64,000 nt of DNA. Origin: Adineta vaga. Lineage: Eukaryota > Animalia > Rotifera. The DNA lies in contig CP075494.1 in NCBI GenBank assembly GCA_021613535.1, positions 6,944,001 to 7,008,000 of the forward strand. Direction: 5' to 3'. The notes beneath the pieces were generated by a model, which worked only from the letters and a program-made list of their open reading frames with translations, ran no database searches and was not told the origin of the DNA. Both the position numbers and the translations under genes were made by a program. Of the stretch, positions 1 to 64,000 are shown piece after piece; positions within the stretch are counted from its first letter, which is position 1; every line of letters begins with the position of its first letter.

Positions 1-79
1 TCATAATCGCCCGATTCAACAAACGGAATATCTTCATCCAAAAAAACAGGATTGTCCATGGAGGTAATTTAGTTCATTA

Positions 80-540
80 TTAGTCAACTTTTTTCGAAGA
101 AGCGACGACGTTAGTAGTGGTTGATGTAGAATTTGGAATTAATTTATCTAATGAATTATGTGAACGTGATCGACCGTGCGATTCAAGATTCGAAGCTAGA
201 AGAAAGAAATATGAATAGTAAAATCAATTAGTTTTTCGTTATTAGATGTTTCGAATCAAACTTTTGAAATCATTATATATAGATGATGTCAAAATGGAAT
301 TCGATTTTAGTTTTTCGAGATGTTAGACTCCACACAATTAGAAAATAGAATTGTGCAGAAACACGATCTCGATCCTACTCAATTATGTTTTTAGACAATT
401 CGATTAAAATAACTTACGTGTTTTAGATAGTTGTTGAGTAATACTATGTCCGTAACGATACCAAGCAAGAAAAATAGCAACAAGAGCAATGAATAACCAA
501 ATAATTAAATAAGAAGTAAGACGAAATTCGAAATCGACCT
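80..540 (-). CDS. Two exons (540-418 and 195-80) encoding a single transmembrane helix plus a short tail; no start codon found (alternative LUC7 3' exons or part of a small membrane-protein gene)
   Basis: The exon reads VDFEFRLTSYLIIWLFIALVAIFLAWYRYGHSITQQLSKT, ends in a GTAAGT donor (417), and splices in frame to a TTCTAG acceptor (196) giving PSNLESHGRSRSH...KKVD-stop. Confidence 0.4.
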
Positions 541-754
541 CTATTTTTGAAGATATTTTGGTTTTTCTGAAATAGATAATAGAATAAATTAAGAATATGT
601 TCTGTGTTCATTCACAGCTGACCAGTTTCTATTTCGAATACAGTAGAAGAAGAAGAAGAAGAAGACAAAAACGAGAGAAAAGACAAACAAATTGACCACA
701 CAAAAGAAACAAAAAACATTATACAGATGATAAGATGAAGTTTCTGCTTGAAAA

Positions 755-2864
755 TCAATCCATCGGTATATCGGCTTGTTCTTTTGTATAATTATTACTT
801 TCTTTCATACTTCGTTGAATGTTTTCAAGAATACGTGTAGTTTCTTCATCATCATCAACATGAGCTTTTGTGGAATCAGTGTGTCGATCTGTATCATGAT
901 TACTACCATTCGATTTTGAATGTTCAATAGGTGATCGTGAATCATGTCGATGACGATGATGTCGACGAGATGAAGAAGTTGGAGTTCGCGATCGAGAACG
1001 ACGATGACGACGTGATGAACCAGAACTAAATTAGAGAAAAACCAAAATATTTTACTCAACATTCTAGAGATTGATTTACCGTGATCGTTTATGGCGACGT
1101 CTATCACGTGAACGTGAACGTGATGATCGATAATTACGTGAATGTTTGGATGAACGATGTCCTGATCTAAAAAATAAATATTCTTATTGATGTTTATACG
1201 TTTTTTTTCGCTTTACCTTGATCGTGAACGTCTTCGATCTTTATCTCGACTGGAAACTTTTTTCGATCGACTACGACTTCGACTACGTTGAGATGATCGA
1301 TAATCTCGATTGTAATAATCGTTTCCATTTCGATCACCACGATCCTTCCTAGATGAGGATGATGCTGATGGTGAACTACAAAAAAATAAAATTAGTAGAA
1401 TAATTCTTTATCATTTCATCTTACCTTCGATGTGATTTTCTTTCCAATTCATATTTTTCATTGTATTCACCGACACGTTTCTGTAAATCAGCTAGTTTCT
1501 CACGTATTTGAATAAAACCCAAATGTAATTTTCCACCGAAATGATCAGCTAAACGACGATCATTATCATGGATACCTAAATAAGCTGAACACACTTCACA
1601 GACACGTAATTTCTGTTGTTGATAGGTTGATGCTGGCATTGTTGCACGAAATTCTTGTTCCGAATCGACTTTTGATTTTCGTAGTTCTTCAACTTCTTCC
1701 AATAATTTCATCGATTCATCAACTAAACCTTGTGCACCTAATTCTTCAGCTCTCGCTAATTTTGTACCAATATGTTCACCTAATTCATGAATTAAATTCA
1801 TCTAAAAACGAAGAAAAAGAAATTTTCTTCTCAAAAATCAACGCAAAAAGATAAAAACTATTTTACTTTTCGTGCTGCTTCTTCACCTAATTCTTCCTGA
1901 GTTTCTCGAAGTTTTCGTTTTGCAGTTTCAGTTTTTCGATCAGCTTCAGCAACAAATTGATTTAATATATCTAACGCCTAAAATTCAAACAAAATCTTGT
2001 TTTTTTACAAAATTAAACAGTCATTTTCTTACATCACGTTCATAATGTAGATTACGCGATGGTGCTGCTCGTTCATAATCAGCACGTAAAGCATATTCAT
2101 GTACTTTTGGACATTCACCTAAATCAACTCTCTAGAAAACGAAAACAAAGAAGATTTTAAATTTCTAAATCATATCAAAACGAACATACCGTTCCCAAAA
2201 GAATTTCATGTGGACAACAACTTAATAAAAATGGTCGACATACACGACGATCTTCGAATGACATACTTGATTTTGTCACACCTAGAATTGTACAATGATC
2301 GTGTGTTTATTTTTATTTTCATAATCTTCAATATACATTAATTAATATTCGCTCATTTAGTATACTTACCCGAGTTTTCATCGGATTCAAATACATACCC
2401 GCTCGTTTTTCACAGTTTAAAGAAAATTTATGTTCTCTTACATACTCACGATATTTAGTTTGGAGCTGCTGACGTAAGTACATCTTATTGATAAATTCAT
2501 CATGATTTTAGCTAAAAAATGTACCTTTTTTTACAGAGAGTATGTTTATGTCTACGAGGGATGAATTGTTCAATCAACAATAGACAAAGAGAAAAACTAA
2601 AAATAAATGACACTCACGAGATTGTCCAATGTAAGGTATGGCAGATAGTAACAATGAATAAAAATGGACTCTCTGTGCCTTAAAAGAAGAGAAATAAGGG
2701 CACTACTAATAAAGAACACAAAATTGAATTTATCCTCATAAATGAATCAAATTCGCTTTTTTTGTTAACTGATTAGAAATATTGTTTAGGATTTATATTA
2801 ACATACCATTATCGGATCCCATCAATTGATCCAACATAGCTCGAATTTGATCGCGAGCAGTCAT
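755..2864 (-). CDS. LUC7L: LUC7-family U1 snRNP-associated splicing factor with C-terminal RS domain (multi-exon)
   Basis: Spliced MTARDQIRAMLDQLMG...VCRPFLLSCCPHE (zinc finger 1); QKLRVCEVCSAYLGIHDNDRRLADHFGGKLHLGF (zinc finger 2); RS/RD-rich tail. Confidence 0.95.
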
Positions 2865-2942
2865 TCTCGCTAATAATTAAATAAGACAAATACTACAATC
2901 TGAAATTTACAAAATAAAATTTAAATGTCATAACATATTATG

Positions 2943-3018
2943 AAGCAGGTGGCGCTTGATCTATCAATATAGAATATGTCTATGTGTGCCGTTCGTACAT
3001 TCTACCTGCTTACTTTTT
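2943..3018 (+). other. Terminal inverted-repeat stem with A-box/B-box-like motifs and a T-run (possible small Pol III-type RNA)
   Basis: AAGCAGGTGG (2943) can pair with CTACCTGCTT (3002-3011); internal TGGCGCTTGA and GTTCGTAC; TTTTT at 3014-3018. Confidence 0.2.
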
Positions 3019-4580
3019 ATTGTTTCAAAACACCATGACTATGTTTCTTTGTTGAAACATATGGTAGAGGTTTGACAAACGACAACTACGTTGAATATTT
3101 CTAATTTAATTAATAGAAATAAATAGAAAATATTTGGAAATTCTTCAAATCTTACACACAAATTCATCTATTTTAATTATTCATGCAGATGTCACTATCT
3201 AACAGATTCATACATATAGTTGACACGTCACAATCCTTTAAATGATGATTATATTTTAATATTTATACATACAGGTAGATAATAGAGAATGAGAAATTAT
3301 AATTTCAAACTATTGTGTAATTATCTCTTTTTCAACGACTAAAAATAGAAGTGGTGCTCAGGTAAAAACATTAAATGAATCTTTTCTAGCAAATATTCAA
3401 TAACGATATAGATCTCTAGTTGTTGTCAGAAAGAAGCACACGATATGAAATCTTTCATTTAATAATAAAATGACAAAAGAAGACTGATAAACACCGTTGG
3501 TCGTACCGTATATTCATAATGTTCCATATATCTTTGTAAAATAGATACGAAGACATAGATATCATTCTCAATTTTTGAGTGTATTGTAGAAATTATGTAA
3601 GATAATTTTTTCTTTTATCAAGCAAATCTGTCTTTGAAAAGATATATATTCGCTGACAAAGCGCATTCACAGAATATACTTTCTATTTAACATAACAAAG
3701 AAGAAATTTCTTTTACTTGTATAATTAAAAACATTTCAATATTTCTCATTATGTATGACGTTTTTTTTTCAAATCAAAACAAACAATACAGTGGTGACAG
3801 ACGAATCATTTTTTATACGCAAATTTATGAAAGAGTGATCATTTACATATCAGTTTCGATATATGACTAATTCCAATTATAAAGAATTGAAGAGAACAAG
3901 AAATATAAATATACATAGGTTCAAGTTAGATAATAGCTTGGATCTTTTCACTTTGTGTCTATAACTATGTATGATCGCAAACCTGATGAGTATCATTCCG
4001 TAGAAACATATGTGTGAAGATCTGATATCTTGATTAAAATCAATGTTAACTTTAGATACAGAAGCTTATAGTTCGTAGGCTTCATCTCATTACAAATATT
4101 ACTGTAAACATATGTTGTCTGTCATGGATCGTTAGTTATTGTAATCAAGAACGAATATATGTATATAATCTTCAATTAATTATAGAACGATAAAAATCAA
4201 AACTCAACGCAAACATTGAATCAACTCTATATCTAAATGAATGCAATAAACTGGACAAACATTTTTTATTGTTTATTAATAGAACACTTAAAGTGATATA
4301 TTATTGTTATTGATTGTTAGTTTCCTTACATCACTATGTAATCAAAGAAGTTTTATTGTAAAAAATTTCGTTAGTTTTGAAGTAAGTAACAAAAAGAGTA
4401 AGAAATCAATAATGTTATAATCAGACAGAAAACTTACTGGAAAATGACAGAATAGAATAAAAAGCAATAATATGTTTTAGTTTTTCGTTGATCCTAGCTA
4501 TGAGAAACGCGTTTGAAATAAGTAGAAAAGAGGAAAAAAAACGAAATTCTAGATTGTTCATCGTTGTGTCGAGAGGCAAT

Positions 4581-5304
4581 TTATTGACTATTGCCAGGGT
4601 TGTATTCTTTTCTTGATGAATTATCTACAATAAAAATATGGTCAATATTTTCGATCAAATCAATTCATATGTGACTATCTTACTTGCTCGAGCGGATTTA
4701 TCGATTGTTGAATGAAATTTATGAACTATAGGACTAATAAGTCGATTAAACAACACATGAGAACCGCCTTTTGGTCCTGGAACCATTAACCAGATAAGAA
4801 ATAGACATTTACCAAGCCAATAGAATGGTAATGTATGAAAGAAATTGTGTCCAACATACTCAATAATACCGCATACAGCATAGACAACCCAATAGATTAA
4901 CCATTCTGTATCATCACGAGTACCTTTGGACTCGACAGCTAATACTCTATATCAATAAAAAAATAATCAATTTATTTTTCGTCATAAATTTCAAATGAAG
5001 CATCTATACTAACGAAGCATAAGCTGGATAAATGAATCCGATAAGATTACAAATAAAATCATTGGCCCAACCAAATGATAAATAAACAGCCAAAAGACCA
5101 AGTAAACCTATAATTATATGAAAAACAACAAAGAAATGATAAATACAATAAATATAGGACAGCAATACCTAAAGCAACGTGTTCACGTTTAACTTTTGCT
5201 TTTTGTTCCAGAAGACCCCAATATGAAGTAAATGGACCTTCGTATAAGTATGGTTTAATTTTGTTTTCAATCTTACGAATATAAGGTTGGATTGCAGCCG
5301 CCAT
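4581..5304 (-). CDS. REEP5: REEP5/DP1/Yop1 (TB2/DP1/HVA22 family) ER-shaping protein
   Basis: Spliced ...ICNLIGFIYPAYAS/VLAVESKGTRDDTEWLIYWVVYA...LPFYWLGKCLFLIWLM motif; 4 exons. Confidence 0.92.
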
Positions 5305-6285
5305 TTCTGAAAACCTTGAAATGAAAGGCCAAAGTGCAGGTTAACCAAAAAAAACAGCAAGGAAGAAAAGAAAATAATATTGGATTCTATTGGCCGAATA
5401 AGTAAACCATTGTAGAAACCTGAAGAAGAAATGCATATTTATCATAACTCGTGATGGAGCTAGAGGGTGGTCTGCTCTCCTTATCGAAAAGAAATATAGC
5501 CACCAAATAGAATATTTTCTAACTTCATTTCATGAATGTATATAGATAATCGATGATATGCCTCAATATACAATGCTTATCAATTTCAAATTATCTGTTG
5601 GCAGGATATGAGTATTCAGTAGGAAAATTGATCCCCAACTAAATAATGTTTTAAAATATTATCTTTAGATGAAAATCGCTTAGGAATTAGAAATTGAGTA
5701 AAAAATGGCAATTCTTTTCTATATTAGAGGATTTTACTTAGTCTTTCAGTATCGAATCATAGAAGAAGATAATGATGAATTATCATCATATAGTGTCCAA
5801 CATCTCTATCATTTCACTACATCAACAAGTAATAAAATATGTATCAAATCACAACGAAAAAATCGCTTCCATGATAAGGATCAAATATGTATATTGTTAT
5901 CATCAGATTATATTTAAAAAAAATAACATTTCAATAATATTTATTACCTTTTGTTAGCATATGTTGACAGCGATCTCTATAGTTAAAAATTTTATCAATG
6001 GTCTTATAATAATAACCAATGCAAACAGAGAAATCTATATATAAGACAGACAAGAGAGGTTTATTTTATTTTATTTTTCGTTTCACATTGAATTTAGAAA
6101 GATTATAGATAATTGATATAAAATCATTCTTTCATCAAAAATATATAGGTAGTGACGCAGATGTTTTTTTCTTAGATGGACTATCTAATCGTTCGAGACA
6201 TAGTATAAAAATAGTTTCTTTTCTCTTGTCTAATTTGAAAATTGATGATAGAAATAAATGCTTTTTTCTCTCATATCTATTTTAG

Positions 6286-6989
6286 ATGGTGAGTGAAAGT
6301 AAAAGTATTGTGAAATTCTTATACATATTATTTCTATTATTCTTAGCTACCATTGACACTTCTTCGAACTGCTGTGTTTCATCCTATGGTAAGGAATTGA
6401 TTGAAATAAATTTTTGTTCTGTATCTATTTATTTTATATGTCAATAGTTGGTTGAACTTAAAAATGGTGAAACATACAATGGAAATTTGGTTAGTTGTGA
6501 CAATTTTATGAATATTCATTTACGTGATGTTATTTGTACGTCTCGAGTAAGTTTCTAGTTTTTCGTTGTTTAACATAGATTTTATGTTCAATATGAAGGA
6601 TGGTGATCGATTTTGGAAAATTCCTGAATGTTATGTACGTGGTAATACAATCAAATATCTTCGATTACCTGAAGATATTCTTGGACTAGTCAAAGAAGAT
6701 ATAAATGAGAAACCATCACGTTCAGGACCACCTTCACGTCGTCCATTCCGTGGTCGTGGTGATGGTGGACGTGGAGGTAAAATCAATTTGACTGACAAAG
6801 TTCAAATAATCATACTAACAAACTAATATGATTTTATTTTTAGGACATACTGGTCGACCTGGAGGATCCGGTGACCATCGTAAAGGAGGTGGTGGTGGTG
6901 GTGGTGGTGGTAATCGTGGTGGACATCAAGGATCACGTGGAGGTGGTCGTGGTGGTCAACAAGGTGGACAATTTCGTCAAGGACGATAA
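6286..6989 (+). CDS. LSM4: U6 snRNA-associated Sm-like protein LSm4
   Basis: [70 protein letters not shown] plus RGG-rich tail. Confidence 0.96.
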
Positions 6990-7718
6990 TATACAGCAAC
7001 AATGATATTGAACAAAGTTTATCACAAGGAAATCAATACTACCTAGTCCAGATGAACAACTTGTGACATTTCTCAACTAATTTCAAACGTTGCTTGTCTA
7101 TTATTTTTTTTTCTAAAATTAAATCATTGTAAAGAGATATAATCACTTTAAACATTTGCTTGTCAATCGATTCAGATACTTGTTTCGACATTATATTACA
7201 AAACAAAATTTTCAAAATAGTTTTCTTTTACTACAAAAAAGATTATCATATCGTCAAATTATATTTTTGAAACTAATATATAAAGAAAAAGTTTATTTAT
7301 GTATTCAATTCAGAATTGTAACATTGATGAAATAGAATATAGAAAATATCCTCAAGAAAACTCAACTCAAACCAATCACGTTCAATAAACAAATAATAAC
7401 GCCATCTTCATTCTCCTATTGGTCCTTTACAACCTTGTTTTTTCTTTATTTTCTACATAATAAAATGATATTCAAATAACACAAGCATTCGGCAATATCA
7501 TACATAAAATAGTCTCATGATGCTATGTATCAGGTGATCTAGATCGTTTGTATGTATAACCATTACTTTATATGCAACGTCATATCAACAAAAGACATTC
7601 TTTCGTTTTGTGTCTATGTATATACGCACACACATGATTTCTATCGTTCTTCATTTGTCCTTCGTATATAATGTGTATTCGTTTTTCTAGATTAACTACT
7701 ATTAGAGATAAAGATATC

Positions 7719-8364
7719 ATGTCTTCGGCACCAAATCCTACCACAACAACGACAACGACAGCTCAGCGTCGTTTGATGCGTGATTTACGTGATTTAACAC
7801 AAAATCCCGTTGATGGTATTAATGCTGCGCCAATTAGTACCGATAATATTTTTCAATGGAATGCAATACTTGATGGACCAGATGATAGTCTATTTGAAGA
7901 TGCAAGTTTTGTTTTAACACTTAAATTTCCACAAGATTATCCAAATCATCCACCTGATGTGAAATTTGTTACAAAAGTTTTTCATCCAAATATATGTGAG
8001 TTTGATGATGCAAATTGATTTATAATTTCGTTCTTTTTTTTCTTCCTATCTAGATATGGATGGATCAATTTGTTTGGATATTTTACAGCAACGTTGGAGT
8101 GCAAGTTTAGATGTTTCTACATTATTAGTTTCTATCCGTTCATTATTAACTGATCCAAATCCTGCTTCACCAGCCAATTCGGAAGCAGCAATGCTTTATC
8201 AAAATCATCGTCGTGATTATGAACGGCGTGTACGTGAATATATCGATCAACAAATCATGGAAGATGAAGATAATGATGAAAAGGATGATGGAAAATCAGC
8301 TACAGATAAAAAGCATAATATAACTATGACAACAACAACATCCCCACAACCTCCTTCTGCCTAG
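7719..8364 (+). CDS. Ubiquitin-conjugating enzyme E2, Rad6/UBE2A-B-like, with acidic tail
   Basis: [28 protein letters not shown] (catalytic Cys), [12 protein letters not shown]; one intron at about 7996-8053. Confidence 0.88.
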
Positions 8365-8607
8365 TGATTAGTCATTTGTTTTCCCTTCTTTGCGCATCAC
8401 AAACTTGATCAACAGTGTATGTGTGTGTATATAGATTGACTATAGATTCTCGCATTTGGATTTCATTTCATTTTGTATATAATATTTCAGCGTAGTTGGT
8501 CCTCTTATATGACGAATATTTTTTCTGTCTCTCACACTTTTTTAATGTCATATTAAAATATATATATATATCTATATATAAATATAAATAAAAAGAAATG
8601 ACCAACG

Positions 8608-11600
8608 TTATGTTTCTATTCGGAGATTTACTGTAGGATAGAATGAGAAAAGATTTTGAATGAGAAGATTTTGAATTTGTTCGATGAGAATTTGAGAAAT
8701 TGTAAGTTGAATTTCAGTTTGAGTATCAGAACGATTAATTTTAATTAAATGTTTATCGATTGTTCTTCCAATGGTAATATTTTGATAATCAAGTCGTTCA
8801 TAAAATAATGAATGTAGACAAATTAAGAGCTTTTCGTAGAAACCAACAGGGAGAAAATTTCCATTTCCATTTAAGATTTTTAAGATTTGAATTGGATCTG
8901 AACTGAGAATTTGAGAATTTGATGTATCAATTTCATTGATCGATGGTAATTCATCGATTTGAATTTGATTTTGTTCATTCATTGATGAATTTTGTTTTGT
9001 TTCTTCAATTAAATTTACATTTGGAATATGTGCTTGTCGAATATCTGTTGCAAACCATAATTGTTGTTGTTTTATTTTTCGTGTTCGTTCACATTTTAGA
9101 TGTTCATAGATTCGATTTTGTTCGAGTAGTTTAAAATATTCATTCGAATCGATATCTTCGGATTTTTCACTCGTTAACCACGGACAAACAAAACTAAGTG
9201 TTGAAAATTCTTGATCTAAAACAAAGAATAAGAGAATAGGATTGAGAATGTTTTAGAAGTTCCTACAATCTAAATTTGATTCATTGACATAGCCAAGATA
9301 TAGACATTCCATTAATCGACAATATTCAATAATAGTTTCATCTTTTAACGTTTCTTCACCAGTATTTTGTTCATTGAATAGAATATGAAGCATTTTCCAT
9401 GTATATTCTCCACGTATTAGCAAACGATCACGATCGATTTGAAATAATTCTTCTGTTGGATAATAACCACCGAAACGAAATATCATATTTTCTTCATAGT
9501 CTAACCATTGATCAAGACGAGGACGAAATATAGTACGAGAAAATATATTATTCAGAAGATAGTAAGGTTTAATTAGGATAATCATTTGAGTACCTTGATT
9601 AAAACAAACAATATCACCCGTCATTTTTAAATAATCAAGACATTCATCAAATGTCATTTGATCGATTTCATTTTCAACTAATTCATTCTTTGCCTCTTCA
9701 TCTTCGTCTTCTTCTTCGTCTGTTTGAATTTGAGAGAATTCTTGAATTTCCGATTCATATTCTGATGATTCAGATAAGGTTCCATTACTTTTCTGAAAAC
9801 GTTTGAAACATGTTTCATAATCAATTGTTAATAGATCTTGTCCAAGAAATCCTAAACGTCGTTTTAAAGCTTGACATTTTTCTTTATGATGAATAATATT
9901 CCACTGTTGAGCAATAATTTCAAATGTTCCAATGACATTTGATATATCATTATTATCTAAATAGATCGGTTCAGGAAATAATTCTGAATATAAAGTTATA
10001 TTCGTTCGTTGATTTTCTTCATCTGTTAAGAACATATTAACTTTCGAATGGATTTCTTCGAGTAATTGTTGTTTTTGATCATTCGATCCTATTTGACAAT
10101 CTTTAAGAAAACCGACAATAGCAATAGCTGCTTGTGAACAATGATCAGATATAGATTCAATATAACGAAATAGATGAATATATAACCATTCATTTGTTAG
10201 TAATGCATCGTAATCAATAATTGGAATATTATTCTCATTTCTAGAAGTATGAAAAAGAAAATATGATAAGAAAGAAATAATGACAATATGTCATACTCAT
10301 CGTTGTTTTCTGCAAGAATTTTTGATTCGATAATATTTAATAGATTCGTTAAATTAACAGGAAGAATGAATAGAGCATTTGGATCGTAGAGTAATGGATT
10401 TAATATTTCCAAACTAGGATCATTTGTCAGATCAAAGATTGTACATGAAAGATTATTTTTTGTCATTAATGTCGATTTATTCAAATAGATTTCGAAGAAA
10501 TCTTTTGATCGATATGTTTGTAGAGGAGGTGGATAGTATCGTTTCGTTTTTTCAGTTCGAGTAAGAAAATTATCACTATTTGTTGATATTCGTTTTTGAA
10601 TTCGTTGTAAAGGAAATACAGTTGATCCATGTTCACTCGAAAGATGTTGACTATTTTCTTCAATCATATCCATTTGTTTATCTTGTAATAATGAGACATA
10701 CATATCCACTGTTTTTCGTGTATTTGAAATCATTTTATGATTATTAATAAGTTTAATTGTAAATGTTGTTTTACCAATACTTTTCGGTCCGAGAAGAATT
10801 AATTTCATATGATAGAAATTATTTGAAAGAAGTTTTTCTTTTGTTTCCATATAATCAAATAATGTTTGAACATTAGTTGTTTTCCATACAAAACTTGGAG
10901 GATCTTGAATCGTATTTCCAGATAGATGAAGACCAATACGTTGAAATCGATCATCGAATGTATGCATTGATTTTAGATTAATCATTTGACGAATTGATAA
11001 TGGAAGTGATGTTAATTGATTACATCGTAAATCAAGTGTTTCGATTTGTTTTAGATAACAAATTTCATCGGAAAGAAATGTTAATTTATTATATGAAAGA
11101 TCCAATGTTGTTAATGATTCACTTTGTGATAAACCATTTTCAATTTTATCAATTTGATTATGACTAATAATGAACTTTTTCAATGTTGAAATATGAGTAA
11201 TACAACTAGGTAAATGAGTAAAATTATTATTTGTTAAGATGAGTATTTCTAATTGTTTAATTTTAAGGAAATGATCTGGTATTTGTTCAAGACGATTATG
11301 TGACATATCAAGAAATTTTAATTGATTCATCGTAGCAATTGCTTCAGGTATTTCAGTAAAGGAATTATGTGCTAAATATAATTGATTAAGATTTAATAAA
11401 GTTTGTTCATTTGGAATAAAATTTAATTTTGTATAATTTAAATCTAATGTTAATAGACCTTCAAGTTCAAAGATTACTTGTGGTATATGTTCGGAACGAA
11501 TTTTTCCTTCATCGATTAATTCTAACATGTAATTATCGAGTAAACGATAGAATGTTTTAAAATTTATATTAAATTGATATAATTGACGACATTCAACTAA

Positions 11601-12579
11601 TGTTTCAGGTAGTGTATCAATTGGATTACCAGTTAAATCAATGGTTTGAAGTTTATCACAGAAACCAATTTCTGGTGGTAGTGTATCAAGATCCATTTGA
11701 GATAAACGAAGATGTCGAATATCTGCTAGATTACCTGAAAAAAAAAGAAAGCAATGTATCATTTCGAAGAAATTGTTCATCAATGCCCGGACAACTTACC
11801 AATATCACCAACGATATATCCAACTTTATTTCGACTTATATCAAGTGTTTCAATACTAATTGTATTCCATACAGCAATAGGAATATGTTTCATGGTACAT
11901 TCTGCCATGATTAATGTATGAAGATTCTTCAAAGAATTAAATTCACGTGGAATACATGAATAATCATCAATACCATTTTTGACACGTAAAGGATTACGTG
12001 AAATATCCAGATATTCAAGATTGACTAATGAACGAATGGCAGGTGGTAAACTTGATATATTATTATTGGATAAAATTAATCGACGAAGTGTTACGACTAC
12101 AAATAAAATTCAAGACTGAACAAAAGAACAAGTAGTTTATACATACGATCAAAGATTTCTGTTGGTATAATTGAAAGACCATTAGAAGTAAGATCTTGTC
12201 TTTCGGAAGTATTTGGTTCAACTATTTCTCGACTATCGGAATCAGCAGTAATACTTTTTTTGCTTTTCAATCCGCCTTTTCGAGTCAAAGATGGTGATTT
12301 CACTTTTGGTGAGGTTGATGTTGGAGTTTTAGCATTGGATCCCGATTTCTTTAATTTTGCTGATGTTGGATTCGTTGTTCGATTTACTTTCGAACTAGCA
12401 GAGCGTTTAATTGATGTTGCTTCTCGACTGTTTTGTTTTGATGTATGTGAAGATGTTTTTGCTCGTTGTGGACGTTCGTTATTAGCACTCATATTTGGTT
12501 GTGTTCGAGATGGTGAACGACTCTTTATTCCTTGTCGGTCACTGGGAGACCAACTTGTTCGACGATTGTTATTAAACAT
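8608..12579 (-). CDS. Roco-family protein (low-complexity N-terminus, LRRs, Roc GTPase-like domain, COR), MFHAS1/MASL1-like architecture
   Basis: Many LxxLxLxxNxL repeats, followed by MKLILLGPKSIGKTT (P-loop) and COR-like motifs CLDYLKMTGDIVCF, FCVPWL and FLPVGFYEKL; no kinase domain. Confidence 0.8.
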
Positions 12580-12910
12580 ATTTTGTTTGTGTTTGAATGA
12601 AAGAAGAAAAGAAAAGAAGAGAAAAAAGAAGAAGAAAGGTGTTGTAAAAGCAAGTAGTCTTTGTTCTTTTAACTATTTACTTACCAACACGCTAGTTGAA
12701 GGCTACAAAATCTCCTTTTTGGAGGTTTTTCTTTTTGCGATTATTGATAATCATTTTTTTCTTCCTTCTCCTATGTGAAAGAAAAAAAAATTGATTTCAA
12801 GATGTAATGTACTGCTTGTAATTTTAAAAATACGTCATCATGTTCGGTTAGCCGTTGTGCATGTTTATATGAATTTGGCGATTTCTATCTATTTGATTGA
12901 TTTTTAGATT

Positions 12911-13688
12911 ATGATCTCGTCAATAAACTAGAATTTCTTGAAAAGTCAATCAGAGAATGATATTTGCCGTTTCTTTGATGATCAGAAGAAGATGTTAGAT
13001 AATGCGAAGAAACAAAGACTCGTCGAAATTAACAGCTGGGAGAAAGAAACCATTCGACAAATTCAAAAATATACTTCTAAACAAAGTAGCCTACTCCAAA
13101 ATGAGTATGATTCTCAGTTACATATTTGGAAAAGTAGACGTCAAGCATTTCATAAGATATTAGATGTTCATGAGCAGAATCGAAATATCAGTCAAATTTC
13201 TGAATTGCTTAATCAATGTCGCTCTTTGAAATTTGAATTAAGTGCAATTGGCTATTCGGATCAAAATATTCCATTTATTCTGTTGAGATATAACAATGCA
13301 GCCACGAATGTAAATCAAAATGAAACTAGTTCATATCGAAACGAAGTTGCTCGATCACAAACTGAACATAGATATGAGAATAACGCTAAGAATTACACAG
13401 GATCAACGTTTGCCAATGTTCAACAAACAAAGTAATTGCTTACATTATGACACCTGTTGATCATTGACAAGATCTGTTGTCATTCTTTTTTCTAGTCTTC
13501 TCACAAGAACAACAACCAATGAAAATATAGATGGCTATTGCGACAGTAGATGCGATAATACGTACTGTGATGTTAACGATAATGATGAAAGTATGGACAA
13601 ATGTCCAACATGCTATATGATATATCCGTTACATATGACAAAAACGCAACGTCTCGAACATTTTACTGAACATTTCAATAACACTTAG
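12911..13688 (+). CDS. Coiled-coil + UBZ-type CCHH zinc-finger protein, copy A (in-frame TAG at codon 7 of the ATG-initiated frame)
   Basis: Two exons joined by a phase-2 intron (about 13432-13495); C-terminus MDKCPTCYMIYPLHMTKTQRLEHFTEHF; ATG ATC TCG TCA ATA AAC TAG precedes the long frame. Confidence 0.7.
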
Positions 13689-14051
13689 AATGCCAACAAT
13701 ACTCATTCATTTCAAAATATAACAATATTTGAAAAGAAAAAAGCTATTGTCCAAATCTTGTTTTTCCGCTGTTAAAATCATATTTTATTGTATACATCTT
13801 TTGTTAATAGAAAAGCTCTTCTTGCTACATATTCGTCATTGATAATGCTTACAATAAATAATGTCATTTTTATTACAAAATATACGGTTATTTTTAGATA
13901 TAAACTAGTTCTATCTTTGGATAGTTGTCATATGACATTATTTATTACATTAGTCTGCGACAATACAGCCATCAGGATTGTTCATTTTAGTTTGCAGATG
14001 TGTCTTTCATATATTTTAGATTTCATCGAAGTTTTTGTTTGTTTATTTGGA

Positions 14052-14797
14052 ATGGCAGGACTCTCAGTTTTTGGCTTTACGTTTTGGAGAAGTGCAGCAG
14101 AAAACGATCTTCGTGATTTATTTGAAAATTATAAATCTACATTAGATGATCAAAAACTTAAAACATCTAATCGTATAAGAAGATGGGCAGACGAACTTAT
14201 TCAAGATATCGAGAAACATGTATATAAACAACAATGTATTCTCGAAAGAGAATATGAGTCACAATTGTATTGTTTAGAAGAGAAACAAGATGATTTTGTT
14301 AATGCAATACGTACATGTGAGAAGGTCAATAATAACGAATCAGTTCAATCTTTACTTGAGATATGTCGTTCATTAACGTTTGAACTAAGTCATCTTGAAT
14401 ATCATCACCAATCTATCGAATTTATTAAACTCACTTCAAAAGAATCAGCGGATATAAATCAAAATCGTAATGATCCAGAAGAACTTCAAATTAGAAGTTC
14501 AAGAAAGAATCTTACAGAAGAGAACGATTATCAAATAAGAGATAGTTCGAGTGAATCTTCAGATGCATCTTTCAATATAACAACTACACAAATTTCGTAA
14601 TCTATTATACGAATCCATTTGCTCTTTATGAGAATTTTCTTTTGCTTCTTTATAGCCCTCAACGATTAACCAATTACAATAATCTAGCGGATGGTAGTAT
14701 ACCAGAAAAATGTCCTGCATGCTTCATGCTATTTCCATCAACTATGACTGTACATGAAGTAACAGAACATGTTCACGAACATTATTCGGATGATTAA
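14052..14797 (+). CDS. Coiled-coil + UBZ-type CCHH zinc-finger protein, copy B
   Basis: MAGLSVFG...ENDLRDLF...; phase-2 intron (about 14597-14655); C-terminus PEKCPACFMLFPSTMTVHEVTEHVHEHYSDD. Confidence 0.8.
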
Positions 14798-15509
14798 GAA
14801 TACAATTTCAAAGAAAATTTGATTGTCTAATAAATAAAGTTTCAATCGTTTTAAAATTAACTCTGAAAGCTTTCGTATTATATAGCATGCACTGTTTTAT
14901 AAAAGCATTAAAAAGAACTTGAATATATCGAAAGAAATTAGTAAGTATTTACATTCTTTTATGATGTAATATTTATTTAGACCTTGGTCTGTGGAAATAT
15001 TTTCGATTGATTTTCGTTTTAACAGAAGACCTTCTTTTCTCTAAATGAGTATTTTAAGGAGAAAGAAATTATTCATCTTAGAGCGTAAAGGCCGAATAAA
15101 ACACAAACAAATCACGATTCATATTTCATTCAATATACATTCAAAATCATTTCTTCTAAATCGATAATAGTATTTGATCATCGTACCTAGATTTCTAGAC
15201 GGGCATTTCGCAGCATAAAACCTACTGTCGATGAAAATAGTCATTATTGTTCTTTAAAGTGTTCGCTTGTCGATATGTTATTTGATTCATGCGATTTTCA
15301 ATCGATTCATGGCCATTTTTTTCTTCTTTCTCTTCTTCTTCCAAATCAAAAGCAATAGAAGTGAGTCAAGGTAAGAGTTATGATAGAAAAAAAATATTTA
15401 CTCTCCCCTCCCCGCGAAAATATGCATTTAGACTTTTTCTTTTTCTTTCCTTGTTTCTTTTCTATCAGAATATATTTAGCAGAATTGATTTCAGATCTTG
15501 AGATCGATC

Positions 15510-16221
15510 ATGGCCTTTTGCTCTGTCTATGAACAAACATCTGAATTATCACAATCAGAAATCGAGATTCGTCATTTTTTCAAACATTTAATAACAACAT
15601 TATGTCAGCAAAAATGGAAGATTATCGATCAAATAAGTGAATGGAGTAAAACATTGATTCGTCAAATACAAGATCATGTCAATGATCAACGAACTCATCT
15701 TGAACAAGTCTATGAACATAAAGTATCCTATCTCGATTCAATACGTGATCAATTTCTTAGTCGAGCTCTGATCTTCGAACAACATAATGATACAGAACAA
15801 ATGCAACAATTGATCAATCAATGTAATACTCTCAAATCTGATATAGCCTTACTAGTTTATATTGAAAGACCGATTACATCAATACAACTATTGACAGAAG
15901 AGCATCTATTACAATCATATCAACAGCCATGTATCGAACGAAGAACTGTTGATGAAGAATGCCAAACAGAAAATACGGACTTCAATTCGAAGTTAATCAA
16001 TACAATATCAGTAACGTAAGTTTCTCTCTTGATTCATTACATACAAGATGCTGTATGACTTTCTGCTTAGACAATCGCCACCAGTAACACAATCGGAAAG
16101 TAGCAGGACAATCCATGAAATTTTAATGGAAAAATGTCCTCTATGTTATATGATCTTTCCAAATAAGATGAATGCTGATGATCGAAATCTTCATATTAAT
16201 GAACATTATAGAGATGATTGA
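15510..16221 (+). CDS. Coiled-coil + UBZ-type CCHH zinc-finger protein, copy C
   Basis: MAFCSVYE...EIEIRHFF...; phase-2 intron 16016-16070; C-terminus MEKCPLCYMIFPNKMNADDRNLHINEHYRDD. Confidence 0.8.
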
Positions 16222-16535
16222 AATCTAGAAAGTATTCGTTAATAAATTTCATTTTGAAAGTAATAAGTGCTATTCACCATGATACTGTGTGCGTGCGTGT
16301 GTCAAAGAAGCTTATAGACCATGTGGATCAAATAAATACTCTGGTTAAGAAATAGTCGAATTCTGTTCTTTTTATGTGATATTTGCTCATAAATGATTTG
16401 ATTTTTTTTCTCATTCGTTGTTGTTGTCCTTTTCCCTCGAAGGTGTATGATTACATCGAATGAAAAAATATATTTATGAAGAAAAGAACAGAAGCATGTA
16501 ACGATAAAACGTAACATTTCAGATGGTTTTTGACA

Positions 16536-17135
16536 ATGTCAACTTGTCGATTATTTCATTCAGCGACAGAATTTCGTGATTTATTTGAACGTCACTCAAA
16601 GACATTACTGGATCAAAAATTGATGATGATTAATGAAATCGATGAATGGGGAAATAATCTCGTTCATCAAGTCGAACAAAATCTCACAAGACAAAAGAAA
16701 CTTGTTGAACATGAATATCAGTTACAATTAAATCATCTTCGTCAAAAACATCAAGAATATCTTGATACAGCATTCGTTTATGAAGAACAAAAAAATCGAG
16801 AAGAAATCCGTCTTTTACTTGAACAATGTCATACATTAAAACTACAATTAGGTTCATTTGATTATCCTGAACAGACGATTCCTTTTATTCAAATCCATCA
16901 AGAACAACAATCATTAAAAACTCATGCATCTAACGAACATTTAACGATTAATGAGGATTTGAGAAGAAATGATTATCAGAATCTACATACAAAAACATCT
17001 CCACCATCGACTAATCCAACATGTATGAATGATAATATGACTGAAAAGTGTCCAGCGTGTTCTATGATTTTTCCATTGTGTATGGGAGCAGACGAACGAT
17101 CACGACATGTAAATCAACATTTTGGAGACAGTTGA
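16536..17135 (+). CDS. Coiled-coil + UBZ-type CCHH zinc-finger protein, copy D (no CDS intron)
   Basis: Single ORF MSTCRLFHSATEFRDLF...TEKCPACSMIFPLCMGADERSRHVNQHFGDS. Confidence 0.82.
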   Translation: MSTCRLFHSATEFRDLFERHSKTLLDQKLMMINEIDEWGNNLVHQVEQNLTRQKKLVEHEYQLQLNHLRQKHQEYLDTAFVYEEQKNREEIRLLLEQCHTLKLQLGSFDYPEQTIPFIQIHQEQQSLKTHASNEHLTINEDLRRNDYQNLHTKTSPPSTNPTCMNDNMTEKCPACSMIFPLCMGADERSRHVNQHFGDS

Positions 17136-17662
17136 AAAACTAATACAAGGTCATTTCAATTCAAACACTTCGTTATTTAAATAGTTTTGTTATTCTTATA
17201 TTGCTATTAATATATTTCGTATGTTGTTCGTTCTACAAAGATGGTTCCATTCGTTTACAGGAATCATGTGAAATGTAATACGTCTTGAAGATAATAAACT
17301 ATGGGAAATATTAGTGAATGATTAAGACTTGTACATTTTTTGAGAAAAGATTTATAGAGAATATTTCTTATTTTCATCCCAACACAATGAAAGTTGATTG
17401 AACCACTATAATGCAAGAACGATTGTTTACCATTAGATAGAAGTGAGGAAAAGGTTTTTTCCTGCGTATATTTCTTTCTTTTCGACGTTTAATGCTACCT
17501 GAATATTACTGCGGTGTTTTTTTTCTTTTTTCATTCTTCAACAACAAGTTTTTTTTTAAACTACAAATATAGAGAATCGTAAGCATGTTTCTTTTTTATT
17601 TCGTCTTTCACAATATATATATATATATATTATTTTTACAAAAATTTCAGATTTTTTCTATC

Positions 17663-18404
17663 ATGAATTATTCAGTTCATGCCTCTCGACCATTATATAT
17701 TTCTAGAGGATCAACAGATCAAATTTACTCGATATTTACACAGCACGGTTATGAATTGTCAAATATAAGAAGAAGAATCGAACAGGAGATTGATGATTGG
17801 CGTATTGATTTTATACAACGAATAGACAATCATGTAACTGCACAAAAACAACTTGTACATAAAGCTTATGAAAATCAATGGAAATCTTTGTGTAATATGC
17901 GTGAACACTTTGTGGCAAGTTGTATTTATGAAGTGAAAGATGACATTACCGAAACTAGGCGACTACTGGATAAATGTAGAAATTTAAGTTTGAACTTAGC
18001 CAATTTGGAATATCCATCTCGCGAGAACTTATATATTGATGTTATACCAATAGAACCGAAAGAAGAAATCTACCATGAACAAGTAGATGTAAATAGGAAT
18101 AAAAGCAATGAATTAGGATCGAAAACAATGCCAATGGACGTGACTTCAGAATTACTAACTCCGTACTCGAAAGAATCGAAGTTTGTTTTCTTTTTTCATA
18201 ACGTCATCTTTGTCTATTCTTTGTTTTTTTTATAGTCTTTCATCAAATGCTCAGGCTACAACAACTTTCAACCGAACATATGATGCTAGTACAGGAGGCA
18301 CAAAACTTTACTCTGCAGAAGACAAGTGTCCACTATGTTTTATGATATTTCCACCGTATATGTCAGACAGTGAACGACAATTGCATGCACAAGAACACGT
18401 TTAA
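17663..18404 (+). CDS. Coiled-coil + UBZ-type CCHH zinc-finger protein, copy E
   Basis: MNYSVHASR...EIDDWRIDFIQRIDNH...; phase-2 intron 18181-18235; C-terminus EDKCPLCFMIFPPYMSDSERQLHAQEHV. Confidence 0.8.
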
Positions 18405-19022
18405 AATTTTTCACTCCAGTAGATTCTAAAGCTAGAACATAAACGTTGATTTATTGTATGATGAGATAGATAATCCTGACTTTCTGTTCTCGATCAATAT
18501 TAGAGATGGAAAGAATATTGATTTACACTCTTTCGTAATTATTTTTTATAAATAAAAACATAAAACACAAGTAAAATCTTTCTTTCAGATAATATATTTT
18601 TCATGCAGAAATTGGTATTGATTCTATTGCACTCTTCTTATCATTGGACTACGTTTGAAGTAAACATTTTACCGACATTTATTCGTATTGATATGGTATT
18701 CAAAAGAAAATGTAACAAAAAATAGCATGAAACAAGTTTTTGCGTTCTTATACATTTCAGAAATAATATATAACGACTTAGTCATCGTTGTCGTAAGGTT
18801 TCAGATGTATTGATGAAAGAAAGAAAAAAATCATTTCACGCACATTCATTCGCTTTCCTATGAATTATTTACCTCCCAGAATGTCATTTCTAAGATTTGA
18901 TTTTTAGCCAGAGTAAGATTTATTTTCTTTTTCTAGCCGATAAAAAATAAGCAAACATTCTAGCATATTAGAATAGAGCATTGTTTTAGATTATATTCAA
19001 CTATTTCTGTGGATATTACAGG

Positions 19023-19769
19023 ATGAAGACGGCAATAGATGAAATTAAAAAAATATGTAAAAGTCGCGTCGACGAATTGTCAAATGAAAAAAAGCAAAAA
19101 CTTAAAACAATTGAAATATGGGGTCGCGATCTCAAAGATAAAATCCACCGGCACATGGATGAAGAGGCAAAACGTCTTGAACAAGAGTTCACAAGTCAAA
19201 AAACGTCACTCGAAACAGTTGGAACTGAATTTATTCAAAGAATTAAAAATGTAGAAGAAAAGCAACCTAGAGAACACTTTGATGGTTTAATTGCAGAATA
19301 TAAGAAAATACAATTTAAACTAAACGATCTTGATATCATCAAACGTAAAATCGATTCTATTACTGTTATTTTGACAAATAAACAAAGGATGGAAGAAGAT
19401 CCAAATGTTAATAAATCTCCTCGAAACACATCAGCAAAAAATGAACAACGAACGGCTATCATAGACAATAATCATGTCAACGGAAATTCAGTATCGACAA
19501 TAGATAAACCATCAGGGTTAGTTTTAGAATATACATATTGAAGAAATTTATAATTGTAATTATGTTTTATTTCAAGTCGACGCTCTTCAACGACTCAAAC
19601 TTCACCAGAATCCGACCGTTCAACTCGAATCGATAATAATACCAAATCGAATAGTAATTATGACAATGATATGCTGGATAGATGTCCGATTTGTTATATG
19701 ATCTTTCCAACAAATATGAACAGAAATGATCGAGATCAACATGCTAATGAACATTATGCTGATGATTGA
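19023..19769 (+). CDS. Coiled-coil + UBZ-type CCHH zinc-finger protein, copy F
   Basis: MKTAIDEIK...IEIWGRDLKDKIHRH...; phase-2 intron (about 19517-19576); C-terminus LDRCPICYMIFPTNMNRNDRDQHANEHYADD. Confidence 0.8.
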
Positions 19770-20142
19770 ATGATTTAAATTTAACGAAATAGTCCTTTGT
19801 TTCTTGTTTATACATATTTACTTTTGAACATGCTCGCATCTCATAATAGAAAAATATCAAAGATAATATATTAAAAATGAAGTCTTTTCTTTTAATTTAA
19901 GTAGAATGACAAGTTCGTTTTCGACGAAATTGATATTGATAGGAGATTATTGGTTGAAGGACTGAAGGTTCGTATTGACGAATCATAAGTTGCCATCACA
20001 CAATTCTTCTCTGTGACAACAGTAATTAATACTGAATTTTTATAATTAAAAAAGATATGTTAAGTTGAATAAATAATAATAATATTTTTCTTATTTATGA
20101 ACAAAAAAAATTTATTCTTTTATAAAACGACATCTAATGAAT

Positions 20143-20157
20143 AGAATTTTCTCGAAA
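20143..20157. promoter_or_regulatory. Three-unit heat shock element (nGAAnnTTCnnGAAn) upstream of the FKBP gene
   Basis: aGAAttTTCtcGAAa lies 85-100 nt upstream of the ATG of an Hsp90 co-chaperone gene. Confidence 0.55.
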
Positions 20158-20241
20158 GAAATGCACCTAAGTAAGTAATTCATTCATTCACTTTACTTCC
20201 TTCTCTTGCATTCATCTAGCTTAACCACTGCTACACAAATC

Positions 20242-22181
20242 ATGACATCAACAGAAACCAACGAGCAAATCACATTGAAAGGCGAAGATATTTCTCCTGA
20301 AAAAGATGGAGGTATATTTTTTTTCTAAATTATCTTGATCTTTTTCATAATAGTTTCTTTTCTATTAAAGGTGTTCTCAAAGAAATTATTAAAGAAGGTC
20401 ATGGTGATGAATGTGCATCAGCGAATGACAGAGTTACTGTGCATTATGTTGGTACATTACTTGATGGCACGAAATTCGATAGTAGTCGAGATCGTAATGA
20501 TAAATTTCAATTTAATCTTGGTAAGGGTGAAGTTATTAAAGCATGGGATATTGGTGTAGCAACAATGAAACGTGGAGAAATATGTCGATTGACATGTAAA
20601 CCAGAATATGCTTATGGTGAAAAAGGTTCTGGTGACAAAATTGGACCAAATGCTACATTAATTTTTGAAGTAGAACTTTTCGATTTTGTTGGTAAAGTTC
20701 CTTGTTATCTGTAAAGAATGAAATGATAATTTTTGTTTTTCTTCTTTTTTTTCTTCTAGGTGAAGATCTAAGTGATGATAAAGATCAAAGTATCATTCGA
20801 CGTACATTACGAAAAGGTGAAGGATGGGCTAAACCTAACGAGGATGCCAGTGTTGAAGTTATGCTCAAGGGCACTCATGATAATAAAGTATTCGATGAAC
20901 GAACTGTATCTTTTACTATCGGTGAGGGTTTTATTCATAACATTCCAGAAGGGTACGTAGTTGATTAATTAATCCATGTTTATTTTTCAACGAAATCTTT
21001 GCTTTGTTTTTCTTGTCTAGTGTTGAACATGCTCTAACTAAAATGACTAAAAATGAACTTGCTCGATTAACATTAAAATCTAAAGCAACAACTGGAGTAG
21101 AAAAATTTAACATTCCAAAGAATTCTACAGTTCAATATGATGTTACATTACTTAATTTTGAAAAAGTGCGTAATTTTAAAATAAAGGAAATTCTTAGAAA
21201 TTGTCTCTTCGGTTTTTCTTTGTTAGGCAAAAGATTCATGGCAATTGAGTGATGCAGAAAAACTTGAACAATGTGACGTTTTAAAGAAACGTGCTGCTGA
21301 ATTATTTAAAGTAAGAATCAAATAATTGGACTCATTTTTTGAATTCAAATTAAAAAAAAGTAGTTGTCTCTTGCATCGAATAATAACAGTAGTAGACGGT
21401 AAAATTGTATGTTTCTAATTAGGATTTCAGGTTTAGTGAACTTTTAAAATATCAATGAATCATTTCACCTGTGTCAAGAGGAGAGAATCGGATATAAGAA
21501 GAAAAACGACGGAAATGAAAAGTATTACATGAATTCACTCAGTTCTACTAGAGTGTAAATAGTTCCTTAATGCATTCAAACTTCTCTGCTGCATGAGGGA
21601 AGAAAAAGCGAAAGGAAATATGTTTTCCTATCTTAATTGATGCATTCATTTTCTTGCGCATATTTTAGGATGGTCATTATCGAGCTGCTATCAAAAAGTA
21701 CAGTACTATTGCTAGTTATTTGGAAGCTCCAAACTACTCTGAAGAAGAAGATAAAAAGAAAGCAGCAGATTTTAAATTAACTGCTCAATCAAACATTGCA
21801 TTATGTCATTTAAAATTAAATGAACATGCTGAATGTCTTCGTGCATGTGAAAAAGCTTTAGAATTAGATGCAAAGAATGAAAAATGTCTCTTTCGTCGTG
21901 GTCAATCACATTTAGCTATGTCAAACTATGAAGATGCATTGAAAGATTTTCAAGAAGTATTAAAACTTAATTCATCGAATAGTGCAGCAAAACAATCGAT
22001 TCAAACATGTCGAGATCAAATGAAAGCTTATCAACAGAAAGAAAAACAATTGTATGCCAATATCTTTGCTAAAATGGCTAAATCAAGTGAAAAAACTGAT
22101 GAACAAGCTTCAAATGGTGAATCAAAGACAAATGAAGAAAATAATAACAATAACGAAGAAACACCAACGACGACAAACTAA
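20242..22181 (+). CDS. FKBP4: FKBP52/51-type peptidyl-prolyl isomerase (two FKBP domains + TPR)
   Basis: [19 protein letters not shown]...[16 protein letters not shown]; second FKBP domain; TPR with KCLFRRG; [11 protein letters not shown] motif. Confidence 0.93.
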
Positions 22182-22328
22182 ATGATCCATTCCAAACTAG
22201 CTAAAGAACAGTCAACTAACTATTTATTGTCAGTGTATGATCGTGATATAAAACGTTATAGTTTCTTTTTTGTTTTTATTTATCATCTTTTGCTAAAAAA
22301 ATACGATCAAATAAAAAAGTACAAGTAA

Positions 22329-23618
22329 CTAGGCTGAAAGACCACTCAAAACAGCGGCAAGTATTCGAACAAACATACCAATACCAAGAAAAATGTAATT
22401 ATTTCTTCCTTGAATTTCTCGAAATAAAAATAAGGACCATAATGATGTGACAATACCCGGTAGGACATTAACAATTGGATAAGCAACTGCACTAGTTAAT
22501 GCACTAATAGCAACAATGAATCCAATATTTGCCACACCCCACATCGCTCCACTCAGAAGAGCTGGTAATACAACGGATGGATTCATGATTGGTTTATTAC
22601 GTTTTAATATTGCATAGATAACAAAATAAAATAGAGATGAAAGAAGTATACCTGAATACTGTGAATTGATATAATAGAGACCACTAAGTGGTGGTAGTTC
22701 ACCAAGATGTAAATAGTCTTTTCTATGATCACGAATGTATTGATCGGGAATGAACATTACTCCATAGAAAATACCAGCTAATGCTGCTAGAGCATAACCA
22801 AGTATTTTTTGTACTCGATCACTGAGTCTATTTAGAAATGGAAAATCAGCATCTACACCTGGTATATTATTGTCTGTATTCTCTCCGATTTTTCCTAGAT
22901 GAATGGATGATTGATCATCAACTGCAGCGATATAAGAAGCTTCTTTCGGTACAGTTGCTGCTGTTGTTGTCGTAGATTTGATGAAAAGAAAAAATATAGC
23001 ACTCATTGCTGCTAAGAGAACTGATGCATAATTCAATGCTAATTTTGTATTAGTATTTGGTATTTGTGCTGTAATATCAAATAATCCGAAACGACCGCCT
23101 GCCCAGCCCATTATCAAACCTGTTGTTCCCCAAATCAACAAACCAACAGCAAGACCACATGTTTTTATACAAAATACAGTGAACAGATTTCCTGTTGTCC
23201 ATAATAAACCTGAAAACATTCATAGTAACACGAAAAGATATTTTCTTGATAAAAAAAGTTTTCTCTTACCACCAATGAGTACAAGAGGGTAAAAGCGCTG
23301 GTTGTGAAGAATTAAATCAAGTATTAGACCAACAAGCCATACTCCAACACAATATATAAATTGAAAGAAAAATCCGTCACCAACAGAAAACTGTTTTATT
23401 GGTAATAAATTCGAACCGAAAAAGACTGATGCGACAATACATCCAAGAAAACCTGCCCATTTTGGCATCCGCTCTTCGGATGCTTTTGTAACAGGATTTG
23501 TTTTTGAAGATTCGATTGTATTTGTTTCATTTCTAATGATATTATCTGAGACCACACTTACCACTGACGATAGGATCAATCCTATGACCAATAGTAAAGA
23601 AATTCGTGAAAATAACAT
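22329..23618 (-). CDS. TMEM144: Transmembrane protein 144 (DMT-type transporter family)
   Basis: FFGSNLLPIKQFSVGDGFFFQ; GLAVGLLIWG...GWAGGRFGLF; AVAYPI...PG...SLWSLFLFREIQG; 2 exons. Confidence 0.9.
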
Positions 23619-25320
23619 TCAATTCTGAAGAAAAATCGCAACCTAATAGAATATCTTATTATGAAAAATTCAACTGTTTGATATAATGATGACAACCAAA
23701 CAAAACACGGGCAATCTTTTACTTTTTATCAGTGCATTTCGTCTACTGCGCATTTTTTAAAAGATGAAAGTAAATATAATAAAGAAAAACATTGATCTTT
23801 ACTGTGATGCAACTCTCCATAGGACAAAGTGCTTACTGACACCACCTACGTTTTAGAAAAATATTAATAGACATAGAACTTATCGATATTATATTAGAGA
23901 CTAGCCTTTCGTTAAACGTGACATGTGCATAAAGTTCCAACATATATGCATACACTATCAAAACTTTGAGATATATTCTGTTACTTTGTTATTATCTATG
24001 TTGATAGAACTTGCACTTCATGCTCTTCGCTTTATATCTCAAGATTATTGTGATAATTATTCTGTTACAGTAGTATCAGACTTGAAACGTGAATTCGAGT
24101 TTCAATATTGGCGTATGCTTCAGAACTTTCTCACACGAGTGATAAGTACATTCTTAAAAATATTTCAAAGAAAACGACATTGATAATATATTAGTATTAA
24201 CACAAATGATCAAATATCTTCTACACTATCTTACATTTGAATACGTTTACGCAATATCTTTTCTTACTCATGAAAATTATCAACTGAAATTTCACTTCAA
24301 ATGAATTGACTCGAAATATGAAAGGTCTGATAGAAAAAAAAGGATATGAAAAAATAGATGTGAAAGAGCTAAAACACTACTTTCTTATGTTTATCAACGT
24401 AACAAATGGGAAAAAATCTACTATAAATACAAAAAAGGCGTTTTCTCGACATACTTGATTACTTTTTATCATCAAATTTTGACTATCTCTTCAATTATTT
24501 TGTATGAATATTAATGATATATAAAGATAATTTATTCATAAGAAAAATACAGACATTTCCAACATATAAAGAAGAGAAGTTAAAAACGATTGTAGAAACT
24601 GAAGTTGAACCTACGTTCTAAACGGTTTTTCTCAAATCTTTTTATATGTCGATCAGATCAGTTGAATTTGATGTGGAAGTAGAGTTTACAAGAATAGTTT
24701 CGTATGCGTTGCATAATTGCACTTGATTATTTCGATGATTTTTTACTTGAACTAACTAAAATTGATGACAAATTTGATCAAAGTTTATATGGGAAAGTAG
24801 CTCAAATTGACAATAAAATCAGAGGTAGAAAAAAGTTCCTTAGTTCAAAAACGAAGACTATTTCTGTTTTTCCTTTTATTTAAACCTCTAATCTTTTATC
24901 AACGACCCTGCCTGATACAGAGATATTTCTTACTTATAATTTTGATAAAAGAACTGTTAGGTGATGTGTATAAATTTAATTCTAAAGAAAAATAACGGTT
25001 CATTTACCGTCGTAAAGATACTGTTTTGATCGACCTGGATAATATAATGTCGATAAAGATTTCTTGAATATTCAAACTAGTTTTCAAATTGAATGCAAAA
25101 ATTCGAACGTTTGAATGAAGGTTTTTCTAACTAAATGCACTATCTAACTTTTTAATACAGTTCGAAAGCGAATTCAAGTTTCAGATTTTACATTTACGTT
25201 CTTGTTTATAAATGATTCGTTACAAAAACAAAAGACTAAAAAACATTTCATTTTGAATACATAAGACAAAAACAAATCACCGCTATTCAATTCATGTTCA
25301 ATAACACGTTAAAATAATCT

Positions 25321-26163
25321 TCATAAACCATTAAATGTGACACTATGTTCACGAGCTTTAAGTCGTAAAGCTGCAATTGACGTATTTCGATGATCTGAAT
25401 CCATACTATATCCAGAATAGGGTGATGAGTTGAAACTATTTGGTCCAACATTTGTTGGTGGTAATGACGGGAATACATAGGGTATATTCATAAAATTCGG
25501 TAATGCATTGGACATTAATACAGATGAAGATGGTGAGTCTGACGTTTGATAATGTGAGAAATGACTCAATGAAGTTGCTGATGGTGAACACCAGTTATTA
25601 CCAGCTGCTAACTAGAATTAGAAAAGAATATAGAAAATAGAAAATAGAATTGAAATAATTTATTTGGAATACCGATGAATATTGATTGCCAGTTACTGAT
25701 AATAATGAAATATCGTAGGGATTTCCTGTTGCCATAGTTAAAGAACGCATTTGTGGCATACTAGCATACCGTTCACGACGCCATTTAGCTCGTCGATTTT
25801 GAAACCAAACCTGTGATACATCTATGATCTTGTCTGCCGTAAATATTCAACATTCATACCTGTACTCGTGCTTCAGTAAGATCGCAACGTAGAGCAAGTT
25901 GTTCTCTTATATAAACATCTGGATAATGTGTTTTTTGAAAAATTCGTTCCATTTCTTCTAATTGATATGATGTAAATGTTGTACGATTTCGTCTCTTCTT
26001 TCGTTTTCTATCATCATCATTATCTGATAATGAACCGCTGCCATGTCTGATCAATAATTTTTTATTTGAATCTATATAGCGCAAAACAAAACGAGAATAA
26101 ATTAGATTAACTAGATCATAGTTATTTCATAGAACAATAAATACCTGAATGTTGATGCATCAT
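25321..26163 (-). CDS. ALX: Paired-class homeobox protein of the ALX (aristaless-like) family with OAR domain
   Basis: [62 protein letters not shown]; C-terminal [16 protein letters not shown]. The start codon (MMHQHSD) is tentative. Confidence 0.88.
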
Positions 26164-26754
26164 GATTATGTGTTAATTCAATATATTTGAACTCTCTTTT
26201 GCTTTAGCTAAGTAAATTTTCGAATAGGAATATAATCTTTATTGATATAATTTTATTAATCAGTTATCTAAGCAATTGAATAAAAGTCACCGTTATTGTC
26301 GAAGAAAACGAGAGAAGTGTATTCTATTCTTATCGATAAAGAAAAAGATTAATGATAGTACTCTCATTTTCTCGTTCTCTTCTATTACTGAAATATATGT
26401 ATGCTGATTGGTCCATATGTACAAGAAAGATATTTTATAGTCTGTGAACAGAAATCTATTTGAGTTTGTCTTATAAGTATAATTTACACTGAAGCACTAT
26501 CATTTTCACTAATAGCGAAGACTAATTACGATGTCAACAGCTCGTTCGTTATTGAAAAAAAAAGCCCGACGTCTATCTGGATGATTTGTCTTCATCGATC
26601 AACACGAATAAAACAAAATTTTTTTCTTCTTCTTCTTCTTCTTCAAGCGGTAAAGATCAATGAAATCGTCTGTATTCAATGTGATAATATATTTTATTTA
26701 ATAATGAACGATTACAATAAAAAATTTGAAGAAATGTTTTGCTTTTTCGTTTAG

Positions 26755-29700
26755 TTATCGTATACTTTCTTGAGATGAAATTATTGTCGTGATTGAACCA
26801 GATTGTACTAATGTACTTTCATCATCCATTCGAATAGGAACTTGAGATGATGAAGAACCTTGACTTAGATCATCCGATGGATTATAGATAAATGTAGTTA
26901 GCTTACGAGTTTTTGACCACTAAAAAACAAACAAATATAGAGAAAATATCACTTAGAAAAGGCTTTTTCTTTCTAAGACAAATAACATGTGTATACATAG
27001 ATGAGAATTTATTAAATTAGGACGAGAAAGAATCTTTTGTATATATATATATAATTGTTAAGAAAATAAACTTATCAAATAAAACGAGAAAAAGACCATG
27101 TCTAGGTTAATTAGCATTCAAAGAAAGTTCACATCATTTATAATTCATATCTATTTAATTTTCGCAATGACAGATTTGATATTAATGAAAGTAAAGACGA
27201 ATGATAATCGATGACTTTGTCATAGACAAATGAAATGATTAGTTTTCTTTCGTTTTATTTGATTTATACAATACATACCACTGCAATAAGATTACGTCTT
27301 CCATCTACAGTTAATTTTGCTGGCATATCTTTTAATGGACATGTTATCAAGATATTTGAATGATTTCCTATGAAATCAATTATCTGAGAATCAGTTGATG
27401 ATTTTATACTAATAATCATAAAATTTGTTAGATAATTCTTATTCATTATTGTTATTTCAGCAGTATTTGCATTATTTAATTCGGCAGTATTACCGCAAAC
27501 AATAGCTAATTTATCACTATCATAAAATTTAAAATTAGTAATTGAACTAAATATGAAAACAAAAATAGTTCATTAGAAAAACAAAAGTTTAAAAAAATAT
27601 ACCGATGAGGACCAAGAACATGTTGAAGATCGATCAGTCGAACGAGGCATTGTTTATTTCTGTGAATGAAGATGATAGTATAAAGAAAAAGATGATTATT
27701 TTTTCGAGCAATCCTACGCTGGTGTGTAGATAATTAAATGAAATTGTAAATGATTCTGTTGAATTATGTAGCTGATTGCATGTTGACTTCGACGTTGATC
27801 AAATTCTATCGTTGAAGAAGATTGTTGATCAATGGGTCTAAATAAAACATGCATACATATGTCTTTGAGAAGATGAATAGTTTTTATCTTACATAGAAGC
27901 AAGTAATGGTAACGATTTATTCATTTGAGAACTTGAATTTTGTAATCGTATTTCGAATGTTTTCGCAATGGATTGTTTTAGATCTTGATAAGTACCTAAT
28001 AAAGATCGTCGAGATTTTGGTGAAAAGAATGTCTGTTTATTATTATCTAAATGAATATAAAACATAGTCTAGAAATGTCGATTGAATTAACATCAGTATA
28101 TACTTGAATGATCGAGTAGTTTTCGATAAGCTGAATCGCGTGTGAGTGTCTCTGGTAAGTTTTCAGATTTGAGATACTATAGAATAAAAAAAATTGTTGT
28201 AAATGAAATAAAAGAATGTTGAAAGTTTACCATAGAAAATATATCAAGTAAAGGTTCATCAAATGAACAATACGAATCAATAAATTCCATTAAATGATCC
28301 CAATCAGCTTCTGTACACTAAATACAGAGAAATATTCTAGATAGAAACAAATAATCCAAGTATGACATACTTCAATTTGTTCATCATGATGTGTACTTGT
28401 ATTATGTTTAGATGTATGTAATTGATGTGCAACTAATATGAAGAAGAAAAACCAATGAATCATTCAAAAGAGGAAATTAAATGAATTCAATAGATACCGA
28501 AACCAAGCCAACGTAAGAAGAAAGTATAAACATCTGACATTTCATGGATAAAACTAAATTATCAATATGAATTCAAATTTGATAGGAATTAAATATTTAC
28601 TCTGTGTATTCATTGATTTTCAAAAGAAGACTTCCAGCATTAGATAAACATACTAGAAAAGTGTTTTATTCAAGCAAAACATCTTTTGACTTTATATAAT
28701 CGACACTTACATTGGAGAATATTTGGATCAAATTCGATCTGATCAAATTTTCCATACCATTGTTGTAATCCTTTAATTTCTACCAAATATCCAAATATAT
28801 GTTCAATTATTCTGAAAAAACTAAACTCTTTATTCATTGAATTCTCCTCCTCTATTCATTACCTTCCAAACATGACAATTAATTCTTTTGATTTTGTTCG
28901 TGTTTCTTCGAAAGATGTAACTAATTTCTTTGCGTAACCATAATCAAAAATATTGCCAAAGAAATTTTGTTGCATAGGTTCCGAACAATTTCCTGTAGAT
29001 AATAAAGACATTAATTCACATTGAAATGTCCATTGTTTCGTTTCTTGTTGTCGCATTGTTTGACAAAATGTATTTACACGTGATTGAAAATCCGCAAAAC
29101 ATTTCGTTGTTAATTCAGTTAGTGTTGTTAATATTTTATCATTGAATAGAATCAAACTTTTTATTCGACAAAGTGAACGTGTTAATTGAACATAATCATT
29201 ATGATAATCGGATAAAAATGGTGTACATTCAAATAGGGAATAATTTACTGATGTATCACTTTTTGTTAGCAGACAGAGTGTATCAAGTGCAGGTGACATT
29301 GTTACAGAGAGGAGACTTTGATCAGTAGGTAGTGAAGTACGATTGATAAGTAGTAATGGCCAAAGACCAAATGCACGAAGAAGTATATCATTTGAACCGA
29401 ATAGAATTAAACTAAAAGAAAAATTTGATTTGTACTATATATGATAGTCGATGATATATATTACATATTTAATTTGGTTTGTTTATCTAATGAAAATAGA
29501 TCATCAGGTGGATCGACGACATGTTTTCTTGTTCGATTAATGGATGGTAAATCGACGAGAACTGGTAAATAATCAGCAATAGATGTTGGTTCTAATTCTG
29601 TATGGGTATTTTCATCTTTTTGTCCAGTGATACGTTCAACCCAATTACAAGCACGAGTTTCAAATGATAATGTTTCTGATGATAACGAATGTCCATCTTG

Positions 29701-30072
29701 AACTGATGCTAATACAAGTGAACGATTAGAAAATGTTACAGCAAGAACTAAGAAAGAAATAATTTATATTTATAATCGCAAGAAAGTATACCAATGAAAT
29801 ACCTTGACCATCAGGTCTCCAAGCGAGACTAACGGCTTTTTTACGTTGATTTCGTGTACCTAATGCCCAAACTTTCCGAATATATGCTTGATAGGCAATA
29901 ACCTAAAGAGAAGAAATACTTATTTAAAAGAATGAAATAGTAAATTTGAATAAAATACATCGCCATTTGCAGAACAGACAACGATAATATCATGTTCAGG
30001 ATTGAATGAAAATAGAAGAATTTCACTATGAAAATTTTTCTCTTCAGCAAGACGCAAACTAGGTGTATCCAT
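26755..30072 (-). CDS. ANAPC4: Anaphase-promoting complex subunit 4 (multi-exon)
   Basis: MDTPSLRLAEEK...HDIIVVCSANGD/VIAYQAYIRKVW...SLAWRPDGQ; ELMSLLSTGNCS; FFLRWL; C-terminal LTVDGRRNLIAV. Confidence 0.85.
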
Positions 30073-30736
30073 GGTTAGTTAGTTTAGGCTAGTTTCTGAA
30101 ATGAATAGACAAAAGAATAAAAATTCGTTTTTTCTTGACAGATTTTCCCGAATGGATAAATTTCAGACAAAAGAAATCGGTGAATAGATGTCGTAAGAAA
30201 CCATTAAACTTATTTTCAAAAACTACAAATTTAAAAACAGATCTACTTCTTTCAATTTCAATTAGTAACAATTTTAAGTGAATCAATGGTGTATATCATC
30301 AATTAACTGACTTTTTTCATTAGTTCTATCATTAGAATGAATATTCTACAATATGATTTCACAGTAAGAAATTTAATCCAGGGTAAATTTTATTTATTGG
30401 TTGGTTACTAAAATTACAATTTTCTTTCGGACGATATTTCTTTCTTTATCTAGTCTATATTCTCTCGCATTTTCTTTTTCGTAGAAAAGTAAGATCATAT
30501 ATATGAATTCTCGTCTTCTTTTCCATCCCAAAAGAGAAAGAATAGAGAGAGAGAGAAAGAAACAAAGAATAAGAAGAAGATGTAGATATGTCCTTACTGA
30601 TATTTCGCCGTCGATAACATATTTGAATCTATCTATTGTATATTTTAGAAAGAAATAGTGCGTGTGTGTGAGTGCATTTGTAATCACAATATTTTCTCTC
30701 CATTTCATACGATATTCGTTTATATAATAAATCAAT

Positions 30737-32386
30737 ATGGAAACAGCGCTTGGTCGTGGTTATTCAATCAATGATGAATCTGGTTTAACAGATTTCTATT
30801 CACCACCATCGAGTATTGTCGATGAAGACGAAGAACAAGATGATGATTTGTTTTATCCCGAAGAAGTTGAACCAGTCGATGAACTTACATTTTCATCTTC
30901 ATCAATCAATGAAACTAATGAAACAAATTTAAGTAAGTCAAATAAAAACGATTGATTCTTATCTTTTTCTCCCCGATTATAGAAAGTGGGTTTAATTCAT
31001 TGCCATTGAAATTAATGTCTGTTGAAGCAACACCACCACCTACTCCACTTGTTCCACGACGTTTTTATGATCCTATTAATGCTACAACAACGGCTTTTCA
31101 AAATTTAACATTCAATACCAATGTACCTGTTACACCATTAAAATCATCTGATCTTATGAATTCTAATTGGTCAATGGGTACTTTAAAGACAACATCAAAT
31201 TCATTGTTTCCATGTGCTGCTGGTGCTGGTGCTGCTGTCGATCATGCACCTAAAACACCAACAAAAACAACAACGAGTCTTTTAACACCAACTAGTATGG
31301 ATCGTTATCTTCTCGAACATCGTCCTCTTGCCGATTCAATCTATCAATCATCAATAAGTACAACATTTTTTTTCTGAAATGATATGCATGAATTTATTTT
31401 TCTATTTTTTAGCACTTGGTACAACATCAAATAGACATCAGACGATTTCTGTTCAACATACGGAAGTAACGAATGGTTTGTAGTTTCCTCATCTTATTCT
31501 TTTGAAAGAAAAATGAAATCTATTGATTATAGAAACAAGTCGTCTCTTCTCTTACATGACGCCCGTTGATGGTTTACCACCAGCAGCATCTAATAATTGG
31601 TCAACATATGGTGATAAACAATCACCACCACGTTTGGATAATTCGTCGTATCCATCATCTCAATTCAATATGAAATCTCCTCAGCGAGTTAATCCATTCT
31701 TTCCCAATTCAACATCTCTTCCTTATCAATCCCAAGATCCATGGTTTTTATCTGAAATGTCAACAATATTACGTCAAAATACCAATATTTCCTTAAGTGC
31801 AACAGCACAACAAATTCTTGCTTCCAATACAGCCAATAATAATCGTCCATTACGTTCGGAAAAAATCGATATTGAAGTTATTAAACATCTGATTCAAGAA
31901 GCGGATTGGAAACGACAATGTGGAATGAAAAAAGAAGTATAAAAAATACATACTTCAATGTCTTATAACTAGAACGAAAATAAACTTTCTTTTTTTTTTC
32001 TAGGTGTGTGTATTTTGTCGAAACAATGGAGAAAATGAACTGATTTATTCAAGTCATTCATTAAAAGATTCAATGGGCAGCGTTACATGTCCAATCTTAC
32101 GTGCTTATCAATGTCCGATATGTGGAGCTACTGGTTCACAAGGTAATTGATCTTTCCTATTCATTGGAAATTATTTTTGCTCTTTTTCAAAGCTCATACA
32201 ATTAAATATTGCCAAGCAACTGGTGATGATAACAATCGACATGTTCCAACACCATACGAAAAAATGCTTCGTATGCAAACATTCGGCTATGATGATAATA
32301 TGACACCATCAATTTCGGCTTTTTTTGGTCATTTAGATAGTCCTTCATCCCTCTATACGAATGGTTGGTCCGATAGTTATTTATAA
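30737..32386 (+). CDS. nanos: Nanos RNA-binding zinc-finger protein
   Basis: Spliced [53 protein letters not shown], the tandem CCHC nanos fingers. Confidence 0.93.
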
Positions 32387-32964
32387 CCAAAATGTTTCTT
32401 TTTTTTCTGTAATACTTTGCAACAAATAGTAACAAAAAAAGCCAAGATCAGTGAATTTTTTTATAGTAGTTTAACTAATTAATATCTAGTTAGTATTCTT
32501 TTTTTGTGTGCGCACACGAATTTTGACCATCGGTCGTGTGAAAAGTAATAACTGGATTTGTTTGTTATTGTTGTAAGTTGAAAAGACGTTCTTCTCTTTC
32601 ACTTCTTTTCTCTTTCTTTTTTTTTGATATTGACGAACCCGGTTTTTTTTAAGTATTAAAAAATAAAATCTAGTAGAAAATACAAGTGAAACAAAATAAA
32701 AGTCCATTTCAATTTGATTTTGAGAAAATCGAGATTTATTCATTGTATTCAACGATTTCTGTAGTATTCTTGACAATAATACATCTCTATTGATTGCGAA
32801 ATTGTATATGTCTGATTTATTATTTGATAGTAAAATGTCAGGTAATCAAATGAATGATATTTAAATGAGAGAACATTTAAGGGAGAACTATCGATTTCAT
32901 TCATTTACACAGATATGGACGTATTTTTACATATAAAATAACAATAGAATAACAAAGTAAAGAT

Positions 32965-35900
32965 ATGTTAAATAGGTCAACAGAAAGTGTCTTAAGCACT
33001 GCAACTTATAATCAGTAAGTTCATTCTTAGTTAAATATTTCGACCAATACACTATTTCTGAATATATATTTCTTATTTGGAAGATCATCCAAACAAAAAC
33101 AATGGTTATTACCTTTATCTATATTTTTTGGCATTATCATTGTTCTTCTTCTCATTTCAACAATTGTATTTGCTATTTTATACGGTACTGAACGAATTAG
33201 TGCCAATGCATATTCCAAAACGACAGGTAACAATATTATCGAATAATCAAAATAAAACAAACAAATATACATATAGTCATCCCAATCAATAGTACCAATG
33301 ACCTATGTTTAAGTCCCTACTGTATCAAAGCAGGTTGGCATACTTTTGATAATCAAATCATTCTTATTTTATTGTTATAGCAAATGATTTTCTCGAGCAT
33401 ATCGATGAGACAATCAATCCATGCGAAAATTTTTATCAATTTGCATGTGGTAGTTGGATGAAAAAAGCAAAAATACCTTCGGATGGTAAACAATTTAATG
33501 AAGTGTGAATATAATTTGTTTTGAATTACAGCTAGTTACCGAGATACATTTGAAGAAATGCAAAATCAAATTGATAATGATATTGCTAATCTTCTTTCGA
33601 TGCCAACATCAAATACAACTGTCGAGCCAAATTCAATTATCAATGCTCGTCGTCTGTATGCTTCATGTGTGAATGAAGAAGCGATAGAGACAGATGATGT
33701 TCGTGTGATACTATCATTTATTGACACAGAACTAGGTGGTTGGCCTATCTTGCTTGGATCAACATGGGATGCATCAACATTTGATTTATCTCGACTATTA
33801 TTGAAACTCAATCAATATAATACATTCATATTTTTTTATATAATGACTGGTATTGATGAACAAAATTCAACGAATAATTGTATTTATGTTAGTAAACGCC
33901 TAGAGATATTCATCATTAACAAAAAAATATTCATTTCAGATTGGCCAAAGTAGTCTTGGTCTTAAGGATCGTAGTTACTATATGAACGAAACTCAAATAA
34001 CTCAAGCATATCGAAATTATATGAAAAGTTTAGCTCTAGTATTAACGAACGATACATCAATGATTGATCATGATATCATTGATATATACGATTTTGAAAA
34101 AACAATTGCACAAGTATATCCTTTTCATGCATTTATACTCTAATATACTTCTTCTTTTTTTATATAGTATTTTTGGACAACAGCTCAACAATATGCCGGA
34201 GACTATAATCGTACAACTTTCCGTAATCTTTCGTCTCTGGTGAACACTTCCGTAAGTATTATTTTTTTCTCTCTAAAGAAATCCATATTTCATTTTTCTA
34301 ATTAGTTTGATATTACTAATCATCTTCAACGTGTTTATCTTCTGGGAAATGTTACTCTTGTCGATGAAGATATTGTCATGATCAGTGAATTGGATGTATT
34401 ACGCAATATTTCACAGAGTATTACACAACAATCATCACGAACACTTCAGAACTATTTAGTTTGGCGATTTATGATGAAACAGGTCGATCATATGCCAGAA
34501 CGATTTCGAGCAATTAAACAACAATTTAGCAAAGTATTTCGAGGAATCATTGCTGAACAACCGCGATCTATTCAATGTACTACATATGTGTTAAGAAACA
34601 TAGGTTTTGCTGTATCGAAACTTTATATTACTGAATATTTTGATAAAAATGCTCGCAGAGAAGTAATTTAGATTTTCATTGATAAGACATCGATACTATT
34701 CATTCTCTCTTAGGCAATTAGAATGATTAGTAACATTCGAGATGCGTTCGGTCAGATGATCAATCAATCGACATGGATGGATTCTTTTTCTAAGAATGTA
34801 GCGATTGAAAAAGTAAAAATTCGTCTGATTACTTTATTAATGAAATGGTGTTCATTATAATTTTAGCTACAAGCACTTCATGAAAAAATTGGTTATCCTA
34901 ATGGTTTAGATAGTGATAATAACACTGATTTAGAAAATCGATATGCAGAAGTATGACATATTTCTTTGAACTTCATTTTATTTGTTTGACATTTTAGTAT
35001 GTTTTCAATTCATCTCATATGGAAAATGTTTTGACTCTTCTACGTATAAAAGCAAAAAACAGTTTTCAAAAACTACGAAAACCGATTGATCGAGAAGCCT
35101 GGGCATACATGCTTCCAACAGATGTGAATGCAAATTACCATGCATCATTCAATGCTATGAGTAAGAATGATAGTCTATTTGAAAAGAAACGATATATCAG
35201 AATCATTTCTATGTAGCTTTCACCGCTGCTATTCTTCAATCACCTTTCTTTCACAAAGATGCACCAAAGTAAGATAGTTCTCTTATCAATGAAATCCATT
35301 TTTTATTTCATTTTTAGATACCTTAATTATGGTGGTCAGTTTTGATTGATATTGAAAAGATTGCGAGATGAACAAATGATTATTGTGTAATTTAGGTATT
35401 GGAATGGTTATAGGACATGAAATAACTCATGGTTTTGATTCTGGCGGTCGACAATTTGATAAGGATGGTAATAAAATTCGTTGGTGGACAAATCAAACTA
35501 TTGATGCTTTCGAGAAACAAAAGAAATGTATCATTGAACAATACAATAATTATACAGTATCTCAAGTCAATATGCAGGTTTCTCTATTTGTTTTCTCATA
35601 CTTTCGAATAAATCTGTTTTCGTTTGTTTAGATGGATGGTGAACTGACACAAGATGAAAATATTGCAGATAACGGTGGATTGAAAGAAGCCTTTTACGTG
35701 AGTTTATTGACTCTTTCATTCATAGGTAACTGCTAGCAATTTAAAGGCGTACCAAAAATGGATGAGAACCAATGAAAATATGGACAAAAAGTTACCAGGT
35801 TTATCGAAATATTCAGCAGAACAAATGTTCTTTCTCAATTTTGGTCGATTGTGGTGTGCCGTTTCTACAGATCAATCTGCAAAGAAGGATATATTGATGG

Positions 35901-36081
35901 ATGAACATGCACCCTATGAATTCAGGTTGAGTTGCATCTACAAACTTCATACTATTTCATTAAAACTTAATTGTATTCTAGAGTACTCGGTCCTACGTCG
36001 AACTTTGCTGAATTTGATCGAGTATTTCATTGTCATCCAGGTCAACGAAATAGTCGAATTAATAAATGTATAGTTTGGTAA
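32965..36081 (+). CDS. Neprilysin/ECE-like M13 zinc metallopeptidase (type II membrane protein, many short exons)
   Basis: N-terminal TM helix; [13 protein letters not shown]; VNANY; [13 protein letters not shown] (HExxH); ENIADNGG; ends KCIVW. Confidence 0.93.
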
Positions 36082-36397
36082 ATTATACTTGAAAAACTTA
36101 GCATATCAGTAGATTATTGATTGCAAAGTAACATTTCCTATTCCTGAATTAATTTTACGAAATTGAGTTTATATAATTTTATATGAAAAATAGTGGTTAT
36201 GAATGTAAATGCAAGAATAAGAATATGCAGGAATAAATATTTTTCATTGATACTGATATTCGAGAGAACACAATTATTATTAGAACATATAGTTCTATTT
36301 ATTTGGTCATCACAATTACACACATAAAAGCTTTCACTCATCAATATTGATTAAGAAATGAATACAGACAAAATAATATTGAAAAAAATTAAGCATA

Positions 36398-39086
36398 TCA
36401 TTCCAGATCATTAGGATTAACTCCTAATTTGCTCGCTCGTAGACGTGCTGCAGCCATACGTGAAACAATCACGGGTATGAATATGATACCTACAATTTGA
36501 ATAGCAGCGGGACTTTGAAGACGCCATTCAAGACCATTGACATTGTCAGTCGGATGTGGTTTATAATGAGATACAGTACCTGGAAAAGCACGAAATGAGT
36601 CATTCGCAATTCGACAATCGAGTACAGCTATCATTTCTTGATCATTAAAAGGAAATGTAATAGCGTAGACTGGATCGGAACAATAATGAATGCTCGGACT
36701 AACAAAGATTGCATTAGCAAAATCATCTATATTGAAAGCTTTTACACCACGTGAAATATGATTATCCGGTGGACAGACACGAAAACCACTTGAAACGACT
36801 GTACTTGGCATAACCAGTCCATCCATAAGTATCGATCGAATAACTTTAATCGATGTACCATGATAAGCTGAATGTGGAAAACGTTTTAGATCAGGTTCGC
36901 ATATTTTTAAATACTGACAGTGAACTGGTTGTTCACGTGTATCAAATAGATCGCCAGCAAGTGCTTGAATAAACATATCAGGTAGAAGAGAGAATAATTT
37001 CGGTATAATTTCAACTTCACGAATAAAAGCATGTTTACCATCGAGACGTGATAAGCGTTTATGTCGATTACTGAGAGAGAACCAATAACCAGAATTAGGA
37101 AGCCAAGTATACAGTTTTGCATTTGATTCTCCTTTGAAAGTAACAGTTGGTAATTCATTAAAGCGATCTTGATGATTTTTACATCGTATTTCGAAGAGAC
37201 AAAGACATCCAGATAATTGAAAATCGTCAGGATCTGGTGTGAAAATATATTTAATATCGAAAGATATATCCTTATCTGTACAATTCGGTGCAAAATCAAA
37301 TTGTACATTTCCTATGTTGAATGATTGCGTTTTGTTGGATGCTGCTGTAACCTGCAGTGAACTTCTTTGACATTTCGAACTAAAACTTCGATCAAAACCA
37401 CGTGTTTCTAAGCCGGTAAGTTCTTTTCGTGCGGTATAACCACTATTCTTATATCGCGGAGAAGTATAAGCTATAAGACACAAAGGTAAATCTATGAATT
37501 TAGTGTTAACATGACGGGCACAATATACAGCGGATAATAAGTTGCTCTCATCATTATTTAGATTTAGAGGACTTCGAGCAACTGAAAACCATCGATATTC
37601 ATCGCGTAATGGTAGTGGTAAGGCTTTAATGAGATCGTTAACTGTCGCATTGCATTCTAGCTGTACTGTTGCTATCGGTTTGTTACCTGAACTCTTACCA
37701 TCACCATATAATTCAACAGGAATAATTTTTTCTACAGCTAAATCTTGTCGATATCGTTCCAAGAGTTTTTTTATCTCATTGTTCTTTGTTTCATCATAAG
37801 GAGTAGAATCATATTGATTTCTAATACTTGTATCAGCACCTCGATTTAATAATAATTCTACAGTAGATACATGATTATGAAAGACAGCGCCATGCAATGG
37901 TGTACTACGCGAATTAGGTAATTGAGCATTGATATTTGCACCATTATCTAGAAGCCATTTAGCAACAGCTGTTTGACCAAAACGACATGCAATATAAAGT
38001 ATATTTGTTCCGTTTTCATCGGTCGAATTTGGTGATTTGCCATCGAAATAATAATCAAACCACCAATCTATACCATCTTTAGCCATTGTAAACATATTCT
38101 GTTCACGTATAGTGCAAAATAGATCAGATATACCTTTACTATCGTGTCTCATACCTTCTTGTTCAGCTGTCATGCCCCATTTATTTACTAATTTAGGATA
38201 AGCACCTCGATTCAAAAGATATTCAACAATATTAGCATGACCACCATAAGCAGCAAGATGAAGTGCAGAATTTAAATTAATATCCACAATATCAAGATTA
38301 GCGGATTGTTTTTCGATTAACCATACAGCAAGTTGAAAATGACCTTTTTTACATGCACATTGAAGTAACGTTTGTCGTTGAACATGATATTGTGTATCAA
38401 TATGATCCTCAATGGTATCTACATTTTCTTTGAACCAATCAAGTTGATTATTAGCTGCACGAACAAATAATGTTTCTTTTAATTCATTAAATGCTTTGCG
38501 AACATCATCATTGTAAGCTTCTTTTTCCGGCAAATTACCACTACGATTTTGTATGTTATAATCGGCACCACTTTCTAATAGACATCGAACAATTTCTGCA
38601 TGTCCAAAAAATGCAGCTGCATGTAAAGCTGAACTTCCCGTTCGTTGAAGTAAGTCAGGATTGGCACCTTGTTCAATTAAATAGTACACAGCATCAACAT
38701 TGCATGCACGTGCAGCGCAATACAATGGTGTCTGACCTGAAACTCCATGACGTTCATCAATCTGTACTAATTTCGCTTTCTGTAAACGCTGTTTCAGTTC
38801 CGATGCAAGATCTGGTTCGGCTGCTAATTGTTGAAGTGTATATCTAGAGATATTTATACTAGAACTCCACTCTTTTCGTTCCATATTGTTTGCGTTTGTC
38901 ATGATCAGATAATGTTTCATAAGCACGACAGATTTGTCGAAATTTTTCAGGGGTGATAGTACGATTTTTCGATGATTTTTGTCGATCAATTTTAAACTCT
39001 TGAATTCGATCACGATAGGCAATACGTAACTGAAAATCATTACTACTTTCATCTACACCGAGAATATCATAAGGAGTAGCAGCCAT
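36398..39086 (-). CDS. Intronless J-domain-like + ankyrin-repeat + NEURL4-type ADP-ribosyltransferase protein, with a frameshift at about 38882 between the J domain and the remainder
   Basis: MAATPYDILGV...LRIAYR...KFRQICRAYETLSDHDKRKQY (J-like); several TPLH/SALH ankyrin repeats; C-terminal AYHGTS...IFVSPSIHYC...LEWR. Confidence 0.75.
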
Positions 39087-40135
39087 AAATTCACTGTCGT
39101 TGTTGTGATGTGAATGTACGTAGGTAAATGAATGTCGCACATTTTTGTCAGTTCTGCTGCATCTAATACCTATTTTTTGTGGGAAAAAGTTGTTTTTCTT
39201 CCTTCTTGCATTTTACCCCTTCACTTATCGTTTGTTTGTCTATGACAGTTCTCGCATATGACGCTATTTTTATCGCTTTTGAATTTCATTTCAAACAATT
39301 TTTATCAAGATGGACACATGTGTATGTGTGCGCTAATATGCATATTTATGTTCCTTGACTATCGTTAATCAGTATCAGACTTCTCTCTTACATTTTCCAA
39401 AAGAGATTGAGAAAAGATGTACAGAATAATTGTGTGAAAATAGAATGATTTCGACCGTACATCAACTTATTCGGAAGAAATGAGACAGCTGTTAAGGAGA
39501 TTTCGCAAATAAACAATGATTAAACTAATATGTGAATAAAAAGACATTCATACACAGTGCTAGAAATGTTGAGAATGATTTCGATTATAATCAGAGCTGT
39601 GTTTCATTTTGAAAAAAACTAATTTATCAGAAGTCTTTTTCTGTATGTTTTGAATTTAATTTTAAAGATCAAATGAAATTCAATTTTATATGATTTTTCT
39701 TCTTGAAATTAACTTGTTTTAATTCATGTATGAATGAAACTAATTAATATTAATCGAAATATATGCTTCCATAGTATCAGTAGAAAATCGTAATGAAATT
39801 GTGGAATAGATCTTATCGAAGTAAAAATAGAATACACACATTGAAATGGATAGAATTTTCACGTCACTTGTATGAAAATATTTTTCACTTGACACATTTT
39901 CATGCAAGCAGTTTGTTATGAGGCAATCAACGTTGTTACGTTCGATGATTCTTGTTCATGTTTCCGCATGATTTACCTCTCATGAAGAAAAAGGTATACA
40001 AAGTTTTGCATCTCTTTCTATCCATGTGGGTCGTGTTGACTAAGTTAAAAAATATTTGTTTTTTTTATCGACGAATATGTAGAATATTATATATCGTTCG
40101 GAGTCGTAATCATCGGTAAAGCGAATCTTAATCAA

Positions 40136-41085
40136 ATGAGTTACACACACACATCATTTCAATGGTATTGTTCTATTGCAATATGTGCACAGATTATCGG
40201 TATTATTGCTACTATTTTAATCGGTGTTTTATTAGGACAATATGGCGGCGGTTTTGGATGGGGAGTAAGTTGCCATTATTTATTTTTTGTTTTAATTTAA
40301 AATATTCTATTCTTATCTTTAGTCGGATCTGGGCCAATTATTCAATAATCATCCATTATTTATGACACTTGGAATGATATTTTTCTATGGTGATGGTAAA
40401 TTCAATTCATGAAGTTTCGAATACAATGATTTTTTCACATTTTTTTAAAGCTATTTTGGTCTATCGTGTCTTTCCCGATGTGAAAAAGATTGGAGTGAAA
40501 ATTCTTCATGCTTTTCTATTAGGAACTTCATTAATTTTATCATCCATCGGTTTGAAAGCTGTTTTCGATAGTCATAGTCGAGCTAAACCACCAAAAGAAC
40601 ATCTCAATTCTCTTCACTCATGGGTTGGAATTACTACGGTTGTTCTATTTGGTTTACAATGGGTGTGTGGTTTCGTTGCTTTTCTTTTTCCTAAATTAAG
40701 TGAAAATATTCGTGCTGCTTATATGCCAAGGTAAAACTAATATCGATTTAGTTTCGAAATATCTTTTATCTATTTTCTGTAGTCACAAATTATGGGGAAA
40801 AATTATTTTCATTTTTGCAGTTTCAGCAGCGCTTATGGGTACTGTGGAAGAAGGTGTGTTGTAAGTTATTTCATTGTGTCGATTCTTCGCTTAATTATGC
40901 TATTTTTTAGCAATGGTTTCTTTGACAAAAAAACGATGAGAACTCAACGAAACATCATCAACCTCTATGGTATCTGTATTCTAATCTTTGCTGTTCTTGT
41001 ACTTTATCTCGTTAGTGATCCTGGATTCCAACGACCACCAGAACTTGAAAGTACAGCTGAAACTGAACCTCTGATTCAAAATTAA
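40136..41085 (+). CDS. Cytochrome b561 family transmembrane ascorbate-dependent reductase
   Basis: Spliced FNNHPLFMTLGMIFFYGD/AILVYR, KILHAFL, NSLHSWVG, PR/SHKLWG (four candidate heme histidines). Confidence 0.9.
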
Positions 41086-42160
41086 AAATATTTCTCGAAA
41101 CAAAAGATGAACAGTTACATTTGGACAAAAGTGTCTTTTCTTTTATCTCACTGTTATTAGACGCCAAAATTCACTATTTTTTTCTTCATATTTAAACTAA
41201 AGATATAAAATAGCATACACATATAATCAATCAAATGTATTTTCACATTCCACGTATTTGATATCGATTAGCAGAACTAATGAGTTTACTTTCATTTTCT
41301 TTCAATCTCTACAGAGATAGAAATGTATATATCATCAGATGATGTTTTTCGTAAGCTTATGCAAATCCCAATTCTCCTAAGTGATTTACTTTCAATAGAA
41401 ATATATTTGTTTATTTAACATTTTCACAAAAAAAGAAAAAGAATTCTTTCGACTACCATTTGTAAATAGAACGAAGAAAACAAGATATTAATTTGCTTTG
41501 TTCTTTTTACGCATCAATATCAATCTCAGTGGAATATTATCTTCAAATCAATTAACAAAGACGAATATCATTCATATACTTTATCAAGGGAATTAAACAG
41601 AAAGAATTAATTACCTTTAGTCGATCTTCTTCTGTTTTGACGTAGTTAATATATGAAATAAATCTCATTTATTGAGAGATTTGCTCTTAGAGTTAATAGA
41701 AATAGACGATAATTACTTTGCACCTGTCTTTCTGATATACATCAATCTAGTTTTCTTTTTCTTTGGACTATACTTTTTAGATTTTAAATAGTATGTTTAA
41801 AGAAAAAGACTGAAAGATGTTATTACATATTTTCATTTGATGATTCGTTTGCAATCTATACTGTTATCTATACTCGTCTTCTCTTTCTGTTATCAGTCTA
41901 CTTGTACATCATCAGTAATACAGAAATAGAGAGAAGAAGAACAAGAAGAAGGAGAAGAAGAGAAGAAATGATTCTTAATTGCTATTCGATCCTTTCATCA
42001 AGCACAATTTCAATCAACCAACCAGATAAAAGTAAACGATACTAAGTAAGAGAAGAAAAAAAGTAAGTTGCAGATGTACACATCTCATCATGATGAAATC
42101 CAATTGTAAACTTATATTTCATCTATAATACATTGTAGTACTTTGAAAAAAGAAATCATC

Positions 42161-43490
42161 ATGATGACAGATTTTCGCAGTTGTCAACCATCGTATTGTG
42201 ATAATTCAGCGGTAACATCATCAATGCCTTCTGTTGTTTCATCATATGGTTCGTATTATCATCCAAATAATACATCAATTCAATTAGATGAACAATATGT
42301 TCAATTTCCACCTTCCTACTCCTCTCAATTTTATCCTCAATTACCCTATGATTATGATTCGTCTTCATCATTTTTACCGCATTATTCAACACTTCAACCA
42401 GTTAATTCATCTTATACAACACCGACTGATTTCAATGCTGAAAAATCACTAAATCATATGTATACATCTTTACCATTACAACCAACTCTTTCAATAACTT
42501 CACCAGTTGAATCACGATCATCATCGACTCATTCAGGTGATGAACAAACAAATTCAGCATTAACAACAACAACAGTCAAAACCGACATACAAACACGATC
42601 CTATGCTCATACAGGCCTTTGTGATGGTACACATCGTTGTTTATTATGGGCATGTAAGACATGTAAACGTAAAACAGTGACTGTTGATCGACGGAAAGCA
42701 GCAACGATACGTGAACGACGACGTTTAAGGAAAGTGAATGAAGCATTCGAAGTATTAAAACGACGAACATGTTCAAATCCAACTCAACGTTTACCGAAAG
42801 TGGAAATCTTACGTAATGCAATGGATTATATTGACAATTTAGAAGATTTAATTCGATCAGCAGGCCTTAGTTCTAAAACATTTCGACAAGATTTAGATGA
42901 GAAAAAACCAAATTCAAATGAAGTAAATCATCTTTTTTTTCTAAGTTCTATACTCATGCATATCTATATAGTTATCACTAGCAAGATCATCAACTGTTAA
43001 TTACAATGAAAAATATAATACAACAACAATAGCAACAGATTTTAGTAGTAATTCAACAACACCGACTATCTATGGTACAATGGATACTAGTCGTAAGTAA
43101 ATGAGAAGAGTTTTTTTTCTCTTCTTCTTCTTCTCTTATCAAATGTGCTAAATAGCATGTTGATAATGTGTGCATGAATTTATTTGATGTTTTAACAACA
43201 CATGCTATGTATCCATCTTTTCTCATTGAATTAAGACAAAGATACTATCATTAGCAGCATTGGACTTACTCATCTATATAAATGATTGCTATGATTATCA
43301 AGCAAGTCAATCATTGATTTTTTTTTCTATTCTATTTTTAGATTATACTGAAATGATCTCAACACAACGTTCATCATCAATAGCAACAGTATCAAGTCTC
43401 GATTGTTTATCAATGATTGTCGAAAGTATCGATCCAAATAAATTAGTTACTTCATCAAATAATAATACACTTTTAAATCAATGTTGTTGA
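42161..43490 (+). CDS. MyoD: Myogenic regulatory factor, MyoD/nautilus-like bHLH
   Basis: [46 protein letters not shown]...[12 protein letters not shown], plus helix [16 protein letters not shown]. The start could lie further upstream (ATG 42074). Confidence 0.93.
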
Positions 43491-44797
43491 TTCAAAAATA
43501 AACTCGTGTTCTTTCAGTAATTAATGAAAATGGAATTTTGTTGTTTTTTTTCTTCTTCTTCTTCGAAGTGCACATTTTAATCTTATAAACATTTGTTTTT
43601 GAAAACGTATATAAGAATAGAATAAATGAGTTCATTTATGTAGATATATCGATTATTTATATATGATATAAATACAATGCTATGCTGCACATATACATAT
43701 ATGAAGAGTGAATGTCAATGTCAGCAGAAGTTAGGGATAGAAGATCGATTGGTATTTCCAGTTTTACATCAATTAGCCAAAGGCAAACTGTGCTTTACAT
43801 CTATCTAGATACAGTTCGTGCATATCATTTGATGAATACACATGGAATTGGACTAATCTTTCTGAATTATATATATATATATTTATATATTTATTGGGAA
43901 TCTTCATTCTAATAAACTTTACATGTGATTTCTAACATGTTTATGAAGATACTGGGTAAGAATAGTAATTTGTTTTATTCATCAGATTGTATGAGTTGAA
44001 CAAATGAATAATGGAGAAATGATTATCTCTATGATTTCATTCGAGATCTTTGTCAATTAAATTTATTAGTATGAAGTTGTAGAAATGAGACAATGAATAG
44101 AAAAAAAGTGAATGTCATGAACATCTTTTTTCCTTCGGCGGAAATTATCATTTTTGTTCGGTTGATTGTCTTATTGAATGAATAATCCTATCGATAGTAG
44201 TGTGGTGTCTATATCATCCGTTTTCTTCTACTCCTTTACATACAACTTAGTTTTTATACTGAAAATAATTAAATCTTTTCTTGGTATAATAAGTGAATGA
44301 AGGACATGAAAATTATGAAGAAAACTGTTGTTTTCAGACAAAGAAATAAATGTGTTAGACTAACAACATTCATTCGTTTTTCTTGCTGTGTCAAACAGCA
44401 TTTCGTTCAATAACTCGCCTACTTATCAATATAACAATGCTGAATGCCAATAAGACTAGGCTTATTAATGCCGGTAGGTATTTTCCTTTTTTTTTCTTCT
44501 TCTATATCATTAAGCTAAGTATAAAAGAGAAAAAAATGAGAAACAAAAAAGTCCTTGCTCTCGGCATATGCGATTCAATTTTTCTCTATATATTTTCTTT
44601 TGGCATGTTGTGCCTCTGGAGATATATATATATATAATAAAAAGCGAGAAAGAAAAAAAAAAGAAATCGAAGATATTCATCATAGATTAAAGAGATTGTA
44701 AGCATATTTCATCAATCGAACTTGTTCACATCTTCTTTTTCTTCTAGAAACAAACTATTCATCTTATCATGAAGATAATAAGAACTTTTGCCAATCG

Positions 44798-45190
44798 ATG
44801 ACTACGAAGAACACTAATAATCGAATTTTATGTGAAAATCCAGGTTCAATCTTGCAGAATAAAAATTATCATTTCGAACCAATTGATCATGAGATAACAA
44901 CACCAATAAATAATTCACATTCAATTCAACGTCCTATACCAATTCATAATCTGCATTCAAATACAATGAATGAACGTTCAAAAAAATCACAAACAAAACG
45001 GAACTCAACGATTAATATCAATCCAATAGAAATCGATTCAACAATTCGATCATTTGCATTACCTCGTTCAGTAACATCAGATCAAATAGCAAAGAATTCG
45101 ACAACAAATCGATTGTATTACTATCCTAGTGTTCAAGATGTACTTGATGCTTTAAATCGACGTGCATTTGATAAAGAATCATTTGTTTAA
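44798..45190 (+). CDS. Hypothetical 130-aa single-exon protein ending in a class I PDZ-binding-like motif (ESFV)
   Basis: ATG-initiated ORF with coding-like codon usage, an upstream acceptor-like TTTCTAG and a downstream AATAAA. Confidence 0.5.
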   Translation: MTTKNTNNRILCENPGSILQNKNYHFEPIDHEITTPINNSHSIQRPIPIHNLHSNTMNERSKKSQTKRNSTININPIEIDSTIRSFALPRSVTSDQIAKNSTTNRLYYYPSVQDVLDALNRRAFDKESFV

Positions 45191-46333
45191 TTCAACGATT
45201 TTTACTTTCTTTTTCTGGTGTCTACGAATAAAACCTACGAAAATTTCATGTAACAAGATAAATTCAAACTGACGTTAATGATTCCATCTAATGATAGATG
45301 CACGAAATGCTAACTAATCTTACGAAACATCGTTTTTCTGAGTTTGTTATGTTTTAATCGAGTACATTAGTTTTTGTACTATACATGTGTTTGTCATTGG
45401 ATTTTTCTCTACTTAAAATAGAATAAATCATTGATTACATAGAGTACGGAACAGAACGAAAGAACATTTTAGAATTCATCAGCAAATGACGATGTTTCTC
45501 TTTTTCCATTTCGAAAGAAAAGTACGAAGTGAATTTGGAAAAAATCACGATTCATTTTTTTCCCTGAAAAGTAAACTCGTGTGCCATCTATGGAAATTAT
45601 TTATTCAACTCCGTGGCATAGCTTCGAATGCCTTATGATTTACCACACAACAAACGGCAAGTAAAAAAGGAGAAAGACAAAAACCGGTTAAAAATCCACA
45701 GATGTTTTTCTAAGCATTTTTTCTCTCTTCCTTCGTCTTTCGTTTTATTCAATAGACGAATACATTTAATCGATAATTTTATACTTTGACCTGATGTGTT
45801 CTTCTGTACCGTAGTAAGAATAATAATCACAGTATAGATTTTTTTTTCTTTTTTATTCAAGAATTTCTTTTTCTCGTCTATAGAATATATCATTAACATC
45901 CTTGATTCCATCCATCGAATGCATGATGAAAATTGATTACTTTTTTCCTTTCTAGGTAAACTTATCTCTCATGTGATTTGTCAGAAGGTCGAATGTTAAG
46001 CTTACCCTATCGTACCGACATATGACTCGGCATTTTTCTTTTCGTTAGCACCATCTCTATCTCCAAACAATAAAATAGTGCACTTACGTCTTTCGATGTG
46101 CAACATATCTTGTTTTATTCTTCCTCATCGATACAAGAACAAAAAAAAGAATCATCACGTCATCGCGGGCATTTTTATATAAAACGAAAACGCATCGTTG
46201 TTTTTTCTTACTTTATATCGTTGTCCTTGCGTTTTTACAAGCAGTCAAGCCCCTTCTTTCTTTCTCCTTTCTTGTCACATGTGATATACTTGAATGATAT
46301 TCTTTACTGTAGACACCCAAAAAGAAAATACAA

Positions 46334-47643
46334 ATGGCAATAGCACTAGCTTGTGAAGATGATTATAATTTTGATGACGAAGATGATGACTTTGATGAAA
46401 TGAGGTAAGCGATTTTTTGGAAAAAAAAATCGTAAAATGAAGTCTTTTATATATTCATTTTTATTTCTAGTAATACGATTGACTATTCTCATCAAAATTT
46501 AAATGAACTTGATTCTAATGAATTCTTTTCAACGATTATTAATCCAGCTCATATAAAAACAGTTCAATTAAATTCCAATTCACTTTTTGCTTTACCAAGT
46601 GATATTGAGAAATTTCGATCATTGATTACTCTTGAATTATCACATAATCAATTAGTTCAGTTACCAAATGAAATTCTTTCATTGAAAACTTTGAAAAATT
46701 TATATTTGAAAAATAATTCATTGGATGATTTTTCTCTACCAAAAGAATTTCATCAATTACAACAATTAGAAGTTCTAAATCTTGGCGGAAATCGATTTAA
46801 ACAATTTCCATATCAATTATTTCAAATGGGCAATTTAAAAGAACTTTATCTCGGTTCAAATCGAATTACTCATCTACCTGATCTTTTTCAAACACTAACG
46901 AAGTAATGATTGAAATTACATGAATTTCTTTCTAAAATATTTCAATTCTTTAGAGTTGAAATTCTCTATTTGGGTGGCAATCAAATCACAAATATTCCCG
47001 ATTCAATCGGATCAATGCATTCTTTAATTGTTTTGAATTTATGTGACAATCGATTACGAACATTACCACGATCGATTTCTTGTAAGTAGAACAATGGAGA
47101 AAACATGTCTAGATGAAACATTGCTTTTTTTAGGTTTAACTCGGCTAAAATCACTTTCATTACATAATAATCAATTTTGTGCTCTACCGTCTGATATCAT
47201 TCGACTTGATCTACAAGAATTAAGTTTAAGAAATAATCCCTTAGTTGTACGATTTGTTCGTGATCTAACATATGATGTTCCGACATTAAAAGAATTATCT
47301 GCTCGAACAATCAAACTTCATCAATTAGATTATGATAATAAATCTATACCAAAATGTCTTATTGAATATTTAAATTCAGCTAAATCATGTTTAAATCCTA
47401 AATGTCAAGGTAATACGATGTTTTTTCTCTCATTGATATAACAATGTTCTTTGTTTTTCTCTAGGTGTATATTTTGAAAGTTGTCATAAAAATATCAAAT
47501 TCGTCGATTTTTGTGGTAAATTTTATTTACCTTTACTTCAATTTCTTTGCTCACCTGCTTGTACATCAACACCAACATGTCCATTGACAACAAATTCTTC
47601 TGATGATATGAGTAGTAAATTTAAAAAAGTACTACTTGGTTAA
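46334..47643 (+). CDS. LRRC58: Leucine-rich repeat-containing protein 58
   Basis: LRRs followed by LSLRNNPLVVRFVRDL...CLNPKCQ/GVYF...IKFVDFCGKFYLPLLQFLCSPAC; ends KKVLLG. Confidence 0.92.
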
Positions 47644-48039
47644 GTAATTCTTGTTTTCTTGTTACTTTTTGGTGTGATCAAATATCTATGTATATCCATT
47701 TTTGGTTTTGTTTTATGAATTTTTTGAGTGATGGAATAATAGAAAAACTACTAATCGATTGAAGTTCACGGTGTTTTCTTTTTCTTTTGTGTTGAATAAC
47801 TCTTTGCAAATCCAAACAATGCACAACAACAACAACAACAACAACAAGCATACAAGAAAATATCTCATGTATAAAAAAAAAGAACAACGAACAACGAAAT
47901 GTATGCAATTGAATGACGACGTTTAAGATAATGATCACACATGCATATAGAATGAATACAACAGAGAAAAAAACGAAGAAGGAACTGTTAATGATGAATA
48001 TATCAATGAATGAGAATAAGTAAATTTGTGAGATGTTGA

Positions 48040-48135
48040 TAGAACAAACAACAACAACAATAATAATAATAACAACAATGATAATGATGGTGATGATGAT
48101 GATAATAATAATAATAAAATAAGAACAACAACAGG
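48040..48135. repeat. Compound trinucleotide microsatellite (AAC/AAT/GAT) in the convergent 3' region between LRRC58 and YTHDF
   Basis: acaacaacaa taataataat aacaacaatg ataatgatgg tgatgatgat gataataata. Confidence 0.7.
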
Positions 48136-48329
48136 TTGCTGTTGCTAAATGATCTTAGCACAATATGTTATAAGAAAGAAAACAAATAACGTTAGATCTG
48201 AATATACACATACGTGCACGCATATTACAGAATGATGAATGTCTACTAAAAAGCTCACAAACATTTACGTGTATTATATATATATAGAAAAAGACAGAGA
48301 GAGAGAAGGTGAATTTTGTTTATGTTTTT

Positions 48330-50289
48330 TTATTCTTCATTATCTTGATCTATTTCTTGCTGTTCTCGTTGAGTTGCTCGATTGGATAATATTGCTCGTC
48401 TATTGCTATGTTGAACTTGATGATTATTATCTAATTCATCATTCGAAGGTGTTTTCGTTGTCGTTTCTTCCGCTTGTTTTGATTCATAATATTGAAAATC
48501 ATCGAATATCGATGTTTTATGACGATACATATGTAAAGTTTTTAACATTAATTTGCCTTTTTCATACGGAACTTCTTGTGTATCTCGAGAATTTGTCACC
48601 GGTTTATTTTCATTATTTTCCAAACGAATATTCCGAAATTGTTGATTTGGTACGTCTTTAACATAAATCCATTTTACTTCAAATTTACCTTGCCATTTAT
48701 TTGACATATGCCAAACATCTGTTTGATGTTCATAATCCAGTGGTGACATCATTTCAGCCATACCACAAAAATGACCTGAAGCATTAACAGAGTAAAATAA
48801 ATAAATTGGACCTTTGCCTTCACGTTCACGAAATGCATTGTCTAAACGTTTATTTCCATGTTCAGTTGAACACCAAATATTATATTTAATAGAACGATGT
48901 ACATCATCTTCCGAATACTATTGAAAAGAAAAGAGACAAAAATATAACAATCGAAGATTTTGAAATTAATGATTACATACGGATTTGATTACAAAAAATC
49001 GAGCGCCTTTCGGATTCAAATTGAAATCTTGAGGATTGTATTGATGATCATGTCTATTTGTATCTTGACTACTATTCATCGTCCGAGATGATGAAGGATT
49101 TTGTCGTCTGTTAGTATTAGTATTATTGTTATTATTATTCGATGAGCGTTCGGAATTATTATTAGTCCATTGAAGAAAACCACTATTACCAAATGATTGT
49201 TGTTGTTGTTGAGAACGAGAATTAAATCCTGTTGAATTATTGCGTGATTGTTGAGTATTAGAACGTGTAGTTAATGAGTCATTCGAAGGATTAGATACAT
49301 GTTCATTGCTTGTACGAAGAGGAAAATTTGAACTAGATGATATTGTGTTTTTGTTGCTATTCGAATTTATAGTATCAGATGATACAACGGACGCATAAGA
49401 TTTTGGACCCGATGGTTGAGTTGGACGTGATAATGAAAAATGATTACCATTTGATTGATAATGTTGTTGCTGCTGCTGCTGTTGTTGTTGTTCTTTCGAA
49501 GATAAAAAATTGATATTTTGTGTAGGATCACTCGTACCATTATTATAATTATGAGAATCATTATTACCAAGATTAACTGATTTCATATGTTGAGCAAGCA
49601 TATCACCGACACCACCAGTATTCGATGGATATTCGTCATAAACAGTAGATTTCTTAGTTGAATTTGTATTATTGTTATTATTACTACCACCACCACCAAC
49701 AGGAGGCATTTGTTGTTGTATGGAAAGATTATGAGGATTCCATGACATGTCAAAATTTGATGTTCCTGTGGACGGTGCTGTAGGAAAAGTTGAAGGTGTA
49801 AAACCAGGATGATAATGAGGATAAGCATGTGGTGGTGGTGGAGGCTGTGGATAATCAAATGGATTATGTGGAATATCAAGTCCTGTTGGAGTATACATTG
49901 GTGCATGAAATTGTACTGGACCATTCGGTGGTAATCCAGTTGATGTTTCCGTTGATCCCCATTGATTATGTTCATCAAATCCACTAAAAGGTTGATACAG
50001 ACTTGGAGGATAATAAGAATAAATATCACTTGGATTCTGCATTGGTTGAATATTCATCAGATCGAAAGGACCTATAATATACATTTGATATACAATTCAA
50101 TATGATCGATCGAAGGAACAATACATATATATATATCTTTCTTTTTTTGTTCGATTATGATGTAAGAAAAGGGTTATATCCGTCGATATAATATGACCTA
50201 TCTCATGTATGCTTACCTGTTGGATATCCATACTGCATATTGGTCGATGATGATGCATTGGACTGTGCTGAACTACGTTCGTTAATCAT
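48330..50289 (-). CDS. YTHDF: YTH-domain m6A reader (YTHDF type) with P/Q/N-rich low-complexity N-terminus
   Basis: [34 protein letters not shown]...[10 protein letters not shown]...[10 protein letters not shown]...[13 protein letters not shown]. Confidence 0.95.
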
Positions 50290-50798
50290 GATTATGTTCT
50301 TTTTTTGTTTCAATATAATAGATTAGTCATGACTAGAAATGAGAAAGAGAAACAATGATATCATTAAAAATTAATTGAAAAAAAAACATTTGTCAGAGTA
50401 TTAATCTTAAATGATAATCTAACTTTTTCTCTTTTATATTTTTAGTTCTAATTGATTGACTAACTAAACAAAATAAAGTGATTATAATAAACAAGCAAAT
50501 AAATAATCGATGGATGACGAGACGAGATATTCAAGTAGAATCGAGCCTAGACAAATGAATAAACCAATGAACAATCGAATTGTTTGAAAATTAAAATTTT
50601 TAATCGAGTGAAAAAAATATTTTTTCTCAAAAAATTATGTAATTCCGATACAAATCGAATAAATTGTTTTAAAAATACAATATTTTTCTTTTACAGAAAT
50701 AGATGACACTATGTTCCAGCCAATCAAAAATTGAGTCATTGAATCGTTCTTTTTTTCCTGCTTCTCTCAACTCAATTGATACTTGTTTTGGTTTGATC

Positions 50799-53700
50799 AT
50801 GGAATATCTCGAAAAATTGAAAGTTTATGGTGATCAAGTTAAAAATGTCGTCGTTAAATCAATGGTTGATACTGCTCATGGTGGTCAAAAAATGCTTAAA
50901 GATGTTTTACCAGGAAATCTTGTGACACGAGAATATGAAGTATGTTTGAAAATAATGTTTTTTATTAAGAGATAGAATTAAATTTGTTTGTTTGTTTGTA
51001 GTTAGTGAAACCGCTTGGTTCTGCTGGACCTGGACTTCTTTGGCGAATTTATGGAGCGATAAAACGTTCAACTAAACAGGTAGGATTTCTAAGAAAAAGA
51101 ATGAATTGTTAATAAGACGGGTTTTCATTTAGGAAGCAGCAGTATTCGTTTTGGAAAAACGTTTACTGGATAAATACGCGAAAAAAGATCGTGATTTGAT
51201 TCTTGAAGCTATGAAAAAAGGTTTTGTTCTTTTATCGAACGTGTTTCTTTTTACAGTAAAATAATCTATTATTCAGGTGTACAACAATTAGCAAAGATTA
51301 AACATCCACGTGTTTTAAGTCTTCAACATCCTTTAGAAGAATCCAGGTATCTTATCTGATTTTATTTTAACATATGAAACAATGAATCATTGATTCTTTA
51401 CGTATAGAGATAGTTTAGCATTTGCAACCGAATCATGTTTTGGTAGTTTAGCTAATTGTCTGGGTTGTTATGATAATATCACACAACCAATACCAAAAGA
51501 ATTCGAAGATTACAAGTTATATGATGTAGAAATTCGTTATGGAATTGTTCAGGTTTGTTTATTAATTTTGAAAAAAACGAGACTTTTATATTGTTTTCTT
51601 TAAATAGCTTTGTGAAGGTTTAACATTTCTTCATAATGAAGTGAAATTATTTCATCGAAATCTTTGTCCTGAATCTATCATTATCAATTCGAATGGAGCA
51701 TGGAAATTATCAGGATTTGAATTGTGTATTCAAGGTTCAGCTGATGGAGTAAGGTTTCTCCTCTCAAATTTCATTGTCTAATTCGTCTTCTTTGATTAGA
51801 CAACTTATCCATTTCGAGAATATGATGGAAATATTCCTGCAATTATTAATCCACCTTTGGATTATATGGCACCTGAATATCACACAACGAAATCTTATGA
51901 TACTCAATCTGATATGTTTTCACTAGGAATGATTATATATGCATTATATAATCATGGTAAAACTCTCAACGAATGTCGTGAAAATTATTCAACATTTATT
52001 AAAGCATGTGATGATTTAAAATCGATCAATACAACGAAATTATCTATATTACCTGTTGAAGTTCGTGATCATGTAAAAATGTTACTTAGCTTTAAGCCAG
52101 AATTAAGACCTGATGCTGGACAATTTTCTAAAGTAAAAGAAAAATAAAAGTTTGAAAAAAACTCGAAGATTTGATTTGTTGTGTTTAGGTACCGTTTTTT
52201 CAAGATATTGGAACAAAAACATTAGAATATCTTGATTCATTATTTCAAGTTGATAATCTTCAACGTTCGATGTTCTATAAAAGTCTTCCACAAGTGATTG
52301 ATAAATTACCAATGGTAAAATTCAATCGAAGATTTTTATCATATAAGAACGATGTCTTTCTTCGTTTTCTAGCGTGTAAATCTACAACGAATTACATCGG
52401 CACTTGAATTGGAATTTATCAATCCTGAAATGGTTCCATTTGTTCTTCCAAATATGTTTCTTATTGCTGTATGTTGATATATTTTGGAAAAAATAGTCTG
52501 TTTTCATATAACTTTCTAAATAGGAAAAAGCAAGTAATGAAGAATATCAAAGATATATCTTCCCTAAACTGAAACAAGTGTTTAAAATTCAAAAACCTCC
52601 TCAGGTAACAATTGAATACTTCATTTTCTATAATTCATATTTCTTGTTCTTTCATTTTAGGGAAGTGGCGCATCGGGTTGTGTTATGCAGGTAAAAGATT
52701 TTAATACTATCTTCTTTCCATACAATGAATTTGTTTATTTAGACACTTCTCATCTTAATGCGTAATATGAATTTAATGTTAACAAAAACACCACCCGAAG
52801 ATATAAAACAACATATTTTACCTGTTGTTTACAATGCTTTAGATGCTGAATCATCACAAGTTCAAGTATGTATTTATAGATGATAGATGAAAATTTTTCA
52901 TTGACCTTTTTTCTTTTCTAGGAACTTTGTTTGGCTATTATCCCATCATTTGCACATCTAATTGATTTACAAGCAATGAAATATTGTATATTACCACGTA
53001 TAAAAAAGATCTGTTTTGAAACAATAACATTAAGTGTACGTTCATTCACTTTACTTTCACTATTCTAACATTAATGATTTTAGGTTCGTGTGAATTGTTT
53101 AATATGTCTTGGTAAATTGGTTGAATCATTAGATAAATGGATTATTATTGATGAAGTTATACCATTACTTCAATCTATTCCATCACGTGAACCTGCTGTT
53201 CTTATGGCAATATTAGGAATTATAAAAGTTGCAATGTCATCAACGAAATCTGGTGGATTACCACGTGAAATATTAGCAACAAAAGTGATTCCATTTTTAG
53301 TACCAATATCAATTGAAACAAGTCTTAATCTTAATCAAGTAATGATATTTTTAAGACTTGAATATTTTGTTCACTATCTTATTTTAGTTCAATGCATATA
53401 TGGCAACAATAAAAGATATGTTACAAACTGTCGAAATTGAACAACGAAAAAAGCTTGAACAACTTTCTCAACAAGCTGCTAAGTAAAGATTATCATACAA
53501 TGAAAATTCTTTGTCTATTCAAGGAATATTTTAGTGCACCTATTGTACCTATTGGTCCATCAGCAGCTGATATACAATTCGATCAAAAATCATCAATGGT
53601 GTGAATTGAAAAAAATTTCTACCTTCAATATCTATTTGCATTTATTTTTCTTTCTATAGATTGATCAGTTTATGTTAGGTCATGGATTTAATTCAGAAGT

Positions 53701-54461
53701 AGCTCAAAATAAAACGATGGCAGCTACTTTTGACCATAATCAATCCAATGATACATTCAAACCACAACAAACACCAACGAATCAAGCAACATCATCAGAA
53801 AATTCTCTGGGAAAAAAGGTAGATGGTTCTTTTTGTTATAGAAGTAAATTTTGAACTATTTTTTGCCTTGTGAATTTGTTAGACATTGACATTAGAAGAC
53901 AAAGAACGTATGATGCGTGAAAGTGATCAAACTCAACGAATGAAATATCAAGGTGAACTTGTTCCTGAACGAAAAACACCAGTATCAACATCTTCAAATT
54001 TACCATTAATGGCAATGACACCAATATCAGCTACAGTACCAACGAATGATTCGTCTGCAGCATATTTTAAAGATTTAACCAGTACACTATTCGAACAAAG
54101 GCCATCTCAACCAATGTATACTATGACAACATCTCAAACGATGCCATCATTGTTACGTCCAACGATAACAAATCCTACATCTCTTATGCAACCGCGACCA
54201 TCAATGAATACTACAGATTTAACATCTAGTCTTCTAAATAATATGACTTCTCTTAGTTCTCGATCACAAATGGCTCCAACAACATTACCATTGAATTCTA
54301 TGAATACGAATATGAATTTTTCTCAATTTAATTCAGGAACAACAAATGGAGGTGTGGGATTATTTCAACCACCACCACCACCTGCATCGACAATCGTTAA
54401 GAATACTCCAACACCTAATTCAAAAACAGCAGCCGCTGAATTAGATGATCTATTTAATTAA
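50799..54461 (+). CDS. SCYL2: SCY1-like pseudokinase 2 (CVAK104), multi-exon
   Basis: GNLVTREYE, SAGPGLLWRIY, KHPRVLSLQHPLEES/RDSLAFATE, HRNLCPESI...WKLSGF, LDYMAPE; HEAT region; ends ELDDLFN. Confidence 0.92.
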
Positions 54462-54979
54462 TAATCTCAAAACAGTGATCCATACTATTTACATTCCTTT
54501 TCGTTTTCGAAAATATGGTTTTATGTTGTTATTAGTCATATTTATTTTATTTATTGTTCTATATTATCTTGTGTGGATGTGTATAATTTTATTTCTCATG
54601 TAATAAATGAATTCAAATGAGTATTTATTTTAACATCGGATAATTATTCGAGCGAAACTGATTGAATAAAGAAAGATAGAAAATAGCAAATCTATAAGCG
54701 TGGTAAAAATAAATTATTTTGTGGTTACGTTTTTCTTTCTGTTGTATACGTAGAACAGAAATATACTTGTATTTGACTTATCGTTTTTCTTGATCAAGCT
54801 AAAACACCATCAATATTAGTAGATTATTTTGCAACGTGAGACAAGCTTCATGGTCGATTTGAGGTAACCTTAGAAGCAAGGTCATTTTTATACACGTGTT
54901 TACATTATTTACTCTTTTATTTCAAAGAATAAGGTATATTTATCGAGAAAGTATTGGAATATACAAACTAAAATAAGTA

Positions 54980-56604
54980 ATGGCTAGTCCAGTCTTTGAA
55001 TTTCCATATTCCGGATATAAATCATCGGCTATCCCGTTCTTAAATTATAATCCAAGTGGTTTAACACCAGTAAGTATAACTAACTTTTGTGATGCGTAAA
55101 TAAACAATTGATTATTTCGATTGAATAGTATAACGTCTCATCATTAGATAGTTTATTTCATGATCGATCTTCTACTTTTACCGTACCAGATTCTCGTCAA
55201 TTATTTCAAGATCTGGGTAATAATACTGTCGTTTATAAAATACCAGGTCAGTATTCTCTAGTGATACAAAGCAATCAGACATTGATGTAACTTCATCTAG
55301 ATCATATGTCTCTCGACACACTTTTGAGACAATTAGGTGTAGACGTTGACCACTTAAAACGAGCTTCTTCGTATAATGGCTATTATTCAAGTAAATCATC
55401 ATATATTACGATGAGAAAAGATAATTGAAATATTTATATTTTATTTCTTGAAGATGCATCATTACCATTTGAACGCCGAAGTTCATCATTTCCACGTGGC
55501 CGTCGTCGTCGATTAGAATGTCGTGAAGTTTCCGATTCTGAAGATGACGATCCTTCTCGAGATTCATCTCCACATCATCGACGTCATCGTCATCGTCATT
55601 CGTCAAACAGTGAATATAATCAATCACCTACCCGTGTTCATAATTTATTAAACAATGCATGGACGAAAGCAGCAGGAGTACCACGTAATTTGCCTCAGCA
55701 AACTTCAGGGTCTAATATTAATTTGCAAGGGCAAGGTATGCAAAGTGGCCTATCATCGATATCGCCAGAACATCGAGATGCTGTTTCAAATGTTTGGACT
55801 CAAGCTACAAATGCATCTACAAGCAAACCTAATTTCCTTTCTAGTTTCTTTAAAAAAATGAAACCGGGAAATACAAATACTGATACACAGTCACAAGGAC
55901 CACAACAAAACAATTCAGCTGCACAAAATTATGCTTCTGCAAACAATTTTTTTGGTGGAGGAAACCAACCAAATAATGCCGCAGCAAATGTTTTCAATGC
56001 AGCACAGCAAGGTGCACCTTCAAATCAGAATCTTGCTTGGAATCGAATGTCTGGAGCTTCACCACCACAACAAACATCCTACCCGCCGGGGCCACAAATG
56101 AATTCAATGTGGAATCAGATGTCTGGAGCTCGACCAGCTCCTCCACAACAAACATCCTACCCGCCGGGACCACAAATGAATTCCATGTGGAGTCAAATGT
56201 CTGGTGCCCGACCTCCTCCTCCACAACAACCTATGTATCCTCCAGGACCACCAATGAATTCAATGTGGAATCAAATGTCTGGAGCTTCACCACAGCAACC
56301 ATCCTACCCACCAGGACCACCAATGAATTCAATGTGGAATCAAATGTCTGGAGCTTCACCACAGCAACCATCCTACCCACCAGGACCACCAATGAATTCA
56401 ATGTGGAATCAAATGTCTGGAGCTTCACCACAGCAACCATCCTACCCACCAGGACCACCAATGAATTCAATGTGGAATCAAATGTCTGGTGCCCGACCAC
56501 CTCCTCCACAACAACCTATGTATCCTCCAGGCCCACAACAAGGTTATTATCCATCTGCTCCACCACAGTCAGTGACTGCATTAGTTCGTCCTATACGCAC
56601 GTAA
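54980..56604 (+). CDS. Uncharacterised low-complexity protein with Pro/Gln/Met tandem repeats (4 exons)
   Basis: MASPVFEFPYSG... splices through canonical introns (about 55071-55128, 55247-55300, 55391-55453) in frame into the 55690-56604 ORF. Confidence 0.75.
56035..56540 (+). repeat. Coding tandem repeat with 69- and 78-nt units (MNSMWNQMSGA-S/RP-PQQPSYPPGPP)
   Basis: The unit core ATGAATTCNATGTGG starts at 56098, 56176, 56254, 56323, 56392 and 56461 (spacings 78, 78, 69, 69, 69). Confidence 0.92.
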
Positions 56605-57092
56605 TCTCCAGCAGACAGTGAATCTATATAGTTTTATTCTTTATCAACGTTCAATAAAAAAAATATATAGAAAAATTAATGTTTAAAATGAATTCTCTAA
56701 TAAAGAAGAAGGAAGAATAAAATTAGTTTTTTAAAGCAATGTCAAAAACAGAAGAAATGGCTCCAGTTCAAATAAATAACTGGAATTTGATATACCTCTT
56801 ATCTTATGCAAGAAACCAAGATGTAAATGTTCTTTTTTTCCAGAGACTGCTCTGGATAAACATCATTAGATAATGATTAGTCAAAATCGACGACACAAAC
56901 TATCTTTTGTGATAAAAATTAGTAATGTGTGTCTTTTTTGGATACAGCGTTTCTTATCATCAAGAAACAAAAGATATTGACAATGCATCGTCATTTTCAC
57001 TAAAAAGTTGAGTAATACCAAGATAAAATTCTTCAATAAAAACTGCGGAAAAAATGTCTTACTCTAGATCATAAAGTTATCTACTCAAAAAC

Positions 57093-58432
57093 ATGCAAAG
57101 CCTTACTTTCTTACTCATTTTCGGTTTTTCTACTGCAATATTAGCAGATATGTCATGTGTATTCAATTATGCAGGATATGGTGTTATTAATATAACATCA
57201 CTTGGTTTACGAAATGGGCAACCACGTTTTCGTGATCTATCAGCGATTTCAAGTTCATATTATATGTACTCATTCAATCCATGTTTTTCATTCTCAGAAA
57301 ATACTTGTCAGAATGCAGCCGTTTGTCAAAGTACGCTCGTGTTTATTAATTCATTTAGGTTACAGAATTTTTCTTCTTTAGTATCATCGGATCGAAAAAC
57401 ATCGTATACGTTAGGTACACACAATTCATCGTTTTGGACACTAGACGGATCCATGACACCTACATTAACGTATAATTCACAATCAAAAACAGTTACTATC
57501 AGAATGGTTTGTTCAAACACTAATGAAGACACGCTCGAGATACTGGGCGAACAAACCGTGAATCATTATTCAATGCTTTTACGATCGCGTTGTGCTTGTT
57601 GGAATGGATGTCGTGATCCTTTACCACCTTCAACAACTGTTACACCTAGTATGTACATTCATTTGATAATAATTAACTGAATCAAATCTATATCTTTAAA
57701 TGAATTAGGATCTTCATCTGCATCTACAACGAAAACAGGTTGGATATATTATGACTCATGTCAATATCATGATTCTCGATATGGTATCATCGATCTATCC
57801 ACAGTGGGTAGTATGACTGATCGACCAGCATTTAAAGATATTCAATCAATATATTCAACCAATTATGTCTGGTCTTATAATCCATGTTACTCTTTTTCTG
57901 AACATAAATGCCACAATGTAGCTGGATGTCAACGTAAGATTTCAACAACTAATTATATTTTTCTCTCTTTGCAAGAATTATCTATTGTGTTCTTTCTTTA
58001 GTTGATAAAACATCTAGTGTCAGTTATCCCATTGCATATCAAAATGCTGTATATTGGTTAAATATGAACAATACACGTAGTGTTAATCCAACAATTGTTT
58101 ATGCAACACCATCAACCAATCGACGTCTCAAAGTACAACTCATCTGCGATCGATCATCAAATCAACATCGTCTAGAAGTAGTTGGTGAAACGTCTGTCGG
58201 AGAATATTTGATGCAATTGACTAGTCCTTGTGCTTGTTGGAATGGATGTAGTCATCGACCTCCAAATCCGTCACCTAACTGGAATTTATGGAGTATTATT
58301 GGTATTGCTGGAGGCGTAATATTTTTATTATTCTTAATCATGATGACTTGTTTATTCTGTTCAAAACCAAAACGACGCAGCCAATATTTAACAGTCGGCG
58401 AGAAAACACCTATTTTTTACGTGAAAAATTGA
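57093..58432 (+). CDS. Type I membrane protein with two MRH (mannose-6-phosphate receptor homology)-like domains
   Basis: Signal peptide; two copies of Y-S-[FY]-NPC...[VG]CQ...C...GE...Y...L.S.CACWNGC; TM helix; short cytoplasmic tail YLTVGEKTPIF. Confidence 0.75.
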
Positions 58433-59112
58433 ATTTTCGAAAGAAAACATCACTTGTTTCCTTTAATAAATGCAATTTGATTGATGGCAGATGTACCCAA
58501 ATATTTTTTGCACTATTGTAATCATAACTAAATATCACAGGAATAGATACTAATACGACAATTACCACTAAATTTATCGAAATATTTCTATCCAAACAGT
58601 ATTAGATTTATTATTGGTATCTTAGTATAAACTAGAATTGATAATAGTAGAGTCGATGCAGAAGTTATTGATAAAGTCAAAGTTCTAGATCTTACGAAAG
58701 ATTGATAATCAACCATTGAGCATTTTAATAGTGCTTAAAGTTTTAATACAGATCTTTTCACTTGACTAAATTACTTTCTTCTGTATCTGATCGTTACGAA
58801 AAGATCAACACAATGTCCAACTTACATTCTTCAAGTATTCACACGAATAAAAGTATTGATTAACATCAGAAATCTTCATTAATTGTTGAGAATAGTCATT
58901 ATATCTTCTATAGTTCAAGAATATCATATATGTATTTCGGCAATAAAGAAAGAAGAAGAAATGAAGAGCTAGAATAGATGGCGAGATGCATGAACAGATA
59001 TTAAAAGCGAGTTGTTTAATTTAAATACGCAAAATAAGAACGAGATATTCATAGCCAGATAGGTTTTACACAAACCAAAAAAAGAAGAAATTATGAAAGA
59101 TATTTGTCGTAT

Positions 59113-60161
59113 TTATTTGTCTTTTGACGTTTCACTACCACCAGATGAGATAGCCAATTTAATCTAAATATAAAATAATATAAGCAGTGATATGAGTTTG
59201 TAAGAATAAGTCTTTTCTATACTTGTAATTTTCGATGTTCTTCATTAAGTTTATCATATTCTCTGACAGAATTGTCATATTGTTCTCGTAATGCATCGAT
59301 ATTTTCCTGTGCTTTGGTTACTTCTAATAAATATAAATATTAGAAAGAAACAAAGTTATTTTCTGGTTGTTCTTTGTCTCACGAACCTTGTTTATATTTT
59401 TCAATTTCTGCATCATGTTCTTTTGGATCAATATATCGTGATGAAGAATCTGATGAACCAGTAAGATCTTTTATATCAACTTTCTAAAATATCAAAATAG
59501 AAAATTTCCGTATGATTTATGAATTTTTACCTTTGGATCTTTTGATAAAAGTCCATCTACATGACGATGAGCACCTTCTGCTTGTTTACGTGCAGCTTCT
59601 GAATCAGCCATTTGACGTGCACAATCCGACAGAAGATTAATTAAACGTTTTATAACACTAAGAAAGAATATCTATGAATAAGAAAGCACGAAATTATTGA
59701 AATACTTACAACCAAAGAAAAAGAGCAAAACCAGCAATATAAACATTTCTTTGTGAACGGAATTGTTTCATATGTGCATGAGCTTCAGCATGTGGTGTCG
59801 CTAAATCTTTGACTTCGTAAGTCGAATATTTACGAAGTTCACGAATTGAATCTATAGAAATATGAAGAAAAGAAAAAGCTGAATAGAAAACTTTTTCTAA
59901 TGGAAATATTTACCAATAAAGAGTAACGCAAATATGCATATGATAAAATTAAAATAATATTTCGCACCAGCTGTAAATGCTTTTGCAATCCTTGATTTGA
60001 AAAGTTTCTGCCATCTTAAAGTCAAAATTGAACTTCGAAACAATTCAATTAAACCGATTATTAACTTACATGACCGGTGAGATGAATGGCAAAAGTAAGA
60101 TAAAGACGACGACTAATTCACAATAGAGAAATGTTGCAAGAAAAGTCCATTGAAAACTCAT
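59113..60161 (-). CDS. BCAP31: B-cell receptor-associated protein 31/29
   Basis: MSFQWTFLATFLYCELVVVFILLLPFISP, WQKLFKSR, KQFRSQRNVYIAGFALFL; coiled-coil tail. Confidence 0.93.
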
Positions 60162-60624
60162 GATTGATGACTTTTTTAAATGCTAAAAAAATATTATATA
60201 TATATATATATGCATATATTAGTGAGTGAAACAGTGAATGAATAATAGTACAGCTACTAGTTATGAGGTAATAGACTTGATAAACATAGATATGATTCAA
60301 TGCCTTGTTGTTCTCAGTTGATTGCACCTATTGGATATTTCATAGATAAAATACGAGATATTATTTAAAAAAATTTCTATATTAGATTTGATAGAATAAA
60401 TATTTTCAATTCGAATAAAACTTTGTAAAACCACTCATTTGATGTGATTGGTTAGAAAACCAACCAATACAATGTTATGCCCAAATGTGTGTAGTGTAAT
60501 AGAAAAATCAAATCGAAATGAAATCTTTCATCAATTAACAATTATTGCATCAGATATTATTTTCGCAAGAACAACATCAAGATAAAGAATTCAAAATCTA
60601 CTATTTTAATCCTAGATACTCAGA

Positions 60625-62203
60625 ATGACTACTGATCTTCCTTGTGTAAGCGTTCAAGAAGTTCTAAATTGTTCTTTTCCCGTTTGGTATCCTCTATTCA
60701 ATAAACATTCTATCAAAAGGTAATTGGAAAAACCTTTATTTTACCACAACTTTGACAACTACATTCGTTTAGCGTTATTCTCAATTTGACGGATGATGTT
60801 CTAGCTTATCTTCGTTCGGATGAATTTTATCTTCCAACAAGGTTTGTGTTTCTTCAATCTACTATATGTTTATTAATTAGATTATTTCAGCGCTAATGAA
60901 GCAATGGATGAGATGCGTAAAATCAATGCGGATGAAGCATCTTCAGAAAATGAGGATGATGACGATCATGTACGAATTTTCTTGTAAATTATTATTCTAT
61001 TTCTATTTAAATTTCATAGTGGTCGGATGAAGATGATGATACGACAAAAAAGGTTTGATATGATATATTCAGAAATATAATCACTGTAGGAATGTTATAG
61101 ATTTCCTTTCCAGAATTGGAAACACAAATCAAAGATGTATTGAATGACTATGATGCTGTTTTTCCAAAACTTAATTGGAGTAGTCCAAAAGTAATATATA
61201 TATATATACATATATCTATGATTATTTATTATTTAATAATATTCTTATATAGGATGCTCGTTGGATGATAAGTGATAGTCGATTGAAATGCACGAATTTA
61301 GCTGATGTATTTCTACTGTTAAAAAGTTCCGATTTCATTACTCATGACCTTTGTGAACCGTAAGAAATAGAATTGAAATTATTGATCAAATGTATTGAAT
61401 CATTATAGTTTCAAACATTGTCATGGTGATCATGCTAGTGTCTTATCCACACTTCAATATGTACTAGTATTAAGAAAATGGTCTGCTCTACAGCCATTCA
61501 AAGAATTTCGTTGTTTTGTAAAAAACAATCAAATTATTGGTACGTTTTCGAGAAAGAGATGACGTTTGGTAACATGGTTTTGTTCTGTAGGTATCAGTCA
61601 ACGCGATAGTGAAAATTATTATGATTTTATTGATAAAACTGCTGATCATATTCTTGATGATTTAGTTCAATTTTTCAAAGCTCATATTCAAAATAAATTT
61701 CTCTCCGTTGATTTTGTTGTTGATATTTATCGTAAAGATTCTGTAAGTTTAAATTACTCAACTATTAACCGTGTACAATAATTTATTTTCCAATAGAATA
61801 AATTATATATTATTGATTTCAATCCATGGGGTCCAATGACGGATAGTTTACTGTTTAATTGGTCAGAATTATTAACACTATCAACACAGGTAAATGCTTT
61901 GATATGTTTGTTATCTTTTGAAATGTACTTTGCAATCTAGAATACTAATGAACAACCAGAATTTCGTTATGTGAATTCACAAAATGGTATTCGACCAAAT
62001 AGTTATATACAATATGCAATGCCAAAAGATATTGCTGATATTTCCCGAGAACGAGATATCAATATGTTAGCTGATGTTCTATCAGTGAGTTATCAAGAAA
62101 AAAAAAGAGTGAATTTAAAATGAGATATTTTGTATCCTTTTTTTAGAGTCAAATACAAGTACAAAATAATGGTGTTGATAGTGATAATGAAGAAAAGAGT
62201 TGA
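60625..62203 (+). CDS. CDC123: Cell division cycle protein 123 (D123, eIF2 assembly ATP-grasp protein)
   Basis: VLNCSFPVWYPLF, VFPKLNWSSPK/DARW, FLLLKSSDFITHDL, EFRCFV, GISQRD, IDFNPWG. Confidence 0.94.
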
Positions 62204-62404
62204 TTCTGTTGTATTTTATATTAAAACTTTCGTTTTGTTAAAATATCGTTATTTCTTTAATACAAAAATCTATTATTCAGGAAAAAGTCTTGCTAGTTTT
62301 TTCAAGTTTAATTCAGACTGTCCAGACTAAGCGAGTCAGAATCATACAGTTTACGAAAATTCAGCTTAAGAGCAATTCAATAAAAAAATTACTTTACTTC
62401 AGAT

Positions 62405-63538
62405 ATGTCAAAAACGTTTTTTGAAACTTCTACACATAGTGACGTCTATGCTCAATGTCGACCAACATATCCAATTGAGTTAATCCGAAAAATTCTTGAC
62501 TATTTATCGATTAAAGTATATATTTGTTCAATCTAGTATCAATTGCTTTCAATGTATTCATTTACTATAGCACATTATCAAAAATGATGATCTTGTTATT
62601 GATATTGGTTGTGGAACAGGTCAAAGTACTGCTTTACTTCAACCTTACTTTGAACGAATTATTGGTAGAAAGATTCATTATATCTTGCTTCATTGTCGTA
62701 TTCTCTGGTTTTTCTAGGATATGATATCAGTGAATCTCAAATAAAAAAAGCCAATGAAAGCAATACATTTTCGAATATTAGTTACAAGTAAGATAAACTT
62801 ATTAATTAGTCAAGATAGATTATTCTTTTCTGTAGAGTGATCAATGGACGTGATATTCCTCATGAAGATTCTTCATTAACTTTAATCATATCTGGTCAAG
62901 CAGCACACTGGTTTGATCTGCCGTATTTTTATAAAGAAGTTCAACGCACACTGAAGACGAATGGTGTTCTTGCTCTATTTGGTTATGCATTTGTTCAAAC
63001 TCATGGACAAAACTCCGAAAAATTGAATGAAATCCTAGAAAATGTAATCAAATAAAGAGTAAACATTGACTTTCTACTGATGATTTTTAAATAGTTTTAT
63101 CATTGTACCTTGGATGGATACGTTCAACAGGAAAGTAAAGAAGTATATTTTGGCCGTTATCGAGATGAAAAATTTCGTATTCCACTTTCGTCAACTGAGT
63201 TCATCAGGTAAAAAGGTTGGATACAATGAATATCAATATCATTTTTTCTCATTATTTCTAGGGATGAAAGTCTTACTATTCAATGTCAATGGTCAATTCG
63301 AAGATTGTTAGGTTATATAGCATCATGGTCTGGTTCTCAACATTTTCTAAAACAACATCCAAATAGTACGATTTTAGATGAACTTCAGACCGAGTGAGTA
63401 ATAAAACCATTCGATATAATTTCATGTTTTCAATTTTGATTTTTTAGCATCTTTCAATGTCTCGATATATTTGATGATGAACATGAACTTTGTCTTTCAT
63501 TTGATATATTTATTTTAATGAATCGTAAAGATGAATAA
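62405..63538 (+). CDS. Class I SAM-dependent methyltransferase (Methyltransf_11-type)
   Basis: YAQCRPTYP, VIDIGCGTGQST, GYDISESQI, GQAAHWFD, LKTNGVLALFGY, GYIASWSG. Confidence 0.88.
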
Positions 63539-63571
63539 TGTAAAGATTTCATTTTTGATTCTTTTCAGATT

Positions 63572-64000
63572 ATGACAGACGAAATCGATCCTAATCGTTG
63601 TCAATATGTATGTCCACGAAAACAACGACAATGTAAAATGTTACCCTCGACATCATTATCTACACATTGTATGGAACATGTACTTCATGATCCAAATTTA
63701 GACGAGGTAAAGAGAAGCGATCAGCACTATTGGGAATTGAACTTGCGTTAGAAGAGAATTCGTCACTAAAAATGCTCAATAACATTTTTGAAATAAAAAT
63801 TCTCTTAACTTTAGACGACTAAACAATCTTTACGCATTCCATGTCCATTGGATCCATTGCATTCAATATCACCACATGATCTAAAACGTCATATACGTAA
63901 ATGTAATCAACGGCCTATCATTCTTGGACCCTTTCATCGACCTCAATGTAATTCCGGACTTGAATGTGATAATCATGATGATTATCCAAGTATACTTCAA
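63572..64000 (+). CDS. TRMT13: tRNA:m4X modification enzyme TRM13 (5' part; truncated by the window end)
   Basis: RCQYVCPRKQRQCKM...HCMEH (CCCH finger) and RIPCPLDPLHSI...LKRHIRKCN (CHHC finger). Confidence 0.85.

Follow-up and report, generated by a model that had tools for sequence, protein, structure and literature searches.

Six tandem genes encoding candidate coiled-coil and UBZ1-type finger proteins in the bdelloid rotifer Adineta vaga

Within the analyzed window, a stretch of 64,000 nucleotides of the Adineta vaga chromosome-scale contig 5, the + strand carries six genes between 12.9 and 19.8 kb (g1 to g6). Each of the encoded proteins (199-228 aa) begins with a helical domain, continues in an S/T/N-rich disordered linker and ends in a C-x2-C-x15-H-x3-H finger. 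The six genes are ancient paralogues of a family that has so far been seen in bdelloid rotifers only. We give an even chance to the reading that the members of this bdelloid family are coiled-coil-dimerised and bivalent adaptors or scaffolds that read ubiquitin.

Gene models, expression and selection

The six same-strand genes that an earlier note, made from the DNA letters alone, had placed at 12.9-19.8 kb were all recovered. A family profile run against the whole 100.8 Mb genome found each of the six copies with an E-value of 3e-38 to 4e-47 and their resemblance is therefore not due to chance. The protein length of about 200-240 aa given by the same note was too high at the upper end, the proteins having 199-228 aa. 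An intron precedes the finger exon in five of the six genes (55-64 nt, in all cases GT..AG and phase 2), as had been noted before, and four of these introns are confirmed by transcripts.

In g1 (database protein P0018; 210 aa as annotated) the first exon (12992..13431) encodes the N-domain (coiled coil) and the linker, and is followed by a predicted intron of 64 nt (13432..13495) and by a second exon (13496..13688) that contains the end of the linker and the UBZ1-type finger (a 33-aa stretch, 13587-13685). The annotated ATG is at 12992 and the conserved frame can be read without a stop from 12932 on; the ATG at 12911, where the array had been taken to start, runs into an in-frame TAG at 12929, so that the true start must be later or unconventional. 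The division into a first exon for N-domain and linker and a second exon with the finger recurs in g2 (P0007, 228 aa; exons 14052..14596 and 14656..14797, intron of 59 nt at 14597..14655, finger at 14696-14794), g3 (P0008, 218 aa; exons 15510..16015 and 16071..16221, intron of 55 nt at 16016..16070, finger at 16120-16218), g5 (locus tag I4U23_024110, P0009, 228 aa; exons 17663..18180 and 18236..18404, intron of 55 nt at 18181..18235, finger at 18303-18401) and g6 (locus tag I4U23_024111, P0015, 228 aa; exons 19023..19516 and 19577..19769, intron of 60 nt at 19517..19576, finger at 19668-19766). The remaining gene, g4 (P0001, 199 aa), has a single exon (16536..17135) with the finger at 17034-17132. 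The array is flanked upstream by an LRR/Roc-like gene on the - strand (9253..12579), which is also found beside the array in another species and on the ohnologous chromosome, and downstream by an exon of an FKBP-type gene on the + strand (20439..20714), which neighbours the array in that other species too.

Whether the genes are expressed had been left as a question, and is answered for g2-g6 by spliced transcript contigs from four studies, in which four of the five introns have been removed. The contigs exactly omit 16016-16070, 18181-18235 and 19517-19576 (four runs from four studies), and 14597-14655 is omitted in one run, in a contig that has a T>C variant at 14595. The intergenic DNA at 14780-15380 has zero transcript-contig cover. 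Two runs show a 21-nt in-frame insertion after 16089 in exon 2 of g3. The array genes are under purifying selection (pN/pS of about 0.22 over 32 coding variants).

Domain architecture and identity

AlphaFold models of g4 and g6 gave a pLDDT of 88-98 for the helices and the finger, and below 50 for the linker, which comprises 45-85 disordered and S/T/N-rich residues and is acidic directly ahead of the finger. The strong divergence that had been pointed out before is reflected in the mean identity between paralogues, which is highest in the finger (46%) and lower in the N-domain (26%) and the linker (17%). No Pfam match to a SKICH domain was found in the family, in line with the earlier note, and the proteins begin directly in the coiled coil; the N-terminal region has neither a Cys/His cluster nor a Pfam match indicative of a RING or B-box. 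Inspection by eye for LC3/ATG8-interacting motifs yielded scattered [FY]-x-x-[IV] occurrences near the pre-finger acidic stretch in the g1 clade, which are not conserved family-wide.

The N-domain is modelled as a helical hairpin of about 110 residues, with a helix of about 80 residues, a turn and a helix of 20-28 residues, and it has a hydrophobic period of 3.7 residues, above that of 500/500 shuffles. The shared N-terminal pattern described earlier was confirmed: its W, L, E, L and I do not vary among the six genes. Alignment with hhalign of 128 N-domains to 21 A. vaga B-box-coiled-coil exons gave a probability of 95.1% (E 3.3e-8, 94 columns, 19% identity), against 0.5% for the reversed alignment and at most 0.9% for 20 column shuffles. 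Many B-box-coiled-coil proteins were matched by HMM at 23-34 bits, and the best non-finger PDB match of the full-length profile was a weak one to a TRIM29 fragment (E 0.035). The expectation of a BBC/TRIM-like helical domain was thus borne out, and the N-domain and the coiled coil of the bdelloid B-box-coiled-coil (TRIM-like) family, which is itself hugely expanded, are homologous.

Seven finger residues (C, P, C, M, M, H, H) are identical in all six genes, and the CCHH ligands with C-x2-C-x15-H-x3-H spacing, the CP-x-C and the aromatic-Pro (F/Y-P) after the knuckle occur in 6/6 fingers and in 30/30 full-length relatives. The UBZ1 match that had been expected was obtained: against the PDB, the finger profile retrieved TAX1BP1 UBZ1+2 (E 3e-6; best stretch i-Evalue 6e-4), and so did the 30-sequence full-length profile (E 1e-5). 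The Pfam domain PF18112 (Zn-C2H2_12) matched four of the six fingers sub-threshold (10.8-16.4 bits) and was not reported for the other two at E up to 1; its gathering cut-off of 23.2 bits was reached by none of the six, and relatives score at most 18 bits. The finger fold in the g4 and g6 models is beta-beta-alpha (pLDDT 88-94), and the top Foldseek rows for both were ubiquitin complexes of FAAP20 UBZ and TAX1BP1 UBZ2 (rmsd 0.7-1.3 A), although, the domain being so short, the E-values fall short of significance. Within the A. vaga genome the closest non-family fingers are those of SKICH-coiled-coil-UBZ genes, one of which clears the PF18112 cut-off (25.5 bits). Profiles, models and this kinship agree with the earlier assignment and indicate that the six fingers are of the UBZ1 type, as found in TAX1BP1 and CALCOCO proteins.

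Relatives and resemblance to known proteins

All named relatives are bdelloid. The earlier note recognised no named family, which stands insofar as the homologues in public databases are uncharacterised proteins, but some of these have been auto-named 'UBZ1-type domain-containing protein' and one carries the Pfam accession PF27641. Its suggestion of old duplication agrees with the pairing of g3, g4 and g5 with Rotaria orthologues and of g1 and g2 with counterparts in other Adineta species, and the paralogues are older than the split between Adineta and Rotaria. A five-copy array lies between matching flanks in another species. On the ohnologous contig 2, array and flanks are conserved with three family copies, one of which looks internally deleted; members of the contig-2 clade have basic R/K clusters in the linker.

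The CALCOCO family (TAX1BP1, NDP52/CALCOCO2, CALCOCO1) comprises selective-autophagy receptors. The array proteins resemble it in ending, after a coiled coil, with a UBZ1-type finger of C-x2-C-x15-H-x3-H spacing, and their finger superposes at about 1 A rmsd. They differ in the lack of SKICH and of a CALCOCO1-type coiled coil (theirs being of TRIM type), in having one finger instead of two and, within the finger, in a near-invariant Arg for the hydrophobic Phe three residues before the first His and mostly Ser/Thr for the Glu/Asp two residues before it. The SKICH-coiled-coil-UBZ genes of A. vaga are located elsewhere (L029, L030), which rules out that the six array genes are CALCOCO orthologues.

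With TRIM and bdelloid B-box-coiled-coil-NHL proteins the array N-domain has in common an I-x2-W-x3-I-x2-I signature and the hairpin shape of a long helix and a return helix. Unlike TRIM proteins, the array proteins have no RING, B-box, C-terminal propeller or SPRY, measure only about 200-230 aa and have the UBZ finger as their C-terminal module. A small Adineta B-box-coiled-coil-UBZ protein (P0181 in A. ricciae, L028 in A. vaga), with a TRIM-like coiled coil and a terminal UBZ1 finger, is possibly an intermediate form. It differs from the array family in retaining the B-box, in a finger of the CPMCYW type found in rotifer CALCOCO-like genes and in a predicted pre-finger intron in phase 1 rather than phase 2, and its coiled coil is no closer to the family N-domain than those of other B-box proteins.

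The likeness to NEMO, optineurin and ABIN is one of general logic, a dimeric coiled coil that presents a C-terminal ubiquitin-binding zinc finger, and by shape TNIP2 ranked first in the ESM Atlas (TM <0.5). Those proteins have CCHC fingers (NOA type) and bind ubiquitin mainly through the UBAN coiled coil, whereas the array finger is CCHH; no Pfam match to CC2-LZ/UBAN and no sequence similarity to NEMO, optineurin or ABIN was detected in the array proteins. The UBZ of FAAP20 gives the best structural superposition of the array finger (rmsd 1.2-1.3 A), but its CCHC ligands, D-A-L helix motif and C-terminal Trp tail are all absent from the array fingers, and FAAP20 belongs to another family and pathway.

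Ubiquitin reading and alternative explanations

If the array proteins are bivalent ubiquitin readers, their coiled coil would dimerise, by analogy with TRIM coiled coils, and each dimer would hold two fingers on flexible tethers. The paired fingers could then read ubiquitin, as mono-ubiquitin or chains, with avidity, which would make the proteins small bivalent adaptors or scaffolds. The near-invariant finger surface (M, [DE]-R, N-E, Y/F) argues for the same ligand for all paralogues, and the diverged coiled coils might give each paralogue its own partner or block cross-pairing. The predicted complex of finger, Zn and A. vaga ubiquitin scored 0.36, against 0.03 for the best control, and is rated 'weak support', with at least 88% of contacts agreeing between runs and a partner pLDDT of at least 72. 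When the tool was calibrated, 51 of 78 solved complexes attained the mark, as did 2 of 108 mismatched pairs, and passes at or below 0.60 comprised only 5 of the 78 solved complexes plus all 4 passing mismatches. By this calibration a weak pass of this sort errs more often than not, unless binding was already a likely guess, and the present one may reflect a memory of solved UBZ-ubiquitin complexes in the model. Ubiquitin binding by FAAP20 (PMC4267625) and by TAX1BP1 UBZ2 (PMC4599966) requires an acidic residue two positions ahead of the first His (D164 and E774, respectively). In the family this position is mostly Ser/Thr and is acidic in one of the six genes (D in g6; L, T, N, S and Q in g1 to g5, respectively) and in 4/30 members. 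The UBZ1 fold is moreover no guarantee of a ubiquitin reader, since TAX1BP1 UBZ1 has only a low affinity for ubiquitin (70 uM) and is also involved in myosin VI binding (PMC4599966). Taken from the modelling, ubiquitin binding by the family fingers is weakly supported.

We consider it somewhat unlikely, yet the most serious competitor, that the finger is a protein-protein module, as in the myosin VI binding by TAX1BP1 fingers (PMC4599966), or that the proteins act mainly via the coiled coil, and are not ubiquitin readers. In the coiled-coil variant these B-box-less relatives would pair or compete with the at least 149 B-box-coiled-coil proteins, and regulate them or link them to the finger ligand. 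The homology of the coiled coils, the scarcity of the canonical ubiquitin-contacting acid and the presence of a different near-invariant surface (R, N, E, Y/F) fit such a role, and so does the existence of the Adineta B-box-coiled-coil-UBZ protein, in which both modules act within a single chain. The similarity to B-box coiled coils is however distant and, at 19% identity, does not imply cross-pairing, and the ubiquitin complex did pass, albeit weakly, with controls at or below 0.03. It seems quite improbable that the array proteins belong with FAAP20, Pol eta, RAD18 or WRNIP1 among the UBZ proteins of the DNA-damage response and are recruited to ubiquitinated PCNA or chromatin; such a role would be relevant to bdelloid radiation and desiccation tolerance. 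Both models have FAAP20 UBZ as their top structural match and the R/K clusters of the contig-2 clade are candidate nuclear localisation signals, but the sequence kin of the finger is TAX1BP1/CALCOCO rather than FAAP20, the helix motif of FAAP20 and Pol eta (D-A-L) is missing, and FAAP20-family Pfam matches are only weak (E 0.035-0.065) and on the non-family fingers at L028 and L029. The terms UBZ, UBZ1, TAX1BP1, CALCOCO and Chrom_5 are also absent from the supplements of the A. vaga desiccation and irradiation study, where the genes may nonetheless be present under unmapped identifiers. An ordinary nucleic-acid-binding C2H2 finger, or decaying functionless duplicated DNA, is very improbable and largely refuted by expression and conservation: despite classical C2H2 fingers low in the Foldseek lists, the lost ancestral start region of g1 and the apparent internal deletion in one contig-2 copy, the C-to-H spacing is 15 residues instead of the classical 12, a lone finger sits at the extreme C-terminus, g2-g6 are transcribed and correctly spliced, the pN/pS ratio is low (about 0.22) and orthologues are retained across bdelloid genera.

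Beyond the reading of the array proteins as bivalent adaptors lies a wider scenario, to which we assign a low probability: a bdelloid invention that fused a CALCOCO-type finger to a TRIM-type coiled coil without RING and B-box and gave rise to about nine bivalent readers. Ser/Thr in place of the ubiquitin-contacting acid might render their binding phosphorylation-dependent. The readers would serve as the layer of adaptors in a so far undescribed surveillance or quality-control system based on ubiquitin, within or parallel to the B-box-coiled-coil repertoire.

Anatomy and expression of the array

The window corresponds to G000:C5:6944001-7008000 of a genome of 100.8 Mb in six contigs, and the reading of its open reading frames (ORFs) yielded six genes on the + strand at 12.9-19.8 kb (g1-g6). 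Each starts with an N-terminal ORF of 165-190 codons, which in five genes is followed by a second, short ORF in a different frame that carries the finger; the finger ORF ends in K/R-C-P-x-C-x-M-[IL]-[FY]-P-x2-M-x7-H-x3-H. The ORF pairs of these five genes can be joined by a single possible GT..AG intron of bdelloid size (55-64 nt), in all cases of phase 2, and g4 consists of a single exon. Upon alignment, the residues W, L, E, L and I were invariant in the six N-domains and C, P, C, M, M, H and H in the six fingers; against the whole genome the N-domains scored E 3e-38 to 4e-47 each and the fingers E 5e-19 to 9e-16 each. The mean identity between the paralogues is 46% for the finger, 26% for the N-domain and 17% for the linker. 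ORFs, intron joins and alignments together confirm the + strand array of six genes with five phase-2 introns that an earlier note had read from the sequence. The start that it gave to the array, 12911, has to be corrected: the ATG at that position meets a TAG at 12929, and the annotated g1 (P0018, 210 aa) starts at 12992. The conserved N-terminal motif of g1 (~12941-12991) is in frame upstream of the annotated ATG; the region 12911-12994 could contain a small upstream ORF, or the gene may have lost its start or use a non-AUG codon. The genes g5 and g6 carry the locus tags I4U23_024110 and I4U23_024111, respectively; the g5 protein (P0009) has a precomputed Pfam accession, PF27641, for which no description was found in the Pfam copy searched or in papers.

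Transcript contigs from four runs, representing four studies, were aligned to positions 13780-19779 (6,000 nt; g1 lies outside this stretch). The exons of g2-g6 were covered and the spacers, for instance 14780-15380, were empty, and therefore the contigs derive from RNA. The introns 16016-16070, 18181-18235 and 19517-19576 were skipped exactly in all four runs and the intron 14597-14655 in one, so that g2-g6 are expressed; silence of the genes would have spoken against the earlier reading. The coding variants listed (n = 32) comprised 17 synonymous and 15 non-synonymous changes over 660 and 2,655 sites, giving a pN/pS of ~0.22 for what is a partial list, with 18 further rows outside this figure. 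Within g3 exon 2, a 21-nt in-frame insertion at 16089 appeared in the transcript contigs of two of the four runs; it lies in the linker and probably reflects allelic or strain variation. A 54-nt GT..AG intron in the g5 3' untranslated region (18535-18588) was skipped in one run. The supplementary files of two transcriptome papers on A. vaga/Adineta contain none of the terms UBZ, TAX1BP1 and CALCOCO.

Kinship of the N-domain and of the finger

AlphaFold models of g4 and g6, based on alignments of 14 and 30 rows, respectively, agree in a first helix of ~80 residues that is joined through a turn of three residues to a second one of 19-28 (pLDDT 83-98), followed by a linker with pLDDT <50 and a beta-beta-alpha finger with pLDDT 88-94. 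Along the family alignment, mean hydrophobicity oscillates with a period of 3.7 residues, more strongly than in all 500 shuffles, which fits an amphipathic coiled-coil helix. Pfam recovered no family for the N-domain exons and ten full-length relatives, with only scattered sub-threshold, coiled-coil-like noise. When the N-domain profile was compared with 1.84 billion representatives, 177 proteins matched at E ≤0.001; among the best 150 of these, all but one were short (70-275 aa) and had the domain close to the N-terminus, the sole exception (428 aa) being two adjacent genes merged. About four fifths of these are listed without a finger and end in ...Q-T-K, which is the exact read-through product of the phase-2 donor (AA|GTAA), and the fingerless entries are thus truncated gene calls.

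The weakest N-domain match within the genome itself pointed to a B-box-coiled-coil-NHL gene, to whose protein a nine-row N-domain profile aligned with a probability of 78.6%. When a 128-row N-domain alignment was compared by hhalign with 21 B-box-coiled-coil exons of A. vaga, the probability rose to 95.1% (E 3.3e-8, 94 columns), and the match spanned the entire coiled coil downstream of the B-box. Reversal of the alignment lowered the probability to 0.5% and column shuffling, done twenty times, to ≤0.9%; these are the valid controls, as a circular shift leaves the matching block contiguous and is no control. The N-domain HMM found many B-box-coiled-coil proteins at 23-34 bits, the best non-finger PDB match was a TRIM29 fragment (E 0.035) and language-model features pointed weakly (0.76) to B-box clusters. 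The BBC/TRIM-like coiled coil that had been predicted is borne out by the hhalign, HMM and TRIM29 matches, and we conclude that the N-domain is a coiled coil of TRIM type from which RING and B-box have been lost. TRIM coiled coils are elongated antiparallel dimers, and by analogy the N-domain would form such a dimer as well. Of the shape searches, VIA-align of the N-domain (48,161 chains) recovered generic long-helix matches only (Z ≤7.4), and the rows of TNIP2, CALCOCO and FAAP20 in the ESM Atlas, all with TM <0.5, are suggestive only. One B-box-coiled-coil exon has at least 149 matches in the whole genome, a very large TRIM-like expansion without RING; in one example (L002, 2819-4444) NHL repeats follow.

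For the finger, sub-threshold matches to PF18112 ('autophagy receptor zinc finger') were found in four of the six genes, and the best PDB sequence match of g4 is TAX1BP1. The UBZ1 match that the earlier note expected was obtained: TAX1BP1 UBZ1+2 was retrieved from the PDB with the finger profile (E 3e-6) as well as with a 30-sequence full-length profile (E 1e-5), and the top Foldseek rows for the g4 and g6 models were ubiquitin complexes of FAAP20 UBZ and TAX1BP1 UBZ2 (rmsd 0.7-1.3 Å), for which rank and rmsd alone were used because a domain of ~30 residues gives non-significant E-values. The nearest A. vaga fingers outside the family occur in two ohnologous genes on the - strand (L029, G000:C1:4001500-4005500; L030, G000:C4:10111500-10115500) that combine a SKICH exon (E 2e-4) and long coiled-coil exons with a CPMCYW finger at the end, which in L030 passes PF18112 at 25.5 bits; their last intron is of phase 0. 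These two are the real CALCOCO/TAX1BP1-like genes of the rotifer, and g1-g6 are therefore not CALCOCO/TAX1BP1 orthologues.

Range, age and origin of the combination

All named relatives are bdelloid (Adineta vaga, A. ricciae, A. steineri, Rotaria socialis, R. sordida and Rotaria sp. Silwood1); the Atlas cluster label reads 'Rotifera', some UniRef relatives are automatically named 'UBZ1-type domain-containing protein', and no literature linking UBZ and bdelloid was found. A contig of another, GC-richer bdelloid species (L003, 299 kb, GC 44%) contains five N-domain-plus-finger units flanked by the same genes as in the window. The order conserved between contig 5 and this contig is: an E2 (UQ_con) gene (window 7671-8364, +), an LRR/Roc-like gene (9253-12579, -), the array, and an FKBP gene (20439-20714, +). 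On A. vaga contig 2, which carries the family paralogue GenBank UJR28506.1, three further copies lie beside the paralogue of the LRR gene, forming an ohnologous cluster with three fingers (L001, G000:C2:12801000-12810999, 3687-6464, -). One copy is intact (P0110), the N-domain of the second is apparently shortened internally (ORF 5306-5479) and that of the third is split across two frames.

In a maximum-likelihood tree of 22 N-domains, the two halves of R. sordida P0005 fell to different genes, the first to g3 (support 95/90), which also grouped with copy 3 from the other species, and the second to g4 (90/83); g5 grouped with R. socialis P0049 and with copy 4 (96/97). The closest partner of g1 was a protein of A. 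steineri and that of g2 one of A. ricciae, the contig 2 copies formed a separate clade, and g6 stayed unplaced on a long branch. The duplications that gave g3, g4 and g5, and at least part of the gene order, predate the Adineta/Rotaria split.

Proteins in which a coiled coil ends in a ubiquitin-binding finger are a known kind, of which the family is an undescribed and so far bdelloid-only variant; it combines a TRIM-type coiled coil with a finger of CALCOCO type. Both modules also co-occur in Adineta with the B-box kept: A. ricciae P0181 (269 aa) has a B-box, a coiled coil and a terminal CPMCYW finger, and at the orthologous A. vaga locus (L028, G000:C1:13210500-13214000) a B-box-coiled-coil ORF (1194-1769) is followed by a UBZ1-type finger ORF (1852-2046; CPMCYW...HIENHF), which the annotated model (P0180, 201 aa) skips by splicing. 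A phase-1 intron is predicted at 1711-1879. Exon shuffling from a CALCOCO-like gene is not claimed, since the intron preceding the finger is of phase 2 in the family but of phase 0 in the CALCOCO-like genes and of phase 1 in the B-box-coiled-coil-UBZ gene. The B-box-coiled-coil-UBZ gene was also rejected as specific donor, as it is no closer to the family than other B-box genes. Intron phases and coiled-coil scores accordingly leave a direct donor without support.

Ligand and proposed role

The complex predicted for the g4 finger with zinc and ubiquitin of A. vaga (L004:1495-1722) reached a score of 0.36, the best control 0.03, which the tool rates as 'weak support': in its calibration 51 of 78 solved complexes and two of 108 mismatched pairs attained the mark, and values ≤0.60 came from only five of the 78 and from all four mismatches that passed. 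At least 88% of the contacts agreed between runs, with a partner pLDDT of ≥72; the pass may also reflect solved UBZ complexes on which the model was trained. Polyubiquitin binding of TAX1BP1 is lost upon Q770A/E774K (PMC4599966), and the contact of FAAP20 is formed by D164, A168 and L171 (PMC4267625). At the position equivalent to E774/D164, an acidic residue occurs in one of the six genes and in four of 30 relatives, and Ser/Thr prevails. Three places before the first His, where CALCOCO fingers have a Phe, the family has a nearly invariant Arg; the CALCOCO-like fingers of the rotifer likewise lack this Phe and have Lys. In our reading, ubiquitin has about an even chance of being the ligand. 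The surface formed by R, by N-E between the two His ligands and by Y/F after the second His is nearly invariant, which argues for one common ligand of all paralogues, whatever its identity. The substituted contact positions would also suit a rival reading, in which the finger serves a non-ubiquitin partner or the protein regulates B-box-coiled-coil proteins; the weakly supportive complex prediction and the kinship of the finger speak for ubiquitin.

A DNA-damage UBZ protein is a further, less likely rival, for which the FAAP20 rows speak and against which the sequence matches to TAX1BP1 stand. Least likely is a nucleic-acid finger or decay, against which the transcripts, the pN/pS and the relatives kept in other bdelloid genera speak. 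The reading as a ubiquitin adaptor, proposed in the earlier note, is thereby partly supported. The analysis established the anatomy of the proteins and the homology of their two modules, as well as expression, selection and age of the genes; dimerisation, ligand and adaptor role are what we infer. Coiled-coil dimers would bear two tethered fingers, and such two-finger dimers may act as bivalent readers or adaptors.

Vertebrate coiled-coil proteins with a terminal ubiquitin-binding finger are central adaptors in selective autophagy and NF-kB signalling; to our knowledge, the diversity of such proteins in other animals is barely charted. The bdelloid lineage, which is known for stress tolerance and large TRIM-like gene expansions, has assembled a minimal version of this design out of two recognisable parts, and about nine diverged copies have persisted since before the separation of its genera. 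If the fingers bind ubiquitin, these proteins of 200 aa would be unusually simple and tractable models of bivalent ubiquitin reading, and the family would also give an entry to the role of the bdelloid B-box-coiled-coil expansion; if they do not, the nearly invariant Arg/Asn/Glu/aromatic surface would mark a UBZ1 finger re-tooled for another ligand.
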